64,000 nucleotides of DNA from Candidatus Eiseniibacteriota bacterium (GCA_041946735.1 JBHGAY010000016.1:1-64000); one strand, 5' to 3'. Shown: positions 1 to 64,000, counted from the stretch's first letter. Numbers and translations are program-made. Notes: generated by a model from the sequence alone, not told the origin.

Positions 1-3
1 GCG

Positions 4-1080
4 GTGCTGGCCACGATGCTGCTCGCCGCCGGCGTCTCTCCGGCGCAGGCGCAGTGGCAGGTTTCCTCGCCCGACGGCAACTCCTCGCTGAAGCTCGGCT
101 TCCTGCTGCAGGGCCGGGCCGAGTGGGCGGAGAACTACGAGGCCGCCGGCGACGCCTCCGGCGCGTCGCGCGAGTACACCTCGCAGAATCTCTACCTCCG
201 TCGGATCCGGCTCGTCCTGGGCGGGAAGATCCGCAAAGACCTCTCCTTCTTCATCGACACCGACGGGCCGAACTCGGGCAAGGTCGGAACGTCGGGCGGC
301 AAGGAGTTTGGCGACATCTACCTCCAGGACTTCGTGACGACCTGGGATGTCGCAGGCCCCCTGAAGCTCGATACCGGATTGATCCTTGCGCCCGGCGCGT
401 ACAACCACCTGCAGAGCGCGGCGTCGCTGCTCGCGATGGACTACGGGCCGTACACGTTCGTCGAGTCGGGTCCGTTGAAGACGAAGGTCGGGCGCGACAC
501 CGGCGTCCAGGCCCGAGGCGTCGTCCTGCGCAAACACGTCGAGTACCGCGTGGCGGTGCTGCAGGGGCTGCGCGAAGCGAAGGGGACCGACCCCTTCCGT
601 CTCGCCGCGCGCGTCGCCTGGTCTCCGTTCGACGGGCAGTCGGCCCTCTTCTACCCCGGCACCTCCCTCGGCAAGCGGCTCGGGATCACCGTCGGCGCCG
701 CGATCGACGCGCAGCGCGACTACCGCGCCTATCACGGCGACCTCTACGCCGACGTTCCTCTGACGGCGCGCCATACGCTGACCGGCCAGATCGACGTCTC
801 GCGCTACGACGGCGGCGACCTGCTCGCTTCGATCCGCCCGCAGACGACGCTCCTGGGCGAGGTCGGCTTCGGGATCGCTTCGCGCTTCACGCCGTACTTC
901 CAGGCCGCCCGCCAGGAACTCGATTCCCGGGGCCCCGACGAGACGAGCCTGCAGGCAGGCCTCTCGTGGTGGATCGACGGGCACAAGGCGAACTTCAAGG
1001 CGGCGTGGAACCGGATCGAGCGCGACGGAGCGAAGACGCGCAACCAACTCTTGATCCAGTATCAGGCTTTCACTTTCTGA
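4..1080 (+). CDS. Outer-membrane beta-barrel porin (OprO/OprP-like or amide-porin-like); true start may lie upstream of the window
   Basis: Signal peptide (AQA|Q), '[10 protein letters not shown]' motif typical of this porin group, alternating beta-strand pattern, C-terminal Phe (YQAFTF). Confidence 0.7.
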
Positions 1081-1096
1081 CCGGGGAGGATCGGGA

Positions 1097-3763
1097 ATGT
1101 TCATTCGATGCAAGACCGTCCGGGCGAAGGTGATCGCCCTGACCGTGGCGGCGGCCGTCCTGCCGTCGGCGGCGCTTCTCTGCACGATCGCTTGGGAGAA
1201 GACGAAGGTCCGCAAGGAGATCGACGTCGAGCTGGACAAGATGGTCCGCGCCGATCTCGGCGGAGTCGCCCAGGACGTGTACGCGATGTGCCAGGCGCAG
1301 AACGAGTTCCTCATGCAGAGCCTCGACGGCAACATGAGGGTCGCGAAAGAGATCTTGAAGAGCGCGGGCGGCGTGGCGCTTTCGGGGGAGACGGTCTCCT
1401 GGAACGCCGTGAATCAGCTCAACCAGGCCGCCTCGACCGTCAACCTCCCGAAGATGACGATCGGCGGCGCGTGGACCGGCCAGATCCGTGAGGCGGGCCG
1501 CACGGCTCCCCTGGTCGATCAGGTGACCGATCTCGTGGGCGGAACGTGCACCGTCTTCCAGAGGATGAATCCTCAAGGGGACATGATCCGCGTCGCGACC
1601 AACGTCGTCGGCAAAGATCAATCCCGCGCGATCGGAACCTACGTGCCGGCGACGAATCCGGACGGGTCGGCGAACCCGGTCGTTGCCGCGGTGACGCGGG
1701 GCAGCAGCTACCGCGGGCGCGCGTTCGTCGTCGACAAGTGGTACATGGCGGTCTACGAGCCGCTGCGCGACGCGTCGGGCGACGTCATCGGGATGCTCTA
1801 CGTGGGCATCCCGCAGGAGAACGTCGCGAGCCTCCGTCAGGCGATCAGCACGCGGACTCTCGGCGAGACCGGCTACGTCTACGTCCTCGGCGGGACGGGC
1901 GCGCATCGCGGCCGCTACATCATCTCGAAGGACGGCGCGCGCGACGGCGAGGACTTGTGGGAGTCGAAGGACGCCGACGGCAAGCCGTTCATCCAGTCGA
2001 TGGTGAACAGCGCGCTGAACGTCCAGGGCAACGGGGTCGCATTCGAGCGCTACGCTTGGAAGAACCAGGGCGAGTCGAAGGCGCGCACGAAGCTCGCCGC
2101 CGTTACCTACTTCGAGCCGTGGGACTGGGTGATCGGGGCCGGCGCCTACGAGGACGAGTTCCGCGCGGCGAACATCAAGGCCGCGAGCGCGCTGATGCTC
2201 CTCTTCTGGATCTCCGCGGCGATCGGTCTCTTCGCCTCGGCGGTGATCGTTCTGATCGGAATCAGCCTCGTAAGCCGCGTGATCGCCAGGCCGATCGGAC
2301 GGCTGTCCGAAGTCGCCGACAGCCTCGCCCGCGGCGAGGTCGACGTGCAGATCGACGCGGCTGCGGAGGACGAGATCGGCGCGTTGTCGCGGTCGATGGC
2401 GACGATGGTCGAAAACACGCGCGAGCAGGCGGAGACGATGCGGCGGATCGGCGAGGGGGATCTCGAGGCCGAGGTGCGCATCCGCTCCGATCGCGACGTG
2501 TTGGCGAAGAGCATGACCGAGACGATCGGCACCCTCCGCAACCTGACGAACGAGGTCGGCGAACTGAGCCGGGCGGCGGTCGCCGGCGATCTGTCGCGGC
2601 GCGGGCAGGCGAGCGCGTTCCATGGCGGATATCGCGAGATCGTCGAAGGCGTGAACGAGACGTTGGCGGCGATGGTGAATCCGATCCAGGAGGCGCAGAA
2701 CGTCCTGGAGAAGGTGGCGAACCGCGATCTCTCGGCGCGCATGACCGGCAGCTACCAGGGCGACTTCGCGCGGATCAAGGAGGCGCTGAATCAGGCGGTC
2801 GGCAACCTCGACGACGGGATGCAGCAGGTCGCGGTGGCGGTCGAGCAGGTCGCAGCCGCGGCGGGCCAGATCGGCACCGGTTCGCAGGCACTCGCGCAGG
2901 GCGCGAGCGAGCAGGCGTCGAGCCTCGAGGAGGTGTCGAGCAGCCTGCAGGAGATGGCCTCGATGACGCGCCAGAACGCCTCGAACTCCAAGGAGGCGCG
3001 CTCGCTCGCCGAAGGGACGCGAGGCGGGGCCAACAAGGGGCTCGAAAGCATGAACCGGCTGTCGGAGGCGATGGAGCGGATCAAGTCCTCGTCGGACGCG
3101 ACGGCGAAGATCGTGAAGACGATCGACGAGATCGCGTTCCAGACGAACCTGCTCGCGCTGAACGCTGCGGTCGAGGCGGCGCGCGCGGGCGACGCGGGGA
3201 AGGGATTCGCGGTCGTGGCGGAGGAGGTGCGGAACCTCGCGATGCGTTCGGCGGAGGCGGCGAAGAACACGGCGAACATGATCGAGGAGTCGGTCAAGAA
3301 CGCCGAGAACGGCGTCTCGCTGAACGAGGAGGTGCTTGCGCGGCTGCAGGAGATCACGACGCAGGCGAACCAGGTGGGAGAGGTGATGGCGGAGATCGCG
3401 ACCGCGTCGGAGCAGCAGAGCCAGGGGATCGGGCAGATCACGGCCGCCGTCGATCAGATGAATCAGGTGACGCAGCAGACGGCGGCCGGATCGGAGGAGT
3501 CCGCGTCGGCGGCCGAGGAGCTGTCGAGCCAGGCGGAGGAGCTGCGCGCGATGGTATCGCGCTTCCGGCTGAGCGCCGCCCAGACAGGCGGCGGCGGAAG
3601 GACGGTGGAACGCACGGCAGCCGCGTCTGACGGCACCAGGCCGAAGCTCTCCGTCGTGCAGGGACGCCGCCGTCCCGACGCCGCCGGCCAGACCCAGCCG
3701 TCTCCCGAAGAAGTGATCCCGTTCGGAGAGGAGGAGGATCGAAAGACGCTCGGCGCGTTTTGA
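1097..3763 (+). CDS. Methyl-accepting chemotaxis protein with periplasmic Cache domains and HAMP domains
   Basis: Two TM segments, Cache motifs ([23 protein letters not shown]), signalling hairpin [37 protein letters not shown]. Confidence 0.97.
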
Positions 3764-3885
3764 CCCGACAGCAGCGGAGGGCCGGCGCTCGCGTCGCAGC
3801 GAGTCGCCGGCCTTCCGGCGGCGTACGGGTCGGGGTCCGATGGGAGCAATCTCGAGGGCCGCGAACAGGAGGGACCCGATCGACG

Positions 3886-4764
3886 ATGCATCCGAACCGC
3901 AACCTGGCCGAGAAACGGGTTCCGGGGCCCGCGCATGGCGTCTTTGAATGCGCGGGCACGAGCCTATCGAGGTCCGAGTTCGAGCGTCTCGCCGGCCTGC
4001 TCTACCGCATCTGCGGGATCAACCTGAAGGACGGCAAGGAGCAGCTCGTCAAGGCTCGTCTATGGAAGAGGATCCAGCAGCTCGGTCTCGGCGGCTTCGG
4101 CGAGTACGTCCGGGTTCTCGAATCGCCGGGCGGGCAAACGGAGATCTCCTTCCTCGTCGACGCGCTCTCGACGAACAAGACCAGTTTCTTCCGAGAGGCG
4201 GCGCATTTCGACTTCCTCCGGCAGCAGATTCGCGGCCCGCTGCGCGATGCGCGCTCGCTCCGCGTCTGGAGTGCGGGCTGCTCCTCGGGCGAGGAGCCGT
4301 ACACCCTCGCGATCGCGCTCCTCGAGGAATGGGGAGAGAAGAGCGATCGCGATACGAGGATTCTCGCGACCGATATCTCGAGCCGTGTGCTCGAGCGCGC
4401 GAAGCGGGCGCTCTACGAGGAGGCGCAGCTGGCCGAGGTGCCCGACGGCCTGCGGCGCCGGTATTTCACGCTCGAGCGAGACCCGGGAGGGCAGAGCGGC
4501 TTCCGGGTGTGCGAGCCCGCGCGGCGCCTCGTCCGTTTCGCGCGCCTGAACCTGATGGATGCGTGGCCGATGCACGGTCCATTCGACATGATCTTCTGCC
4601 GGAACGTGATGATCTATTTCGATCGGGAGACACAGCAGCGCCTGATCGCGCGGTTCTATGAGCTGCTGCGCGAGGGCGGGTACTTCTTCGTGGGGCATTC
4701 CGAGAGCTTGAGCGGGCGTGCCGGCGCGCTGCGCTACGTCATGCCGGCGGTGTACCGCAAATGA
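3886..4764 (+). CDS. cheR: Chemotaxis protein-glutamate methyltransferase CheR
   Basis: TNKTSFFRE, WSAGCSSGEEPYT, IFCRNVMIYF, GHSESL motifs; start moved to ATG 3886 behind AGGAGG. Confidence 0.96.
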   Translation: MHPNRNLAEKRVPGPAHGVFECAGTSLSRSEFERLAGLLYRICGINLKDGKEQLVKARLWKRIQQLGLGGFGEYVRVLESPGGQTEISFLVDALSTNKTSFFREAAHFDFLRQQIRGPLRDARSLRVWSAGCSSGEEPYTLAIALLEEWGEKSDRDTRILATDISSRVLERAKRALYEEAQLAEVPDGLRRRYFTLERDPGGQSGFRVCEPARRLVRFARLNLMDAWPMHGPFDMIFCRNVMIYFDRETQQRLIARFYELLREGGYFFVGHSESLSGRAGALRYVMPAVYRK

Positions 4765-4819
4765 TCCGAGCGGCGCGCAAGGACGGCGGCGCGAGACTGC
4801 GAGCGCCCGGAGGCGTCTC

Positions 4820-5302
4820 GTGATCCTGACGGTGGGGATGGCGGACATGAAGGCGTCCGCCGATCGCGAGGACGTGTTGATCACGCACGCTCTCGGTAGC
4901 TGCCTCGGGATCGCGATCTACGATCCGGTCGCGGGCGTCGGCGCGATGCTGCACGCCATGCTGCCGGAATCGGCGATCGACCCGCGCAAGGCGCTCGAGA
5001 ATCCGTACATGTTCATCGACACCGGCGTTCCGGCGCTGTTCAAGGAGACCTACCGGCTCGGCGCTGACAAGAAGCGGCTCGTCGTGAAGGTCGCGGGCGG
5101 CGCAACCTCGAAAGCGAATCTCGAGGACGACTACTTCCAGATCGGCAAGCGCAACTTCATCGCCCTGCGGCATCTGCTCTGGAAGAACAACGTGCTGCTG
5201 AAAACCTACGACGTGGGCGGCAATCAGTCGCGCACCATGACCCTGAGACTGGGGGACGGACAGGTCCTGCTGAAGATCAGCGGGGTCGCGACGCCGCTCT
5301 AG
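4820..5302 (+). CDS. cheD: Chemoreceptor glutamine deamidase CheD
   Basis: LGSCLGI, HAMLP, KVAGGA, IGKRN, DVGG..SRT motifs; GTG start behind GGAGG. Confidence 0.95.
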   Translation: MILTVGMADMKASADREDVLITHALGSCLGIAIYDPVAGVGAMLHAMLPESAIDPRKALENPYMFIDTGVPALFKETYRLGADKKRLVVKVAGGATSKANLEDDYFQIGKRNFIALRHLLWKNNVLLKTYDVGGNQSRTMTLRLGDGQVLLKISGVATPL

Positions 5303-5335
5303 ATCCCCGTGGACTGCACGGGGGGCGCGAGGAGG

Positions 5336-5779
5336 ATGCCCGTGGCGTTGAACGTTCTGATCGTCGACGACAGCGCGATCATGCGCCAGATGATCCTGAA
5401 GACCCTGAGAATGTGCGGCCTGCCGATCGGCGAAGTCCATCAGGCCGGCAACGGCAGGGAAGGGCTCGAGGTGATCGCGCGGCAGTGGATCGATCTCTTG
5501 CTCGTCGATATCAACATGCCGGTCATGAACGGGCAGGAGATGATCGAGAGGCTGCGGGAGCGCCCGGAGGGACGGGACATGGCGATCATCGTCGTCTCGA
5601 CCGACGGGAGCGAGGCGCGAATCGAGATGATGCAGCGGCAGGGGGCGAGCTTCGTGCAGAAACCGTTCTCGCCGGAGACCCTCCGGGACCGGATCGTCGA
5701 GAAGACGGGAATCAGCGAGGTGAACGATGCGCGACCGACTGCAGACGGAACTCTTCCGAGCGACGGCCCTGACTTTTGA
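5336..5779 (+). CDS. cheY: Single-domain response regulator, CheY-like
   Basis: LIVDDS, DINMPVMNG (phospho-Asp), KPF; located in the che cluster. Confidence 0.88.
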   Translation: MPVALNVLIVDDSAIMRQMILKTLRMCGLPIGEVHQAGNGREGLEVIARQWIDLLLVDINMPVMNGQEMIERLRERPEGRDMAIIVVSTDGSEARIEMMQRQGASFVQKPFSPETLRDRIVEKTGISEVNDARPTADGTLPSDGPDF

Positions 5780-6239
5780 GAGCTTCGCCTTCGTGTTCCC
5801 GTCGAGCGAAGTGGGGGACGAGGAGCAGGCCGCCGCGTTCGAGGCGGCCGTGGAAGTGGAGTTTCGCGGCGCGTTCGGCGGGCGGCTCGTGCTGGCGGTC
5901 TGGGGGGACGTCCTGGCGGGGATGGTGGCGAACATGCTCGGGACGGCAGGAGAGGAGCCCGGGCCATCGCGTCCCGCCGAGATGCGATTGGACGCCCTGG
6001 GGGAGATGGCGAACGTGATCTGCGGCAACCTGCTCACCGCGATCGGCGGCTCGAAGGAGGTGTTCCTGCTCTCGGCCCCGAGGGGGAGAGGGGCGAAGGA
6101 GATCGGGGGCCCGGCGGTGGCCGGGGGGAAGGAACGGCTCGCCGCCGCGATCCAGGTCGGGCTCGACGGGGGCCGCGCCGAGGTCTTCCTCTATGCGGAC
6201 GCCGAGATCCCGTCGAAGGCTGGAGAGAGCCGGTCGTGA
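5727..6239 (+). CDS. cheX: CheX/CheC-family phosphatase
   Basis: DALGEMANVICGNLL (E-x-x-N phosphatase motif); lies between cheY and cheB. Confidence 0.8.
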   Translation: MRDRLQTELFRATALTFESFAFVFPSSEVGDEEQAAAFEAAVEVEFRGAFGGRLVLAVWGDVLAGMVANMLGTAGEEPGPSRPAEMRLDALGEMANVICGNLLTAIGGSKEVFLLSAPRGRGAKEIGGPAVAGGKERLAAAIQVGLDGGRAEVFLYADAEIPSKAGESRS

Positions 6240-7354
6240 TTCGCGTCGTCATCGTCGACGACTCCGCGATCGTGCGGAAGACGCTGAGCGAGCATCTCTC
6301 CCGCAGTCCCGACATCCATGTGATCGGGACAGCCGGGGACCCCTACATCGCCCGAGACATCATTGTCCGCGAGAAGCCCGACGTCCTGACGCTCGACATC
6401 GAGATGCCGCGGATGGACGGGCTTTCCTTCCTGGCGAAGCTCATGCGCTACTACCCGATTCCGGTCGTCGTCGTCAGCTCCCTGACGCCGGAGAACAGCG
6501 AGACGGCGATCCGCGCGCTCGAGCTCGGCGCGGTTGGCGTGATCGGCAAGCCGGGGACCGCCTACTCGACGAAGGACATCGGGCGAGAGGTGGTCGAGGC
6601 GGTGCGGGCGGCGGCGAAGGCGAAGCCGGTGGCGCTGGCTCTGCCGGGCGGACGCCCACGACCGGCACCTGCTTCGTCGCCGGCGCCGGTGGGTGCGATC
6701 TCGGGCCGGCTCCTAACGACCCAGAAGGTGATCGCGATCGGCGCGTCGACAGGCGGGACGAACGCGCTCGAGGCGGTCCTCTCCGAGCTGCCACCGATGA
6801 CGCCGGGAACCGTAGTCGTCCAGCACATGCCGAAGCCGTTCACGAAGCCGTTCGCGGACCGGTTGGACTCGGTCTGCGCGATGGAGGTGCGGGAGGCGGC
6901 CGATGGCGATGCGGTCGTGCAGGGCGTGGTGCTGGTGGCGCCGGGCGACGAGCACATGGTCGTCGTGCGCAGCGGCGCCCGCTATCACGTCCGGCTGACG
7001 CACGGGCCGGCGGTCCATCATCAGAGGCCGTCGGTCGACGTGCTGTTCGAATCGGTCGCCGAGAACGTCGGCCGCAACGCGGTCGGCGCGATCCTGACCG
7101 GCATGGGGGCCGACGGCGCGGCTGGACTGCTGTCGATGAAGAAGGCGGGGGCCCGCACGATCGCGCAGGACGAAGCGACCTGCGTCGTCTTCGGGATGCC
7201 GCGCGAAGCGATCGCGGCGGGCGGGGTCGACGAGGTGTTGCCGCTGGGGCGGATTGCCGGCGGCCTGCTTGCCGCGGTGGCGGCGGGAAGACCGGCGGTC
7301 GGCGCAGCGGAGGCGGGCAGGCCGGCGGAGCCGGGAGCGAAGAGGGCGGCGTAG
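6236..7354 (+). CDS. cheB: Chemotaxis response regulator protein-glutamate methylesterase CheB
   Basis: N-terminal receiver (DIEMPRMDG); GASTGG, QHMP, RPSVDVLF, LTGMGADGA motifs. Confidence 0.97.
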   Translation: MIRVVIVDDSAIVRKTLSEHLSRSPDIHVIGTAGDPYIARDIIVREKPDVLTLDIEMPRMDGLSFLAKLMRYYPIPVVVVSSLTPENSETAIRALELGAVGVIGKPGTAYSTKDIGREVVEAVRAAAKAKPVALALPGGRPRPAPASSPAPVGAISGRLLTTQKVIAIGASTGGTNALEAVLSELPPMTPGTVVVQHMPKPFTKPFADRLDSVCAMEVREAADGDAVVQGVVLVAPGDEHMVVVRSGARYHVRLTHGPAVHHQRPSVDVLFESVAENVGRNAVGAILTGMGADGAAGLLSMKKAGARTIAQDEATCVVFGMPREAIAAGGVDEVLPLGRIAGGLLAAVAAGRPAVGAAEAGRPAEPGAKRAA

Positions 7355-7396
7355 CGTCTGCTTGACTCCCAGACGAACTCTGATAATTATTCGACT

Positions 7397-8638
7397 ATGG
7401 TCGAATCCGGCTTCCGCCTGAGCTACCACGCCTGCCGCGACCTCCTGTTGGCGCGCCTCGGAGAACCAGCCCCCAGCCGGATCCAGCTCCTCTCCGGCCC
7501 TCGGCAAGTAGGGAAGACGACACTGCTTCTGGAACTCGCAGACCGTCTTGCTCCGCAGGCCGTCTACGCGGCGGCGGACTCCCCGGAAGCAGCGCTGCCG
7601 GGATTCTGGGAGCGGATGTTCAGCCAGGCCGAGGATCTCGCGCGTTCACACGGACGATCCATCGTCCTGCTCGACGAGGCTCACCTCCTCCATGACTGGG
7701 CCGCGAGATTGAAGGGGGTCACGGACAGCTTCCGGCGGCGCAAGATCCCAGTCCACGTAGTTGCGACCGGATCGTCGGCCCTTCGCCTCGGCGCCGCATC
7801 TCGCGAGAGCCTCGCCGGCCGCTTCGAGCGGCTTACGCTAACGCACTGGTCGGCTACATCCGTGGCCGAAGCGTTCGATCTGAAACCCGAGGAGGCAGCA
7901 GAACTGATCGTCCGGATCGGGTCGTACCCAGGCGCCATTCCGCTCCGCGGAGACCTGGCGCGCTGGTCCGCCTATGTGCGCGATGCGATCCTGGACCCGG
8001 CGATCGGACGGGACATCCTGGCGCTCACGTCCGTGCGTCGCCCCGCGCTGCTCCGCCAGGTCTTCGGCGTGGCGGCCTCTTCGCCTGCGCAGATCGTCTC
8101 CCTTCAGAAGATCCAGGGTCAGATCCAGGACGCCGGAGCGCTCGAGACGATCGCCCACTATCTCGCGCTTCTCGAGGAGGCATTCCTGGTCGCCGCAGTC
8201 CCCAAGTACGCAAAGCGCGGTGCGAGGCGCCGGTCGTCCCCGCCGAAGCTGATCACGCTGAACAATGCCCTCGTCGCAGCGCTCGATCCGGCCGGGGCGG
8301 CGCAAGTCGAGCGGGATAGCGCGCGTTTCGGCTCCTGGATGGAGAACGCCTGCCTCGCCCATGCATGGAATTCCGGCCAGCGCGTCTCGTACTGGCGGGA
8401 AGAGCCGCTCGAGGTCGATGCGGTTCTCGAGGGTGGCTGGGGACCCTGGGCGATCGAAGTGAAGACCAGCCGTTACCAGATGGCCGATTTGAAAGGGCTT
8501 CTCGAGTTCACCCGGCGCAACCCGCAGTTCCGTCCTCTCGTCGTGTGCGACCAGGCGGGCTGCGCCACGGCAAGCCGCGCCGGGATCCGCGCGATGGCCT
8601 GGCAGGAGTTTCTGCTGAGGGGAGCCGCTTCGCAATAG
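7397..8638 (+). CDS. AAA+ ATPase (AAA_14/DUF4143 type) with C-terminal PD-(D/E)xK-like segment
   Basis: Walker A GPRQVGKT, Walker B LLDEAH, TGSS, ESLAGR, C-terminal EVDAV..AIEVK. Confidence 0.88.
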   Translation: MVESGFRLSYHACRDLLLARLGEPAPSRIQLLSGPRQVGKTTLLLELADRLAPQAVYAAADSPEAALPGFWERMFSQAEDLARSHGRSIVLLDEAHLLHDWAARLKGVTDSFRRRKIPVHVVATGSSALRLGAASRESLAGRFERLTLTHWSATSVAEAFDLKPEEAAELIVRIGSYPGAIPLRGDLARWSAYVRDAILDPAIGRDILALTSVRRPALLRQVFGVAASSPAQIVSLQKIQGQIQDAGALETIAHYLALLEEAFLVAAVPKYAKRGARRRSSPPKLITLNNALVAALDPAGAAQVERDSARFGSWMENACLAHAWNSGQRVSYWREEPLEVDAVLEGGWGPWAIEVKTSRYQMADLKGLLEFTRRNPQFRPLVVCDQAGCATASRAGIRAMAWQEFLLRGAASQ

Positions 8639-9093
8639 GGCCGGGAAAGCGCTTCCGCGGTTTCCTTCTCCGTCATTCCGCCGTCCTCGAGGCGCCGCTA
8701 GAGGCGCGGACGCGAATCCGACGTTTCGCTCCGTGATCCTGCGACCGTCGAACCCGCCGTCGACCCGTCGCCGCTCGACTCGCCATCGTCCGAATGGGGC
8801 CGTGACGCGTCGATGCCGCGTCCGGGAGGCGTCGAATGCGTGAACAACGCATCGATGCCCGCCTCGGCGCAGGCCGATGCCGGCCAGAACGTCTCATGGA
8901 CGCGCCCGCCGGCTGTCGAGAGTCGAGCGGACGCGTCGATGTCGTATTCGACGGGCTCGGAACGGCCTTGCGACACGTTTCGGGCGTCAGCCGCCGGGAA
9001 TACTGCCGCCCAACGAAGTGCAAGTCCTGATATAATCCGTGCCGCGCGTCGAGCGTCGAGCGTCGACAGTGAGTCCCGATACAGGAGGCCCAA

Positions 9094-11622
9094 ATGAGCA
9101 GGATCCGTTTCTCGAGCGGCCTTGGTCTCTTCGTTCTCATGGGCGCATTGCCCGTCGGGTCTTCCCTCGCGACGACCTACGTGGTGCACCCCGACGGCTC
9201 GGGCGATCTGCCGACCATCCAGGCCGCCGTCAACATCGCAACGGACGGGGACGTCATCGAGCTGACCGACGGGATTTTTCGAGGCGCCGGCAATCGCGCG
9301 GTGAGTTTCCTCGGGAAGGGGATCACCATCCGATCTCAGTCGGGGGATCCCGCCGAGTGCGTGATCGACTGCGAAGGCAGCGCGAAGGGCTTTCTCTTCA
9401 CATCGAGCGAAGGCCAATCGTCCGTCCTGGAATCGGTGACGATCACTCATGGCTTCACGTCGGACTACGGGGGCGCCATCGACATCCGGTCTTCGTCGCC
9501 GAGAATCTCGCGCTGCGTGTTCCGCGAGAACTTCTCCGGCTACACCGGCGGGGCCCTGTCCTGCCTCGACTACAGCGGCCCGGTGATCGAGGAATGCGAG
9601 TTCTATGGCAACTCGGTCGGCCCCGGCCTGCCAGGCGGCGCGATCTACTCCGGCCGGTACAGCGAGCCGACGCTGTCCGGGTGCGTTCTTGCGAACAACT
9701 CCGCGTTCGTCCATGGCGGCGGGTTCCACTGCCACACCGGTAGCTCGGCGACGGTCACCGGATGCACCTTCGTGGACAACTCGGCACCACAAGGCAGCCA
9801 GGTAAGCATCGTCAACGGAGCGTCTGTCAGAGTCGAGCGGACCATCCTGGCCTTTGGAGGAGTTGGCTCGGCCGTGTACTGCGTCGAAGGGACGAGCGTG
9901 AGCGTCTCGTGCAGCGACGTCTACGGCAACGAAGGGGGGGATTGGGTCGGATGCATCGAGGGAGAGCAGGGAACCGACGACAATTTCACGGCGGACCCGC
10001 TCTTCTGCAATCGCCCCGATGGCAACTACCAGCTGTTCGTCGGATCTCCGTGCAGTGCCCTGAACAGTCCCTGCCAAGACTTGGTCGGAGCACTCGACGT
10101 CGGCTGCGGCGGCCCGTTCGGCGCGTGCTGCTTGACCGACGGGGACTGCGTCTACACCTCACCGGATGGGTGCGGAGATCTGGGAGGGGAGTACATGGGT
10201 GAGAGCGCTCCTTGCGAGCCGAACCCCTGCCCCGGCGCCGGCGCCTGCTGCTTTCCCGACGGGTTCTGCAGCCTGCTGACCGAAGCCGCTTGCATCGATA
10301 GTGGCGGAACGCTTCTCGGTGTCGAGGTCCCCTGCGCTCCCCATCCGTGCGGCCCGGTGACGGTGTTCCCGGACGGTGGCGGACACTTCGAGACGGTCCA
10401 GCAGGCGATCGACACCATCGGCGATGGTGGAATCGTCCAGCTTGCGGCGGGGGTATTCACCGGCGTGGGGAACAAGAACCTGGACTTCCGGGGCAAGCGG
10501 ATGACGCTCCGCTCGCTCGCCGGGGATCCGGGGGAGTGCATTCTCGACTGCGAGGGGGACGGACGCGGATTGGTCTTCGATGACAACGAGGGGCACGAGA
10601 CGAGCGTTTCGGGAATCACGATCCGGCGTGGCGCCACGGACGGAAACGGCGGCGGAGTCGCGTGCCTCGACGCCTCTCCCACTCTCGAGAACCTCGTGAT
10701 TCGGGAGTGCTCCGCCATCGCGGGAGGAGGTCTCTTCCTGAACGAGTCGGGTGCGGTACTCACCGACTGCCGGCTGCTCGGAAACAGCGCGACCGATGGC
10801 GGTGGCGCGTATGTCTCGGGATCCTTCCCCGAATGGACCCGGTGCGTCGTGACGGGGAACGGTCCAGGCAGCGGGATCGCCTGCGTCTCTTCGGCAATGT
10901 CCTTCGAATCCACGACGATCGCCGGAAACCGGTCGACAGGGCTCGGAGGCGGACTCCTATTGAGCGGCGCGAGCGGCGCCCCGTCCTGGGTGACGGTGGA
11001 GCGCTGCATCCTGGCTGGAAACTGCGCTGTCGCCGGAGAGGACGTCTTCCTGCTCGATTCCTACACGGGGATCACCGTCGTCTGCTCAGCAGTCAACCAG
11101 CAGAGGATTTCGGGATTCGGGATCGTCGACTACGCAGGGGAGCAGGTGTTCGAGGATCCGCTCTTCTGCTCTCCGGGCGCATGCGAGGAAGCTCCCACCT
11201 TGGGCGGCTCCTACACGTTGATGGCGGACTCGCCCTGCCTGGAAGAGAACAGCCCGTGTGGAGAGCTGATCGGCGCGCTGGCGGAGGGCTGCACCGCATC
11301 GGGCGTTGCCGAGGACCTCGCGTGGCAGACGCCGGGCGGCACGGATCGGCTGCTTCTCCATCCGCCTTTGCCGAATCCTGTCGCCGATCGCATCACGGTC
11401 CGGCTGGAACTGTCGGAAACCTCGCGGGCGAGGGTCGGCGTCTACGATGTGGCGGGCCGGGAGGTGGCGATCCTGCTCGATCAGGATCTGCGGCGCGGCG
11501 CTCATGCTCTCCAGTGGCAGCCGAGGGGCGCCGACGGCGGGAGGCTCGCTTGCGGCATCTACTTCCTCAAGGCGGTGGTCGGGAAGGAGTCGACGACGAG
11601 GACGTTCGTGGTCGCCAGGTGA
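9094..11622 (+). CDS. Secreted protein: two right-handed beta-helix modules separated by two GACC Cys-rich repeats, with a C-terminal FlgD-Ig/T9SS-like domain
   Basis: Signal peptide; duplicated 'V.PDG.G...TIQ.A' and 'F.N.A..GG' repeats; PNP..VGVYDVAGREV..W..G.YF tail. Confidence 0.8.
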   Translation: MSRIRFSSGLGLFVLMGALPVGSSLATTYVVHPDGSGDLPTIQAAVNIATDGDVIELTDGIFRGAGNRAVSFLGKGITIRSQSGDPAECVIDCEGSAKGFLFTSSEGQSSVLESVTITHGFTSDYGGAIDIRSSSPRISRCVFRENFSGYTGGALSCLDYSGPVIEECEFYGNSVGPGLPGGAIYSGRYSEPTLSGCVLANNSAFVHGGGFHCHTGSSATVTGCTFVDNSAPQGSQVSIVNGASVRVERTILAFGGVGSAVYCVEGTSVSVSCSDVYGNEGGDWVGCIEGEQGTDDNFTADPLFCNRPDGNYQLFVGSPCSALNSPCQDLVGALDVGCGGPFGACCLTDGDCVYTSPDGCGDLGGEYMGESAPCEPNPCPGAGACCFPDGFCSLLTEAACIDSGGTLLGVEVPCAPHPCGPVTVFPDGGGHFETVQQAIDTIGDGGIVQLAAGVFTGVGNKNLDFRGKRMTLRSLAGDPGECILDCEGDGRGLVFDDNEGHETSVSGITIRRGATDGNGGGVACLDASPTLENLVIRECSAIAGGGLFLNESGAVLTDCRLLGNSATDGGGAYVSGSFPEWTRCVVTGNGPGSGIACVSSAMSFESTTIAGNRSTGLGGGLLLSGASGAPSWVTVERCILAGNCAVAGEDVFLLDSYTGITVVCSAVNQQRISGFGIVDYAGEQVFEDPLFCSPGACEEAPTLGGSYTLMADSPCLEENSPCGELIGALAEGCTASGVAEDLAWQTPGGTDRLLLHPPLPNPVADRITVRLELSETSRARVGVYDVAGREVAILLDQDLRRGAHALQWQPRGADGGRLACGIYFLKAVVGKESTTRTFVVAR

Positions 11623-11673
11623 CGGGGAGCGGCGAGTTCGCCGCTTTCCGAGTCCGCCGCCGTTCTTCGCCCT

Positions 11674-12585
11674 TCAAGCGGCCTTACGGTATCCCGCGCT
11701 TTCCTTGAACTCCTCGACCCAGAAGGCCGTCTGGGCGCAGGCGCGCATCAGGCCGTTCACGCCGATGCCAAGGCGGTCGACCGAGTGCCGGATGTCGATG
11801 CGGAAGTCCATCCCCTCGGCGCCCAGGCCGACCCCGATCGTCTTGGCGATCAGGTTGGCGATCACGACCGTGTCGACGATCGTCGCGGGGTCGGTCGGCG
11901 GGGACATGTGGTGCTGCTCGATCGCGACGACGACCGTGTCCGGGAATCCCCAGAGTCGGCCGAGGGCGGCGCCCAGCTCGGCGTGGTCGCATCCGCACAG
12001 GGCGTGCTCCGCCTCGACGAACGTCAGGTCGTCCGCTCTGCACTTCGCACGGATGTCCTCGAGCCCGACCTTCATGAAGCGGGAGAGGATCAGCTTGCCG
12101 ATGTCGTGAAGCAGTCCTGCGATCGAAGCGAGCTGCGGGATCTCCGCCTCGGGCGCCTCGCGCTGGATGGCGCGCACGGCGAGCGACGCGGCCGCTCCGT
12201 GCAGCCACAGCTCGTTCTCCGTCAGGTCGTACATGGGGGCGTCGATCTGCACACGCCGCATGTAGTCGCCGAGCACGATGTTCAGGATGGTCGTCGTGCC
12301 GAGCCGGCTGACCGCGTCCTGAAGGCTCTCGATGCGGCAATGTCCGCCGTAGTAGCTCGAGTTGGCCATCCGCAGGATGTTCGCGACGACCGCCTCGTCG
12401 AACTCGATCACCCGAACGATCTCGCGAAACGGCGTCTCCTCGTCCTGCAGGAGAGGAATCAGCCGCTGCGCGGTGATCGGAAGGGGATCGAGCGTCCCGA
12501 TCCCACGAAGCAGAGAGTCCGGAATCGACATGAGGAGCTCCTCGATACGGCGTTTCCTCTCCTTATCGACCGAGTCGGCGTCCAT
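11674..12585 (-). CDS. HDOD-domain signal transduction protein
   Basis: ILRMANSSYYG, AVSRLG, LWLH, GLLHDIGK, DHAELGAAL..WGFP; start at ATG 12585 is inferred. Confidence 0.9.
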   Translation of the reverse strand: MDADSVDKERKRRIEELLMSIPDSLLRGIGTLDPLPITAQRLIPLLQDEETPFREIVRVIEFDEAVVANILRMANSSYYGGHCRIESLQDAVSRLGTTTILNIVLGDYMRRVQIDAPMYDLTENELWLHGAAASLAVRAIQREAPEAEIPQLASIAGLLHDIGKLILSRFMKVGLEDIRAKCRADDLTFVEAEHALCGCDHAELGAALGRLWGFPDTVVVAIEQHHMSPPTDPATIVDTVVIANLIAKTIGVGLGAEGMDFRIDIRHSVDRLGIGVNGLMRACAQTAFWVEEFKESAGYRKAA

Positions 12586-12697
12586 CTTCGGGGATTCCTG
12601 CGCGGCCGGCCCGCGTTCGGCCGCCTGATTCTGCGTCCGTCCGGCCGGCTTACTCCGGCCGCGTCCTCGTCCGCGTCCCCGTCCCCGTCCGCTTCGC

Positions 12698-14059
12698 TCA
12701 AACAACACGCAGCAGCTCCTGCATCATCTCGTCCGCCGCCGTGATCAGGCGCGCGGCGGCCGTGTAGGCCTGCTGCTGCCCGATCAAGAGCGTCATCTCC
12801 TCGTCGATCGACACCCCGCTGACGCTCGAGCGCATCGTCTCCGCGTTCGCGAGCAGCGTGTCGTGAATCGACTGGTCCTGCGAGGCGTTGCTCGCATCCG
12901 TCCCGACCGCCGCGGCGAAGTCCACGTAGGCGTCGCGCAGCGTCTTCCCGCCAAGGCTCGCGACGCCGGTCGTCGCGAGGGCGGCGATCTGCAGCGCGAC
13001 CGTGTTGTCGCCTGGCGCCGGCGTGCCGCCGGCCGCGATCGCGTCGCCGGACGCCTCCACCTCGGCCGAGAGGGCGATCGACCGCGCGTTCGTCCCGGTC
13101 GGGTCGAAGAAGTTGATGCCGGTCTCGCCGTTCAGGTTGTATCCGGTGGAGTGAAGCGCGTTGAACTCCGTCACGACGGCCTCCGTGAACTCATCGAGCT
13201 TGCGCTGGTACTCCGGCAGGTTCGTGGTCGTCAGTTCGGACAGGGCATTCAGGCTCCCCGAGACGGGATCGATCAAGCCGCTTCCCGATTCGGGCCCGAT
13301 CCCGTAGCCGCCGCCCGGCACGTCGCGGACCGCGAGCCTCTGGACGGACGGACCGTCGACGAGGAGCAATCCCCCCGCCGCGACGCCGATCGTCCCGTCC
13401 GGCCGCTCGAGCACGCGGATGCCGATCATCGTCGACGCCTCGTCGATCAAGAGATCCCGCTGGTCGGCGAGGTCGGGAGCGCCGGCGTCTCCCGCCTGCA
13501 GAATCTGTTGATTCAGGCTGGCGATCTGCGTCGCGAGCGTGTTGACCCGCTCGACCTCCATCCGCATCCGCCCGACCGCGTCCTGCTGCGCTTGCACGAT
13601 CTGATCGTTGAGCTGATGGATCTGTTGAACAAAGCGCTGCGCCGAGGTCCGCACGATTTCGCGGTTCGTCGGATTGGCGGGATCGTTCGCGAGGTCGGAG
13701 AACGACTGGAAGACGGCATCGAGCGCAGCCGCCACGCCGACATCGCTCGGCTCGCTGACCGCTCCCTCGACCTGCGACAGCATGCTCCAGAGCGTGCTCG
13801 AGTGCCCGAGCAGCCCCGACTCGCGCCGGTAGGTGCCGTCGAGGAAGCGATCGCGCGCCCGCGTGATCCCTTGCTCGTCGACGCCGCGGCCGATGTAGCC
13901 GTTTCCGTCCCAGACGGGAGTCGCGGCGGCCAGGTTGAGCCGCTGGCGGCTGTAGCCGGGCGTCGTGGCGTTCGCCACGTTCTGCGCGATGACCCCCATC
14001 GCCTTCTGATGCGTGAGCAGCGCGGACCGAGCGACCGACAGGAGGGTCGAAAGCGACAT
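12698..14059 (-). CDS. flgK: Flagellar hook-associated protein FlgK
   Basis: NVANATTPGYSRQR, DQRDLLIDE, SGVSIDEEM..QQAYTAAAR. Confidence 0.95.
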   Translation of the reverse strand: MSLSTLLSVARSALLTHQKAMGVIAQNVANATTPGYSRQRLNLAAATPVWDGNGYIGRGVDEQGITRARDRFLDGTYRRESGLLGHSSTLWSMLSQVEGAVSEPSDVGVAAALDAVFQSFSDLANDPANPTNREIVRTSAQRFVQQIHQLNDQIVQAQQDAVGRMRMEVERVNTLATQIASLNQQILQAGDAGAPDLADQRDLLIDEASTMIGIRVLERPDGTIGVAAGGLLLVDGPSVQRLAVRDVPGGGYGIGPESGSGLIDPVSGSLNALSELTTTNLPEYQRKLDEFTEAVVTEFNALHSTGYNLNGETGINFFDPTGTNARSIALSAEVEASGDAIAAGGTPAPGDNTVALQIAALATTGVASLGGKTLRDAYVDFAAAVGTDASNASQDQSIHDTLLANAETMRSSVSGVSIDEEMTLLIGQQQAYTAAARLITAADEMMQELLRVV

Positions 14060-14060
14060 C

Positions 14061-14645
14061 TCACACCACCCGATCGAGCAGGACGGACGGCGCGGCGATG
14101 CGCGGTTCCGTCCGCTCCGCAGCTTGATAGACCGGGCTGGGATCGCTCAAGCAGGAGAAGAGCGCTTGCAGGAAGGCTTCGCCCGTCTCGACGGCGCGGC
14201 GTAGAACCGTCCGGTTGATCGAGACTTCCGTGACGACCGACCGGGCCTCGCGCGTGAGCGCGGCGCGCGCTTGGAGGAGCGGGAGCGGAAGATCGACGCC
14301 GAGGGCCGTCTCGAGTTGCGAGAGCGTCGACGGTGATGGAGAGATCCCGAGCGACTGGATCGCCCGGCTGCGCCTCGTGCGCGCCTCGGCCAGCATGGTG
14401 ACGATCCGTCCGACGCCTTCGATCGACGCCTGCACGCCGTCCGGATCCTGTGCGCCGACCGCCGCCCTCTGCCGGATCAGCACCTCGCGGAGCTCGATGA
14501 TCAGTCGCGTCTCCCTTTGGAGCAGCGAGATCAGATCGTCGACTCCGCGCCGGTCTTCTGACCCATGAGCCGCTGGGGCCGCCGCTTGGGTCATCGCTCG
14601 GGCTGCCTCCTCGATCGCCGTTCCCGTCTCACGATTGCCAGCCAT
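14061..14645 (-). CDS. flgN: Flagellar export chaperone FlgN
   Basis: Helical protein (L..LL..E..L..L..Q..A, N..L) immediately upstream of flgK; ATG behind GAGG. Confidence 0.7.
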   Translation of the reverse strand: MAGNRETGTAIEEAARAMTQAAAPAAHGSEDRRGVDDLISLLQRETRLIIELREVLIRQRAAVGAQDPDGVQASIEGVGRIVTMLAEARTRRSRAIQSLGISPSPSTLSQLETALGVDLPLPLLQARAALTREARSVVTEVSINRTVLRRAVETGEAFLQALFSCLSDPSPVYQAAERTEPRIAAPSVLLDRVV

Positions 14646-15120
14646 CTCGATTTCCTCTTTCCGGAGCGACCGCTCCTTCGGCCGGTTTCCCTTGCCGTGT
14701 CCCGGCCACATCCTGCGCCGGGGCGTTGGTTATCTGCGTCGCGTCTGTGCTCGGCGTATCGGCTCGCGAGGCATCCAGGCGCCGGCATAGCTGCCGGTAG
14801 AGCGCCTCGCCGATTCCTCTCTCCATCTTCTCGGCGGCGATGCTCGCCAGGCGGTCGTCGAGCAGAGACCGGAACGTCTCTTCGCCCGGCGTCGACTCGA
14901 TCAGCCCACCCTCGGGGACGCCCGAGCGCATCGCGGCAAAGAGCTGCCGCAGGAAGACCCCTTCCATTTCGTGCGAGAGCCGGCGAAGCTCGGCCCGCTC
15001 GTCGGGCGGCGGCGCCGGCCCGTCGATCCCCTCGTTCCATCCGGTCCGCTGGGTCCGCTCGAGTCCCTCGAGCCCCTCGATCCTCCCGATCCTCCCAACT
15101 CCGTCCGCCGGGCCGCTCAC
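14629..15120 (-). CDS. flgJ: Rod-binding protein (short FlgJ without muramidase domain)
   Basis: EMEGVFLRQLFAAMR..F.SLLD..GIGEALYRQL motif; follows flgI. Confidence 0.8.
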   Translation of the reverse strand: MSGPADGVGRIGRIEGLEGLERTQRTGWNEGIDGPAPPPDERAELRRLSHEMEGVFLRQLFAAMRSGVPEGGLIESTPGEETFRSLLDDRLASIAAEKMERGIGEALYRQLCRRLDASRADTPSTDATQITNAPAQDVAGTRQGKPAEGAVAPERGNRDGWQS

Positions 15121-16202
15121 CGGATCACGACCTCGGCGCGCAACGCGCCCGACGCTTGCAGCGCCTCGAAGATCGCGGCCATCTCGTCGGGGCGCGCGCC
15201 CGCGGCGTGCAGCCCAGCTGCGACGTCCCGCACCGACGCGCTGCCGGGAAGATGAACGATGCCGGCGGCGCTCCCCTCCGCGCCCCCGACCTCGAGCGTG
15301 ATGCCGCGGTGATGGACGACCGCATCGGCGACCCGCACCTCCGCCCCGGCGACCACCGTCCCTTCGCGGCCGTTGATGACGACGCGCGACGATGGGCGGA
15401 TTGCGACGGCGAGCGTGTCGATCGCAGCGAGGAAGCCGAGCGTGTCCTGGCCGGCCGGGGGAGCGAGGGAGACCGATCCGGGGTCGTCCGCCCTCGCGGT
15501 CCCTTCGCCGTATGCGCCGTTGATCGCCGCGGCGATCGAGGCGGCGATCAGGCGGTCCGGCTCGCGCAACAGCAGGCGCTTCTCCGCGGGCGCCGGTGTC
15601 GGACTGTCCACCTCGAGGATCCCGCCGCGCGCGATCCGGCCGGAATTGCCGCGGCGCGCGTAGCCGACCCGGCCCGTCTCGTCCCCCGCGACGAAGATCG
15701 CCCCCTGGGCGGTCGCGATCGCGGGCTGGCCCGGGTCGGTGACGAGTGGCGTGATCCAGAGGACTCCGCCGCGCAGCGACGTCGCGTCGCCGAGCGCGGA
15801 CACCTGCACCTCGAACCGCCCGCCGGAGCGGAGCCAGGGGGAGACCTCCGCCGTCACGAGCACCGCGGCGACGTTGCGCGGGCGGAGCTGCTCGGAGGGG
15901 ATCTCGATCTCGAACCGGCGGAGGAGGTTCAGCACCGAGTGGACGGTCGGGTTCGACGTCGGGGTCCGCCCGAAGGAGCGGTCCCCGGTGCCGTCGAGGC
16001 CGACGACGATCCCGTAGCCGACGAGACGGCGGGGGACGTCGCCGGGCCGCAGCGTCAGATCGGAAATGCGCGCGATCGTGCCGGGTGCTGCGCCGGCTCG
16101 CGGGACGGCCGGCGGAAGCGCGGCGAGCAGCGCCGCGCTCAGGGTGACGGCGCTCGCGAGCGCGAAGAGGCGAGCGTTCCGATGGCGGATCGCGTTTCCC
16201 AT
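15117..16202 (-). CDS. flgI: Flagellar P-ring protein FlgI
   Basis: LVGYGIVVGLDGTGD, NVAAVLVTA, GDATSLRGG.L, C-terminal ALQASGALRAE. Confidence 0.95.
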   Translation of the reverse strand: MGNAIRHRNARLFALASAVTLSAALLAALPPAVPRAGAAPGTIARISDLTLRPGDVPRRLVGYGIVVGLDGTGDRSFGRTPTSNPTVHSVLNLLRRFEIEIPSEQLRPRNVAAVLVTAEVSPWLRSGGRFEVQVSALGDATSLRGGVLWITPLVTDPGQPAIATAQGAIFVAGDETGRVGYARRGNSGRIARGGILEVDSPTPAPAEKRLLLREPDRLIAASIAAAINGAYGEGTARADDPGSVSLAPPAGQDTLGFLAAIDTLAVAIRPSSRVVINGREGTVVAGAEVRVADAVVHHRGITLEVGGAEGSAAGIVHLPGSASVRDVAAGLHAAGARPDEMAAIFEALQASGALRAEVVIR

Positions 16203-16247
16203 TCCGCTTCTCCCTTCTCCCTTCTCCCTTCCCTCTTCCGCCTTCCG

Positions 16248-16934
16248 CTACGGCCAGAGCATGGAGAGGATCCGGCCGAGGATCCCCGCGCGCGGCGCGA
16301 GCTTCTTGCCCTTGTAGCTGATCTGGAGGTCCGCGATCCGCTCGGAATAGATGATGTTCGACGAGGGGATGTCGGCGGTACGGATCGAGCCGGAGAGCAT
16401 GACCTGCTGTTTGCGCCCGTCGACCGAGACCTCCTTCGATCCCTCGATGCGCGCGATGCCGTGCTCGTCGATCGCGACGACGCGAGCGCTGACGCTCGTC
16501 ACGAGGTCTCCCTGGCGGTGCGCTTCGCCGATGTCGCGCGAGTCGCCGTCCAGGATGGAGGCGACGCCGGTCGGGCCGATGCCGTCGCCGTCCGCCTGCG
16601 CGCGCAAGTCGGCCAGCTGCGATCGCTGGGCGGTCGCGACTCGCGAGACCCGCTCGCGCGCGGACGTTTGCTCGTCCACCATGACCGTCACGATCTGGCC
16701 GACCTCGATCGGGATCCGGTCGCTGGTCCAGGACGCGCGAGCCGGAGTTGCGGGTGGGGGAGACGTGGCGGAGGCGGACGCAGGCGCCGATGCAGGCGCG
16801 GGCGAGGATGCGGGCGCGGTCGATCCGGTTTCGCCGTCTGCGCCGTCCGCGCCGAACGCGACGCCGGCGAGGGCGGCGAGGGCGGCGAGGCAGATCCCAA
16901 CGGCGAGCGCGCGCCGGAATCGCAGAGCTGTCAT
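16248..16934 (-). CDS. flgH: Flagellar L-ring protein FlgH
   Basis: VGQIVTVMVDE, IEGSKEV..LSG.IR..DI..N.I.S.RIADL.I.Y.G; lies between flgA and flgI. Confidence 0.9.
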   Translation of the reverse strand: MTALRFRRALAVGICLAALAALAGVAFGADGADGETGSTAPASSPAPASAPASASATSPPPATPARASWTSDRIPIEVGQIVTVMVDEQTSARERVSRVATAQRSQLADLRAQADGDGIGPTGVASILDGDSRDIGEAHRQGDLVTSVSARVVAIDEHGIARIEGSKEVSVDGRKQQVMLSGSIRTADIPSSNIIYSERIADLQISYKGKKLAPRAGILGRILSMLWP

Positions 16935-17710
16935 CTCTCTTCTCCTTTCGTCAGCGCGGCGAGATCGAGACCCGGGCCGAGCGAGGCGAGGTCGGGGCCG
17001 ATGACCGTCCCTTCGACGACGGCGCCGGACTCGGCGACGCGGGCGCGGACTCTCTCGCCCAGACGGGCGGCCTGGAGGGCCTTCGCGAGGACCGAGACGC
17101 GCACGCGCTCGCGCGACCACTCCAGCCGGATCGGCGTGCCGGCACGCACGAGCAACGGCGGTTGCACGGCCGGCCGCGTGAGAGGTTCGCCGGCCGTGAG
17201 GGCGCGGCGCGTCTCCCAGCCGGGGGCGGCAGGCGCGGCGGCTTCCGGGCGGCCCCAGGCTTCGATCGTCCCGGCGGCGATGTCGCCGTCGGCGAGGGCG
17301 TAGCCAGAGGGAAGATCGCGGGCGGCGACCGCGGCGGGACGGCGGGCGCCGGCGCGCACGCGAAACGCGCTGATGCGGCGCGCTGCGTCTGCCGCTGCCT
17401 CTGCCGCTGCCGCGACCGATGCCGCTGCCGCCGCGGGATCGGAGGCGGCGAGAAGAGTCACGGCGAAGTAGCCGTCGTTACCGGCGCCGGCAAGCTCCGC
17501 GCGCAGCGGCTGCCCTTCGGTCGTCGTCATCATGCCGGGCGGGATTGCGCCAAGGTCGAGCACGACGTCCGCTTCGGCGATCCGCCAGAGCGAGGCGACC
17601 GCGCGCGCAATCGCCTGTGTGACCTCGGGCGGGGCTTCCGGAGGCGCGGCCGCGATCGGACTCGCGAACACCACGAACGCGACGACCACGAACGCCGCCG
17701 CCTTCGCCAT
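16931..17710 (-). CDS. flgA: Flagellar P-ring formation chaperone FlgA
   Basis: SAF-like VAARDL..G, PLLVRAG..KALQ..GE.VR; position in the operon. Confidence 0.85.
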   Translation of the reverse strand: MAKAAAFVVVAFVVFASPIAAAPPEAPPEVTQAIARAVASLWRIAEADVVLDLGAIPPGMMTTTEGQPLRAELAGAGNDGYFAVTLLAASDPAAAAASVAAAAEAAADAARRISAFRVRAGARRPAAVAARDLPSGYALADGDIAAGTIEAWGRPEAAAPAAPGWETRRALTAGEPLTRPAVQPPLLVRAGTPIRLEWSRERVRVSVLAKALQAARLGERVRARVAESGAVVEGTVIGPDLASLGPGLDLAALTKGEER

Positions 17711-17723
17711 CGCCCCTCCCGTC

Positions 17724-18512
17724 CTACCGGATGATCTCATTGGTCGTCTGCATCATCTCGTCGCCCGCGCGGATCGCCTTCGCATTGATCTCGTACGCGC
17801 GCTGGGCGGCGATCATGTCGGTCATCTCCTGCACGATCTCGACGTTGCTCGACTCGAGCGCTCCCTGGCGCACCGCGCCGAAGCCGTCCTCCTGCGCGTA
17901 GCCGGTGGTCGGCTTGCCCGACGCGGTCGTCTCCGTGTACTCGTTCTCCCCGATCGCCTCGAGGCCGGTCGGATTGAGAAAGCGGGCGAGCTCGAAGCGG
18001 CCGATCTCCGTCAGGTCGTTCTTTCCCTGGCTCGCGATCGAGACCGTTCCGTTGGCGGAAACCGTGATCGATGTCGCGTCCTCGGGGATCGAGATCCCAG
18101 GCAGGACCGTATAGCCGGCGCTCGTGACGATCACTCCGCTGTCGGAGAGGGTGAAGCTGCCGTCGCGCGTGTAGGCGGTGGTGCCGTCCGGCCGCTCGAC
18201 CTGGAAGAAACCTTCCCCCTCGATCGCCATGTCGAGCGGGCGTTGCGTCATCTCGATCGCGCCCGGCGTATGGAGGCGCTGGATCGATGCGACACGCACC
18301 CCTTTGCCGACCTGCACCGGCCCGACCGATTCGCTGTTCGAGTAGTTGACCGTCTTGTTGCCTTGTACGTTCTCGTAGAGGAGGTCCTCGAAATTGACGC
18401 GGCTGCGTTTGAAGCCGGTCGTATTGACGTTGGCGAGATTGTTCGCCAGGACGTCGATCATCCTCTGCTGCGCGGCCATGCCGCTCGCTGCGGTGCGAAG
18501 GCTCGAATTCAT
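17724..18512 (-). CDS. flgG: Flagellar basal-body rod protein FlgG
   Basis: ANNLANVNTTGFK, YTRDGSF, LESSNVEIVQEM..AQRAYEINAK. Confidence 0.97.
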   Translation of the reverse strand: MNSSLRTAASGMAAQQRMIDVLANNLANVNTTGFKRSRVNFEDLLYENVQGNKTVNYSNSESVGPVQVGKGVRVASIQRLHTPGAIEMTQRPLDMAIEGEGFFQVERPDGTTAYTRDGSFTLSDSGVIVTSAGYTVLPGISIPEDATSITVSANGTVSIASQGKNDLTEIGRFELARFLNPTGLEAIGENEYTETTASGKPTTGYAQEDGFGAVRQGALESSNVEIVQEMTDMIAAQRAYEINAKAIRAGDEMMQTTNEIIR

Positions 18513-18539
18513 GATTCCTCCTCATGCTGCCGGCCGCGT

Positions 18540-18590
18540 CCCGTCAGGCCGGCTCCCGTCAGACCGGCTCCCGGCACGCGGGCTCCCGAC
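18540..18590. repeat. Intergenic 15-bp imperfect tandem repeat (CCCGTCAGRCCGGCT), about 3.4 copies
   Basis: Seen directly between flgF and flgG. Confidence 0.7.
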
Positions 18591-19292
18591 TTACACTTTC
18601 GCGATGTCCCCGACGACCGTCCCGAGGACGGAGTCCATCGCCTTCAAAGCGTCGACGTTGGCCGCATAGGCCCGCTGGATCGTGATCAAGTCCACCATCG
18701 ACTGGAGCGGGTCGAAGTTCGTCTGCTCCAGCCAGCCCTGGCGGACGTTCGCGGTGCCCGCCGGGATCGGATTCGTCGTGAGCTGCGGGACGAAACGGCC
18801 GGCCCCTTCCTTGAGCAGCGCGGCCGGGTCGTCCGGATCGTTCACCTGCTCGATGCGCAGGCGGTCCACCGCCTTGCCGTCGAGCACGACCGTTCCGTCG
18901 GCGAGGATCTCGGCTTCAGCGCCTGCGAAGGCGATCGGACCCTCCCGTCCGAGGAGCGGATCGCCGTGCAAATCGGTCAGCCGCCCGGCCGCGTCGAGCC
19001 GGAAGGAGCCGCCGCGCGTCAGCCGCTCTCCGTGATCGGTCGAGACGACGAAGAAACCCGGCCCGTCGAGGGCGAGATCGAGCGGGCGTTTCGTCTCGCG
19101 CAGATCGCCCTGGCTCAGGTCGATCCGCTCGACCGGAACCGCGTGGGGCTCGTCGGGCGCTGTTCGCGCCGTGAGGCGAAGCGCCTTGAAGCCGTCGCTT
19201 CCCGCGTTGGCGAGATTGTTCGCGGTCACCTCCTGCATCCGCTGATAGAAGGACAGCGAACGCGCGGTGCCGGAGATCGCGTCGAGAGCCAT
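18591..19292 (-). CDS. flgF: Flagellar basal-body rod protein FlgF
   Basis: ANNLANA..GFK, LDLALDGPGFF, LTRGGSF, QG.LE..N; lies upstream of flgG. Confidence 0.88.
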   Translation of the reverse strand: MALDAISGTARSLSFYQRMQEVTANNLANAGSDGFKALRLTARTAPDEPHAVPVERIDLSQGDLRETKRPLDLALDGPGFFVVSTDHGERLTRGGSFRLDAAGRLTDLHGDPLLGREGPIAFAGAEAEILADGTVVLDGKAVDRLRIEQVNDPDDPAALLKEGAGRFVPQLTTNPIPAGTANVRQGWLEQTNFDPLQSMVDLITIQRAYAANVDALKAMDSVLGTVVGDIAKV

Positions 19293-19401
19293 CGGGACTC
19301 CTCCTCGGGGCCGTTGCGCGAGGCGGCACGGCTCGCCCGCTCCGGGCGACGGCGGTCCACCGTGGCGCGAAGGCGTTCCACGGCCCCTGCGCCTGCTGGG
19401 A

Positions 19402-19417
19402 AGCAAGCCTCGTGCCC
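19402..19417 (-). promoter_or_regulatory. Putative sigma54 (-24/-12) promoter of the flg operon
   Basis: Minus strand GGGCACG-AGGC-TTGCT versus consensus TGGCACG-N4-TTGCW, about 110 bp upstream of flgF. Confidence 0.7.
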
Positions 19418-19607
19418 GGAGGAGGAGACGGAGGGCCGGCAGGGTAGCGGATTATGGAGCATAGGGTTGCGTGCGTGCGCCGAGCGTGCGCGTGGCGATG
19501 GCGCGCCAGGGGAGGGGAGAGGCGCGGAAGGATCTGCCGCGCCGTGCGGACGACTTGTCCGGGGTCGGGAGGAAGTCTCGTCGCGCGGCCCCGCGCCGTC
19601 CGGCCGA

Positions 19608-20369
19608 CTAGGTTCCTCCGTCCATCGCGATCAGGGCGGCCCCCAGGGCGCCGAGCATCTCCGGCATCTCCGGGACGTGCACCGCCCTCCCGAGCGTCCG
19701 CTCCAGGAGGCCCCGCAGGCAGGCGTTTCTTGCGGCGCCCCCCGCGAAGACGACCGGCTCCTCCGTCGCGACGCGAGCGAGCATCGCCGAGGCCCGCGCC
19801 GCGACGACCTCATGGACGGCGAGCGCGATGTCCCCGCGCTTTCCGCCCCGAGTCAGGAGGCCCACGACTTCCGACTCGGCGAAGACGGCGCACATGCTGT
19901 TGATCTTTACGGTCCCGCTTCCGGCGATCGCCGCGTCGCCGAACTCCTCGATCGAATATCCGAGCGCGGAGGCCATCATCTCGAGAAACCGCCCTGCGCC
20001 CGCCGCGCATCGGTCGTTCATCTCGAAGCGGACCACCTTCCCCGACCCATCGAGCGCGATCGCCTTCGTGTCCTGTCCTCCGATGTCGAGAACGCTCCGG
20101 CATCCGGGGAGGGCGAACTCGGCCCCGCGCGCGAACGCGCGGATCTCGGTGACGGTCGGCAGCTCGAAGGAGACCTCCGCCATCGTGCGCCCGTAGCCGG
20201 TGGCGACGAGGCGGTCGAAGGAGGTGCCGGCGAGCAGGCGCCGGCAGTCCTCCACCACGTTCGGCGTCGTGGCGATCCGTTCGGCCGAAACCGGACGGAT
20301 CACCCCGTTCGTCTCGAGGATCACGAGCTCGATGCTCCGCGATCCGATGTCGAGTCCCGCCGCGCGCAT
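19608..20369 (-). CDS. ATP-dependent [4Fe-4S] activator (HgdC/BcrAD/DCCP-reductase family, ASKHA ATPase)
   Basis: GLDIGS, ATGYGR, DIGGQDTK, MNDRCAAGAGRFLE, SMCAVFAESEV. Confidence 0.93.
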   Translation of the reverse strand: MRAAGLDIGSRSIELVILETNGVIRPVSAERIATTPNVVEDCRRLLAGTSFDRLVATGYGRTMAEVSFELPTVTEIRAFARGAEFALPGCRSVLDIGGQDTKAIALDGSGKVVRFEMNDRCAAGAGRFLEMMASALGYSIEEFGDAAIAGSGTVKINSMCAVFAESEVVGLLTRGGKRGDIALAVHEVVAARASAMLARVATEEPVVFAGGAARNACLRGLLERTLGRAVHVPEMPEMLGALGAALIAMDGGT

Positions 20370-20379
20370 CGCGGCGGCC

Positions 20380-21657
20380 TCAGCGCAGGATCTCGAGAAA
20401 CGCCTGGATGCGGGTCTCGAGCTGCGGCGCGTCCTCCATCGAGTAGTCGGTCTCGAGCCGGAGCATCGGGATCTTCTCCTGCTCGAGCGCCTGCTGCACT
20501 TTCCTCGCCTCCATGATGTAGGGAGTGCAGAACTGCAAGCCGTAATGGATCACCCCGTCCGCCCCGAGCCTGCGCGCCATCTCCACGACGTTCGCGGGGC
20601 GCTCCCGGTTGGGCGAGAAGACGGCGCAGTCGATCGCCAGGTAGCGTTCCGCGATCCGGTCGAGGATCTCCTCACGCGTCGCGCCTCCCTCGTCCACGAG
20701 ATTCCTCGTCCCTCGCTCGCCGACGCACGACTCCTCGCCGACGATCACCGCGCCGCTCTTCTCGATCAGGAACGGCACCTTCCAGTTCGGGGCGGACATC
20801 GGGCAGCCCGACAGCAGGATCCTCGGCGCGTCCGCCTTGGCGACGCCTCGACCTTCACGCATCCGGACCTCGATCTCGTCGCAAAGGGCGTTCACCTTCT
20901 CTGTGAAACGGATCGGGTCGTCGTAGAACGCCACCTGGTTGACGAGGAGGCCGTCGCGCCCCGAGATCGGGGCGAGCGGGGCAGCGCGAAGCCGGCTCAG
21001 ACGCTGCAGGGCGCCTCGTTTGGCGTTCGCGATCGCGACGCCGCGCCGGAGGTCTTCCACCCCGATCTTCCGTCCCGCCTCCTTCTCGATCTTGTCGACC
21101 AGGCGGTCCAGCTCCGAGCGCCAGAGAGTCCTGGCCGCATCGCTCTTCGTATGCGGGACTTCGAGCACGAAGGTCGGCTTGTACTCGTCGAAGATCTCCC
21201 ACGCCTTCGTCTTCCCGTCGCAGGTCGTCTCTCCGATCACGAAGTCGCAAGCTTCGACGTACGGGCAGACATGTGTGAGCTTGAACCCGAAGAAGGACTT
21301 GATCAGGGCGCACGTGTTTCGCGGCAGGACCTGCTCCGCTTCCGCAGTCCCCATCTCCGCGCCGGCGCAGAGGCCGACGGCGATCGCGTCGGCGGCCAGG
21401 AGGATCTCCTCGGGAACGTAGAGGCAGAAGGTGCCGATCACCTTCCGACCCGCCCTCTTCGCTTCGAGCAGCTCCGCGATCCGCAGCCCGTGGATCTCGG
21501 ACATCACGAAGTCGAAGTATTCCATCCCTCGAGGGCGTCCCTCCTGGGTGAGGTAGACCTCGCCGTAGGCCTTCCCGAGAGCCCCGAGGAGCGCGTCATG
21601 AGCCTCGAGGTCGATTCCGAGCCCGCTCCACATTGCATGAAGATCGTTTTGCGACAT
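20380..21657 (-). CDS. 2-hydroxyacyl-CoA dehydratase-family protein of the double-cubane cluster (DCCP) type
   Basis: N-terminal 'W..LG.DL..HD.L..Y...Y..Q..RP.GM.YFDFVMSEIHG.R' segment recalled as typical of DCCP; Cys motifs TFC, GLCAG, NTCAL, TTCDGK, SGCP, ESC, IDC, QFC; paired with an activator. Confidence 0.85.
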   Translation of the reverse strand: MSQNDLHAMWSGLGIDLEAHDALLGALGKAYGEVYLTQEGRPRGMEYFDFVMSEIHGLRIAELLEAKRAGRKVIGTFCLYVPEEILLAADAIAVGLCAGAEMGTAEAEQVLPRNTCALIKSFFGFKLTHVCPYVEACDFVIGETTCDGKTKAWEIFDEYKPTFVLEVPHTKSDAARTLWRSELDRLVDKIEKEAGRKIGVEDLRRGVAIANAKRGALQRLSRLRAAPLAPISGRDGLLVNQVAFYDDPIRFTEKVNALCDEIEVRMREGRGVAKADAPRILLSGCPMSAPNWKVPFLIEKSGAVIVGEESCVGERGTRNLVDEGGATREEILDRIAERYLAIDCAVFSPNRERPANVVEMARRLGADGVIHYGLQFCTPYIMEARKVQQALEQEKIPMLRLETDYSMEDAPQLETRIQAFLEILR

Positions 21658-21755
21658 TGCGATGCTCCCCTCCATCGCGCTCGCCGGCGCGACGTGGTTC
21701 GGACATGGTTCTGATCTGGAGGGAAGCCGAGACGAACGGGGAAGGGGAGGCGGGA

Positions 21756-21896
21756 TCAGGACGCGGCGCGCATCCGTTGCGGTGAGCCTCCAACTCGCGG
21801 TTCCGGCATCGCTCCAGCGATGGAATCCCAGGACGCAGACCTGCGCCCGGACCGGCCGCCTCAGTGTCAGAGGCTGCGGTCACGGAACCGTGACAT
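21756..21896 (-). CDS. Putative selenocysteine-containing micropeptide or leader: MSRFRDRSL-U-H-U-GGRSGRR...RAAS (46 aa if both UGAs are read through, 9 or 11 aa otherwise)
   Basis: SD AAAGGAGGTGA 7 nt before ATG 21896; in-frame TGA at 21869-21867 and 21863-21861; SECIS-like hairpin downstream; next TGA at 21758-21756. Confidence 0.6.
21828..21850 (-). promoter_or_regulatory. Putative bacterial SECIS element
   Basis: Hairpin CCGGGCGCAG-GT-CTGCGTCCTGG starting 10 nt after the second UGA; apical GCAGGTCTGC matches the E. coli fdhF SECIS apex as recalled. Confidence 0.65.
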
Positions 21897-21939
21897 AAGA
21901 AGCTCACCTCCTTTCACGACGTTGTTGGAAGCAAAGCTG

Positions 21940-21968
21940 ATGATAGCAGGGCGGTTTCGGTTCTCCAA
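21940..21968 (-). promoter_or_regulatory. Putative sigma70 promoter for the leader-DCCP-activator transcript
   Basis: TTGGAG-17 nt-TATCAT with an extended -10 (TGcTATCAT). Confidence 0.55.
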
Positions 21969-22083
21969 AGGCTTCGTGGGGACAGCGTGCTGCGGCGGGA
22001 GCGGCGGCCGACTGCTGGCCGAATCCGGGCCGCAGGGCCATGGTAAGATCCTGACCCTGATCGAGGCCGTGGGAGGAACGTCG

Positions 22084-22626
22084 ATGACTCCACAGTTCGA
22101 CCCGATCGCGGAGCGCCGGCGCAGCGGAGCGGAACATGCAGGGACGATTCGCGCCAGCTTCCCGTGGTGGGATACGCAAGTGCGCCCCGGTCTCGTACGA
22201 CTTGTCGAGGCGCTGCCGGCGAAACACTTCGATTTCAAGCCGCTTCCGCAGCTCCTGACCGCTCGCGAGATGATCGTCCACATCGCGGAGGCCGAGTTCT
22301 CATGGGTCCACTGCATTCTCGATGGTGGCGAGGACGAGGAGTGGGTGGCTCGCCGTGACGACCCGTCGGAGGGCTTCCGGCTCACGGTGGACGCTCCGGA
22401 CTCGGGGAGCATGCTCGCGAGGCTCGAGCAGTGGCACCGTCCCACCCAGGCATGGCTCGACCGTCCGGACTCCGAGCTCGGTCGCCAGATCGTCTCCCAG
22501 TCGAGAGGGCGAACCTACACCGTGCACTGGGTCCTCGATCGAGTGCACGAGCACGAGATCCATCACCGGGCGCAGCTCGCCTCTTACCTGCGACTTCTTG
22601 GGATCGAACCGCCCGAGCTGTGGTAG
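22084..22626 (+). CDS. DinB-family metal-dependent protein
   Basis: F.P...T..E...HIA.AE..W and HEIHHRAQL..YLR.LG..PP motifs. Confidence 0.88.
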   Translation: MTPQFDPIAERRRSGAEHAGTIRASFPWWDTQVRPGLVRLVEALPAKHFDFKPLPQLLTAREMIVHIAEAEFSWVHCILDGGEDEEWVARRDDPSEGFRLTVDAPDSGSMLARLEQWHRPTQAWLDRPDSELGRQIVSQSRGRTYTVHWVLDRVHEHEIHHRAQLASYLRLLGIEPPELW

Positions 22627-22641
22627 CGCCCGTGAAACGAG

Positions 22642-22673
22642 GACTCCGCCGGTGGGAAGCATCCGGCGGAGTC
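22642..22673. terminator. Hairpin between convergent genes, probable terminator
   Basis: Perfect 11-bp stem GACTCCGCCGG/CCGGCGGAGTC; no U-tract. Confidence 0.5.
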
Positions 22674-22715
22674 GCATCGAAATCGAGACGGAAGGACCGG
22701 TAGTCGGGAAGCGGA

Positions 22716-23570
22716 CTATCGGTTCAGAGCGCGCACCTCGCCCCAGCTCACGTGCGAAACGCCCTGCGGTTCCTCGGGAACCGAGGTAGTAGGCGGCGGG
22801 CAGGGGTTCGGATCGCACGACTCGCCGTTATGGATCTCACCCCCCAAATCGTAGCAATAGAACCACGCCATCACACTGCAATGGCCATCCGGGAAGCAAC
22901 ACACCACGCTTATGTCCCCGACTCCACCGTCATCAAGCGCGTAGGCGAGGTCGAGTGGCTCACCGAAGTAGTACGAGGCAGGAGTCCAGCGAGGACAGCC
23001 AAAGTAGTCGCCATCCCACTGCGATTCGCATCCCCAATAGACAACGTCGGCGACTGCGAGACCGCAGTAGGGGGGATTCTCACCCCAGTCCTGATCTACG
23101 ACGGCACCCATCGAGGTAGTCGAGCCGAGAAGGTAGGGAGAGTCGAGCTGAGCCGTGCACTGGTAGACGTTCCAGTCCCCGGCGTAGACCTGCGTGGCGT
23201 TCAGCCAGTCGTAGGGCACCGAGTAGGATTGCGTGGCAACCTGGTTCGGCGGGCAGGACTGGTCGTAGAAGTTGACGGTCAAGCTCGTGAAGGGGCGCCA
23301 GGGAACGCTGCCCCATTCGGCGACATAGAGGACGACCGCGCCCACGTATCGTCCCTCCAGATCCGCCGGGATGTCGTCGGCCAATTCCGAGCCGAACCCG
23401 CTCGACGCGTTGAACGCGTTCCAGTTGATGCCTGGAAGCTGCTCGTAGAGCCCGTCACGAACCCCGGGCAGATTCACCGCGTCGTCGGAGAACACCGCGG
23501 CCGATTGGGGAAGCGCGAACGCGGTTGCCGCGAGAGCGAGGAATCCCACCGAGAGGAAGATCGCTCTCAC
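22716..23570 (-). CDS. Secreted protein with one CC-type Cys-rich repeat and a C-terminal SWGEVRALNR tail
   Basis: GTG start behind AAGGAGG, signal peptide (ATAFA), CCFPDGHC..CDPNPC; this is the real part of the 925-aa track ORF. Confidence 0.75.
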   Translation of the reverse strand: MRAIFLSVGFLALAATAFALPQSAAVFSDDAVNLPGVRDGLYEQLPGINWNAFNASSGFGSELADDIPADLEGRYVGAVVLYVAEWGSVPWRPFTSLTVNFYDQSCPPNQVATQSYSVPYDWLNATQVYAGDWNVYQCTAQLDSPYLLGSTTSMGAVVDQDWGENPPYCGLAVADVVYWGCESQWDGDYFGCPRWTPASYYFGEPLDLAYALDDGGVGDISVVCCFPDGHCSVMAWFYCYDLGGEIHNGESCDPNPCPPPTTSVPEEPQGVSHVSWGEVRALNR

Positions 23571-23764
23571 CTTGCGGCCTCCTTTCTTTCGGAAGGGAAT
23601 CTCTTTCGCCTCTCGAAGAGCGCTTGCCTTGGAGGCACGTCGACTGGAGGCGGGCCGCGAGAGGCGCCATGCCCCGCGTTTCGAGGCGGCATCATTATAA
23701 CACCGCTCTTCCGCGGCACCCGGGCGCCCGACAGGGGGAGGCCGAGAGCGGGAGCTCGGCAAGG

Positions 23765-23800
23765 AGCCGCGCCGTTGCCGACAGCCGCGCCGTTGCCGAC
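23765..23800. repeat. 18-bp perfect tandem duplication (AGCCGCGCCGTTGCCGAC x2)
   Basis: Seen directly, just after the stop codon of the adjacent membrane-protein gene. Confidence 0.8.
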
Positions 23801-25429
23801 CTACGGGGTCTGCGCTATCGGATGGACCGCATAGACTCGCATGCGTTCGCGCAGCGTCTCGACCGGGACCACCGCGGCCTTCCAGTCGCCACCCGCGTAG
23901 GCGTTCATGTAGCGGTTCACGTAGAACGGGTCGTCGAGCAGATAGCGGACTCCGCGCTCCTCGAGAAAGGCGAGGAGGCGCCGCTGCTCGAGCGCTTCCA
24001 TCCCGGGGTTGTTGACGACGCAGTCGAGGTTCACGACAGGACGGGGCGAAAGGTATCCGAAACTCCCGGAGTTGAACGAGGCGACCCGATCCCCTTCCAC
24101 GGTGTGCGCATCGACCCACGCGGCCGCCTCGCGCCATACGAAGGGCACGCGTGCGCTCATCACGATCTCGTTCACGTAGGCAGGGAAGAGGACGGCGTGC
24201 GCGAAGACGATCGTTCCGACGAGCAGGCGCGAGAGCGGGCGAGTTCCCCGGCTGCCTCGAATCTCGCCCCATCCCGCCTCCAGCAGGATGGCCAGGACGA
24301 GCGCGCCGACCACCAGCGGTCCGGAGATGTACCACGAGCGTATGTGGCGGAGGATCACGAAAGTCGCGAGCAGGATCCCCACCGCGTAGACCACCGGGGC
24401 GTCGAGACACCTCAGCCGCGTGAGGATTGCGGCGCGCGCAGCTCGCGGCCGCAGCAGGCCGGCAAGCCAGACCGCGGCCGTTGCTGCAGCGACGGCAAGC
24501 AGCGCCAAGGCCACCGACTGCGGCAGGTGTGTCCGGGCGGCGAGCTGACGCAGCAGCGCCTCGCCAAGCGAGAGACTCGTCCGCGCGGCGCCCTCCACGC
24601 CGGCCGGGCCGTCCGGGGCACGGTTCAGGAGGGAGTGGAGTCGATGCGAGCGCGCGCTGACCTGAACGATCGTGCCGAAGCGCACGAGGTTCCACAGGAT
24701 CCACGGAGCGATCACGAGAGTGGCCATCGCGCCGGCGGCAACCGCACCACGGAACCGGAGGAAGGGGGATCCGACCGCCCCGCCATCCGCGGAAGAGCGA
24801 CTTAGGGGCGGGACGAACGCCGCGCCGGCGAGGACGAGACCGACCAGCATCACGGTGTCCGTCCGGGCGAGGATCGTGAGACCGCAGAGCAGGCCCAGCC
24901 GCGCCCAGGCAACAGGACGAGCGAGAGTGGAAGTCCCGGCGCGCAGGCGGATCGATTCGCCGGCCAGCAGCGCCACGAGAAGCCCGACCAGTGGGGCCTC
25001 CATCCCGGAGACGACGAGGTAGAGGCCGATCGGGTTCGCAAGGTAGAACAGACCGGCGACGCGGGCCGCGAAACGGCTGGTGATCGATTCCGCCGCGCGC
25101 GCCACGGCCCATGCAGCCGCGACATGGAGCGCGACGGACAGGACGAGCATGAGGCGGACCGGCGTATAAAGGGATGCCGCCGGCACCCAGAAGAGCGGCG
25201 TCAGGATCATCGTCCAGAGAGGGTGAAACCCATTGGTCGGGCCGAGTCCGTCGAAGGTGGCGCCGCGTCCGGCGGCGATGTTGCGGGCGAGCGTGAGGTA
25301 GTAGAACCCGTCGTCCTTCATGGCGACCAGGAGCAGGTCTCGGTGCCCGAAGAGCGCGAGCGCCAGGCAGGCGCCGGTCCCCGCGGCGGCGAGAAGCGCC
25401 AGGAACAACACGAGCGCCCGACGGCTCAC
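23801..25429 (-). CDS. Polytopic membrane glycosyltransferase, GT-C fold (ArnT/PMT-like)
   Basis: DDGFYY..ARNIAAG.G.TFDG..TNGFHPLW, SGME, LAR.D, PW..WN...FG. Confidence 0.78.
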   Translation of the reverse strand: MSRRALVLFLALLAAAGTGACLALALFGHRDLLLVAMKDDGFYYLTLARNIAAGRGATFDGLGPTNGFHPLWTMILTPLFWVPAASLYTPVRLMLVLSVALHVAAAWAVARAAESITSRFAARVAGLFYLANPIGLYLVVSGMEAPLVGLLVALLAGESIRLRAGTSTLARPVAWARLGLLCGLTILARTDTVMLVGLVLAGAAFVPPLSRSSADGGAVGSPFLRFRGAVAAGAMATLVIAPWILWNLVRFGTIVQVSARSHRLHSLLNRAPDGPAGVEGAARTSLSLGEALLRQLAARTHLPQSVALALLAVAAATAAVWLAGLLRPRAARAAILTRLRCLDAPVVYAVGILLATFVILRHIRSWYISGPLVVGALVLAILLEAGWGEIRGSRGTRPLSRLLVGTIVFAHAVLFPAYVNEIVMSARVPFVWREAAAWVDAHTVEGDRVASFNSGSFGYLSPRPVVNLDCVVNNPGMEALEQRRLLAFLEERGVRYLLDDPFYVNRYMNAYAGGDWKAAVVPVETLRERMRVYAVHPIAQTP

Positions 25430-25750
25430 GAGAGATCCCCGGACCGTCGTACTGCAGCAGATTGTGGAATAGGCACAGGACTGTGGCGAGCACGCATGAC
25501 GGCGATTCTCCCCTCTACAGTCTCCGCAGTCCACAGATAGGATGAAGCGGCCGGCCTGCTCTGGCGTGGGGTAGACTAAGACCGGTTCTGGCCAATCCAG
25601 GGCGCCGGCGCGGGTGGGCGAGCCCGGTGGGACAGCGGCTCGGAAGCGATGGTGGCTCGCAAGCGAGAGCTGCTTGGGAACGAGAGCTGCTCGGGAGCGA
25701 AAGCTGCTTGGGAGCGATGGCGGTTCGAAGGATCTGACCGGTCGGAGGCG

Positions 25751-27601
25751 ATGACGGATCGAGGGCAGGCGAAAGGAGGCGGGATCCCGGCGCTCGAGGC
25801 GGAGACGTCCGGAGGCGCTCGCGCGCCTTCTCCGGGACGGCCGGGCGGCTGGCGCGAGGGAATCGGCCGGCTCCTCTCCTTGGCGATGGGTCCGCGCTCT
25901 GTCTGGCTCGTGGCCTTCGGCGCGGTCCTCCTCGCCCTGGTGATCACCTGGCGGTATCCCGTCTACTTTCACTGGGACGACGTCCACTACCTGAAATGGG
26001 CCCGAAGCCATCCCAATCCGCTCGACGCTTTTCGCCCCTCGCAAGGCTCGCTCTTCGCTACCTTCCGCCCCCTGAACATCCTGACCTGGTGGGTGCTCTA
26101 TCACCTCTTCGGCTTTCACGCCGCGGCGTATCAGCTCTTCGTCGCGCTCTTGTATGCGGCTGACTTCATCCTCTTCTTTTCGCTCGTCCGCCGGTTCTAC
26201 GGGGTGCGGGCGGCCTGGTTCGCCCTTCTGGGCTATGGGGCCGTCTTCTATCACCTCATGTACGTGGTGTTCTGGTTCTCCGACCTGACGTTCGTCCTTG
26301 AGCTGTTCTGGATCAAAGCCGCGCTGCTGCTCCTGACTCTTGCCGACCGTCCCGGTCGATCCTACATCTGGGGCGTCCCGGCCTTCCTCTGCGCTGGCCT
26401 GACCAAAGAGCCGAGCCTTCTGATCGTGATCCCGTGTCTCCTCCTCTACGTCTGGGCCGGGCGCCGCGATCTGCCCCACTTCGCGCGGCGCCGGTATCGG
26501 CTCTTGCTGCCGGCGCTGACCGTGGCCGGTCTCCTGTGGCTGCTCCTCTCTCCCGGCGTGCACAATCGTCAAGGGATCCGCCAGACTGCCGGCTTGCTGG
26601 ACGCCATCGAGTTCCTCAAGGCGCGCTGGGAGTTCTACGCCGGGCTCCTGATGCATCGGACCGGCCTTCTTCTCTCCGCAGCGGCCTTCTTTCTGTGTGG
26701 GGCTGCCCTGTGGCCGCGGCAGCGGTCGGGTTCCGGTTCGGTCCGGGCGATCCTGCTCCTTGCAGTGGCGGTCGGACTCTCGATCCTGCTCTGGAAGCTG
26801 CCGGCCATCGCCCTCGCGCTTGTCCTCCTCAGCGGCATTCCCGTCCTCTGGCGGCGTCCCGATTGGAGTATCGCGTGGGCCTGGGGCTTCCTCCCGTTGC
26901 TGGGGATCCTTGCGATCCAGATGCACGTCCGCACATATCTAGCCGAAGCCTCCTTCGGATTCGCCATCGTCCTCGGGATTGCGGCCGAGGAGGCGATTCA
27001 GTCTCTCGCACCTCTGCGCCGCCACCGGGGCGCCCGGCTGCTTCCATTCCTTGCGTCGGCCTTCGTTCTCGCTGGGATCGTGTTGATCTCCGGCCAGGCG
27101 CGCGAAAAGCTCGGCGCTCTCCGTATCCTTTCGGACAATCGCCAGAACTTCCGCGAAGTCTCGGACTTCCTGCTGGCCCTGCCGCCGGGAGCGGCGGATC
27201 CATTGGCCGTGGTGTCCTACCCGGACATGAACTACTCCTACCGCGGTGGCGTCCAGCGCATGTCGGACGAGGAAAAGGGCGGGCTTCAGAAGACCATCGA
27301 ACCGCATGACCTGGCGCTGTGGCTACCGATGCGCGGGCGCCCGGACATCCACCTGATCCAGAGCATCAAGGACTACGTGGCCTCCGGGTTGGATAGCTGC
27401 TACGTCTGGGCGATGAACAAGCACGAGAAGAAGTTCCTGCGCGACCGGTTCCTCCCGATGCGGCCCGTCTTCGAGGTGGCGAGGCGGGGAGAAGAGGCGG
27501 GGGTGTATCTGATCCATCGTTCTGCTCCCTCCGACTCGATCGCAAACGGGCGGCCTGTCTCCCCGGTTTCGTCCGGACCGGCGTCCGGTGATCGCCATTG
27601 A
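25751..27601 (+). CDS. Polytopic membrane protein, GT-C-like
   Basis: WDD after the first TM, FRPL, LTKE, many TM helices. Confidence 0.65.
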   Translation: MTDRGQAKGGGIPALEAETSGGARAPSPGRPGGWREGIGRLLSLAMGPRSVWLVAFGAVLLALVITWRYPVYFHWDDVHYLKWARSHPNPLDAFRPSQGSLFATFRPLNILTWWVLYHLFGFHAAAYQLFVALLYAADFILFFSLVRRFYGVRAAWFALLGYGAVFYHLMYVVFWFSDLTFVLELFWIKAALLLLTLADRPGRSYIWGVPAFLCAGLTKEPSLLIVIPCLLLYVWAGRRDLPHFARRRYRLLLPALTVAGLLWLLLSPGVHNRQGIRQTAGLLDAIEFLKARWEFYAGLLMHRTGLLLSAAAFFLCGAALWPRQRSGSGSVRAILLLAVAVGLSILLWKLPAIALALVLLSGIPVLWRRPDWSIAWAWGFLPLLGILAIQMHVRTYLAEASFGFAIVLGIAAEEAIQSLAPLRRHRGARLLPFLASAFVLAGIVLISGQAREKLGALRILSDNRQNFREVSDFLLALPPGAADPLAVVSYPDMNYSYRGGVQRMSDEEKGGLQKTIEPHDLALWLPMRGRPDIHLIQSIKDYVASGLDSCYVWAMNKHEKKFLRDRFLPMRPVFEVARRGEEAGVYLIHRSAPSDSIANGRPVSPVSSGPASGDRH

Positions 27602-29238
27602 CGATGGGTCTGGCATTGGGAGAAGGGGCGGCGCGCAGGCCTCCGACTGCGATCGGCGCCGGTGTCCCGAACCGGTCGCAGGAACGGGTTTCCGCCGTCT
27701 CCGGGGCTTCCGAACCTCTTCCGAAGCGGAACGCTCTGATCGCGACCTGGCTCATCATCTTCTTCGCGGCGGCGATCCTGTACTCCCTGACGGCTCAGAG
27801 AAACATCGGCTGGCAGGACACCGGCTGGTACCAGATGCGCTCCATCGACGGGAACGTCACGACCGGTATGGGGCTGGCGGTGGACCATCCCCTGTATATC
27901 GTGATCGGGCACCTCCTCTCCCTCCTTGGTCCCCAGAGGCTCCCACTTCTGCTCAATCTGTGGAGCGGACTGGCTATGGCCGCCGCCCTCGCGAATCTTG
28001 GCACTGTCCTGTTCATGATCACGAAGCGGTGGACGACGGTCGCAGTGGTAGCGGTCCTTGCGACTTGTCATACGATCTGGTGGCTCTCCACCGTGGCCGA
28101 AGTCTATGCGCCCGTCGTAGCCGGATTCACCGTGGAACTCCTCGTTCTGTATCTGCTGCTGCACGATCCGCGCGGCAGATACGTGGCTGCGCTCGCATTC
28201 GTGAACGGCGTCGGACTCTGCTTTCACGACCTCGCCCTCCTTCCTCTTCCGGTCTATGTGCTCGTAACGGCGGCGCTCGTCCGGCAGAGGAGGTTGCCGC
28301 CCTGGACAGTGGCCGCATTCGCTGGAGCCTGGACTCTCGGGGCTGGGTACTTTCTGATCCTGATCGTTCGCGCCGCCATACACTCCGGTTCGCTCCTGTC
28401 CGCGGTCAGCTCGGCTCTCTTCGCAGGCCGGTGGTCTCCGCTCGTCCTCGGGACCGCGCGACCCGACCGCGGGCTGTTGGTGGCCAATCTGGGACTCATA
28501 GGGATGAACTTCGCCAACGTTCTTCTGCCGCTGGCGGTCCTCGGCTGGCTGCGATTTCGATCCACGCTCGGTGGATTGGGCGGCGCTGCCTACGGTCTGA
28601 TCACCTTCATCCACGTTCTGTTCGTGTCGCGATATTTCGTGGCGGATCAGTTCACCTTCATGGGCCCGAGCCTCGTCATGATCGCCTTCGCGGCGGGGAT
28701 CGGATTCGTCACCCTGGCTTCCCGATCCCATTCGTGGAATCGGGCCATGATCGCGCTGTGCTGCGCGTCTGCGATCCTACAGCCGCTGATCATCGCCGCT
28801 TCACCCGCGATCGCGAGCCGGGCGGGAGTGTCCATCGAGCGCCCGCGTCCACTGAAGTACCGGGACGAAGCGCGTTACTGGCTGATTCCGTGGAAAGCGA
28901 ACGAGGATTCCGCCTTTCGGTGGGCGCGCGAGGCCTTGGCACGGGCTTCCCAAGAGCGCGGCATCATCATTGCCGATGCGACCACAATGTCTCCGCTCCT
29001 GTTCGTCCAGCGCTACTACGGAGTTGGCCGGAGTGCGACCGTGCTGTCACCGGGCTGCGGCCTGCCCAACTTCCACACGGACGTGGATGCATTCCGAGAG
29101 GCGGTGGGCGACCGGCCGCTCTTCGTGCTGTCGAACTCCTCCGAATACGTGCGCTCCGCGGCCGCCGAGCTACAACCGGTGGCGGAAGTCGGAGAGAATG
29201 TCGACGGCCTCTTCTACCGGCTTCGCTGGCGGCCTTGA
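27598..29238 (+). CDS. DUF2723/TMEM260-like protein O-mannosyltransferase family membrane protein
   Basis: WQDTG.Y, HPLY...GHL, LNL.S, W..ST.AEVY, G...H motifs. Confidence 0.75.
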   Translation: MTMGLALGEGAARRPPTAIGAGVPNRSQERVSAVSGASEPLPKRNALIATWLIIFFAAAILYSLTAQRNIGWQDTGWYQMRSIDGNVTTGMGLAVDHPLYIVIGHLLSLLGPQRLPLLLNLWSGLAMAAALANLGTVLFMITKRWTTVAVVAVLATCHTIWWLSTVAEVYAPVVAGFTVELLVLYLLLHDPRGRYVAALAFVNGVGLCFHDLALLPLPVYVLVTAALVRQRRLPPWTVAAFAGAWTLGAGYFLILIVRAAIHSGSLLSAVSSALFAGRWSPLVLGTARPDRGLLVANLGLIGMNFANVLLPLAVLGWLRFRSTLGGLGGAAYGLITFIHVLFVSRYFVADQFTFMGPSLVMIAFAAGIGFVTLASRSHSWNRAMIALCCASAILQPLIIAASPAIASRAGVSIERPRPLKYRDEARYWLIPWKANEDSAFRWAREALARASQERGIIIADATTMSPLLFVQRYYGVGRSATVLSPGCGLPNFHTDVDAFREAVGDRPLFVLSNSSEYVRSAAAELQPVAEVGENVDGLFYRLRWRP

Positions 29239-29443
29239 GCCTGGCCGAACGTCCACTCGGCTCTCGGTCCGAATGGGGAAGGGAGAGAACCGAACGGCGA
29301 CGCCTTGCCCTCTTCTGGCCGTTCTCCCTTCTGGTATCCTGACTTCCTGGATCGTGTTTGACTCACCCGGGAGCCGCGCCTCCTTGCGTGCTCCCGATTC
29401 CCGCGAACAGAAGCGTGATGCACGCGAAGCGGAAGGAGGAACG

Positions 29444-30193
29444 GTGCGAGCGAGACTATTGGTTCTGCCGGTGATCCCCCTGTTGTTTGTTCTGGCATGC
29501 GGCGACGACGAGGCGACTCGTCCCGACCGCGCTCAGGGACAAACGGCTTCGACCGCCGTAATCGTCGGCACCATTTCCGAGCAGCTGTTGGCGGCCCGCG
29601 GAGCATCCGCGGGCGCTCGCGGTGCGGACTGCCCGGACGCCGTCGTGACGCTGAACGGGAGCCCCGCGTCGGTCCGGTTCGATGAGGAAGACTGCTCGTT
29701 TCTCGTCTCCGACATCGAGCCGTCGGAGGTCCTCGTGGTGCGGATCGAGCTTCCCGAGCTGGGGATGAGCGGATCGGTGACGATCGACAACGTCGACGTG
29801 GGGGAGCTGATCGAGATCTCCGTGGAGACCGGGCACAATGGCCTGGCGATCTCGGTGACAAGGAGAGAGAGACCGAGCGAGATCGGCTCCCTCCCCGAGA
29901 TCGTGGAGGACAACCGGGCGACGTTCCTCGTGCACGCCGGATTCTATGACCAGGGCCTTACCGTGCGCGGAAACAAGTTCACGCTGGTCGGAGAGGCGGG
30001 CGACGATTGCAGCGACATCGACAGCTGGACGGTCCTCGCCGGGCCGGTCGTGGTCGAGGGGAACAACGCCACGTTCCGGAACGTCTCCTTCGAGGGCCCC
30101 GTGCAGGTTCTCGGGAACAATGCGCGCTTCATCCATTGCTGCATCGGCGGCTCGATGCTGCTCTTCGGCAACAACACGGACATCCATCCCTGA
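29444..30193 (+). CDS. Putative lipoprotein with a C-terminal short beta-helix
   Basis: GTG behind AAGGAGG, lipobox VLA|C, repeated V.GNNA.F units. Confidence 0.65.
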   Translation: MRARLLVLPVIPLLFVLACGDDEATRPDRAQGQTASTAVIVGTISEQLLAARGASAGARGADCPDAVVTLNGSPASVRFDEEDCSFLVSDIEPSEVLVVRIELPELGMSGSVTIDNVDVGELIEISVETGHNGLAISVTRRERPSEIGSLPEIVEDNRATFLVHAGFYDQGLTVRGNKFTLVGEAGDDCSDIDSWTVLAGPVVVEGNNATFRNVSFEGPVQVLGNNARFIHCCIGGSMLLFGNNTDIHP

Positions 30194-30237
30194 CGGGAGG
30201 CAGCCGCGGGAAGCGCTTCGAGCTTTCATCACGACCC

Positions 30238-30274
30238 GATCGAGAGGGAGCGCTCCCGCTGCTCCCTCTCGATC
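30238..30274. terminator. Hairpin between convergent genes, probable terminator
   Basis: 14-bp stem GATCGAGAGGGAGC/GCTCCCTCTCGATC. Confidence 0.55.
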
Positions 30275-30275
30275 C

Positions 30276-31364
30276 TCACGGTCCCGGCGTCGCGGCCGGC
30301 AGAAAGTAGAACAGCGAGGCGATGATGAGGTACATCGTCACGAGCTGAACTCCCTTGTACCAGTTCGACCGCCCTCCGCCTGAAACCATCACACCAAGGG
30401 CGACGGCCATGAGGAGCGCCGCCATCTGGGCCCTTCCGAAGGACAGCATCAACGGCTCCGGTGCGAGGAATAAGCTTGCGAGCACGAGCATCGGGGCGAC
30501 GAAGAGCGCGACCTGAATGCAGCTGCCGAAGGCGATCCCGATGGCGAGATCCATCTTATTCTTGCGTGCCATCGCAATCGCGGACCCCCCTTCCGCCGCG
30601 CCTCCTACGATGGCGAGGAATACGATCCCGATGAAGACGCTGGACATTCCCAGTGCTTCGCCCGTTTCCTCCGCCGCGCCGACCAGGATCTCGCTCATCC
30701 ATCCCGCGAGCACCGAGGCGACCAGCAGGCCGCCGGCGGCCCTTGGAAGGCTCCAGCGGCGTCGCTCGCTCTCGTGACTCGGCGATTCCGCGCTCCGGAA
30801 CGTGTCCGGATGCGTCTTCAGCATGAAGACCAGGTAGAGCCCGTACGCCACGAGCAGGTAGGCCGCGACGCCAAGGTTCAGCGCGTTCTTCTGGCGCAGG
30901 AGATCGCGCCCGATCTCGACCTGGCTGAAGGCGCTGGGGATCGCGAGGCTCAGGACCGCCATCATCATCATGGTGCCGTAGATCGTTAGCGCCCCGGCGT
31001 TGTACGTCTGCTCGTGATACTTCAGACCGCCGAGGAGGAACGCCATTCCGAGGCCGAGGAGCAGATTGACGAGCACGGCGCCGACCAAGGAGGCGATCAC
31101 CATCTCGGGGAACCCGGCACGAAGCGCGACCGTCATGATGATCAGCTCCGGCGCGTTGCCGAAGGTTGCGTTCAACAGCCCACCGACGGCGTCTCCCGTG
31201 CGCAGCGCGATCTGCTCGGTCGACCGCACGATCCCGCCTGCGATCGGCACGATTGAAAGGGCGGCGGAGAAGAAGACGAGGGGGGCGGCGGCGTGCAGGT
31301 GGTCGAGAAGCAGCGTGATCGGGACGAACACGAGCAGCCAGTTGAGGGAGGGCTTGAGCGACAT
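30276..31364 (-). CDS. cax: Ca2+/H+ antiporter (CaCA/CAX family)
   Basis: GGLLNATFGNAPELI alpha-1 repeat, GGAAE alpha-2 repeat, GSCIQVALFVAP. Confidence 0.93.
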   Translation of the reverse strand: MSLKPSLNWLLVFVPITLLLDHLHAAAPLVFFSAALSIVPIAGGIVRSTEQIALRTGDAVGGLLNATFGNAPELIIMTVALRAGFPEMVIASLVGAVLVNLLLGLGMAFLLGGLKYHEQTYNAGALTIYGTMMMMAVLSLAIPSAFSQVEIGRDLLRQKNALNLGVAAYLLVAYGLYLVFMLKTHPDTFRSAESPSHESERRRWSLPRAAGGLLVASVLAGWMSEILVGAAEETGEALGMSSVFIGIVFLAIVGGAAEGGSAIAMARKNKMDLAIGIAFGSCIQVALFVAPMLVLASLFLAPEPLMLSFGRAQMAALLMAVALGVMVSGGGRSNWYKGVQLVTMYLIIASLFYFLPAATPGP

Positions 31365-31386
31365 GGGGAACTCCTTCCCCGCCCCC

Positions 31387-32076
31387 TCATCGCGAGGGGG
31401 GTGTGAACGCCTGAGAGACCAGCCGGGCGATGAGAATGGCGGGATAGAGCTGGCCGATCAGGGTCTCGAAAACCGTCAGCGTGCGGGCCACCGGGTGGAT
31501 CGGGGTGATGTCGCCGAAGCCGGTCGTGGTCAGCGCGACCAAGCTGTAGTAGATCCAGTCGCGGCGGTCTCCGATCGCGCCGCTCAAGGCGAAAGAACCC
31601 GGATGGATCTTCTCGACGAGGGCGTAGACAGTCGCCCAAGTCACACCGATCAACAGGTAGACCGAAACGGCGCCGAGGATTCGGTGCTGGTTGACCTTCC
31701 CACCCGCGAACACGCGGATCAGGAGAATCAACGCCAGGAACGTCGAGGAGAGCGCAAAGAAGGCCAAGCGGGCTGGTCCTGCGACGCCCGGCTGCCAGAA
31801 CCCCTCGATAATCCGGAGCCCAGCTCCGAGGACCGCCACTCCGATGACCAGCGCACGCGCCCCGCGCTTCATCGGGACCGCGGTCGCTCCGGTGAGGAGA
31901 AGGACGGAAAAGAACAGATCGCCGAGCAGATTGCCTTCGCCGGTGCGTGGCAGGAGAAGCGGAGCGACGAAGACCCACCCGACGAGCAGGAGGAGGAACA
32001 GGGAGAGACCCCGCTCGTCCGTCCAGATCGTCAACGTGACCCTCTTGAAGGGCCGGTACCGGAGCGGCACGCCCAC
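31387..32076 (-). CDS. Potassium channel family protein (Ion_trans_2)
   Basis: YYS.V.LTTTGFGDI.P pore motif, GQLY.AILIARLV. Confidence 0.88.
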   Translation of the reverse strand: MGVPLRYRPFKRVTLTIWTDERGLSLFLLLLVGWVFVAPLLLPRTGEGNLLGDLFFSVLLLTGATAVPMKRGARALVIGVAVLGAGLRIIEGFWQPGVAGPARLAFFALSSTFLALILLIRVFAGGKVNQHRILGAVSVYLLIGVTWATVYALVEKIHPGSFALSGAIGDRRDWIYYSLVALTTTGFGDITPIHPVARTLTVFETLIGQLYPAILIARLVSQAFTPPSR

Positions 32077-32174
32077 GGCGGCATCCTAGAGAAAGCCGCG
32101 AGCCCAGGCGATCGGAAATTCGACCTTCGGTAGCGCCGGCGCCGAGGGCGCCGGGCGGCCTTCTCTCCCTGCGA

Positions 32175-33365
32175 TCATCGTGCTTGCGGCGCGCTCGTCT
32201 CCTTCGTGGACGCGATCAGGCCGCCGTCGACAAGAAACCGGCCGATCGCAGAGCCGATGATCCGGTTGGCGCGGGAGTTCGGGTGCGGATCGGTGACACT
32301 GACCCAGTACCTCGTGGCGGCCTTGCCCTGGAACTCCGGGAAAAGGTCAAGGACCGGGATGCCGTTGGTCCGGCAGAACTCCGTGACTGCCTCATGGTAG
32401 GACGTGAGTGGGTAGGTCTTCCGGTCGAGAGAGACAAAGGCCGGGAACACGACCACGGCGGTGCGGGCGCCGATCGATCGGCTGACCCGGTCGATCTCGA
32501 GCAACGCTTCGCGCGATCGGATCCACCCCGGGCTCTCCTCCGCGAATCCGGCGCGGTACGCGCCAACGTACCCGACGCTCTTCAGCAGCCCCATCTTGCG
32601 TGCGAGGGCACCGACTCGTGGAGAGAGAAAGACAAGGAGCTGCGACTTGCCCTTCACGCGGAACATCGCGTTCGTGATCCGGGAACTGACGCTACGCGCC
32701 GAGGAATCACTGCTCCTCACCGACGGCTTCTCGGCGGCGCCTTCTCCGTTGGAGGGAAGGTTGTCCGCCAACGCTGCCTCGTTCGCATTGCTCTTTGGAT
32801 CGATATCGTTGTACAGGTAACCGACGAGCACGAGGTCGGGCTGGAAGCCGGCACCTACCTCGGTGAGGTACGCCAGCTCCTGCTCCGTGTTGTATCCCTC
32901 GGTTCCGAAGTTGACCGTTTCCACGCGGCGGCCGGCCTCGATCCCGCGGGCATTCAGCTCCCGCTCGAGCACCTGAAGATAGGTGTCTTCGAAAGGCACT
33001 CCGGTCCCGAAGGTGAAGGAATCTCCGAGACCGATGATCCGGAACACGCCTGCCGGCTTCGGGATCGTGATGTCCGGCCCGCGTTGCCCTGTCGCATTCG
33101 TCTGGATGACGACACCGCTTCGGATCGCCTCGCGATTGGGCAGGAGTCCGCCAATCCGGCCGGAACCGGGGATGGGTGCGGAGAATCGGCGCGTGTCCGA
33201 TTTGGGTTGAAGCATTCGGATCGCGCCTTCGGCGACAGCGAGGGCGAGGGCCACGCTGACGATTACCAGGACCCAGTTGGCCAGCCGGGTTCCCGCGCCT
33301 GCCCTCCGGCCGCCGGCGCCGTGGCCCGCTTGCGAGGTCGCGCTCGTATCCGATGTCGTCCTCAT
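32175..33365 (-). CDS. SGNH/GDSL hydrolase family protein (SxtL-like) with N-terminal anchor
   Basis: LGDSFTFG, N.G..GY.T.QE, YLYND, DPHPN. Confidence 0.88.
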   Translation of the reverse strand: MRTTSDTSATSQAGHGAGGRRAGAGTRLANWVLVIVSVALALAVAEGAIRMLQPKSDTRRFSAPIPGSGRIGGLLPNREAIRSGVVIQTNATGQRGPDITIPKPAGVFRIIGLGDSFTFGTGVPFEDTYLQVLERELNARGIEAGRRVETVNFGTEGYNTEQELAYLTEVGAGFQPDLVLVGYLYNDIDPKSNANEAALADNLPSNGEGAAEKPSVRSSDSSARSVSSRITNAMFRVKGKSQLLVFLSPRVGALARKMGLLKSVGYVGAYRAGFAEESPGWIRSREALLEIDRVSRSIGARTAVVVFPAFVSLDRKTYPLTSYHEAVTEFCRTNGIPVLDLFPEFQGKAATRYWVSVTDPHPNSRANRIIGSAIGRFLVDGGLIASTKETSAPQAR

Positions 33366-33436
33366 CCCTCTCCTCCTCCAAGGGCGGCGCCGGAATGGCC
33401 CTCCCTCGCGCCCTTTCCCACAGGGAAGCCCCGGCC

Positions 33437-33595
33437 TCAGAAGAGCGTGTAGATGAAGGGAGCGACCGCGCTTCCTGCCGTCAGCGCGACCACCAGCCCG
33501 ATCGTCAGCAGCACGATGACGATCGGCATCAGCCAGAACTTCTTGCGGATCCTGAGGAAACCCCAGATCTCCCGCGCGGCCCCTAGATATCCCAT
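33437..33595 (-). CDS. Small membrane protein, DUF5989/SxtK-like
   Basis: W.FLR.RKKFWL.P..GSA.APFIYTLF signature. Confidence 0.88.
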   Translation of the reverse strand: MGYLGAAREIWGFLRIRKKFWLMPIVIVLLTIGLVVALTAGSAVAPFIYTLF

Positions 33596-33691
33596 TCCTC
33601 GACTCCTGTGGCTGCAGTGCACCGGCGCTGCATCAAGCACCACCCTCTCGGGCGCAAGGGCTCCGGCGGTGCTTCGACCGGCGCCGACAAA

Positions 33692-34165
33692 TCACGAATA
33701 CGACCGTTCATAGCTCTTCGGGTCTGGTTCCGCCTGCGTCTCCGGGCGGTCGACCCAGTAACTCGGCCGCCGACGCTTCCAATCCATGTCGAGCGGGTCT
33801 CGCCGGAACGGCCGACTCACGACGCCGTAAGGCGTCACGATCAGGAAGTAGACGAGGGTCAGAATCACGCGGGTGGAAACCCAGGATAGCGCCTCGGCGA
33901 ATCGCATCCAGAGACGGAAGAAACGGATCCAAAGCGGACGAAGGAGGAACGCGCAGAGGAGCGAGAGCGCCCCGATCCCGGCGAGAATTTCAGCACGCGT
34001 TGGGTGGCCGCGCCACAGCGAGAGCGCTGCGATCGCCCCGGTCAGAAGCGCGAGAATGATCGAGAAGCGACGAGCTTCCGTCGCCTCGCTCCGTTGCCGC
34101 CTGGGTCTGAGGACCGGCGCTCCGTCCGTGAACGAAGGAGCCTTTTCCTTTCGTGGATCAGTCAA
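33692..34165 (-). CDS. SxtJ-family membrane protein
   Basis: WMRFA..L..V...VIL...YFL..TP.G...R....DPL..SYW. Confidence 0.85.
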   Translation of the reverse strand: MTDPRKEKAPSFTDGAPVLRPRRQRSEATEARRFSIILALLTGAIAALSLWRGHPTRAEILAGIGALSLLCAFLLRPLWIRFFRLWMRFAEALSWVSTRVILTLVYFLIVTPYGVVSRPFRRDPLDMDWKRRRPSYWVDRPETQAEPDPKSYERSYS

Positions 34166-35996
34166 GGGCGAACTCCTTCATCCATGACGTGTCCGAGGCC
34201 GGCAACGACTGATCCTCTTTGCCGATCAGCCAGGAACCGAGGACGAGGACGTCCATGTCGGTCCGCATGAAGCAGCGCCAGGCGTCTTCGGGCGTGCAGA
34301 CGATCGGCTCGCCGCGCACGTTGAAGGACGTGTTGACGATGACCGGACAGCCGGTCTTCTCGTAGAAGCGCTCGATCAGCCGGTGGTACCGGGGAGAGTC
34401 CTCACGAGACACCGTTTGAATCCGCGCCGAGCGATCGACGTGCGTCACCGCGGGGATCTCGCTCCGGATCACCTTCAGCTTGTCGAGACCGAAGAGTCCA
34501 TCATCATCGCAGGGAAGGAGACGGTCTTTGTGAACGTCGGCGACGAGGAGCATGTACGGGCTCTCCGCGCCGTCCAGGTCGAACCACTCCGCCGCTCTTT
34601 CCTTGAGCGCGGATGGCGCGAACGGGCGGAACGACTCGCGGAACTTGATCTTCAGGTTCATTTTCGTCTGCATCTCGCGATTTCGGGCGTCACCGATGAT
34701 CGAGCGCGAACCGAGGGCCCGGGGTCCGAACTCCATCCGGCCGTCGAACCAGCCGATCACTTTGCCTTCCGCGATCATGTCCGTGACCCGGTCGACCAAC
34801 TCCTCGAAGTCCGACGCGCGCGAAGCCTTGATCTCGCGCTCGACGAGGAAGCGACCGATCAAGTCGTCGTCGAACGCGGGGCCAAGGAGGCTTGCGCGCT
34901 GCGAGTCATGGATTCCGTCGGCGCGGCGCTCGGCGCCCAGAATCTGATGATGGACGAAGAGGGCCGCCCCGAGTGCGCCTCCCGCGTCTCCTGCGGCCGG
35001 CTGGATCCATATCCGGCGGAAGGGCCCTTCGCGGAGGATCCGCCCATTGGCGACGCAGTTGAGGGCCACGCCACCCGCAAGAACCAGATTCTCGCAACCG
35101 GTCCGGTCGCGGGCGAACGCAGCCATCCGCATCATCACCTTCTCGGTGACGACCTGAATCGACGCCGCCATGTCCATCTCGCGTTGCGTGAGCGCGCTCT
35201 CCGGGGAGCGCGGCGGACCGTCGAAGAGCCGGGCGAACTTCTTGTTCGTCATCGTCAGGCCCGCGCAATAGTTGAAGTAGCGCATGTTCAACCGGAAGGA
35301 CCCGTCCTCGCGGATGTCGATCAGCTCGCGCTCGATCCGGTCGACGTAAACCGGCCGGCCGTACGGGGCGAGGCCCATCAGCTTGTACTCGCCGCTGTTG
35401 ACCTTGAAGCCCGTGAAGTAGGTGAAGGCCGAGTACAGGAGCCCGAGGGAGTGCGGGAAGTGGATCTCCTTCAGGATGCGGATCCGATTCCCCTCGCCGA
35501 CTCCGAGGCTGGCCGTCGCCCACTCTCCGACCCCGTCGATCGTCAGGATGGCGGCCTTCTCGAAGGGCGAGGGGAAGAAGGCGCTGGCGGCGTGCGATTC
35601 GTGGTGCTCGGTGAAGAGGATCTTTCCCTCGTACCCGAGCTCTTGCCGGATGTCCTCGCGCATCCAGAGCTTCTTCTTGAGCCAGAGCGGCATCGCCAGG
35701 AGGAACGAAGAGAGCCCGGCGGGCGCGAACCGCAGATAGGTCTCGAGGAGGCGCTCGAACTTGAGAATCGGCTTGTCGTAGAAGACGACGTAGTCGAGCT
35801 GGTCGACCGAATCGAGTCCGCCCTCGCGCAAGCAGTAGGAGATCGCGTTTCGGGGGAACCCGAAGTCGTGCTTCTTGCGAGTGAAGCGCTCCTCCTGAGC
35901 GGCTGCGACGATCCGGCCCTCGTCGACGAGGCACGCGGCGCTGTCGTGGTAGTAGGCCGAAATGCCGAGAATCCTGCTCACATTCCTCCCCCCCAT
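34158..35996 (-). CDS. O-carbamoyltransferase (NodU/CmcH/SxtI family)
   Basis: GISAYYHDSAA, EERFTRKKH, HHESHAASAF, GEYKLMGLAPYG, GRMEFGPRALG, NTSFNVRGEPIV. Confidence 0.96.
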   Translation of the reverse strand: MGGRNVSRILGISAYYHDSAACLVDEGRIVAAAQEERFTRKKHDFGFPRNAISYCLREGGLDSVDQLDYVVFYDKPILKFERLLETYLRFAPAGLSSFLLAMPLWLKKKLWMREDIRQELGYEGKILFTEHHESHAASAFFPSPFEKAAILTIDGVGEWATASLGVGEGNRIRILKEIHFPHSLGLLYSAFTYFTGFKVNSGEYKLMGLAPYGRPVYVDRIERELIDIREDGSFRLNMRYFNYCAGLTMTNKKFARLFDGPPRSPESALTQREMDMAASIQVVTEKVMMRMAAFARDRTGCENLVLAGGVALNCVANGRILREGPFRRIWIQPAAGDAGGALGAALFVHHQILGAERRADGIHDSQRASLLGPAFDDDLIGRFLVEREIKASRASDFEELVDRVTDMIAEGKVIGWFDGRMEFGPRALGSRSIIGDARNREMQTKMNLKIKFRESFRPFAPSALKERAAEWFDLDGAESPYMLLVADVHKDRLLPCDDDGLFGLDKLKVIRSEIPAVTHVDRSARIQTVSREDSPRYHRLIERFYEKTGCPVIVNTSFNVRGEPIVCTPEDAWRCFMRTDMDVLVLGSWLIGKEDQSLPASDTSWMKEFALD

Positions 35997-36118
35997 CGCC
36001 GAGGGTCGATTCTACCATGTATCGTCAATTCCCGGAGCCGGCATTAGCCTGCGGGACTGCCGAACGCGTCGCGGCGAGGCAGGCGGGACAGCGCGAAGCG
36101 GAGTATCATTCCCCTTCG

Positions 36119-37237
36119 ATGAAGAGCATCCCCGAGAACGAACCGGTTGCGGCCGCCCTCCTGGGCCTCATCGATCGGTACGAGAAGGAAAGCGGCTTCT
36201 GGGGCGCATTCCTGATCGAGGCCCAGGGGCGGGTGCTCCTCTCCGGCGCACGCGGGTATGCGCACCTCGGGTTCGGCATCCCCAACCGGCCGGAGACCCG
36301 GTTCGATACCGCCTCTGTGACCAAGATCTTCACGGCGGCGGCCGCCTTCCGCCTGATCGACCGGGGGCTCGTCGGCCTCGAGGAACGCGTCCGTGACATC
36401 ATCGACCTCGGCGACTCGCCCATTCCTCACGAGGTCACGCTGGCTCATTGCCTCACCCACAGCTCGGGGATCGCGGACGATGCCGATGAAGAAGCGGGCG
36501 AGGATTACGAAGACATCTGGCGCGAGCGCCCCTGCTACATGGTGCGCGAGACGCGCGACTTCCTTCCGCAGTTCGCCGCAAAGCGGCCGCTCTTCCCGCC
36601 CGGGACGGCCTGCCGCTACAACAATTGCGCCTTCGTCCTCGCGGGGCTCGTGCTCGAGGACCGGACAGGGATGTCCTACCGAGACATCGTCGAGCGTGAG
36701 GTCTTCGCGCCGGCCGGGATGACGCGAAGCGGGTTCTTCGCCAAGGATGGGACCGAGCCCGACGTCGCGGAAGGCTACGCCGAGATGCAGGACGCCAAGG
36801 TAGCCGAGGTAGCCGACGCGCTACGCGACGACCCCGCTCGTTCCCCACGCCTTCGCAAGAACATCTATGCCTATCCGCCGGTCGGTTCCCCGGATGGCGG
36901 CGCCTACACGACGGTCGGCGACCTCCGGTCCTTCTTCGCGGCCCTGGAAGGTCCCGATTACCTGTCGCCGCCGTCGCGCGGGCGGATCCTGTCGCCCGTC
37001 CTGCACTATCGGGACCTGAAGGATGGAGGCGAGCGAAGGATGGGATATGCGCTGGAGCACGACTTCGACCCCTCGGGCAGTCGTGTGCGCTTCGGCAAGG
37101 ATGGCGTCAATCCCGGTGTCGCGGCGATCGCGATGCGCTATCCGGACAACGACGGGTTCATCGCCCTTCTCGCGAATCGGGACGCCGATGTATGGACCCT
37201 ATGCCGGGAGCTCGCTCGCACCGCCGGTCTCGTCTAG
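36119..37237 (+). CDS. Serine hydrolase, class C beta-lactamase-like fold
   Basis: SVTK (SxxK), LTHSSG, YNN (YxN); no signal peptide. Confidence 0.88.
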   Translation: MKSIPENEPVAAALLGLIDRYEKESGFWGAFLIEAQGRVLLSGARGYAHLGFGIPNRPETRFDTASVTKIFTAAAAFRLIDRGLVGLEERVRDIIDLGDSPIPHEVTLAHCLTHSSGIADDADEEAGEDYEDIWRERPCYMVRETRDFLPQFAAKRPLFPPGTACRYNNCAFVLAGLVLEDRTGMSYRDIVEREVFAPAGMTRSGFFAKDGTEPDVAEGYAEMQDAKVAEVADALRDDPARSPRLRKNIYAYPPVGSPDGGAYTTVGDLRSFFAALEGPDYLSPPSRGRILSPVLHYRDLKDGGERRMGYALEHDFDPSGSRVRFGKDGVNPGVAAIAMRYPDNDGFIALLANRDADVWTLCRELARTAGLV

Positions 37238-37384
37238 GGACACTCCGAGCAGACGTTCGGGATCCGCCCCGCCCCCCCTCTCTTTCCCACGAATTTCGCT
37301 TCTGAAGCGCCGAGCCTTGCATGTACGATCTCCCGTTCCTGACTTGTCCGCTCACTTCGATCGGGCCGCGCTGCAAGGATTCCG

Positions 37385-38176
37385 ATGGCAAGTACGCTCA
37401 CGTCCGTCGATCGCCTGCTCCGGCATCTCAATCTGGGGCGCGAGGCGCCGAGCCTCGACTATCTCCATCGCGTGATTCGCGAGCATCAGATGCGCGTGCC
37501 GTTCGAGACGTTGACCAAGCTGCTCGACTACGAGCCTGGACTGCGCCGTGGCGATTTCCTGCCGTCCTTCGACGAGTACGTCGAGCGGATCGTGACGAGA
37601 GGTGGCGGCGGGCTCTGTTGGACGCTTGCTCGCGGCCTTCACGTTCTCTTGACCGACCTGGGCTTCGATGCATCTCTCATGATCATGGAGCCGGGGCACT
37701 GCTGCGTGCGTGTCGAGCTGCCGGATGGGTCCTTCTACGCCGACGTGGGGTATGCAGCCCCTATCTTTCGCGCGTACCCACTCTACGAATCGTTTTCCCT
37801 CGATACGCCGCGCGAGAAGTTCGAGTACAAGGTCGGCGAGGATGGTATCTTCGTGACCCGCAATCCAGGGCCGACGAAGAAGCTCGATCCAACGCCACGA
37901 GCGATCGGGGATCTCCGCGGTCTCATCACAGCCGCCAATGACTGGACCGTTCCGCACAGCTTCCTGAGGCGGCTTGCCTATGCGGGCTATGTCGACGGGG
38001 TCTATACGAGCCTCAACAATGGCACCCTACGCCGCTACCTGCCGGGCGGCCTCGAGACGACAGAGCTCGAGCCCGCGGACATTCCGAGCGCCCTCGGCGT
38101 CACCTTCGGCGTCGATCCGGACCTCTATCGCGAGGCGGCAGCCGTCCATCGGCGTTACGCCCCTCCGTCCGAGTGA
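37385..38176 (+). CDS. Arylamine N-acetyltransferase family protein
   Basis: VPFETL, RGGGGLC (catalytic Cys), PGH, ADVG. Confidence 0.85.
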   Translation: MASTLTSVDRLLRHLNLGREAPSLDYLHRVIREHQMRVPFETLTKLLDYEPGLRRGDFLPSFDEYVERIVTRGGGGLCWTLARGLHVLLTDLGFDASLMIMEPGHCCVRVELPDGSFYADVGYAAPIFRAYPLYESFSLDTPREKFEYKVGEDGIFVTRNPGPTKKLDPTPRAIGDLRGLITAANDWTVPHSFLRRLAYAGYVDGVYTSLNNGTLRRYLPGGLETTELEPADIPSALGVTFGVDPDLYREAAAVHRRYAPPSE

Positions 38177-38190
38177 ACGACGTCCCGGAG

Positions 38191-39417
38191 TTACGCGGCG
38201 CGCATCGCGTCGAGGACGCCGGGGAAGGGGCGTAGCGCGCGCTCGAAGACCCCGAGCGTCCAGGCGATGGCCATCCCGTAGTTCGTGATCGGCACGCCGG
38301 CCTGCCGGCATTTCAGGATCCGCGAGAGGACTTCGCGGCGGGTCAGCATGCACGATCCGCAGTGGACGACGAGCCGGTAGCTCCGCAGGTCGGGCGGAAA
38401 GTCGTGGCCCTGGCTGATGTGGACGTCGAGCGCGCCGCCCGCCTTTTCCGAAAGCCAGCGCGGGATCTTGACGCGTCCGATGTCCTCGCCGATCGGGTGG
38501 TGCGTGCACGCCTCCGCGATCAGCACGCGGTCGCCCGGCCGCAGTCCGGCGATCGTGCCCGCGCCGCGCGCGAACTCGGCGAGGTCCCCTTTCTGGCGTG
38601 AGAAGAGAATCGAGAACGAGGTCATGGGGATCTCAGGCGGCGTCTGGCGCGCGACCTCGGCGAAGGCTTGCGAATCGGTCACGACGAGCGCGGGAGGCTC
38701 GGCCGCCAGGCGCGCGATCGTGCGCGCGAGTTCCGGCACCTGGACGACGACCGAGCCCGCGTGGTGGTCCAACAGGTCGCGGATCACCTGCGCCTGCGGC
38801 AGAATCAGGCGCCCCTTCGGCGCCTCCTTGTCGATCGGGACGACGAGCACGGCCAGCCCGCCCGGCGGCACGAGGTCGCCCACGAGCGGCAAGGCGTTGA
38901 CGAAGTCCTCGGGCGCCGCCGCTACGATCGCTTCTCGCAGGCGGTCGATCCCGGCTCCGCTCGCGGCCGCCGTCCGCAGGAACGGGACTCCGCTCGCGCG
39001 GAAGCGCTCCTCGAGGTCGAGGTCGGGAGGACCGAGATCGCTCTTGTTCAGGACGACGAGTACCGGCGCCTCGCGCGCGGCCAGCTCCTGGAGCAGCGAC
39101 TCCTCGAAGGCCTCCCAGCGTCCAGCTTGCGCGACCAGGATGCCGAGATCGACGCGGTCGAGGATCGCCTTCGTGCGCGCGACCCGCTGGCCGCCGAGAT
39201 CGCTGGTGTCGTCGACGCCGGCCGTATCGATGAAGAGGACCGGTCCCAGCGGGGCCAGCTCCATCGGCTTCTCGACCGGATCGGTCGTCGTCCCCGCCAC
39301 GTCGGACACGATCGATACCTGTTGGCGGGTCAGCGCATTCAGGAGCGAGGACTTCCCTACGTTGCGGCGGCCGAAGATTCCGATGTGGAGGCGGTTGCCT
39401 TTTGGCGTTCGTTGCAT
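38191..39417 (-). CDS. hydF: [FeFe]-hydrogenase maturation GTPase HydF
   Basis: GRRNVGKSS, DTAG, NKSD, APKGRLILPQ, CTHH..HCGSC. Confidence 0.96.
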   Translation of the reverse strand: MQRTPKGNRLHIGIFGRRNVGKSSLLNALTRQQVSIVSDVAGTTTDPVEKPMELAPLGPVLFIDTAGVDDTSDLGGQRVARTKAILDRVDLGILVAQAGRWEAFEESLLQELAAREAPVLVVLNKSDLGPPDLDLEERFRASGVPFLRTAAASGAGIDRLREAIVAAAPEDFVNALPLVGDLVPPGGLAVLVVPIDKEAPKGRLILPQAQVIRDLLDHHAGSVVVQVPELARTIARLAAEPPALVVTDSQAFAEVARQTPPEIPMTSFSILFSRQKGDLAEFARGAGTIAGLRPGDRVLIAEACTHHPIGEDIGRVKIPRWLSEKAGGALDVHISQGHDFPPDLRSYRLVVHCGSCMLTRREVLSRILKCRQAGVPITNYGMAIAWTLGVFERALRPFPGVLDAMRAA

Positions 39418-39467
39418 GGCGCTCCTCCGGTTTGCCCTCCGGTCCCCGGGATCCGTGTCGTCTCCTC

Positions 39468-40949
39468 TCAGAAGTAGAGGTCGCGGTCGTCCGTCTCGCG
39501 GATTCGCCGAAGCCGCTCTTGGACCGCCGCCCGAACTCGCGCGTCCTCGATCCCGGCCAGCTCGCGCTCGATCTGCGCCATCCCCGCCGCGCGAGTCTCG
39601 GGCGACGCGTAGTCCACCAGATACTCGGCAAGGGTCGTCAGCGCGTTCGGCGCGCAGAAGCGCTTGATGAAGCCGGGGACCGCGAACTCCATGAAGTGCT
39701 CGCCCGTTCTTCCCAGGCGGTAGCACGCGGTGCAGAAGCTTGGGAGGTGGCCATCCTCGATCAGCTCGCGCATCACGTCGTCGAGCGGCCGGATGTCCCC
39801 GAGGCGGAACTGCTCGCGCTCCATCTGCTGCGCGTCCCCCGCCTCGGTATAGCCCCCCAGTTCGATGCGGCTGCCCGCGTCGATCTGCGAGACCCCGAAA
39901 TCCATGAGGGATCGCCGCAGCGCCGGATCCTCACGGGCCGTCAAGATCAGTCCCGTGTACGGGACGGCCAGACGAAGCAAAGCCACGACGCGCCGGAACG
40001 ACTCGTCCGACACCGGCACGCCCCCGCGAAGGTCGACGCCGGCGGCCGGCTGGAGGCGCGGGAAGCTGATCGTATGCGGCCCGACGCCGTAACGCTCCTG
40101 GAGGTGCAGGGCGTGCGCGACGAGCCCCAGGATCTCGAAGCGCCAGTCGTCGTGCAGCCCGAACAACGCGCCGATCCCCACGTCGTCGCACCCCGCCTCC
40201 ATGGCGCGGCCGGGGGCGTCGAGCCGCCAGAGGTAGTCGGCCTTCCTCGTCCCTTTCGGATGAACGCGCGCGTAGGTCGCGTGGTGGTAGGTCTCCTGGA
40301 AGATCTGGTAGGTGCCGATCCCGGCCGCCTTCACCGTCGCGAAGCCCTCGTGGTCGAGCGGGGCGGCGTTGATGTTCACGCGACGGATCTCGCCGTGTCC
40401 GCTGCGCGTTTCGTAGACCGTGCGTACCGTCTCGGCGATATAGGTCGCGTCGTAGCGCGGATGCTCCCCGAAGACGAGGATCAGCCGCTTGTGTCCCATC
40501 GCTTCGAGCGCGAGCACCTGGCGGCGCACCTCCTCGTCGTCGAGCGTGCGGCGCACCGCTTCGCGGTTCGAACGCCGGAAGCCGCAGTAGGCGCAGTCGT
40601 TCACGCAAAGATTGCCGACGTAGAGCGGCGCGAACAGGACGATCCGGTTGCCGTAGACGTTCCGCTTGAGAGCGCGCGCCGCCTCGAAGATCTCCTCGAG
40701 GAGGTCGGTGTCGGTCACGCGCAGGAGCGTGGCCGTCTCGTCCACGCTCAGCGCCTGCTTCGCCAGGCTCTTCGCGAGGATCTCCCGGACCTTTGCGGGA
40801 TCGGGACGGTCGACCGCATCATCTTTGGCTCCGAGCAGCGCGGCGAGACGGGCGTCGTCGATGAAGTCCCTCGCGCCAGCCGACAAGCCGCGCCGCGGGC
40901 CGGAGGCCGCGGACGCGGACCGCTCCGCGCTTCGAGACGCTTCCATCAT
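39468..40949 (-). CDS. hydG: [FeFe]-hydrogenase maturation radical SAM protein HydG
   Basis: CVNDCAYC, FQETYH, PHTISFPR, C-terminal FCTACYR..C. Confidence 0.96.
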   Translation of the reverse strand: MMEASRSAERSASAASGPRRGLSAGARDFIDDARLAALLGAKDDAVDRPDPAKVREILAKSLAKQALSVDETATLLRVTDTDLLEEIFEAARALKRNVYGNRIVLFAPLYVGNLCVNDCAYCGFRRSNREAVRRTLDDEEVRRQVLALEAMGHKRLILVFGEHPRYDATYIAETVRTVYETRSGHGEIRRVNINAAPLDHEGFATVKAAGIGTYQIFQETYHHATYARVHPKGTRKADYLWRLDAPGRAMEAGCDDVGIGALFGLHDDWRFEILGLVAHALHLQERYGVGPHTISFPRLQPAAGVDLRGGVPVSDESFRRVVALLRLAVPYTGLILTAREDPALRRSLMDFGVSQIDAGSRIELGGYTEAGDAQQMEREQFRLGDIRPLDDVMRELIEDGHLPSFCTACYRLGRTGEHFMEFAVPGFIKRFCAPNALTTLAEYLVDYASPETRAAGMAQIERELAGIEDARVRAAVQERLRRIRETDDRDLYF

Positions 40950-42082
40950 GGGATCCTCCGCGGCCGTCGTGGCGATGCCTGTGGCGCGGCGCACGCCTGC
41001 GGCGATCGTTTGCGCGCGTTCGCGGATCCGCCAGGGCCGGCGCCCACGACCCGCCCGATCGCGCGGATCTTGCCCTCCACCGACCGGCCCGAGGTGGGCA
41101 GTTCTGACGCCCGGGCATCGGATGGCGTCTCGCTGAGGCACGCCTTTTCCGGGTAGATCTCATAGAGGCGCCGGTACCGCATGGGTGTCACGTTGGGCAT
41201 CAGGACGTTTGCACCACGCCGCAATCCGCGCTCGCGCCCTTCGGCAGGGTCGAGCGTCGCGAGCGCCGTCGTGCTCGGAATGTTCGCGTCGGGACAGAGG
41301 AGGCGCGCCAGCGCGATCACGCGGTAGGTCGCCTCCGGCGTGTGGGGGACGCCGCCTCCCGCGCCGGCCGCCGACGCGAGCGGGGTGTCCGGGTGCGGCA
41401 CGTAGGGGCCGACTCCGATCATGTCGAGATCGAGGTCGCGGAACGCGAGCAGGTCGTCCGCGAGATCCTCCCATGTCTGCCCCGGGATGCCCACCATCAC
41501 GCCGCTTCCCACCTCGTAGCCGATCGCGCGCAACGCGCGCAGGATCCGAAAGCGATCGGACTCGCTCCCCGGACGGCGCGCCGGATGGATCGCGTCGTAA
41601 AGCCGCCGGTTCGACGTCTCGAAGCGGAGCAGGTACCGGTCCGCTCCGGCCGCGCGCCACAGCGTCAGGTCCTGTTCGCTTCGCTCCCCGAGCGAGAGCG
41701 TGACCGCCAGGCCGGTCGCCTCCTTGATCCGCCGGACGATCGACGCGATCCCCGGTCCGTCGTAGAAGGGATCCTCGCCGGACTGCAAAACGACCGTCCC
41801 GTAGCCGAGCCGCGCCGCGTCCGCGGCCGCCGCGACGATTTCATCTCCGCTCATCCGGTAGCGGACGAGGCCGCGGTTCTCCGCGCGGATCCCGCAATAG
41901 GCGCACGCGCGCACGCAGTAGTTCGAGAACTCGATCAGTCCGCGCAGGTGCACCTGGTCACCGACATGCTCGCGGCGGACCCGATCGGCGAGATCCCAGA
42001 GGATTTCGAGCCGCTCGGGATCCTCCTCGCGCAGCCAGAGCAGGATCTCCTGCCGGCCGAGTTCTGCGTGGGCCCCGGGCAT
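40946..42082 (-). CDS. hydE: [FeFe]-hydrogenase maturation radical SAM protein HydE
   Basis: RGLIEFSNYCVRACAYC, LQSGED, RYLLRFET, GANVLMPN, YEIYP.K.C. Confidence 0.95.
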   Translation of the reverse strand: MPGAHAELGRQEILLWLREEDPERLEILWDLADRVRREHVGDQVHLRGLIEFSNYCVRACAYCGIRAENRGLVRYRMSGDEIVAAAADAARLGYGTVVLQSGEDPFYDGPGIASIVRRIKEATGLAVTLSLGERSEQDLTLWRAAGADRYLLRFETSNRRLYDAIHPARRPGSESDRFRILRALRAIGYEVGSGVMVGIPGQTWEDLADDLLAFRDLDLDMIGVGPYVPHPDTPLASAAGAGGGVPHTPEATYRVIALARLLCPDANIPSTTALATLDPAEGRERGLRRGANVLMPNVTPMRYRRLYEIYPEKACLSETPSDARASELPTSGRSVEGKIRAIGRVVGAGPGGSANARKRSPQACAAPQASPRRPRRIP

Positions 42083-43323
42083 CAGGATCCTGTCTCGGGC
42101 GACCGGTCTTGAGACGCGGAGGCAGCCGCCGTGGACGCAGCCGCGCCAGCAGCCGCGGCCGGCGCTCCCGCCAGTGTCTGGGCCCCCGGGGCAGGCTCCG
42201 GCCACCGGAGCGTGACCGTGAACGTGCTCCCCACCCCGCGCTCGCTCTCGACGGTCGCCTCTCCTCGATAGGCGTGCGCGATCTTCCTGACGATCGACAG
42301 TCCGAGTCCGCTCCCCAGGACGTTTCGCGTCTCGTCGTTCTTGATCCGTACGAACTCCTGGAACAGCCGCGCCGCTTCCGCCGGCGTCAGCCCGATGCCC
42401 GTGTCGCGCACGCGCACGACGGCGCCGTCCGGACCGGACTCGATCGCCACCTCCACCTTCCCGTCGTCCCGGTTGTACTTCACGGCGTTCGTGATGAGAT
42501 TGTTCAGGATGATCTCCATCTCGCCGCGATCCGCTTCGAAGGGGACCGGTCCCGCCTCGGGCGTCGCCAACGTGATCGCGATCCGGCGCGCCTGCGCATC
42601 CGGTGTGACCGTGTCGATCGAGGCTTGCGCGATCTCCCGCAGGTCGACCGGGACGAACTCCCGCTTCTTCTGCCCCGACTCCAGGCGCGTCAGGTCGAGC
42701 AGATCGAGGATCAGCTTGCGCATTCCCTCGACCCGGACGAGCGACCGCTCGATGGCCTTTTCGTAGGAATCGAGCGAGTCGCCCGAGTAGCGGTTCTTCA
42801 TCACATAGAGGTATCCCTCGATGGCCGCCAGCGGCGCCTTCAGTTCGTGGACGAGCACCGAGATGAACTGGAAGCGGATTTGCCGCTTCTCCTCGGCCAG
42901 CTTGCGCGCACGGCGCTGCAGGAGGAGATGGTTCGACGCCTTCCGCAGCGCCGCTTTCAGTTCCTCCGGCGTGAATGGCTTGGCCAGGAAGTCGTAGGCT
43001 CCGCGCTTGGTCGCGATGACCGCAGTTTCCAGCGAGGCGTAGGCAGTGATCATGACAGTCAGCATGTCGAGGTCCCGGCCGGCGAGGTTGTTCAAAAGAT
43101 CGAGCCCCGTCATTCCCGGCAGCTTGTGGTCGAGCAGGATCAGGTCGGGCGGCTCTGCCAGGATCCGCGCGAGCGCTTCCTCCCCCGAGTCCGCTTGCTC
43201 GACCCGGAAGCGCACCTCCTCGTCGCAGTCGGGGAGATGCGCCGCGTAGCGCTCCAGCGTGCGCACGACCGCCATGCGCATTCCCGGCTCGTCGTCGACG
43301 ATCAGGACGCGGAGAGGATCCAT
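42082..43323 (-). CDS. Hybrid receiver-histidine kinase (REC-HisKA-HATPase)
   Basis: LIVDDE, D.KLPG, KPF; H-box HELKAPL; NAVKYN, DTGIG, GSGLGL. Confidence 0.93.
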   Translation of the reverse strand: MDPLRVLIVDDEPGMRMAVVRTLERYAAHLPDCDEEVRFRVEQADSGEEALARILAEPPDLILLDHKLPGMTGLDLLNNLAGRDLDMLTVMITAYASLETAVIATKRGAYDFLAKPFTPEELKAALRKASNHLLLQRRARKLAEEKRQIRFQFISVLVHELKAPLAAIEGYLYVMKNRYSGDSLDSYEKAIERSLVRVEGMRKLILDLLDLTRLESGQKKREFVPVDLREIAQASIDTVTPDAQARRIAITLATPEAGPVPFEADRGEMEIILNNLITNAVKYNRDDGKVEVAIESGPDGAVVRVRDTGIGLTPAEAARLFQEFVRIKNDETRNVLGSGLGLSIVRKIAHAYRGEATVESERGVGSTFTVTLRWPEPAPGAQTLAGAPAAAAGAAASTAAASASQDRSPETGS

Positions 43324-43337
43324 CTTGAGCCTCCGCC

Positions 43338-43757
43338 TCAGCCCTTCAGCAGGCGATCGATCTCGCCCCGGAGCTGCTCGTAGCGAACCGGCTTCGTGAG
43401 GACCGCGTCGACCTTCATCCAGGACCGCTCCTCGTGAGTCGTCGCGTCGAACTCGATGCCCGTCTCGCTCGTGACGCCGGTGACCAGGATCACGGGCATC
43501 ATCGGGTGCTGCTTCTTGATCCGGTAGGAGAGGACGAAACCCGCGTCCATCTGCTCCATCATCAGATCGAGGACGGCCAGGTCCGGCTGCCGCTTCGCGA
43601 GGAGTTCTTCCGCCTGCTTCTCCCCCACCGCCGCGAGGACCTCGAAGCCGTCCGCCTCGAGGCGCATCCGCTGCAGCTCGAGGAAGTCCTCGTCGTCGTC
43701 GACGAGGAGGATCGTCCGGCCCCTCTTGTTCCGCCCGGAGTTGCCTTCGCTTTGCAT
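43338..43757 (-). CDS. Single-domain response regulator
   Basis: LLVDDD, DLMME, KP; no output domain. Confidence 0.9.
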   Translation of the reverse strand: MQSEGNSGRNKRGRTILLVDDDEDFLELQRMRLEADGFEVLAAVGEKQAEELLAKRQPDLAVLDLMMEQMDAGFVLSYRIKKQHPMMPVILVTGVTSETGIEFDATTHEERSWMKVDAVLTKPVRYEQLRGEIDRLLKG

Positions 43758-45760
43758 CAGTCCTGCTCTCCCTTCCGGGGAAGGGTGACGAGGAACGTCG
43801 TTCCGTGATCGTCACCCGGCCCGGTCTTCGACTCGACGCGGATATCTCCTCGGTGCATCTTCACGATTCCGTAGGACACAGCAAGCCCGAGTCCGGTCCC
43901 CTTGCCGATCTGCTTGGTCGTGAAGAACGGCTCGAAGAGCTTCTTCCGATTCTCCTCGGGGATTCCGACACCGGTGTCGGCGACGGAGATCGCGACCCTC
44001 TTTTCGTCCCCGGACGTGGAGATGGTCAGCGATCCTCCCGAAGACATCGCCTCGTACGCATTGCTGATCAGGTTGATCAACACTTGCGTGATCTGGTCCC
44101 CGTCAATCTCGGCGATCGGATCGGCGAGCTGATGGCGTATGCGGACGATCACGTTCGGAGGCGTACGCATGGTCTTCAGGCTGCGCGCCACGATCTCGCG
44201 CAAGTCGACAGGCTCGAGAACGACCTTGTTCTGGCGCGCAAAGTTCAGCAATCCCGCGACGATCTTCTTGCAGCGATCTGTCTCCTTGGCGATCATCGAC
44301 AGGTCGTCGCGCATCTTCGAACCCTCCTCGCATTCGTCGAGGAGCAAGTGCGAATAGAGGAGGACGACCCCCAGCGGGTTGTTCACTTCGTGCGCGATCC
44401 CCGCCGCGAGCTGCCCCATGCTAGCAAGCTTCTCGGACTGCACGAGCGCCTGTTGCGCGCTCGCGAGCTTCTCGTGCGAGATCGCCAGCTCCTTCACGGT
44501 CTTGCCGAGTTGGTCGATCGTATAGGGGAGACACATCTCGCTTTCGGCCAGCCCGCGATGGATCGCCATCGCGTGGTCGCGACAGGTGTCGTAGCCGCAC
44601 GCGCCGCAGTTGAGCTCGTCGCTGGGGCTGGTCTTGCCCATCTGCGCCATCAGGCGAGTGAGCTCCTCCTCGGACGGCGGATCGATCCGGTGATCGTTCT
44701 CGGTGAACCGCCGCGAGAGGTCGAGGTCGGCGACGCTTTCCAGCTCCATGCGCGCCGCCTCCCGGTCGACCTCTCTCCATCGCCGCCGCACGTACCCGCT
44801 CACCTTCGATCGCCTCTTGAAGTGCGCCGCGTGTGTCGTCATCCCCGGCCCCATGATGCAGCCACCGCAGCAGAGGACCTCCAGGAGACGCGCGTCCAGA
44901 TCGCCCGTCTCGAACTCCCGGATCGCCTCCTGGAACTCGGAGCGCCCGTTGGCGGTCATGATCTCGCCCGCCATGAGGTCCTCGGTCACGTTCGCGGCCT
45001 GCAGGAGCCCTCGGCTGATGGGGAAGAGCGCGCCCAATCCGCTGCGCGGCGGGTCGAAGTCCGACGGCTCGACGGCCAGCGGATCGATCTCGCGCGCGGA
45101 GAACATCTCGCGCAGCTCGCGGAAGGTGATGGCCGCGTGGACCTCCCCGGCGGCGTTCTCGCTCGTCGCCTCGATCTTCTTGGCGATGCACGGTCCGATG
45201 AACACGATCTTCAGATCCTTCCCGTACATCTGCTTGAGCGCGCGCGAGGCGGCGAGCATCGGCGATACCACCGGCGCGAGGAATCCGATCAGATTCGGGT
45301 AGTACCGCTCGACGTACCCGACGACGGCGGGGCAGGTCGTCGCAATGTAGCGCTCCGCCGGATGCTCGGCGAGAAGCCTCCGGTATTCCCGCGCCACGAG
45401 GTCCGCGCCGAAAGCAACCTCGGCGACGTAGTCGAACCCGAGAGCGCGGATCATTCCCACCAGCCTGCGGTAATCGAGGTCGATGAACTCTGCCGGGAAG
45501 CTTGGCGCGAGGCAAGCGGCGACCCGGTGCCGTGATGCGAGCAGGCGCATCACGCCGGGGATGCAGTTCAGCACCTGCTTCGCCTGCTGGCTGCAAACGC
45601 GAATGCAGTTGCCGCAGCCGATGCAGCGCTCGCTGATCACCTCCGCCTGTCCGTTCGAGATCCGGATCGCCTTGGCGGGGCATTCCCGCACGCAGGTGTA
45701 GCAGACCCGGCAGCGCTCCTTGATCGTGGTGACCAGCGCGACGTCCGCGGCGTTCCTCAT
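43757..45760 (-). CDS. Sensory group C [FeFe]-hydrogenase fused to a histidine kinase
   Basis: 2x[4Fe-4S] N-terminus; divergent H-cluster motifs TTCP, GPCIAKK.E, LCCGGC..GPG; FeS domain [11 protein letters not shown]-box AHEVNNPL and N/G1/F/G2 boxes. Confidence 0.9.
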
Positions 45761-45815
45761 CGCTCACCCCTTCGTGGACTCCGGAGCTCTCGTCCGGTCC
45801 CGCGCGCGCCCATGG

Positions 45816-47579
45816 CTAGCTCACCGTCTCACGCGCGACGTAGTGCGTGTGCAGCAGCTCATGGCTCTTCTCGCCGCACGGATCCCCGAGGAACTCCGCG
45901 TAGAGACGGTTGACCGAGGGATTGCGGTGCGACGCAATCAGCCGGTCCTCGCGGTCGATGTTGTACAGCGCCTGCATGCGGGACCGCACGGCTGCCGAAT
46001 CGAGCCGGTGAGGCTGGCCGCCCCCGCCCACGCAGCCCCCCGGGCAGGTCATCACCTCGACGAAGTGGAGGTCCTTCCTGCCCTGGCGGATCTGCTCGAG
46101 CAGGCGCCGCGCCTGGGCGAGGCCGTTGACCGCCGCCACGCCCAGCTCGAGGTCCCCGATGCGAACGCGCGCCTCCTTGATCCCGGCCGGCCCGCGGAGG
46201 GCGGGGATCCTCGGCTGCGGCATCTCCGTGCCTGTGAGGAGGAAGTGCGCGGTTCGAATCGCCGCCTCCATGACCCCGCCGGCCGCTCCGAAGAGCTTGC
46301 CCGCGCTGCTGCGCTCGCCGAAGGGATTGTCGGCCGCCTCGGAGACGCACCCCTGGAGATCGAGCCCGTGCATCCGGATGATCTGCACCAGCTCGCGCGT
46401 CGTGAGGACGGCGTCGACGTCGGGGACCCCGCCGGGGCCCATCATCTCCGGACGTCCCGCCTCGAACTTCTTCGCCGTGCAGGGCATGATCGAAACGCTG
46501 AAGATCCGGGCGGGATCCAGGTGCTGTTGCTCGGCGAAGTAGCTCTTCACGACCGCCCCCATCATCTGCTGGGGACTCTTGCACGTGGAGACGTGCCCGA
46601 GCAGGTCAGGATAGAACTGCTCGACGAACTTCACCCAGCCGGGCGAGCAGCTCGTCATCATGGGAAGAGGCCCGCCGTTCTGAACGCGATGGACCAGCTC
46701 GGAGGCCTCTTCCATGATCGTCAGGTCGGCTGCGAAGCCCGTGTCGAACACGCGGTCGAAGCCGAGTTTCCTCAAGGTCGCCGTCATGATGCCGGCGACA
46801 TCGCTTCCCGGACGGAGGCCGAACTCCTCGCCGAGGGTCACGGAGACAGACGGGGCGTGCTGCGCGATCACGTAGAGGTCCGGGTCGTTCAGCGCGTTCA
46901 GGACCTCTTTCGCATGGCTCTGCTCGCTCAGAGCGCCGGTCGGGCAGACGACGATGCACTGTCCGCAGTTGATGCAGCTCGAAACGTTCAGGCCCCGCCG
47001 GAAGGCCGTGTCGACGACGGTGTGACACCCGCGGTGCACGAAGTCGATCGCCCCCACGCCCTGGATCTCTTCGCAGACCCTCACGCACTTCCCGCACAGG
47101 ATGCACTTGGCCGGGTCGCGAATGATCGAGGGGCTCGACATGTCGACGTCCAGGTTCGACCGGTTGCCCGCGTACTGGCGCTGGCGCACTCCGAGTTCCG
47201 CGGCGAGCTTGCGCAGGTCGCAGTTCGCGTTGCGCACGCAGTAGAGGCAATCGTCGGGATGGTTGGCGAGAAGCAGCTCGACGATCGTCTTGCGCGCGCG
47301 CACCGCCCGGGGTGAGTGGGTGCGGATCTTCATCCCGTCCGCCACCGGATGCGCGCAGCTTGGGATCAGGTTCCGCTGACCCTCCACCTCGACAACGCAC
47401 ATGCGGCAGGCGCCCGTGGGCGCCATCCCTTCCATGTGGCAGAGCGTCGGCACCTGGATCCCCGACCTGCGAAGGGCGGAAAGGATCGTCTCGCCGGGCT
47501 TCGCCTCGATGGGACGCTGATTGACCTCGATCGTGATCATCTGTCTCGAACCCTCCACGCTTCGCTCCTTCGACGCCAT
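45816..47579 (-). CDS. hydA: Catalytic [FeFe]-hydrogenase subunit, group A3 (HydA/HndD); start at 47579 or 47540
   Basis: [2Fe-2S], His-ligated and 2x[4Fe-4S] motifs; P1 TSCSPGW, P2 MPCTAKKFE, P3 EVMTCPGGCVGGGGQP. Confidence 0.95.
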   Translation of the reverse strand: MASKERSVEGSRQMITIEVNQRPIEAKPGETILSALRRSGIQVPTLCHMEGMAPTGACRMCVVEVEGQRNLIPSCAHPVADGMKIRTHSPRAVRARKTIVELLLANHPDDCLYCVRNANCDLRKLAAELGVRQRQYAGNRSNLDVDMSSPSIIRDPAKCILCGKCVRVCEEIQGVGAIDFVHRGCHTVVDTAFRRGLNVSSCINCGQCIVVCPTGALSEQSHAKEVLNALNDPDLYVIAQHAPSVSVTLGEEFGLRPGSDVAGIMTATLRKLGFDRVFDTGFAADLTIMEEASELVHRVQNGGPLPMMTSCSPGWVKFVEQFYPDLLGHVSTCKSPQQMMGAVVKSYFAEQQHLDPARIFSVSIMPCTAKKFEAGRPEMMGPGGVPDVDAVLTTRELVQIIRMHGLDLQGCVSEAADNPFGERSSAGKLFGAAGGVMEAAIRTAHFLLTGTEMPQPRIPALRGPAGIKEARVRIGDLELGVAAVNGLAQARRLLEQIRQGRKDLHFVEVMTCPGGCVGGGGQPHRLDSAAVRSRMQALYNIDREDRLIASHRNPSVNRLYAEFLGDPCGEKSHELLHTHYVARETVS

Positions 47580-47589
47580 CGCATCGCCT

Positions 47590-49587
47590 TCATGCCACCA
47601 GGACCGCATTCAGCTTGCACACTTCCAGACAGGTGCCGCAGCCGATGCACTTTTCCTGGATCACGTAGTGTGGACTCTTCGGCGCTCCGAGGATTGCCTC
47701 GGACGGGCACTTCCGGGCGCACAATCCGCAGCCCTTGCAGGCGTCTGGATCGATCGAGTAGGTCACCAGCTCCTTGCAGACCCCGGCGGGGCATCGCCGC
47801 TCGTAGATATGAGCCTCGTACTCGTCAGGGAACCAGCGCAGCGTCGAGAGGACCGGGTTCGGGGCGGTCTGCCCGAGCCCGCAAAGGCTCGTCTCCTTGA
47901 TCACCTCGGCCAGCCGGTTCAGGAGCATGACCCCCTTGAACCTCTGCAGCGCTTGTACGCCCGCCTCGCTGCGCCGTCCCCGCGTGATGCTTTGCATCAC
48001 CTCGAGCATGCGCCGCGTTCCCTCGCGGCATGGGATGCACTTGCCGCAGCTCTCTCGCTGGATGAAGTCCATGAAGAACTTCGCGACGTCGACCATGCAG
48101 GTCTCCTCGTCCATCACGACGAGCCCGCCCGAGCCCATCATCGCGCCGACCTTCTTCAGGGACTCGTAGTCGATGTCGATGTCCAGGTGCCTTTCGGGAA
48201 TACAACCCCCCGAAGGTCCGCCGATCTGCACCGCCTTGAAGGCCTTCTCCTTCGGGATGCCGCCGCCGATGTCGAAGACGATCTGCCGCAGGGGCGTTCC
48301 CATCGCGACCTCGACAAGACCGGTGCGCGCGACCTTCCCCGACAGGGCGAACACCTTTGTCCCCTTGGTGCCGGACGTCCCGATGGCCGAGAACCAGGCC
48401 GGGCCCCGATCGACAAGAGACGGGAGGTTCGCGAGAGTCTCGACGTTGTTGATGATCGTCGGATGGTCGAAGAGTCCTCGCACCGCCGGGAAGGGGGGAC
48501 GCGGGCGCGGCATGCCGCGTCTCCCCTCGATGCTGTTGATCAAGGCGGTCTCCTCGCCGCAAACGAATGCGCCCGCCCCCATCTTGATCGCGACGTCCAG
48601 GTGGAATCCGCTGTCGAGGATGTTATGCCCGAGCAGCCCGAGCGCACGCGCATCGGCGATCGCCTTTCGCAAGCGAGCGATCGCCAGCGGGTATTCGGCG
48701 CGCAGGTAGACATACGCCTTGCTCGCTCCAATGGCATAGGCGGCGATGGCGACTCCCTCCAGGAGCCGGTAGGGATCGCCTTCGATGACGGCGCGATCCA
48801 TGAATGCGCCCGGGTCTCCCTCGTCCGCGTTGCACACGAGGTACTTGGTGTCGCTCGCCGTCTTCAGGGCGATCTTCCACTTCGTGCCGGTCGGGAAACC
48901 GCCTCCTCCGCGTCCGCGCAATCCGCTCGACTCGACCAGGTCGCAGACATCCGCGGGCGCCATCGTGCGGATCGCGTGGGCGAAGGCCCGGTAGCCGCCG
49001 CGCGCGATGTACTCCTCGATCCGGCCCGGATCGATCAGCCCGCAGTTCGCGAGGACCCAGCGGGTCTGTGGCGCGAAGAAGGGATGCTGAGCCAGGCGCG
49101 GCACCCCCTCCCACGGTTCCAGACCTTCCTGATCGTGCTGCCCGAGAAGATGATCGGAGGGCGGCGATCCCCCGAGGGTGCGGTCGAGCAGGTCGACGAC
49201 TTTCTTCTGCGTGACCGAGTGGAAGCTGAGACGGCGCCGGCCGGGAAGCTGCACGTCGACTATCGGCTCAGCGGAGCAGAGTCCGATGCACCCGACCTCG
49301 ACGACTTCAACGTCGAGGCGCCGTTCCTCCAGATAGGCCCGGACGGCGGCAAGCGTCTTACCCGCTCCCGCTCCAAGCCCGCATGTGCCGGTGCCGACGT
49401 AGAGGATCGGACGCGTGGTGCTTGCGCGCCGATGCCGTGCAACCTCGGCAGAGCGGTGCTCGTGGCAGCCTTTGCTCTCGTGGCACAGCGGCCCGTTCGA
49501 GAAGCACTCGATCAGGTCCGGACAGGGACGATCGGGATGATGCCAGCACGCGTCGCAGCAGCGGAAAGTCGAGCGCTCCTCAGACAT
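47590..49587 (-). CDS. hydB: NADH/FMN-binding diaphorase subunit (HydB/HndC, NuoF-like)
   Basis: GLRGRGGGGFPTG, NADEGDPGAFMDR, CGEET, GGPSGG, ESCGKC.PCR, C-terminal 2x[4Fe-4S]. Confidence 0.95.
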   Translation of the reverse strand: MSEERSTFRCCDACWHHPDRPCPDLIECFSNGPLCHESKGCHEHRSAEVARHRRASTTRPILYVGTGTCGLGAGAGKTLAAVRAYLEERRLDVEVVEVGCIGLCSAEPIVDVQLPGRRRLSFHSVTQKKVVDLLDRTLGGSPPSDHLLGQHDQEGLEPWEGVPRLAQHPFFAPQTRWVLANCGLIDPGRIEEYIARGGYRAFAHAIRTMAPADVCDLVESSGLRGRGGGGFPTGTKWKIALKTASDTKYLVCNADEGDPGAFMDRAVIEGDPYRLLEGVAIAAYAIGASKAYVYLRAEYPLAIARLRKAIADARALGLLGHNILDSGFHLDVAIKMGAGAFVCGEETALINSIEGRRGMPRPRPPFPAVRGLFDHPTIINNVETLANLPSLVDRGPAWFSAIGTSGTKGTKVFALSGKVARTGLVEVAMGTPLRQIVFDIGGGIPKEKAFKAVQIGGPSGGCIPERHLDIDIDYESLKKVGAMMGSGGLVVMDEETCMVDVAKFFMDFIQRESCGKCIPCREGTRRMLEVMQSITRGRRSEAGVQALQRFKGVMLLNRLAEVIKETSLCGLGQTAPNPVLSTLRWFPDEYEAHIYERRCPAGVCKELVTYSIDPDACKGCGLCARKCPSEAILGAPKSPHYVIQEKCIGCGTCLEVCKLNAVLVA

Positions 49588-50056
49588 GGGCCACCACCTT
49601 CTTGCGGCATTCGTCGAGAATCTTCTTGATGCCGTCCGGTGTGACGCCGCCGTAGAACTCTCCGTTCACGGAGATCAGGGGGGCGAGACCGCAGGCGCCC
49701 ATGCAGGCGACGACCTCGAGGCTGAACATTCCATCCTTCGTGGTCTGCCCCGGCTGGATCTTCAGCGTCCGCTTCAAGGCCTCTAGAATGTTCGCGGAGT
49801 TCTTAACGTGGCAGGCAGTGCCGCGGCAGCACTGGACGTGCAGAAGTCCCGGCGCCTGGAAGCGGAACTGGTTGTAGAAGGTCGCCACCCCGTACACCTT
49901 GCTCGCAGGAAGCCCGAGATGGCGGCCGATCGCCAGCACCGTTTCATGGCTGAGGTAACCGCAGACATCCTGGATCTCCTGCAGGATAGGGATCAAGAAC
50001 TCGCGCCGCCGGTCCGGATAGCCGGCGAGGACCTTATCGACTTCCTTCGTGCTCAT
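49580..50056 (-). CDS. hydC: [2Fe-2S] thioredoxin-like subunit (HydC/HndA, NuoE-like)
   Basis: VYGVATFY, C.GTACH, ACMGACGLAP. Confidence 0.94.
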   Translation of the reverse strand: MSTKEVDKVLAGYPDRRREFLIPILQEIQDVCGYLSHETVLAIGRHLGLPASKVYGVATFYNQFRFQAPGLLHVQCCRGTACHVKNSANILEALKRTLKIQPGQTTKDGMFSLEVVACMGACGLAPLISVNGEFYGGVTPDGIKKILDECRKKVVAHV

Positions 50057-50696
50057 GGCTCTCTTCCCTGGCAACGGCCAGTCGGGCGAAGTAAGCGGTC
50101 TTTTCGAGGAACATGGTGATATCGAGCGACTCCAGGTGGACTCCGGGAGGAACGCGCAGAGGAATTGGCGCGAAGTTCACGAGTCCTCGGACCCCGCCGG
50201 CGATGAGCTGGTCGGCGATCGCCTGAGCTTCGGAAGCCGGGAGGGTGAGAATCGCGACACGGGGCCGGCGTTCCGCAAGGACCGAGGAAAGCTCGGCGAG
50301 GGGGCGGCAAGGGCACCCATGGACCATCCGCCCAACCTTGGACGGATCCGTGTCGAAGGCGGCGATGATCGGGAGCTTGCCCTGCCCTTGGAAGTAGGCG
50401 AGGATCGCCCGGCCAAGGTTGCCGACCCCGATCAAGACTGTCGCCTCCGCGGCCGCTGAGTCGAGGAACCGGTCGAGCGTCCTGGCCAGCTCTGTGAGGT
50501 CGTAACCGCGGCTCGGGGTCGCGGTGAACCCGATGCTCATGAGATCACGCCTCACCTGCGCCGCCGTAACTCCTGCGTGGGATGCGAGTTCATGGGAGTA
50601 GACCGCCATCGTGCCGCGGCGGATCAATCCCGAGACAAGCCTCCTGTACAGGCTCAGTCGGCCAACCACCTTCGCGTTCAACGGATTGCCGGCCAT
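50034..50696 (-). CDS. rex: Redox-sensing transcriptional repressor Rex
   Basis: RLSLYRR, QVRRDL, G..SRGY, GVGNLG.A, NFAP. Confidence 0.93.
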   Translation of the reverse strand: MAGNPLNAKVVGRLSLYRRLVSGLIRRGTMAVYSHELASHAGVTAAQVRRDLMSIGFTATPSRGYDLTELARTLDRFLDSAAAEATVLIGVGNLGRAILAYFQGQGKLPIIAAFDTDPSKVGRMVHGCPCRPLAELSSVLAERRPRVAILTLPASEAQAIADQLIAGGVRGLVNFAPIPLRVPPGVHLESLDITMFLEKTAYFARLAVAREESHEHEGSR

Positions 50697-50729
50697 CGAC
50701 TCCTCGGGGTTGTCGTCTGTGGAATGGCA

Positions 50730-50764
50730 CTGTGAACACAGTCACAGCGTGAACCATTTCACAA
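50730..50764. promoter_or_regulatory. Two tandem Rex operator boxes
   Basis: CTGTGAA-CACA-GTCACAG (50730-50747) and GCGTGAA-CCAT-TTCACAA (50747-50764) versus consensus TTGTGAA-N4-TTCACAA, just upstream of rex. Confidence 0.8.
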
Positions 50765-50768
50765 CGGA

Positions 50769-50797
50769 AGCATCGGCCAGGAGAAGGGCGATGTCAA
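50769..50797 (-). promoter_or_regulatory. Putative sigma70 promoter of the rex-hyd operon
   Basis: TTGACA-17 nt-GATGCT on the minus strand, directly upstream of the Rex boxes. Confidence 0.55.
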
Positions 50798-51061
50798 CTG
50801 CTTATTCGACCCGAGGAGCGGGGAAAGGAGACCTTATGCGGCTCGCGTCCCCCCCCGCCTCGATGGGGGACGGACACGAGCCTGACGTGGGAGGGAACCG
50901 CCCAGCGAGGGGGTGGCCGAACCGCCTCCTCCACCGGCCCCGATCTGACACCGCTGGGGTATACTCGACGGCGTCGAACCTGTGTTCACCCCTGAAGAGA
51001 TCGAACCGAAGGACTTGGGGGGTCCTTCCTCGGGTGCGTTCGGAAGCCAGAGGTAGCGAAG

Positions 51062-52588
51062 ATGAAGGCCGCAATCCGGTTCCTGTTCCTTCTTCTCCTG
51101 TGCATCGTCGCTGCTCTGCCTGCCGTTGCGGGCAAGAACGCGGGCGGCGCGCTGATCGTGCACACGAATGACCAGGCCAACTACTTCCGGGCCGGCTACG
51201 ACTACTGCGCGCCACCGTACGACGCCTACTTGCCGCCCACATGTCAGGAAGCGGTCACGCGCTCCGAGAAAGATCCTTCCCGGCAGGCCATCATCTGGTT
51301 CCTCGCGGCACTCCCCGCCTCATCGGAACCGGCGATCGCCGAGATTCGTTTCGGTGTCCGGCACAACCTTCCGATCAGCCAGGGGTTCGTGACCGCGAGC
51401 GGAGCATGCGGATTCCCGCCCATCCAGGCGCAAGACCCCGGCCCAGGTTTCCCCGACACGCCAGGAGGCAATCGCATCGTCTATGCCGCTCCCGTCGAGC
51501 ACACCTTCTTCCCGTTCTACTGGTTCGCCGTCTACGGCCTGCAGTGGGGATACTTCGGAACGGGACCCGACCCTCGAGCGGGATACGCCAGCTTCATCGA
51601 TGACAACACTCCTCCGGTGGAGGACCCGATCGAGCGCTTCGGTGAGGTTCGTTGGTACCAAGAGGGCTACAACCAGTGCCCCGATACCGCCATCGCCGCT
51701 TGCTGCCGTTCGGACGGGACCTGCGTAGTCGACGAGGTCGACCGGTGCCTCGCCGTCGGAGCCAAGGTGTACTACGGAATCCTCTCTTGCGATCCCGACC
51801 CATGCGGATTCGTGCTCGGCGCTTGCTGCACGGAGCTTCTTTGCACCGTAGTCAGTCGCGCCGTTTGTGAAGCAGCCGGCGGGGACTTTGCCGGGGAAGA
51901 AACGCTCTGTGATCCCTCCCCTTGCTCCGCGCCCGGAGCCTGCTGCCGGGGGACGACATGCTCCATGGAGCGCAAAGGAGTCTGCCTCGAGTTCGGAGGT
52001 TCGTGGAAGGGCGAGGGAGTGCCCTGCGATCCCAATCCATGTGACGTTGGCGCCTGCTGCTTCGACTCGGTCTGCACCGTGATCCTGCATGACGAATGCG
52101 ATGTGGCCGGGGGGCAGTTCGCAGGCAATGGATCCACCTGCGATCCGAATCCTTGCCTCGCAGGAGCCTGCTGCGTCGGCCACCAGTGCACGGTCGAGAG
52201 TCGCCACCAATGCAAGCTCGCCGGAGGCGAATTCCACGGTCCGGCAAGCCAGTGTTACCCGAACCCTTGCGGGCCGGAGCCCCCGCCGGGAGCCTGCTGC
52301 TTCCTCTCGTCTTGTACCGAGATGAGCGTGTTGCAGTGCGAGGTGGCGGGCGGCGAGTTCTTCGGCGAGGATGTGCCCTGCGAACCCAATCCGTGCCCGA
52401 ATCCGGGGGCGTGCTGCCTGCCGGATGGAAGCTGCGCGATCCTTCACAAATCAGCGTGCCTAGCCGCTGGCGGCGTGTGGACGACCGAGAACATACCGTG
52501 CGATCCAGATCCCTGCCACGCAGCTGGAGCGCAGCCGACGGCGGTGCAACCAACGACCTGGGGCCGCATCCGGGCGACCTATCGATAA
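51062..52588 (+). CDS. Secreted protein with seven GACC Cys-rich repeats and a C-terminal TTWGRIRATYR tail
   Basis: Signal peptide (AVA|G), repeat GACC-x4/5-C-x6-C-x3-GG-x-F-x-G-x4-C-x-PNPC. Confidence 0.85.
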   Translation: MKAAIRFLFLLLLCIVAALPAVAGKNAGGALIVHTNDQANYFRAGYDYCAPPYDAYLPPTCQEAVTRSEKDPSRQAIIWFLAALPASSEPAIAEIRFGVRHNLPISQGFVTASGACGFPPIQAQDPGPGFPDTPGGNRIVYAAPVEHTFFPFYWFAVYGLQWGYFGTGPDPRAGYASFIDDNTPPVEDPIERFGEVRWYQEGYNQCPDTAIAACCRSDGTCVVDEVDRCLAVGAKVYYGILSCDPDPCGFVLGACCTELLCTVVSRAVCEAAGGDFAGEETLCDPSPCSAPGACCRGTTCSMERKGVCLEFGGSWKGEGVPCDPNPCDVGACCFDSVCTVILHDECDVAGGQFAGNGSTCDPNPCLAGACCVGHQCTVESRHQCKLAGGEFHGPASQCYPNPCGPEPPPGACCFLSSCTEMSVLQCEVAGGEFFGEDVPCEPNPCPNPGACCLPDGSCAILHKSACLAAGGVWTTENIPCDPDPCHAAGAQPTAVQPTTWGRIRATYR

Positions 52589-52748
52589 CGAGCGATTCGG
52601 GCGGCAGTGGATCCGCGGTCCTCGGAAGCCGTCGCGCCCCTCAGGCGGTAAGGTTTTCGGCGCCTCTCGCGGCGAGCATCGCTGGGCGATTCAACGCCGT
52701 CCGCGCGAGCGTCTGAACGAGTCGGCCGTTGCTGGCCGCGCCGTCCTG

Positions 52749-54080
52749 CTATTTGATCCGCAGGACCGTGCGGCTCTCTTCGATCCCCTCCGCCCGCAGA
52801 CGAACGAAGTAGGTCCCGGCAGGCGCGCGGCGGCCAGAGCGATCCGAGCCATCCCATGTGAGCGAGTGTGGACCGGCCGAGCGCACCCCGGCGTCCAGCA
52901 AGCGGACGAGGCGGCCGGCCGCGTCGAAAACGGCGACCTGCGCGGTCGAGGTCCGATCGGTCGTGTAGTCGATCCGGATACCTGATGTGAACGGGTTGGG
53001 CTCGCAGCGCAGGGATCTGGGCGTCGGAACGATCGCGTCCTGCGTAACCTCCGCCGTGATCTCCCCGCCGGTCACGGTGTGGAGGATCGTGCCGTTGTCG
53101 CCGACGGCCGTGCCGACCCACGCGTCAACGAACTGGATGGCGTGGAGATCCTCGGTCGTCCCGCTCGGCTGCTCGGTCCACGAGGAGCAACCGTCCTCGG
53201 TTCTCTGAATCGCACCATCGTCCCCGGCCAGCCATCCAAGGTCAGAGGTCTCGAACCAAACGTCATGGAACCCGTAGTCGAACTGGCAGGCCTCGTCCCA
53301 GGAGACGCCTCCATCGGTCGTTCTTTCCAGCCCGCCGCCCGGAGGGAGATCCGACGCCAACGGTCCTCCGAAGCCGGTCTCGCCGTCGACGAAGCGCAGC
53401 ACATGCAGGATCTCGGTGTGCGACGGATTGCCGAACGTGTTGCAGCCATCGGTGGTCCGGAAGCACAGTCCGTAGCGCGAGTAGTCGTAGCGCGTGATCT
53501 CACAGGAGAGGACCGCCGTTGTCGCGGTGAACCCCGCAACGTCGAGGGAGGCGACGGAGCAGGGATGGCCGTCGTTCCAGCTCAGAATGTTCCGGCTCCA
53601 AGTCGCCCCGCCATCGGTGGTGACACCAACTCCACCGCCTGAGTACGGATACCCATAGGCGGTCCAGGCCTCCCAGACGGTGAGACTGTCGACCACCGAG
53701 ATTGCGCCCAGTGGCAGGGACTCATAGTCCCCTTGATGGACGACCATCCAGCTCATCCCCCCGTTCGTCGTGCGCAGGAGCGTCCACTGGTCGGCGGCGG
53801 CGTAGCCATTCTCGCGGTCGCAGAAGTCGATGTCGTGAATTCTCCCGGCGACTCCGGACTCCTGCTCGACCCAGTTCGTGCCTCCGTCGGTCGTGTGAAG
53901 GATCGTCCCACCGCTCCCGCCGATCCATCCGTAGGATGGATCGACGAAGTCGACGCAGCGAAGCGCGGCGGGAACGGGGGAGGTTTGCGGGTACCAGCCG
54001 GGCTCGGCACGCACGGCCGACGACATGGACAGAACGATCAACAAGGCGCACAGGTAAATCGACCGAGTTAGGGGAGTCAC
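52749..54080 (-). CDS. Secreted YCF48/BNR (Asp-box) beta-propeller protein with FlgD-Ig/T9SS-like C-terminal domain
   Basis: Repeated G.I..T.DGG..W boxes; PNPF..VFDAAGRLV..WDG.D..G..G.YF. Confidence 0.88.
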   Translation of the reverse strand: MTPLTRSIYLCALLIVLSMSSAVRAEPGWYPQTSPVPAALRCVDFVDPSYGWIGGSGGTILHTTDGGTNWVEQESGVAGRIHDIDFCDRENGYAAADQWTLLRTTNGGMSWMVVHQGDYESLPLGAISVVDSLTVWEAWTAYGYPYSGGGVGVTTDGGATWSRNILSWNDGHPCSVASLDVAGFTATTAVLSCEITRYDYSRYGLCFRTTDGCNTFGNPSHTEILHVLRFVDGETGFGGPLASDLPPGGGLERTTDGGVSWDEACQFDYGFHDVWFETSDLGWLAGDDGAIQRTEDGCSSWTEQPSGTTEDLHAIQFVDAWVGTAVGDNGTILHTVTGGEITAEVTQDAIVPTPRSLRCEPNPFTSGIRIDYTTDRTSTAQVAVFDAAGRLVRLLDAGVRSAGPHSLTWDGSDRSGRRAPAGTYFVRLRAEGIEESRTVLRIK

Positions 54081-54252
54081 GGCCGGCTCCTTTCTGAGGT
54101 CTCCACGGCGTTCTCACTGCAAGCATCGCTCCGGCGCTCCTGTTCGGGAGCGACCATCACAGTCTCTTCCAGGCGGTCCCTGGGTTCTCGCGGGGACAAT
54201 TATGCACGGGCTCGCCGGAGCATTCAAGGAATCGATTCAGTTGGGGGAGGCT

Positions 54253-54285
54253 GGAGCCGCATAGGAGCCGCATAGGAGCCGCATA
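54253..54285. repeat. 11-bp perfect direct repeat (GGAGCCGCATA x3) in a divergent intergenic region
   Basis: Seen directly. Confidence 0.85.
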
Positions 54286-54389
54286 TCACGACCCATTCAG
54301 GGCCGATCCGGGATCCCCCGGCCTGGACCGGCTCCCGCGGCAGGCATAGAATTGCGCTGCTCCTGCAACAGAGGAAGGAGGGAGCGATC

Positions 54390-56543
54390 ATGGGCCGCCT
54401 GTTGCTTCCGTTGTCGATCCTGTTAGTCGTCGCATTCTCGATTCCATCGAATGCGCTTGCGATTCCACCGGATACTCCGAGCTTTCTCTCCTCGACGTTG
54501 TGGAGCAATCCGAACTCTGTGCGCGTCCTCGACGACAAGGCCTACGTCGTCTATCCGAACGGTCTCGCCGTCTTCGACGCATCGGACCCCACAGCCCCGG
54601 TTCTACTCGGACGCACGTACTCACCCGGTTGGCTGTCACGTCTGGAGTTGATGTGGCCGTACGCGTTCGTCGGCTCGACCGACTGCATCCGAATTTTCGA
54701 CATCAACGATCCGAAGTCGCCGCGCCAGATCGGCAGATACCCGGTCTCGGGCGAGCTCGCTGACTTCGCCTTCGCCAAGAACCTGGCCTACATCGAGGCC
54801 GGCGACTACGAAAGGACACTCGAGATCGTCGACTTCAGCGATCCGACTGCTCCGACCCTGCTCGGTTCGTGCGCCGCACCCGGTTTCACCATCGCGCTCG
54901 CCGGCGAGTACGTCTACATGCCGGCGTACCACGACGGCGTCTTCGTGATTGATGTGTCCGACCCTCGGCAGCCACACGTGGCGGGTCGCTGGGAGATGGG
55001 AATATTCTCGACGATCCGCGTCCACGGGGATCGGGCCTACTGCATCTGGATCAGTGGCGAGAAGGTGCAGGGGGAGGACGGCGAGGATCTGCGAGACGAC
55101 AGCGGCGTGATGGTCTATGACATTTCCCAGCCGCTTGAGCCGGTGTACTTGGGGGAGTACCGAGCGCAATACAATGTTGAATGGGTGAGCGACATCTACT
55201 TCGACTGCGGGCTCGCCTACCTGACCCCCGGCCCTGGAACCGCCCTGATCCTCGACTTCGCCGATCCCGCGAATCCGCTCGTCGTCGGGAACCTGGTCAC
55301 CCAGGGCGACTTCCGCGATCTCGATTTCCTGTGCGGGACGATGTACGTCGCGGACGGCCGCAACGGTCTGGTCAGCGTCGACGTCAGCGACCCCGCCGAA
55401 CCGTCCGTCCTCGGGAGTTGGTGGGAGGCTTCCTACCCTTCAGGGATCTCCGTGGACGATCGGGCTGCCTACATTGCCGACGGGATTTTCGGCCTGCACG
55501 TACTTGACGTCCACGATCCCCTCCATCCTGTGGTGATCTCGCGGCTGCCGATGGTCGATCCCCCGGACAACCTGGTTGTGGCTGGCGATTATGCTTTCTG
55601 CTGGGACAATCAGACTGGAGTGGACGTCATCGACGTCGCCGACCTCGATCACCCTGAGCCGGTCGCGCACATGAACGTTCCGGCCAGCGGGCTTGCCCTC
55701 GCCGGCGACGTCGCGTATGTCGTCCGAAGCGCGCAGTTCACCTCGATCGACATCTCCGATCCCGGCCACCCCGCGGTCCTCGGTGGCTGCGCAATCCCTC
55801 CGTACGCGGGATACGATGTCTGCACGCACGGCGATCTAGCCTACGTTGCCAATGGAGACGCGGGCCTCGTCATCGTCGATGTCTCGGATCCGGCACACCC
55901 GTTCCGGCGCGGAACCTGCGACCTCTATGACCGGCCGTACAACGTCGTAACGGACGGCTCGGTCGTCTACGCGAGCCTCTCGTACTACAAGCTCGGGGTC
56001 TTCGACGTCACAAACCCGGACCAGCCTTACTTCGTTCGCGAGATCGTGCTCCCCGGAGGGATGGGGATGATGCGGATCGTCGGGGATCGCCTCTTCGTCG
56101 ACGCGACACCCGGGATCCGCGTCTATGACATCTCGGACCCTCGTGATCCGATCGAGGTCGGTAGCACGGACGTGATTGCCGGGAGGTTCGACATCCGCGG
56201 GCCGTTTCTCTACCTCGTCGGCGGCGGCTCGTTCGTCGTCCTCGGTCCAGCGGCGGCGAATGCCGAGGCGGAGAGCGCAAGCCTCGCAGATCTCCGGGTC
56301 GTGGCGACCGACCCCGTGAGCGCCGAGGCGAGAATCCGAGTGCATCTGCGCCGGCCCGGAAACCTGACCGTCTCGGTCTTCGACGTGGCCGGCCGTCTCG
56401 TCGCGACGCTGTTCGATGGCTTTGCGGAAGCGGGGGAGCACTCCCTTCGCTGGACGCCGGGCTCGGCCGCGGCGGGGGTCTACTTCGTACGCGCCGAGTC
56501 CCAGGGACGGTCGGCGAGCCGTATGATGCACCGCATCCGGTGA
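54390..56543 (+). CDS. Secreted LVIVD-repeat protein with T9SS-like C-terminal domain
   Basis: Signal peptide; many 'AYVA.G..GL.IVDVSDP..P' repeats; VFDVAGRLV..W..GVYF. Confidence 0.9.
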   Translation: MGRLLLPLSILLVVAFSIPSNALAIPPDTPSFLSSTLWSNPNSVRVLDDKAYVVYPNGLAVFDASDPTAPVLLGRTYSPGWLSRLELMWPYAFVGSTDCIRIFDINDPKSPRQIGRYPVSGELADFAFAKNLAYIEAGDYERTLEIVDFSDPTAPTLLGSCAAPGFTIALAGEYVYMPAYHDGVFVIDVSDPRQPHVAGRWEMGIFSTIRVHGDRAYCIWISGEKVQGEDGEDLRDDSGVMVYDISQPLEPVYLGEYRAQYNVEWVSDIYFDCGLAYLTPGPGTALILDFADPANPLVVGNLVTQGDFRDLDFLCGTMYVADGRNGLVSVDVSDPAEPSVLGSWWEASYPSGISVDDRAAYIADGIFGLHVLDVHDPLHPVVISRLPMVDPPDNLVVAGDYAFCWDNQTGVDVIDVADLDHPEPVAHMNVPASGLALAGDVAYVVRSAQFTSIDISDPGHPAVLGGCAIPPYAGYDVCTHGDLAYVANGDAGLVIVDVSDPAHPFRRGTCDLYDRPYNVVTDGSVVYASLSYYKLGVFDVTNPDQPYFVREIVLPGGMGMMRIVGDRLFVDATPGIRVYDISDPRDPIEVGSTDVIAGRFDIRGPFLYLVGGGSFVVLGPAAANAEAESASLADLRVVATDPVSAEARIRVHLRRPGNLTVSVFDVAGRLVATLFDGFAEAGEHSLRWTPGSAAAGVYFVRAESQGRSASRMMHRIR

Positions 56544-56693
56544 CGATCTCGGAACCGGAAGGGCCGATCCTGGCCGAGAGACGATCGAGGTGAGGAGCGT
56601 CGTTGCGGCGTCGCGCGCCTTCGACCCCGTAGGTGTCGGCCGCCCCACCGGGCAGAACCGGATCCTGCGAGCAAGGGGCTCGCTCTTGGCGTT

Positions 56694-58766
56694 CTAGCGG
56701 ACGATGATTCTCTCCGCCTCGCGGTCGCCGGCCGCACTCACGCGAGCCCAGTACACGCCGCTCGGAACGACCGCGCCGTTCTCGCCGCGGCCGTCCCACC
56801 GGATCGAGTAGTCTCCCGCCTCCCGAACGCCTCCCGAGAGGTTACGCACGAGCCGGCCACCCGCATCGTAGATGTTCACCGTCACGGGACCGCTCGTACG
56901 CACGGAGTAGGCGATCGTCGTCCAACGATTCGCGTCCATCGGGTTCGGCGCGACGTGCATCCGCACCTCGCGGCCGGAGAGTGCGGGATCGGGCGCGGCT
57001 GCAAGATCGCAGTCGGGAAGCTGCGGAATCGGCGCTGCGTCGGTCCAGACCAGCTTGAAACAGGCCCAGTCGTCGCAGTCGACATCGCCGTCCCCGTCGA
57101 AGTCGCCCGCTTCGCAATCGGGACCGACCGGACCGCCTCCCGGGCCGGTATAGCAGGCCGCAAACCGCTCGTAGTCGGCCGTGTCCACGGCTCCGTCCTG
57201 GTCGAAGTCGCCGGCCCATCCCTTTCCCTCGAGGAGGTCCATCTGGGCGTAGTCGTTGGTGACGTCCTTGCCGGCGGCCAGGAGCTGGTTCATCGAGTTG
57301 TCGAGATAGGTGCGGAAGCTGCCGCTCGGCAGGTCGGGATCGGCGCTGGGGTTCGGCCATGGCGGGTTGAACCCGTTCGACAGGAAACCCGGGATCAGGA
57401 TGTTCTTGACCGACCAGCGATCGATCGCGATCGGATCCAGGCTCGCGACCAGCTCGTCGCGCCGCGTCGCGCCGGCGTAGGTCGTCTGGGGCCCCGTGTT
57501 CGGGTTCGCGTTGATCCAGATCGCGTCGACGATGTTCAAGTCGGCCGTCTGGATCTCGCCCATCAGGGCGCCCATGATTCCCAGCCGGATCGCGTTATGC
57601 GAGTTCGTCGAGAACTGGTCGGTCACGACTCCCATGTAATGCTTGGTGCAGACGGTCGCGCCATAGGTCGCGTGATGGGACTTCAGGACCGGCACGTTCA
57701 CGAACTTCAGGTGCGCGCGATCGTACTCCCCGGTCCCCGGATCCCATGTCCCGTAGCGCACGCTGACGTAGGTCCCGTAGGCGGTGCAGAACTTCGCGTA
57801 GGAGAGCTTGCCCTGGTACTGCCCGCTGTACCCCTCGACGACATATCCGTCGTTCATGTTGCCGGTCGTGTATTCAGTCACCTGGCTGGCACGGATCGAC
57901 GTCCAGTCGTAATGCGAAACGCGGTAGCCCTGCTCTTGGAAGCCGGCGACGACATCGTGCGGCGAGAGGCTGTGGTCCTGCGCGTTGTTGTTGGCGCGAT
58001 CGAAACCGTTGACCGGGTTGAACTGCGCGTTCTCGCACACGACGACCTCGCCGGTGAATCCGCCAGGATGGTCCACGATCGCGCGGATCAGGGCTCGGAG
58101 CAGATCGGTGTTCGTCCCGCCGCGTTGGTCCCACTGGTAGTTGATCTTGACGATGACCACGTCGTCCTTCGCGATGACGCCCTCGGGTCCGGAGAGCGGC
58201 GTGACCTCGTCGCTCTCGTAGAACTTGAGTCCGCCCCGTCCCATCGTCAGGAGGAGGTTGCTCAGTCCCACGAAGTGATCCCCGGCCGGGTCTTGCGGGC
58301 ACTCGCTCACATGATAAATCTGCGCCCGGTAGTCGGGGCGCGGGCTCGAGACCGGTCCCGAGTAGGTCGGGAGCGCCTGGGAGCGGTACGTCGCGAACGA
58401 GACAATGAGAACGGCCGCGACCAGGCCAGCCATCGCCAGGATCGGACTGCGGCGGTAGCATGCGATCGTGCTGCGCCGGGCTGCCAGGACCGCTGCGACG
58501 ACGGGGGCCGCGAACGCGGCCGTCGCCGTGCCGATCGCCGCCCGCTGGCAAGGGTAAGTCAGCCGGCTAGGCTTGGCTCCGCTCCTCAAGGCCAGCCACA
58601 CGAGCGCCAGCACGCCGCTCACGAATGCGTTCGCCAGGAACCAGCGTCCCAGGAATCCACGGAACGGTGCCGGCCAAGGGAGTCTTGGGTGCGAATGACG
58701 CCTGGGATGGGAATGGTGCCTCGGATGGGAAGGATGCGCGATCGGGGCGCGTCGGCCGTCGCTCAT
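56694..58766 (-). CDS. Exported DUF362-like protein with dockerin/EF-hand-like repeats and FlgD-Ig/T9SS-like C-terminal domain
   Basis: KPSR.TYPCQRAA, VIVKIN, N.PVLKSH..T...K.YMG, S.DP.AID; DFDQDGAVD and DFDGDGDVD; PNP..WDG tail. Confidence 0.72.
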   Translation of the reverse strand: MSDGRRAPIAHPSHPRHHSHPRRHSHPRLPWPAPFRGFLGRWFLANAFVSGVLALVWLALRSGAKPSRLTYPCQRAAIGTATAAFAAPVVAAVLAARRSTIACYRRSPILAMAGLVAAVLIVSFATYRSQALPTYSGPVSSPRPDYRAQIYHVSECPQDPAGDHFVGLSNLLLTMGRGGLKFYESDEVTPLSGPEGVIAKDDVVIVKINYQWDQRGGTNTDLLRALIRAIVDHPGGFTGEVVVCENAQFNPVNGFDRANNNAQDHSLSPHDVVAGFQEQGYRVSHYDWTSIRASQVTEYTTGNMNDGYVVEGYSGQYQGKLSYAKFCTAYGTYVSVRYGTWDPGTGEYDRAHLKFVNVPVLKSHHATYGATVCTKHYMGVVTDQFSTNSHNAIRLGIMGALMGEIQTADLNIVDAIWINANPNTGPQTTYAGATRRDELVASLDPIAIDRWSVKNILIPGFLSNGFNPPWPNPSADPDLPSGSFRTYLDNSMNQLLAAGKDVTNDYAQMDLLEGKGWAGDFDQDGAVDTADYERFAACYTGPGGGPVGPDCEAGDFDGDGDVDCDDWACFKLVWTDAAPIPQLPDCDLAAAPDPALSGREVRMHVAPNPMDANRWTTIAYSVRTSGPVTVNIYDAGGRLVRNLSGGVREAGDYSIRWDGRGENGAVVPSGVYWARVSAAGDREAERIIVR

Positions 58767-59058
58767 GGGGAGACCTCCCGGGTCGCTCTTGGCTGATCGA
58801 ATGCGTGACATACGAGTTCGTCTCACGAACTCCACCTGTTTTGCACGCGCAGAGCATACTCCATGCGTCCTCGGCGGTCGATCGGTGCTCGAGAGATCGT
58901 ACCGGTCCGTCTCTGACTTCTTCGCACTTCTGACCCGGACCGCCGCACTCGTGCTATCCTCGCGGGTTTCGTCCCGCCCCTCGATGGAAGGCCGCCCGGA
59001 CACGAAGGGCGCTGGAGCAGTGGGCCGCGCAGGAGACACACAGGGAGAGGAGCGGCTC

Positions 59059-59586
59059 ATGCTCAGAGGCAGGTCGGTCACGCTTCGCCCCGTCCTCGAG
59101 ACGGACCTCGATCCGCTCTACCGGTTCCACATCGATATCGACAACCGGGGGGAATTCTTCCCGCGCGGCATCGTCGCTCAACCTGCCTTCCGCAAGCAGT
59201 TCCTGGACTCCGGATTCTGGACGAAGGATGAGGGAATGCTGGTCATGGTGGGCCCGGAAGACGAGACGATCGGGCACATCGAATTCTTCAAGACCGTGAA
59301 CTACCTCGACGAGTATGAGCTCTCCTACCATATCTACGCTGCGGAGCATCGGGGTCGCGGGGCAGCGACCGAAGCGGTCAACTTGCTGGTGCGCTACCTC
59401 TTCGAGACCCGTCCGGTCCACCGGATCCGCCTGGTGATCCACCCCGACAACGTTGCCTCACGCCGGCTGGCGGAGAGGTGCGGCTTTCGTCATGAGGGGA
59501 CAGCGCGCGGGGCCTGGTTCCATCGTGGCGTTCACCGGGATGTCGAGATCTACGCCATCCTGAGGGGGGAGGCGATGGCCGGATGA
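59059..59586 (+). CDS. GNAT N-acetyltransferase (RimJ/RimL family)
   Basis: RGRG.ATEA, N.AS.RLAE.CGF..EG..R. Confidence 0.92.
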   Translation: MLRGRSVTLRPVLETDLDPLYRFHIDIDNRGEFFPRGIVAQPAFRKQFLDSGFWTKDEGMLVMVGPEDETIGHIEFFKTVNYLDEYELSYHIYAAEHRGRGAATEAVNLLVRYLFETRPVHRIRLVIHPDNVASRRLAERCGFRHEGTARGAWFHRGVHRDVEIYAILRGEAMAG

Positions 59587-59692
59587 TCCCCCAATCTTCC
59601 CCCACGAGGCGGTTGCGCTGGGCGCATTCGTCCTGCCGTTGTACAACCCGCCGAGCCAGGAGCGCCTTCTTGATGAGAACAACGGAGGTCCG

Positions 59693-60142
59693 ATGATGAC
59701 TCGTTCGCGCAGGATGCTTCTCCCGGTCGCTTTCGTGGCCGGCTTGATCGTCGGGATCGCCATACCGGGCGTGGGCGGTCCGGCCGGCTCGAAGGTCACG
59801 AATCTGCTCGCGGCGACTCTCTCGGAGGAGTTCACGCCCGGGCGCGAGGTGCTGATCGACCTGGTCGAGATTCCTCCCAACCAGAAGCTGGACTGGCACT
59901 GGCATCCCGGAGAGGAGTTTCACTACTACCTGGAAGGGAATCCGGTGATCGAACTCGCCGATGCGCCGCCCATCATCGGCGAGCCCGGGACGGTCGGCCA
60001 TGTCGCGTTCAAGCAGCGCCACCAGGCGACCGCCGGGGACAAGGGTGCGAAGATTCTCGTGTTTCGGGTGCACACCAAGGGAGAGCCTTGGCGTTATCTG
60101 GACGAAGAGCACGATCACGACCATCCTGTGACACGCAAATGA
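59693..60142 (+). CDS. Cupin-domain protein with N-terminal signal or anchor
   Basis: HWHPGEE..Y.LEG and a downstream His. Confidence 0.85.
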   Translation: MMTRSRRMLLPVAFVAGLIVGIAIPGVGGPAGSKVTNLLAATLSEEFTPGREVLIDLVEIPPNQKLDWHWHPGEEFHYYLEGNPVIELADAPPIIGEPGTVGHVAFKQRHQATAGDKGAKILVFRVHTKGEPWRYLDEEHDHDHPVTRK

Positions 60143-61047
60143 GCATGATGAGCTGGCTCCTCGACTCCGACCCGGCGATCCGATGGCAGGTCCTGCGCGA
60201 CGTCCTGCATGAGTCCGACGATGTCGTGACGGCCGAGCGTGCCCGCGTGGCGAAGGAAGGTTGGGGGGCGCAGCTCCTCGCCCGGCAGACGCCGGCCGGC
60301 CCATGGGGCGACGGCGAGGACGAAGGATGGATGACCACGATCCAGTTCCTGGATCTCCTGAAAGATTTCGGGATCGACCCAGCATCCGCGGAAGCGCGAC
60401 GCGCCGTCGGCCTCGTCCGCGATCGGCTCACCTGGTGGCAGCTTGACGGGAGGCCCTTCTTCGAAGGGGAGACAGAGCCGTGCATCAACGGGAGGATCGT
60501 CGGGATTGGCGCCTACTTCGGCGAGGCGACCGATCGGCTGGTCGAGCGCCTGCTGAGCGAACAGCTCGAGGACGGCGGTTGGAACTGTGAGGCCCCGCCG
60601 AGCGCATGCTCCTCGTTCCACTCGACAATCTGTGTGCTCGAGGGGCTCCTGGAGTACGAAAGGGCGAAGGGCGGCAGAGCGGGGGCGGTGAGGAAGGCCC
60701 GGCTGCGCGGGCAGGAGTACCTTCTCGAGCGCCGGATGCTGCGGTCCCGCCGCACCGGTGAGATCATCGACCGCAAGTGGACGCGCTTCTCGTTCCCAAC
60801 TCGGTGGCATTACGACGTGCTGCGCGGCCTCGATTACATGCGGAAGGCCGGGATCGAGCCGGACGAGCGGGTCGCAGAGGCGATCAGCATCGTCGAGCAA
60901 CGGCGCCACCAGAACAAGCGCTGGCCGATGAACCTCCTCCACTCCGATCGGATCCCCTTCGATATGGAGACGGGGGTGGGCCGTGCGAGCCGCTGGATCA
61001 CGCTCCGTGCGCTTCGGGTGCTGGAGTGGGGAGGGAAGCGAGGGTAG
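60139..61047 (+). CDS. Alpha/alpha-toroid (squalene cyclase/prenyltransferase-like) protein
   Basis: WLLD.DP.IRWQ, Q..DGGWNC, SFHSTI, FP..WHYD.LR.LD. Confidence 0.75.
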   Translation: MSMMSWLLDSDPAIRWQVLRDVLHESDDVVTAERARVAKEGWGAQLLARQTPAGPWGDGEDEGWMTTIQFLDLLKDFGIDPASAEARRAVGLVRDRLTWWQLDGRPFFEGETEPCINGRIVGIGAYFGEATDRLVERLLSEQLEDGGWNCEAPPSACSSFHSTICVLEGLLEYERAKGGRAGAVRKARLRGQEYLLERRMLRSRRTGEIIDRKWTRFSFPTRWHYDVLRGLDYMRKAGIEPDERVAEAISIVEQRRHQNKRWPMNLLHSDRIPFDMETGVGRASRWITLRALRVLEWGGKRG

Positions 61048-61137
61048 CCGCCGCGCGCTTCCCTATCATGGCGCACTCCGGTGCTCGGCATGGTGTGTGC
61101 TTCCACCCACGCCGTCGCTCCTACCTACGCCAATCGA

Positions 61138-63066
61138 TCAGGCGCGCGTCGAGATCGAACCAGGACCGAGGGTGACGTCAGCGATCTCTGCCACGGGGCC
61201 GGATGCGCCCGCACCTCCGCTTCCCGCCGTCCCGCCGCTTCCACCCTCGAGTCGGAAGACCACCTCGGTGTGGTGCGCGGGTCCCCTTGGAGATTCGGGG
61301 GCTACCGGAACGAGCGCCGTGTAGCACAGCCGCCTCCACTCCGGCGTCAGCTCGTAGGACTTCGCGGCGGTCCCTTGCACCGGGGCGCCGGGAGCATCGA
61401 ACTGCTGATAGAGGTATACCGAGAGTGTGCCGCCCCGCGGTCCTCGAGCCACGAACTCGAGCGATACGAACATGCCGCTCAACCGGTCCAGTTTCGAGAT
61501 CCGCTGTAGAAGCAGCGTAGGGGGCGAACTGCCCGCTCCGCCGCTCCGCGGTCCCTCGATTCGCACGTATGGAAGAACTTCCCCCTCTTTGCCTCGGGGC
61601 CCTGGACCGGCGCTATCCGCGCCGGCCTCTCCTCGGATGACTCGGGAACCGGCCGGGGCGAGCAGCTCCCAATGAAGCGGAGTCTCCTCCTTCGCCGATC
61701 TCCGGCGCCATTGCTCGAAGCGCCCGTTGCGCAAAATGTCTGCGCGGACCGTGGAGCGCAACGCGGCCGGCGCGGGGGCGCGGTAGAAGCCCCGGATCGC
61801 GTCATCGCCGGCGATCGGATCGTAGAAGTCGAGACCGAGGCGCCCGGCGGCGTGCCTGTCGAGAGAGACGCGAAGAAACCGCTCGAGCCACTCCGGATCG
61901 TTCAGGCAGAGCGGCTCGGGAATGAAGTAATGGCGGACCATCCATCCAACGACTCCGTCGCGGTCCGCGATCGGATCGAGGTCTCGGCCGGGATCCAGAT
62001 CGGCGAGGCTGTGGACCGACGCGTACGGCGCGAGGTGGCTCCATCCAGGGGAGACGAGCGGCTTCCTCCAGAAGAGGGCCTGAAGGCCGAGGGAAGAGCT
62101 GAGACAGATCACGGCATCCGCGTGCAGGAGGAGCATCTGGCTGCCGTGAAGCACGACGGAGGGATCGACGAAGACCGCCTGAGGCCACCGGGAACGTAGA
62201 TGTTCGCGCGTTTCGTCGTCGAAGCTGTCGCCGAGCAACCGCGCCGACGGATGCTCGGTCACGATCAACCCGACCGAGTCGGGAAGCCGCTCGAGGACAT
62301 GGAACAGATACTCCGCCTGGTTGCGGAACGGTCCGTTCACGTCGAATCCTGCCTCGCCGCCGAACTGAAGCGGCAGCAGGACGACCCGGCGGAAGCGGCG
62401 GCGAAGCTCCATCTCGAGGCCGCCAAAGGGGGACGCGGCGAGGAGCCACGCGCGCAGCTCCTCGCGCAGACCGTCCAGCCAGGCGTGCTCCCGGGCGTCG
62501 GGGCGACGAGCGAGCAGAGCCTCGGCATGCACCCCGAGAGTCGAGCGCGCATACAGCCCGAGAGGATCGAAGTAGTGCGTCACTGGGAAAGGATGGCGCG
62601 AGAAGAACCCGAACTCGCTGTGGAGCACAAGCGCGCCGGGGAAGGCCGAGGCCAGGTGATCCGAGGGTGTGAAGGTCAGGATCACATCGGGCTCGAAGCC
62701 GGACAGCGCCGCGCGCAGGTCCTGCCCGCACGCCTGGACGCGCTCCGCGGGCCATCGTCCGTGGTGCAGCCCTTCGAGGATCGCGACGTTGGGCGCATCG
62801 AAGTGGCGCCGCAAGAGGCTCTGCGACAGCGGCACGACCCATTCTGGAGGTAGCCCTTCGTGTTTGCGGCGGTTGACCTCGTTCCCGGGACCGGGAGGGG
62901 CGACTGCGCGGCCGGCGAGCGCTTCGTTGGTCACCAGGCGGATCTCGTGGCCGCCCCCAGTTGCGCGGAGCGCGTGGCCGATCGCGGCGGCGCGGTCGAG
63001 CCATGCCCAGTAATGGAGCGGCCGGTTGTGCATGATCAAGGGTTCCACGTACAGAAGCAGGCGCAT
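61138..63066 (-). CDS. Capsular polysaccharide biosynthesis/export-type glycosyltransferase (KpsS/KpsC-like) with C-terminal CBM-like domain
   Basis: E.GFF, LLPLQ, EHP, SSSLGLQAL...KP..G; C-terminal 'NG.FE.W' beta-sandwich. Confidence 0.65.
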   Translation of the reverse strand: MRLLLYVEPLIMHNRPLHYWAWLDRAAAIGHALRATGGGHEIRLVTNEALAGRAVAPPGPGNEVNRRKHEGLPPEWVVPLSQSLLRRHFDAPNVAILEGLHHGRWPAERVQACGQDLRAALSGFEPDVILTFTPSDHLASAFPGALVLHSEFGFFSRHPFPVTHYFDPLGLYARSTLGVHAEALLARRPDAREHAWLDGLREELRAWLLAASPFGGLEMELRRRFRRVVLLPLQFGGEAGFDVNGPFRNQAEYLFHVLERLPDSVGLIVTEHPSARLLGDSFDDETREHLRSRWPQAVFVDPSVVLHGSQMLLLHADAVICLSSSLGLQALFWRKPLVSPGWSHLAPYASVHSLADLDPGRDLDPIADRDGVVGWMVRHYFIPEPLCLNDPEWLERFLRVSLDRHAAGRLGLDFYDPIAGDDAIRGFYRAPAPAALRSTVRADILRNGRFEQWRRRSAKEETPLHWELLAPAGSRVIRGEAGADSAGPGPRGKEGEVLPYVRIEGPRSGGAGSSPPTLLLQRISKLDRLSGMFVSLEFVARGPRGGTLSVYLYQQFDAPGAPVQGTAAKSYELTPEWRRLCYTALVPVAPESPRGPAHHTEVVFRLEGGSGGTAGSGGAGASGPVAEIADVTLGPGSISTRA

Positions 63067-63405
63067 GCGGCTGACTCTCCTTGTTCGCGTGCAGGATGGC
63101 AGGGGAAGTGGGCCGGCACAAGGGCCACCGGAAGGCAGTTCGGTCGCGATGGCGGGCCAGGATCTCTCCGAGCTCGTGAACGAGCGACCGGCGATCTCCA
63201 CTTCGGCGATCCGCCTGGCTTCCGACCCGAAGGGCAGAGGCGATACCAAAGCACTCGTCGAGTTCTCGGCTCACAGGTATGATGGCGGGCCGAGTCGAAC
63301 GAAATTCGTCCCTTCCGGGTCGGCTCGTCATTGCCAATCCCGTGAACCGAGAGGTTCCGGCCAATCCCGATGAAGAAGATTCCAGAAGATAAGGAGTAGT
63401 TCCGC

Positions 63406-64000
63406 ATGCCCCTTCGCAATCGCGTTCGCTCACTTTCCATCGCGGCGATCCTCTGCGCCGTCTCGACTCTCGGTTCGATAACGGTCGCGGCCCCCATCGG
63501 AACGGAGATCACGTATCAAGGCGCGCTGCAAGACGGGGGATCGCCCGCGAATGGCTCGTATGATTTCCGCTTCCGTCTGTTCGATGCTATTTCCGGCGGG
63601 AATCAGGTTGGATCTGGTGTCGCGGTCGAGAACCTGGCCGTGGCAAACGGCGTCTTCACGGCCGTCATCGACTTCGGCCAAAACGGATTCGGCCCGGACG
63701 GCCGCTGGCTCGAAGTCGGAGTCCGCCCCGGTGCCGATTCCGATCCCGCTCCCTACACGATTCTGACTCCCCGGCAACAGGTAACGGCGTCGCCCGTCTC
63801 CCTGTTCTCTCTGGGGTCGGGCGACAATCACTGGTCACAGAACGGTAGCGCCATCACGAACAACAACGATGGTTTCGTGGGCATCAACCGATCGACCAGG
63901 GTGACGACTTCGGAGTACTTCGGCGTTCAAGCGGCCACCAACGGCTATGGCGGAATGTACATGGCGACCGACGGGGCGGAAGGTCTGCCATTCTATGGTT
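63406..64000 (+). CDS. Secreted protein, 5' part only (not in the ORF track)
   Basis: ATG behind TAAGGAG; MPLRNRVRSLSIAAILCAV signal; ITYQGALQDGGSPANGSYDFRFRLFDA..NGVFT..IDFG..RWLEV; frame open to the window end. Confidence 0.8.
   Translation, partial: MPLRNRVRSLSIAAILCAVSTLGSITVAAPIGTEITYQGALQDGGSPANGSYDFRFRLFDAISGGNQVGSGVAVENLAVANGVFTAVIDFGQNGFGPDGRWLEVGVRPGADSDPAPYTILTPRQQVTASPVSLFSLGSGDNHWSQNGSAITNNNDGFVGINRSTRVTTSEYFGVQAATNGYGGMYMATDGAEGLPFYG

Follow-up and report, generated by a model that had tools for sequence, protein, structure and literature searches.

The intergenic region under study separates a plus-strand DinB-family gene from a divergent operon of two genes on the minus strand, and it lies in a stretch of 64,000 nucleotides, here called the window, from a genome with a G+C content of 68% (Table 1). 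The first gene of the operon encodes a double-cubane cluster protein (DCCP). Its product is close to solved DCCP structures in the PDB (7yyl, E 3e-138; 6eno, E 5.7e-138) and matches the Pfam family HGD-D (E 3.3e-114), and this closeness, together with the adjoining gene for a BcrA/HgdC-type activator ATPase, places it among the DCCPs (NF040772 type), in agreement with the initial annotation of this DNA, which had described a double-cubane reductase operon. The protein has seven Cys residues (78, 97, 116, 146, 311, 344 and 377), and their spacings of 18/18/29/164/32/32 are near the published seven-Cys motif CX19CX18-19CX29CX166-170CX32-34CX32C (Haft and Gwadz, 10.1101/2022.07.06.499078) without being a literal match. 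Two other open reading frames of the region were dismissed as genes: a 103-aa GTG ORF at 21596-21907 is without an SD of its own, and a 268-aa plus-strand ORF at 21820-22626 contains the DinB gene as its last 180 aa only.

The promoter, Shine-Dalgarno (SD) sequence, ATG, nine codons, TGA-CAC-TGA and hairpin that the initial annotation had read on the minus strand are all present letter for letter. A promoter scan returned TGGAGA-16-TATCAT with a TG ahead of the -10 element, one site compared with 0.0 +/- 0.2 in 50 shuffles, and a terminator scan found 0 sites resembling an intrinsic terminator in 21500-22200. A short SD-led ORF is found between this promoter and the DCCP gene, with starts at 21896 for the ORF and 21657 for the gene. 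The ATG of the leader ORF precedes the first TGA by 9 codons and the second by 11, and reading both TGAs as selenocysteine (Sec) yields the 46 residues that had been proposed for the readthrough product. Contigs from three public runs of three studies carry the identical sequence, including both TGAs; two of the three may be the source itself, and the third spans only 21778-21928 at a depth of 2.1. No RNA run is listed among the public runs that contain the sequence. Because the contigs from the three runs agree, the double TGA is not an assembly slip.

Table 1. Leader elements and neighbouring genes, with positions counted from the first letter of the window.
Feature	Position	Strand	Basis
DinB-family gene, divergent; borders the intergenic region of the leader	22084..22626	plus	Pfam DinB E 5.4e-14
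sigma70-like promoter, TTGGAG / TGGAGA, TGnTATCAT extended -10	21940..21968	minus	promoter scan
SD of the leader ORF, AAAGGAGGTGA	21904..21914	minus	sequence; strong SD at 7/7 order orthologue loci
Leader ORF, ATG 21896-21894, MSRFRDRSL, first TGA 21869-21867	21867..21896	minus	sequence
Second TGA, conserved, putative sensing codon; GGTC loop begins 19 nt on	21861..21863	minus	spacing comparison
Readthrough frame, 34 codons after the second TGA, stop TGA 21758-21756	21756..21860	minus	sequence
SECIS-like hairpin CCGGGCGCAGGTCTGCGTCCTGG = CCGGGCGCA-GGTC-TGCGTCCTGG	21828..21850	minus	sequence, model R1, pair counts
C-rich tract TCCCGCCTCCCCTTC holding anti-SD 1 (CTCCC, 21749-21745)	21741..21755	minus	MFE partner of the DCCP SD core
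Anti-SD 2 CTTCCCTCCA, 10/10 complementary to TGGAGGGGAG	21717..21726	minus	MFE pairing with the DCCP SD
SD of the DCCP gene, GGAGGGGAG	21665..21673	minus	sequence
DCCP-type double-cubane cluster protein gene, 425 aa	20380..21657	minus	structure and Pfam matches
BcrA/HgdC-type activator ATPase gene, 253 aa	19608..20369	minus	Pfam BcrAD_BadFG E 2.6e-46

Conservation of the leader upstream of DCCP genes

A DNA search with the region in the 40 nearest relatives gave matches at chance level (best E 1.7e-4 over 36 nt). Because the intergenic DNA does not align, the search was anchored on the DCCP protein, and orthologues were picked on protein similarity alone. Among the 35 genomes of the order to which the window belongs, 7 have intact DCCP orthologues, at 59-70% identity. 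All seven loci carry a promoter-like site, a strong SD, an ATG or GTG start, 7-12 codons, an in-frame TGA and a hairpin. This module is located 130-310 nt upstream of the DCCP gene, its letters differ from locus to locus, and the loop begins 17-19 nt after the TGA. Inspection by eye placed TTGACG, TTGAAC or TTGAAA-17-TAnnnT at the position equivalent to the promoter in loci L042, L045, L046 and L047, and the TGnTAT of the promoter is retained in L131, the nearest relative, whose DCCP is 78% identical.

A wider survey covered 80 loci taken from species-representative genomes and another 80 out of metagenomes, using a strict script that required an SD, a start, 3-25 codons, a TGA and a hairpin of at least 7 bp with its loop 17-21 nt on. 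The module was found on the sense strand of 30 of 129 unique DCCP upstream regions, compared with 3/129 on the antisense strand; 30 first-order resamplings gave 2.07 on average and 4 at most. When the triplet at the stop position was swapped, TGA gave 30 instances, TAA 0 and TAG 1, and the best other triplet gave 13. A few of the 30 strict instances are doubtful (L062, L124, L175 and L176), and about 98 of the 129 regions are without the module. Left out of the comparisons were G027/L048, which matches only residues 327-425, the paralogues L049 and L050 (27-28% identical), 8 metagenome loci with less than 150 nt upstream, and, from a set of 167 regions, 38 with a length under 250 nt or a duplicate in the set. 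For folding, 24 scan instances were taken. Those left unfolded (L062, L088, L089, L117, L122, L124, L145, L175, L176, L177, L193 and L198) had weak starts or A/T loops without a G; L117 turned out to be a U-K-U case. Duplicates were dropped from the folds (L051, L069, L133, L158, L166, L171 and L186).

The bearers of the module include MAGs labelled Eisenbacteria, Armatimonadetes, Thermoanaerobaculales, Dehalococcoidales and Cloacimonadales. SelB is encoded in 12 of the 12 leader-bearing genomes tested and scores above the curated cut-off in 39 of 41 relatives. The module is absent from the 115-nt region upstream of E. coli yjiM, which encodes a distant DCCP homologue. The initial annotation had called for an alignment of regions upstream of DCCP homologues; the SD, the start, the UGA and the hairpin turned out to be conserved, whereas the MSRFR..L residues, the peptide after the UGA and the U-H-U pair did not. 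Its suggestion that the ORF may be a leader that senses the supply of Sec-tRNA or SelB gains comparative support from the presence of the module at all seven loci of the order and from the excess of sense over antisense instances.

The hairpin and its probable SECIS character

The core of the hairpin is GGGCGCA-GGTC-TGCGTCC at 21848-21831, with the GGTC loop at 21841-21838. The likeness to the E. coli fdhF SECIS that had been pointed out for this hairpin is borne out. The apical 10-mer GCAGGTCTGC (RNA form GCAGGUCUGC) occurs once in E. coli K-12 fdhF, directly after TGA-CAC, and is identical here; the first UGA here has CAC after it, as in fdhF, and in both cases a stem-loop with a GGUC apical loop comes downstream of a UGA. 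The distance from UGA to loop start is 18 nt in fdhF and, counted from the second TGA, 19 nt here, 1 nt further. Of note, the 10-mer occurs once in the window compared with 0.21 copies expected, and at least one copy was present in 18 of 100 shuffles. In some relatives (L084) the lower stem also takes in the UGA, as in fdhF. The leader element differs from the fdhF SECIS in that it lies within a short leader ORF, of 9-19 codons, and not inside an enzyme gene, in that its predicted Sec has no visible catalytic role, and in that the upper stem of 7 bp is unbroken, without the bulged U, as the initial annotation had observed. The bulged U of the upper stem is a determinant for E. coli SelB and is not known to be general to bacterial SECIS elements.

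All 24 leaders analysed have a loop that starts 17-21 nt downstream of the TGA and that has G as its first or second base (loops GGTC, GGTA, AGGTCC, AGTTCG, GTC, GGT, GGC, CGTGC, CGGGC and GTT). A G at the first or second loop position is a published criterion for bacterial SECIS elements (PMC13582414). The genome of the window encodes the machinery whose presence had been proposed as a check, namely tRNA-Sec (72.1 bits), selB (349, at C20:25587-27452), selD (388) and selA (479), all above curated cut-offs. Its selD carries an in-frame TGA of its own. Hairpins accompany the Sec codons of SelD, a beta-helix protein whose Pfam match crosses its TGA, a secreted GCUG protein and a UPYC protein (C23); these hairpins have 6-8 bp and loops of GGA, GGTC, GTC or GTG, and the loops begin 18-20 nt from the UGA. 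A thioredoxin-fold UPYC protein (C61) is a further Sec gene whose Pfam match crosses the TGA, and the hairpin script found no simple hairpin for it. Over the Sec genes of this genome as a whole the loop begins 16-20 nt after the UGA, a range that leaves out the first leader TGA, which is 25 nt from the loop.

The motif of a TGA and a GGTC hairpin alone is not rare here: 570 GGTC-loop hairpins of at least 5 bp occur in the genome, and 50 of them have a TGA 15-23 nt upstream. Because of this, the significance of the element rests on its conservation. With the model R1, the leader ranks first in its own genome (37.4 bits) and one true SECIS ranks fourth (21.4 bits), the matches there consisting only of the leader, chance matches and this one real SECIS. 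Over 84 sources (515 kb in total) R1 found nothing beyond its 12 seeds. In relatives it gave 6 further matches at E < 0.1, none of them at a leader. As all six lack a short SD-led ORF, this clade gives no sign of a regulon. No Rfam family reached its gathering score in the window, and 21400-22400 had only chance-level matches (E 1.6-8.7).

Pairing in the stem was counted in loop-centred alignments, one for even loops (A4, 11 sequences) and one for odd loops (A5, 13 sequences, 11 distinct). In A4, 89.8% of positions were paired compared with 78.7% after shuffling, and 7 of 8 pairs had changes on both sides. In A5, 96.6% were paired compared with 64.3%, and double-change cells numbered 29 compared with 9.5. 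None of 500 shuffles was as high as the observed value in either alignment, and slid controls were 26-59% paired. An alignment anchored on the TGA (A1) gave no clear separation, with 60.9% paired compared with 56.6% shuffled. The observed value was reached in 17 of 500 shuffles and by sliding the register by -2 and -3, because loops of 3, 4, 5 and 6 nt shift the register; re-alignment with cmsearch introduced no gaps and left the register unfixed. The pairing percentages of A4 and A5 are partly due to construction because the script picked instances having a hairpin. The real point, as far as sequence comparison can carry it, is that stem sequences vary at an orthologous place and pairing is kept.

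Predicted readthrough frame and folding of the leader

The tract that follows the readthrough stop of the window leader is C-rich and G-poor, and anti-SD 1 within it lies at +9 to +13 from the stop, which is 9 nt ahead of it. In eight leaders of dissimilar sequence the frame after the UGA is exactly 21 codons long and in others 20-38, and the widest range over the comparisons is 16-38. Fifteen leaders have a compact CCUCC-type anti-SD in the MFE structure, and in 13 of these the first stop in the frame of the UGA falls 5-16 nt upstream of it (L042 and L110 are the exceptions); in frames +1 and +2 the first stop falls within that distance in 0/15 and 0/15. Allowing for close kin (L084/L173, L170/L206 and L071/L169), these 13 leaders stand for some ten independent lineages. 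An indel in L131 puts the leader into another frame, where a new in-frame TGA is found 13 nt upstream of the old one. On this comparison of sequences, the place of the readthrough stop beside the anti-SD is conserved and the peptide is not. The parts of the leader, their conservation, their spacing and their frame can be read directly from the sequences compared.

Leaders were folded with a ribosome footprint masked at -15 to +14 nt, which is an assumed value. Folding of the free leader leaves the DCCP SD paired, with a probability of being unpaired of 0-0.3 in most leaders and 0.0 in the window, and the MFE structure pairs it with the anti-SD; a pairing of pseudo-SD with anti-SD is not the one formed. 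With the mask at the readthrough stop, the probability that the SD is unpaired rose in all 12 leaders whose stop is 43-55 nt before the SD (for example from 0.00 to 0.62, from 0.09 to 0.75 and from 0.30 to 0.89). Moving the mask to the UGA gave no rise in 11 of these 12, the remaining one being L082 (0.44 to 0.67). In the other 12 of the 24 leaders, the window included, masking changed nothing consistently, and 8 of these unresponsive leaders, again with the window among them, have their stop 63-183 nt before the SD. The SD of the window leader had a probability of being unpaired of 0.0-0.01 in every masked state, because anti-SD 2 takes over. Only in three Dehalococcoidia-type leaders (L110, L147 and L162) were a hairpin and a T-run, as in a classical intrinsic terminator, seen by eye just before the DCCP SD, which suggests a transcriptional version of the proposed leader switch.

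A proposed selenium-gated leader and its alternatives

Taken together, these data make it probable that the DCCP/activator-ATPase mRNA has this region as its 5' leader, that the short ORF in it is translated, with its conserved UGA decoded as Sec by means of a SECIS hairpin spaced as in genuine selenoprotein genes, and that readthrough opens translation of DCCP. We infer Sec insertion, the direction of the switch and its physiological reason from the features described above. In the proposed mechanism, when SelB.GTP.Sec-tRNA(Sec) is present, Sec would be put in at the UGA and the ribosome would go on for a set distance, 34 codons in the window leader and 21 in many relatives, to halt just upstream of the CCUCC-type anti-SD. 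The ribosome at the stop would melt the helix that sequesters the DCCP ribosome-binding site, and DCCP would be translated. When Sec-tRNA is scarce, RF2 would terminate the leader at the UGA, the helix would stay closed and DCCP would be off. The mode would be translational coupling gated by Sec insertion, and it would couple DCCP, a family found nearly always alongside SelD, to the selenium status of the cell. The two UGAs of the window leader may make a stricter gate, as both would have to be passed, or the first may be a recent change from Cys to stop. Failure to decode the first TGA, 25 nt from the loop, would leave the leader locked. The direction of the switch is a family-level proposal based on modelled folds, and for the window's own leader it is ambiguous because the SD is closed in all modelled states.

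The same kind of Sec leader could also act with the opposite polarity, although this is unlikely. Readthrough ribosomes would then cover pseudo-SDs (CUGGAG, UUGGAGGC), and the anti-SDs so released would shut the SD of the DCCP gene; another route would be a change in how Rho loads onto the C-rich tract. DCCP would then serve as a backup independent of selenium, produced under selenium scarcity. In the long-class leaders the readthrough frame does contain SD-like motifs, the tract past the stop has the C-rich and G-poor composition described above, and in the masked fold a ribosome at the readthrough stop does not open the window leader. In addition, the transcription of Treponema primitia fdhF(Sec) past its UGA is selenium-dependent (PMC3892789). 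However, masking the readthrough stop frees the SD in 12/12 short-distance leaders, the MFE structure of the free leader joins the SD, not the pseudo-SD, to the anti-SD, and, according to the portion of the DCCP survey available here, DCCPs co-occur with SelD and do not replace selenoenzymes (Haft and Gwadz, 10.1101/2022.07.06.499078).

The peptide itself bears on a second alternative, which is very unlikely: that the ORF encodes a working micro-selenoprotein, 46 aa long here, that serves as a redox or selenium-carrying partner of DCCP. The U-H-U sequence is confined to this species; in its place stand C-T-U and R-I-U in the nearest relatives. In L131, whose leader reads MSRFRDRDFLCT-U, the first TGA is aligned with TGC (Cys), and in L139 with CGT; it is only this first, non-conserved TGA that aligns with a Cys codon. 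One Cloacimonadales leader has U-K-U with the same spacing as U-H-U, and an in silico study of 2026 raises the possibility that the two UGAs of a UXXU motif share a single SECIS (PMC13582414). A Cys or second Sec within two residues of the Sec is found in several lineages (C-U, C-R-U, C-T-U, C-N-U-C, U-C, U-H-U and U-K-U), and the ORF always adjoins the DCCP gene, both of which would fit a redox peptide. On the other hand, the peptides before the UGA have 4-19 residues and cannot be aligned, the part after the UGA (16-38 codons) is kept only where it encodes the hairpin, there is no Pfam match, and what is conserved is RNA geometry and the placement of the stop. Because the peptide is unconserved both before and after the UGA, the idea of a selenium-carrying or redox partner put forward in the initial annotation loses ground. 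A conserved sensing codon in an otherwise variable peptide is what is found in leader peptides; the peptide conservation and Pfam match of a functional selenoprotein were not found.

The least probable alternative, which is most unlikely, is that the hairpin is a protein-binding operator (for SelB, for instance) or another structured element and that the UGA is not decoded: Rfam has no family for the hairpin, a TGA with a GGTC hairpin occurs 50 times genome-wide by chance and R1 matches six non-leader places in relatives (E < 0.1), but the SD, start and in-frame TGA at a fixed distance recur in 30/129 regions compared with 3/129 antisense, TGA is favoured over TAA and TAG, and the placement of the post-UGA stop is specific to one frame (13, 0 and 0).

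The proposed Sec-gated leader has relatives among known regulatory systems. In the trpL, hisL and pheL attenuators, special codons in a short SD-led 5' ORF report the supply of a charged tRNA and reset RNA pairing downstream. The leader described here would likewise report one charged tRNA from an SD-led 5' ORF and reset downstream pairing. However, its sensing codon would be a recoded stop that needs SelB and a SECIS, and the pairing to be reset is mostly a helix that sequesters an SD and would be opened by an advancing ribosome, not a terminator formed by stalling. The prfB gene senses RF2 through an early in-frame UGA and a frameshift, and in the E. coli selAB leader SelB reportedly binds a SECIS-like hairpin (Thanbichler and Boeck, in 2002); we know of no description of that element with a decoded upstream ORF. 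Both resemble the present leader in sensing a translation factor through an early in-frame UGA or a 5' SECIS-like hairpin, and prfB differs from it in that RF2 is what is sensed, by frameshift. Transcription of T. primitia fdhF(Sec) beyond its UGA depends on selenium (Matson et al. 2013, PMC3892789), and there too selenium acts through UGA/SECIS decoding and translation coupled to downstream events; that UGA is inside an enzyme gene, unlike the one here, and the available part of the paper mentions no leader.

A full-text literature search found no Sec-decoding leader ORF and no Sec-reading cis-regulatory element, which accords with the initial annotation, where no description of such a leader was known. 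The papers nearest the subject (10.1101/2022.07.06.499078, PMC13582414 and PMC3892789) name no leader in the parts available here. This conserved, putatively Sec-decoding leader tied to DCCP genes is apparently undescribed. We know of no natural substrate for the double-cubane enzymes and of no explanation for their near-exclusive co-occurrence with SelD. Haft and Gwadz (2022, 10.1101/2022.07.06.499078) found 955 of 970 DCCPs in SelD-positive assemblies and raised a selenium-bridged double-cubane cluster as a formal possibility. Their work, like this study, ties double-cubane proteins to selenium; the link is statistical and at the protein level only, and the part of it available here describes no leader element: the word 'leader' is absent and the four uses of 'upstream' concern other genes.

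If the proposed mechanism is true, the 21st amino acid would join the list of those sensed by leader peptides, through recoding of a stop and not through stalling. Mini-ORFs of this kind are missed by gene callers and by selenoprotein finders, and a leader working as proposed could be used in engineering as a compact selenium-responsive switch. It would also be an independent regulatory link between selenium and double-cubane enzymes. We tentatively suggest, as a possibility that is still rather doubtful, that cells make DCCP only when Sec can be decoded, by way of a dedicated selenium gate, and that the activity of DCCP would need selenium. In that case no cis-acting sensor of selenium would have been reported from bacteria before this leader, and it would give a regulatory clue to the physiological role of DCCPs. 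The need may then be for a selenium atom in the 8Fe-9S-type cluster, or for an obligate selenoprotein or a selenium-compound substrate.

Sequence and readthrough length around the conserved leader UGA

The base immediately following the conserved UGA was G in 16 of the 24 leaders in the TGA-anchored alignment A1, and UGAGGCG was present in 9/24. This stretch pairs as a lower stem enclosing the SECIS in several leaders, for example L084, L192 and L170. These three are also among eight leaders in which the readthrough frame, from the conserved UGA to the next in-frame stop, is exactly 21 codons (the others being L047, L143, L173, L206 and L082), and the eight sequences are otherwise dissimilar. 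About 7 of the 22 leader lineages have a Cys or a second Sec no more than two residues away from the conserved UGA, which is commoner than expected from Cys frequency: C-U (L042), C-R-U (L043), C-T-U (L131), C-N-U-C (L046), U-C (L110/L162), U-H-U (the window) and U-K-U (L117).

Weak model matches and the region before the DCCP gene

R1, the model of the leader hairpin, also gave matches with E values of 0.007-0.1 in relatives G040, G016, G028, G018, G030 and G017 (L231, L233 and L236-L239). Upon inspection none of these had an SD-led short ORF, and most fell at gene ends or inside coding sequence, and they were rejected as further leaders, being false positives of a short model.

High-G+C leaders are predicted to sequester the SD, whereas by eye the Dehalococcoidia-type leaders L110 (2314 onward), L147 and L162 instead carry a classical intrinsic terminator, a GC-rich hairpin followed by a T-run, directly upstream of the DCCP SD.

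Candidate selenoproteins of the same genome

Under table 11, the reading frames of all four candidates other than selD listed below terminate at the TGA.

Features of the window and of its own genome (G000; C, contig)
Feature	Location	Strand	Remark
Flagellar rod FlgF/G-type gene	window 18591-19406	-	downstream of DCCP/ATPase pair, same strand
selD (L017)	C2:109837		outside the window; MAACAG-U-ASKI
Thioredoxin-fold protein, T-U-P-Y-C (L226)	C61:4147		candidate selenoprotein; Pfam match crosses TGA
Beta-helix protein (L224)	C16:31215		candidate selenoprotein; Pfam match crosses TGA
733-aa protein, S-U-P-Y-C (L225)	C23:524		candidate selenoprotein
687-aa protein, G-C-U-G and Por secretion tail (L215)	C38:704		candidate selenoprotein

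Because selD has an in-frame TGA where Cys or Sec normally sits, followed by a hairpin whose loop begins 20 nt downstream of that TGA, the SelD of this organism is, judging from its gene sequence, itself a selenoprotein.
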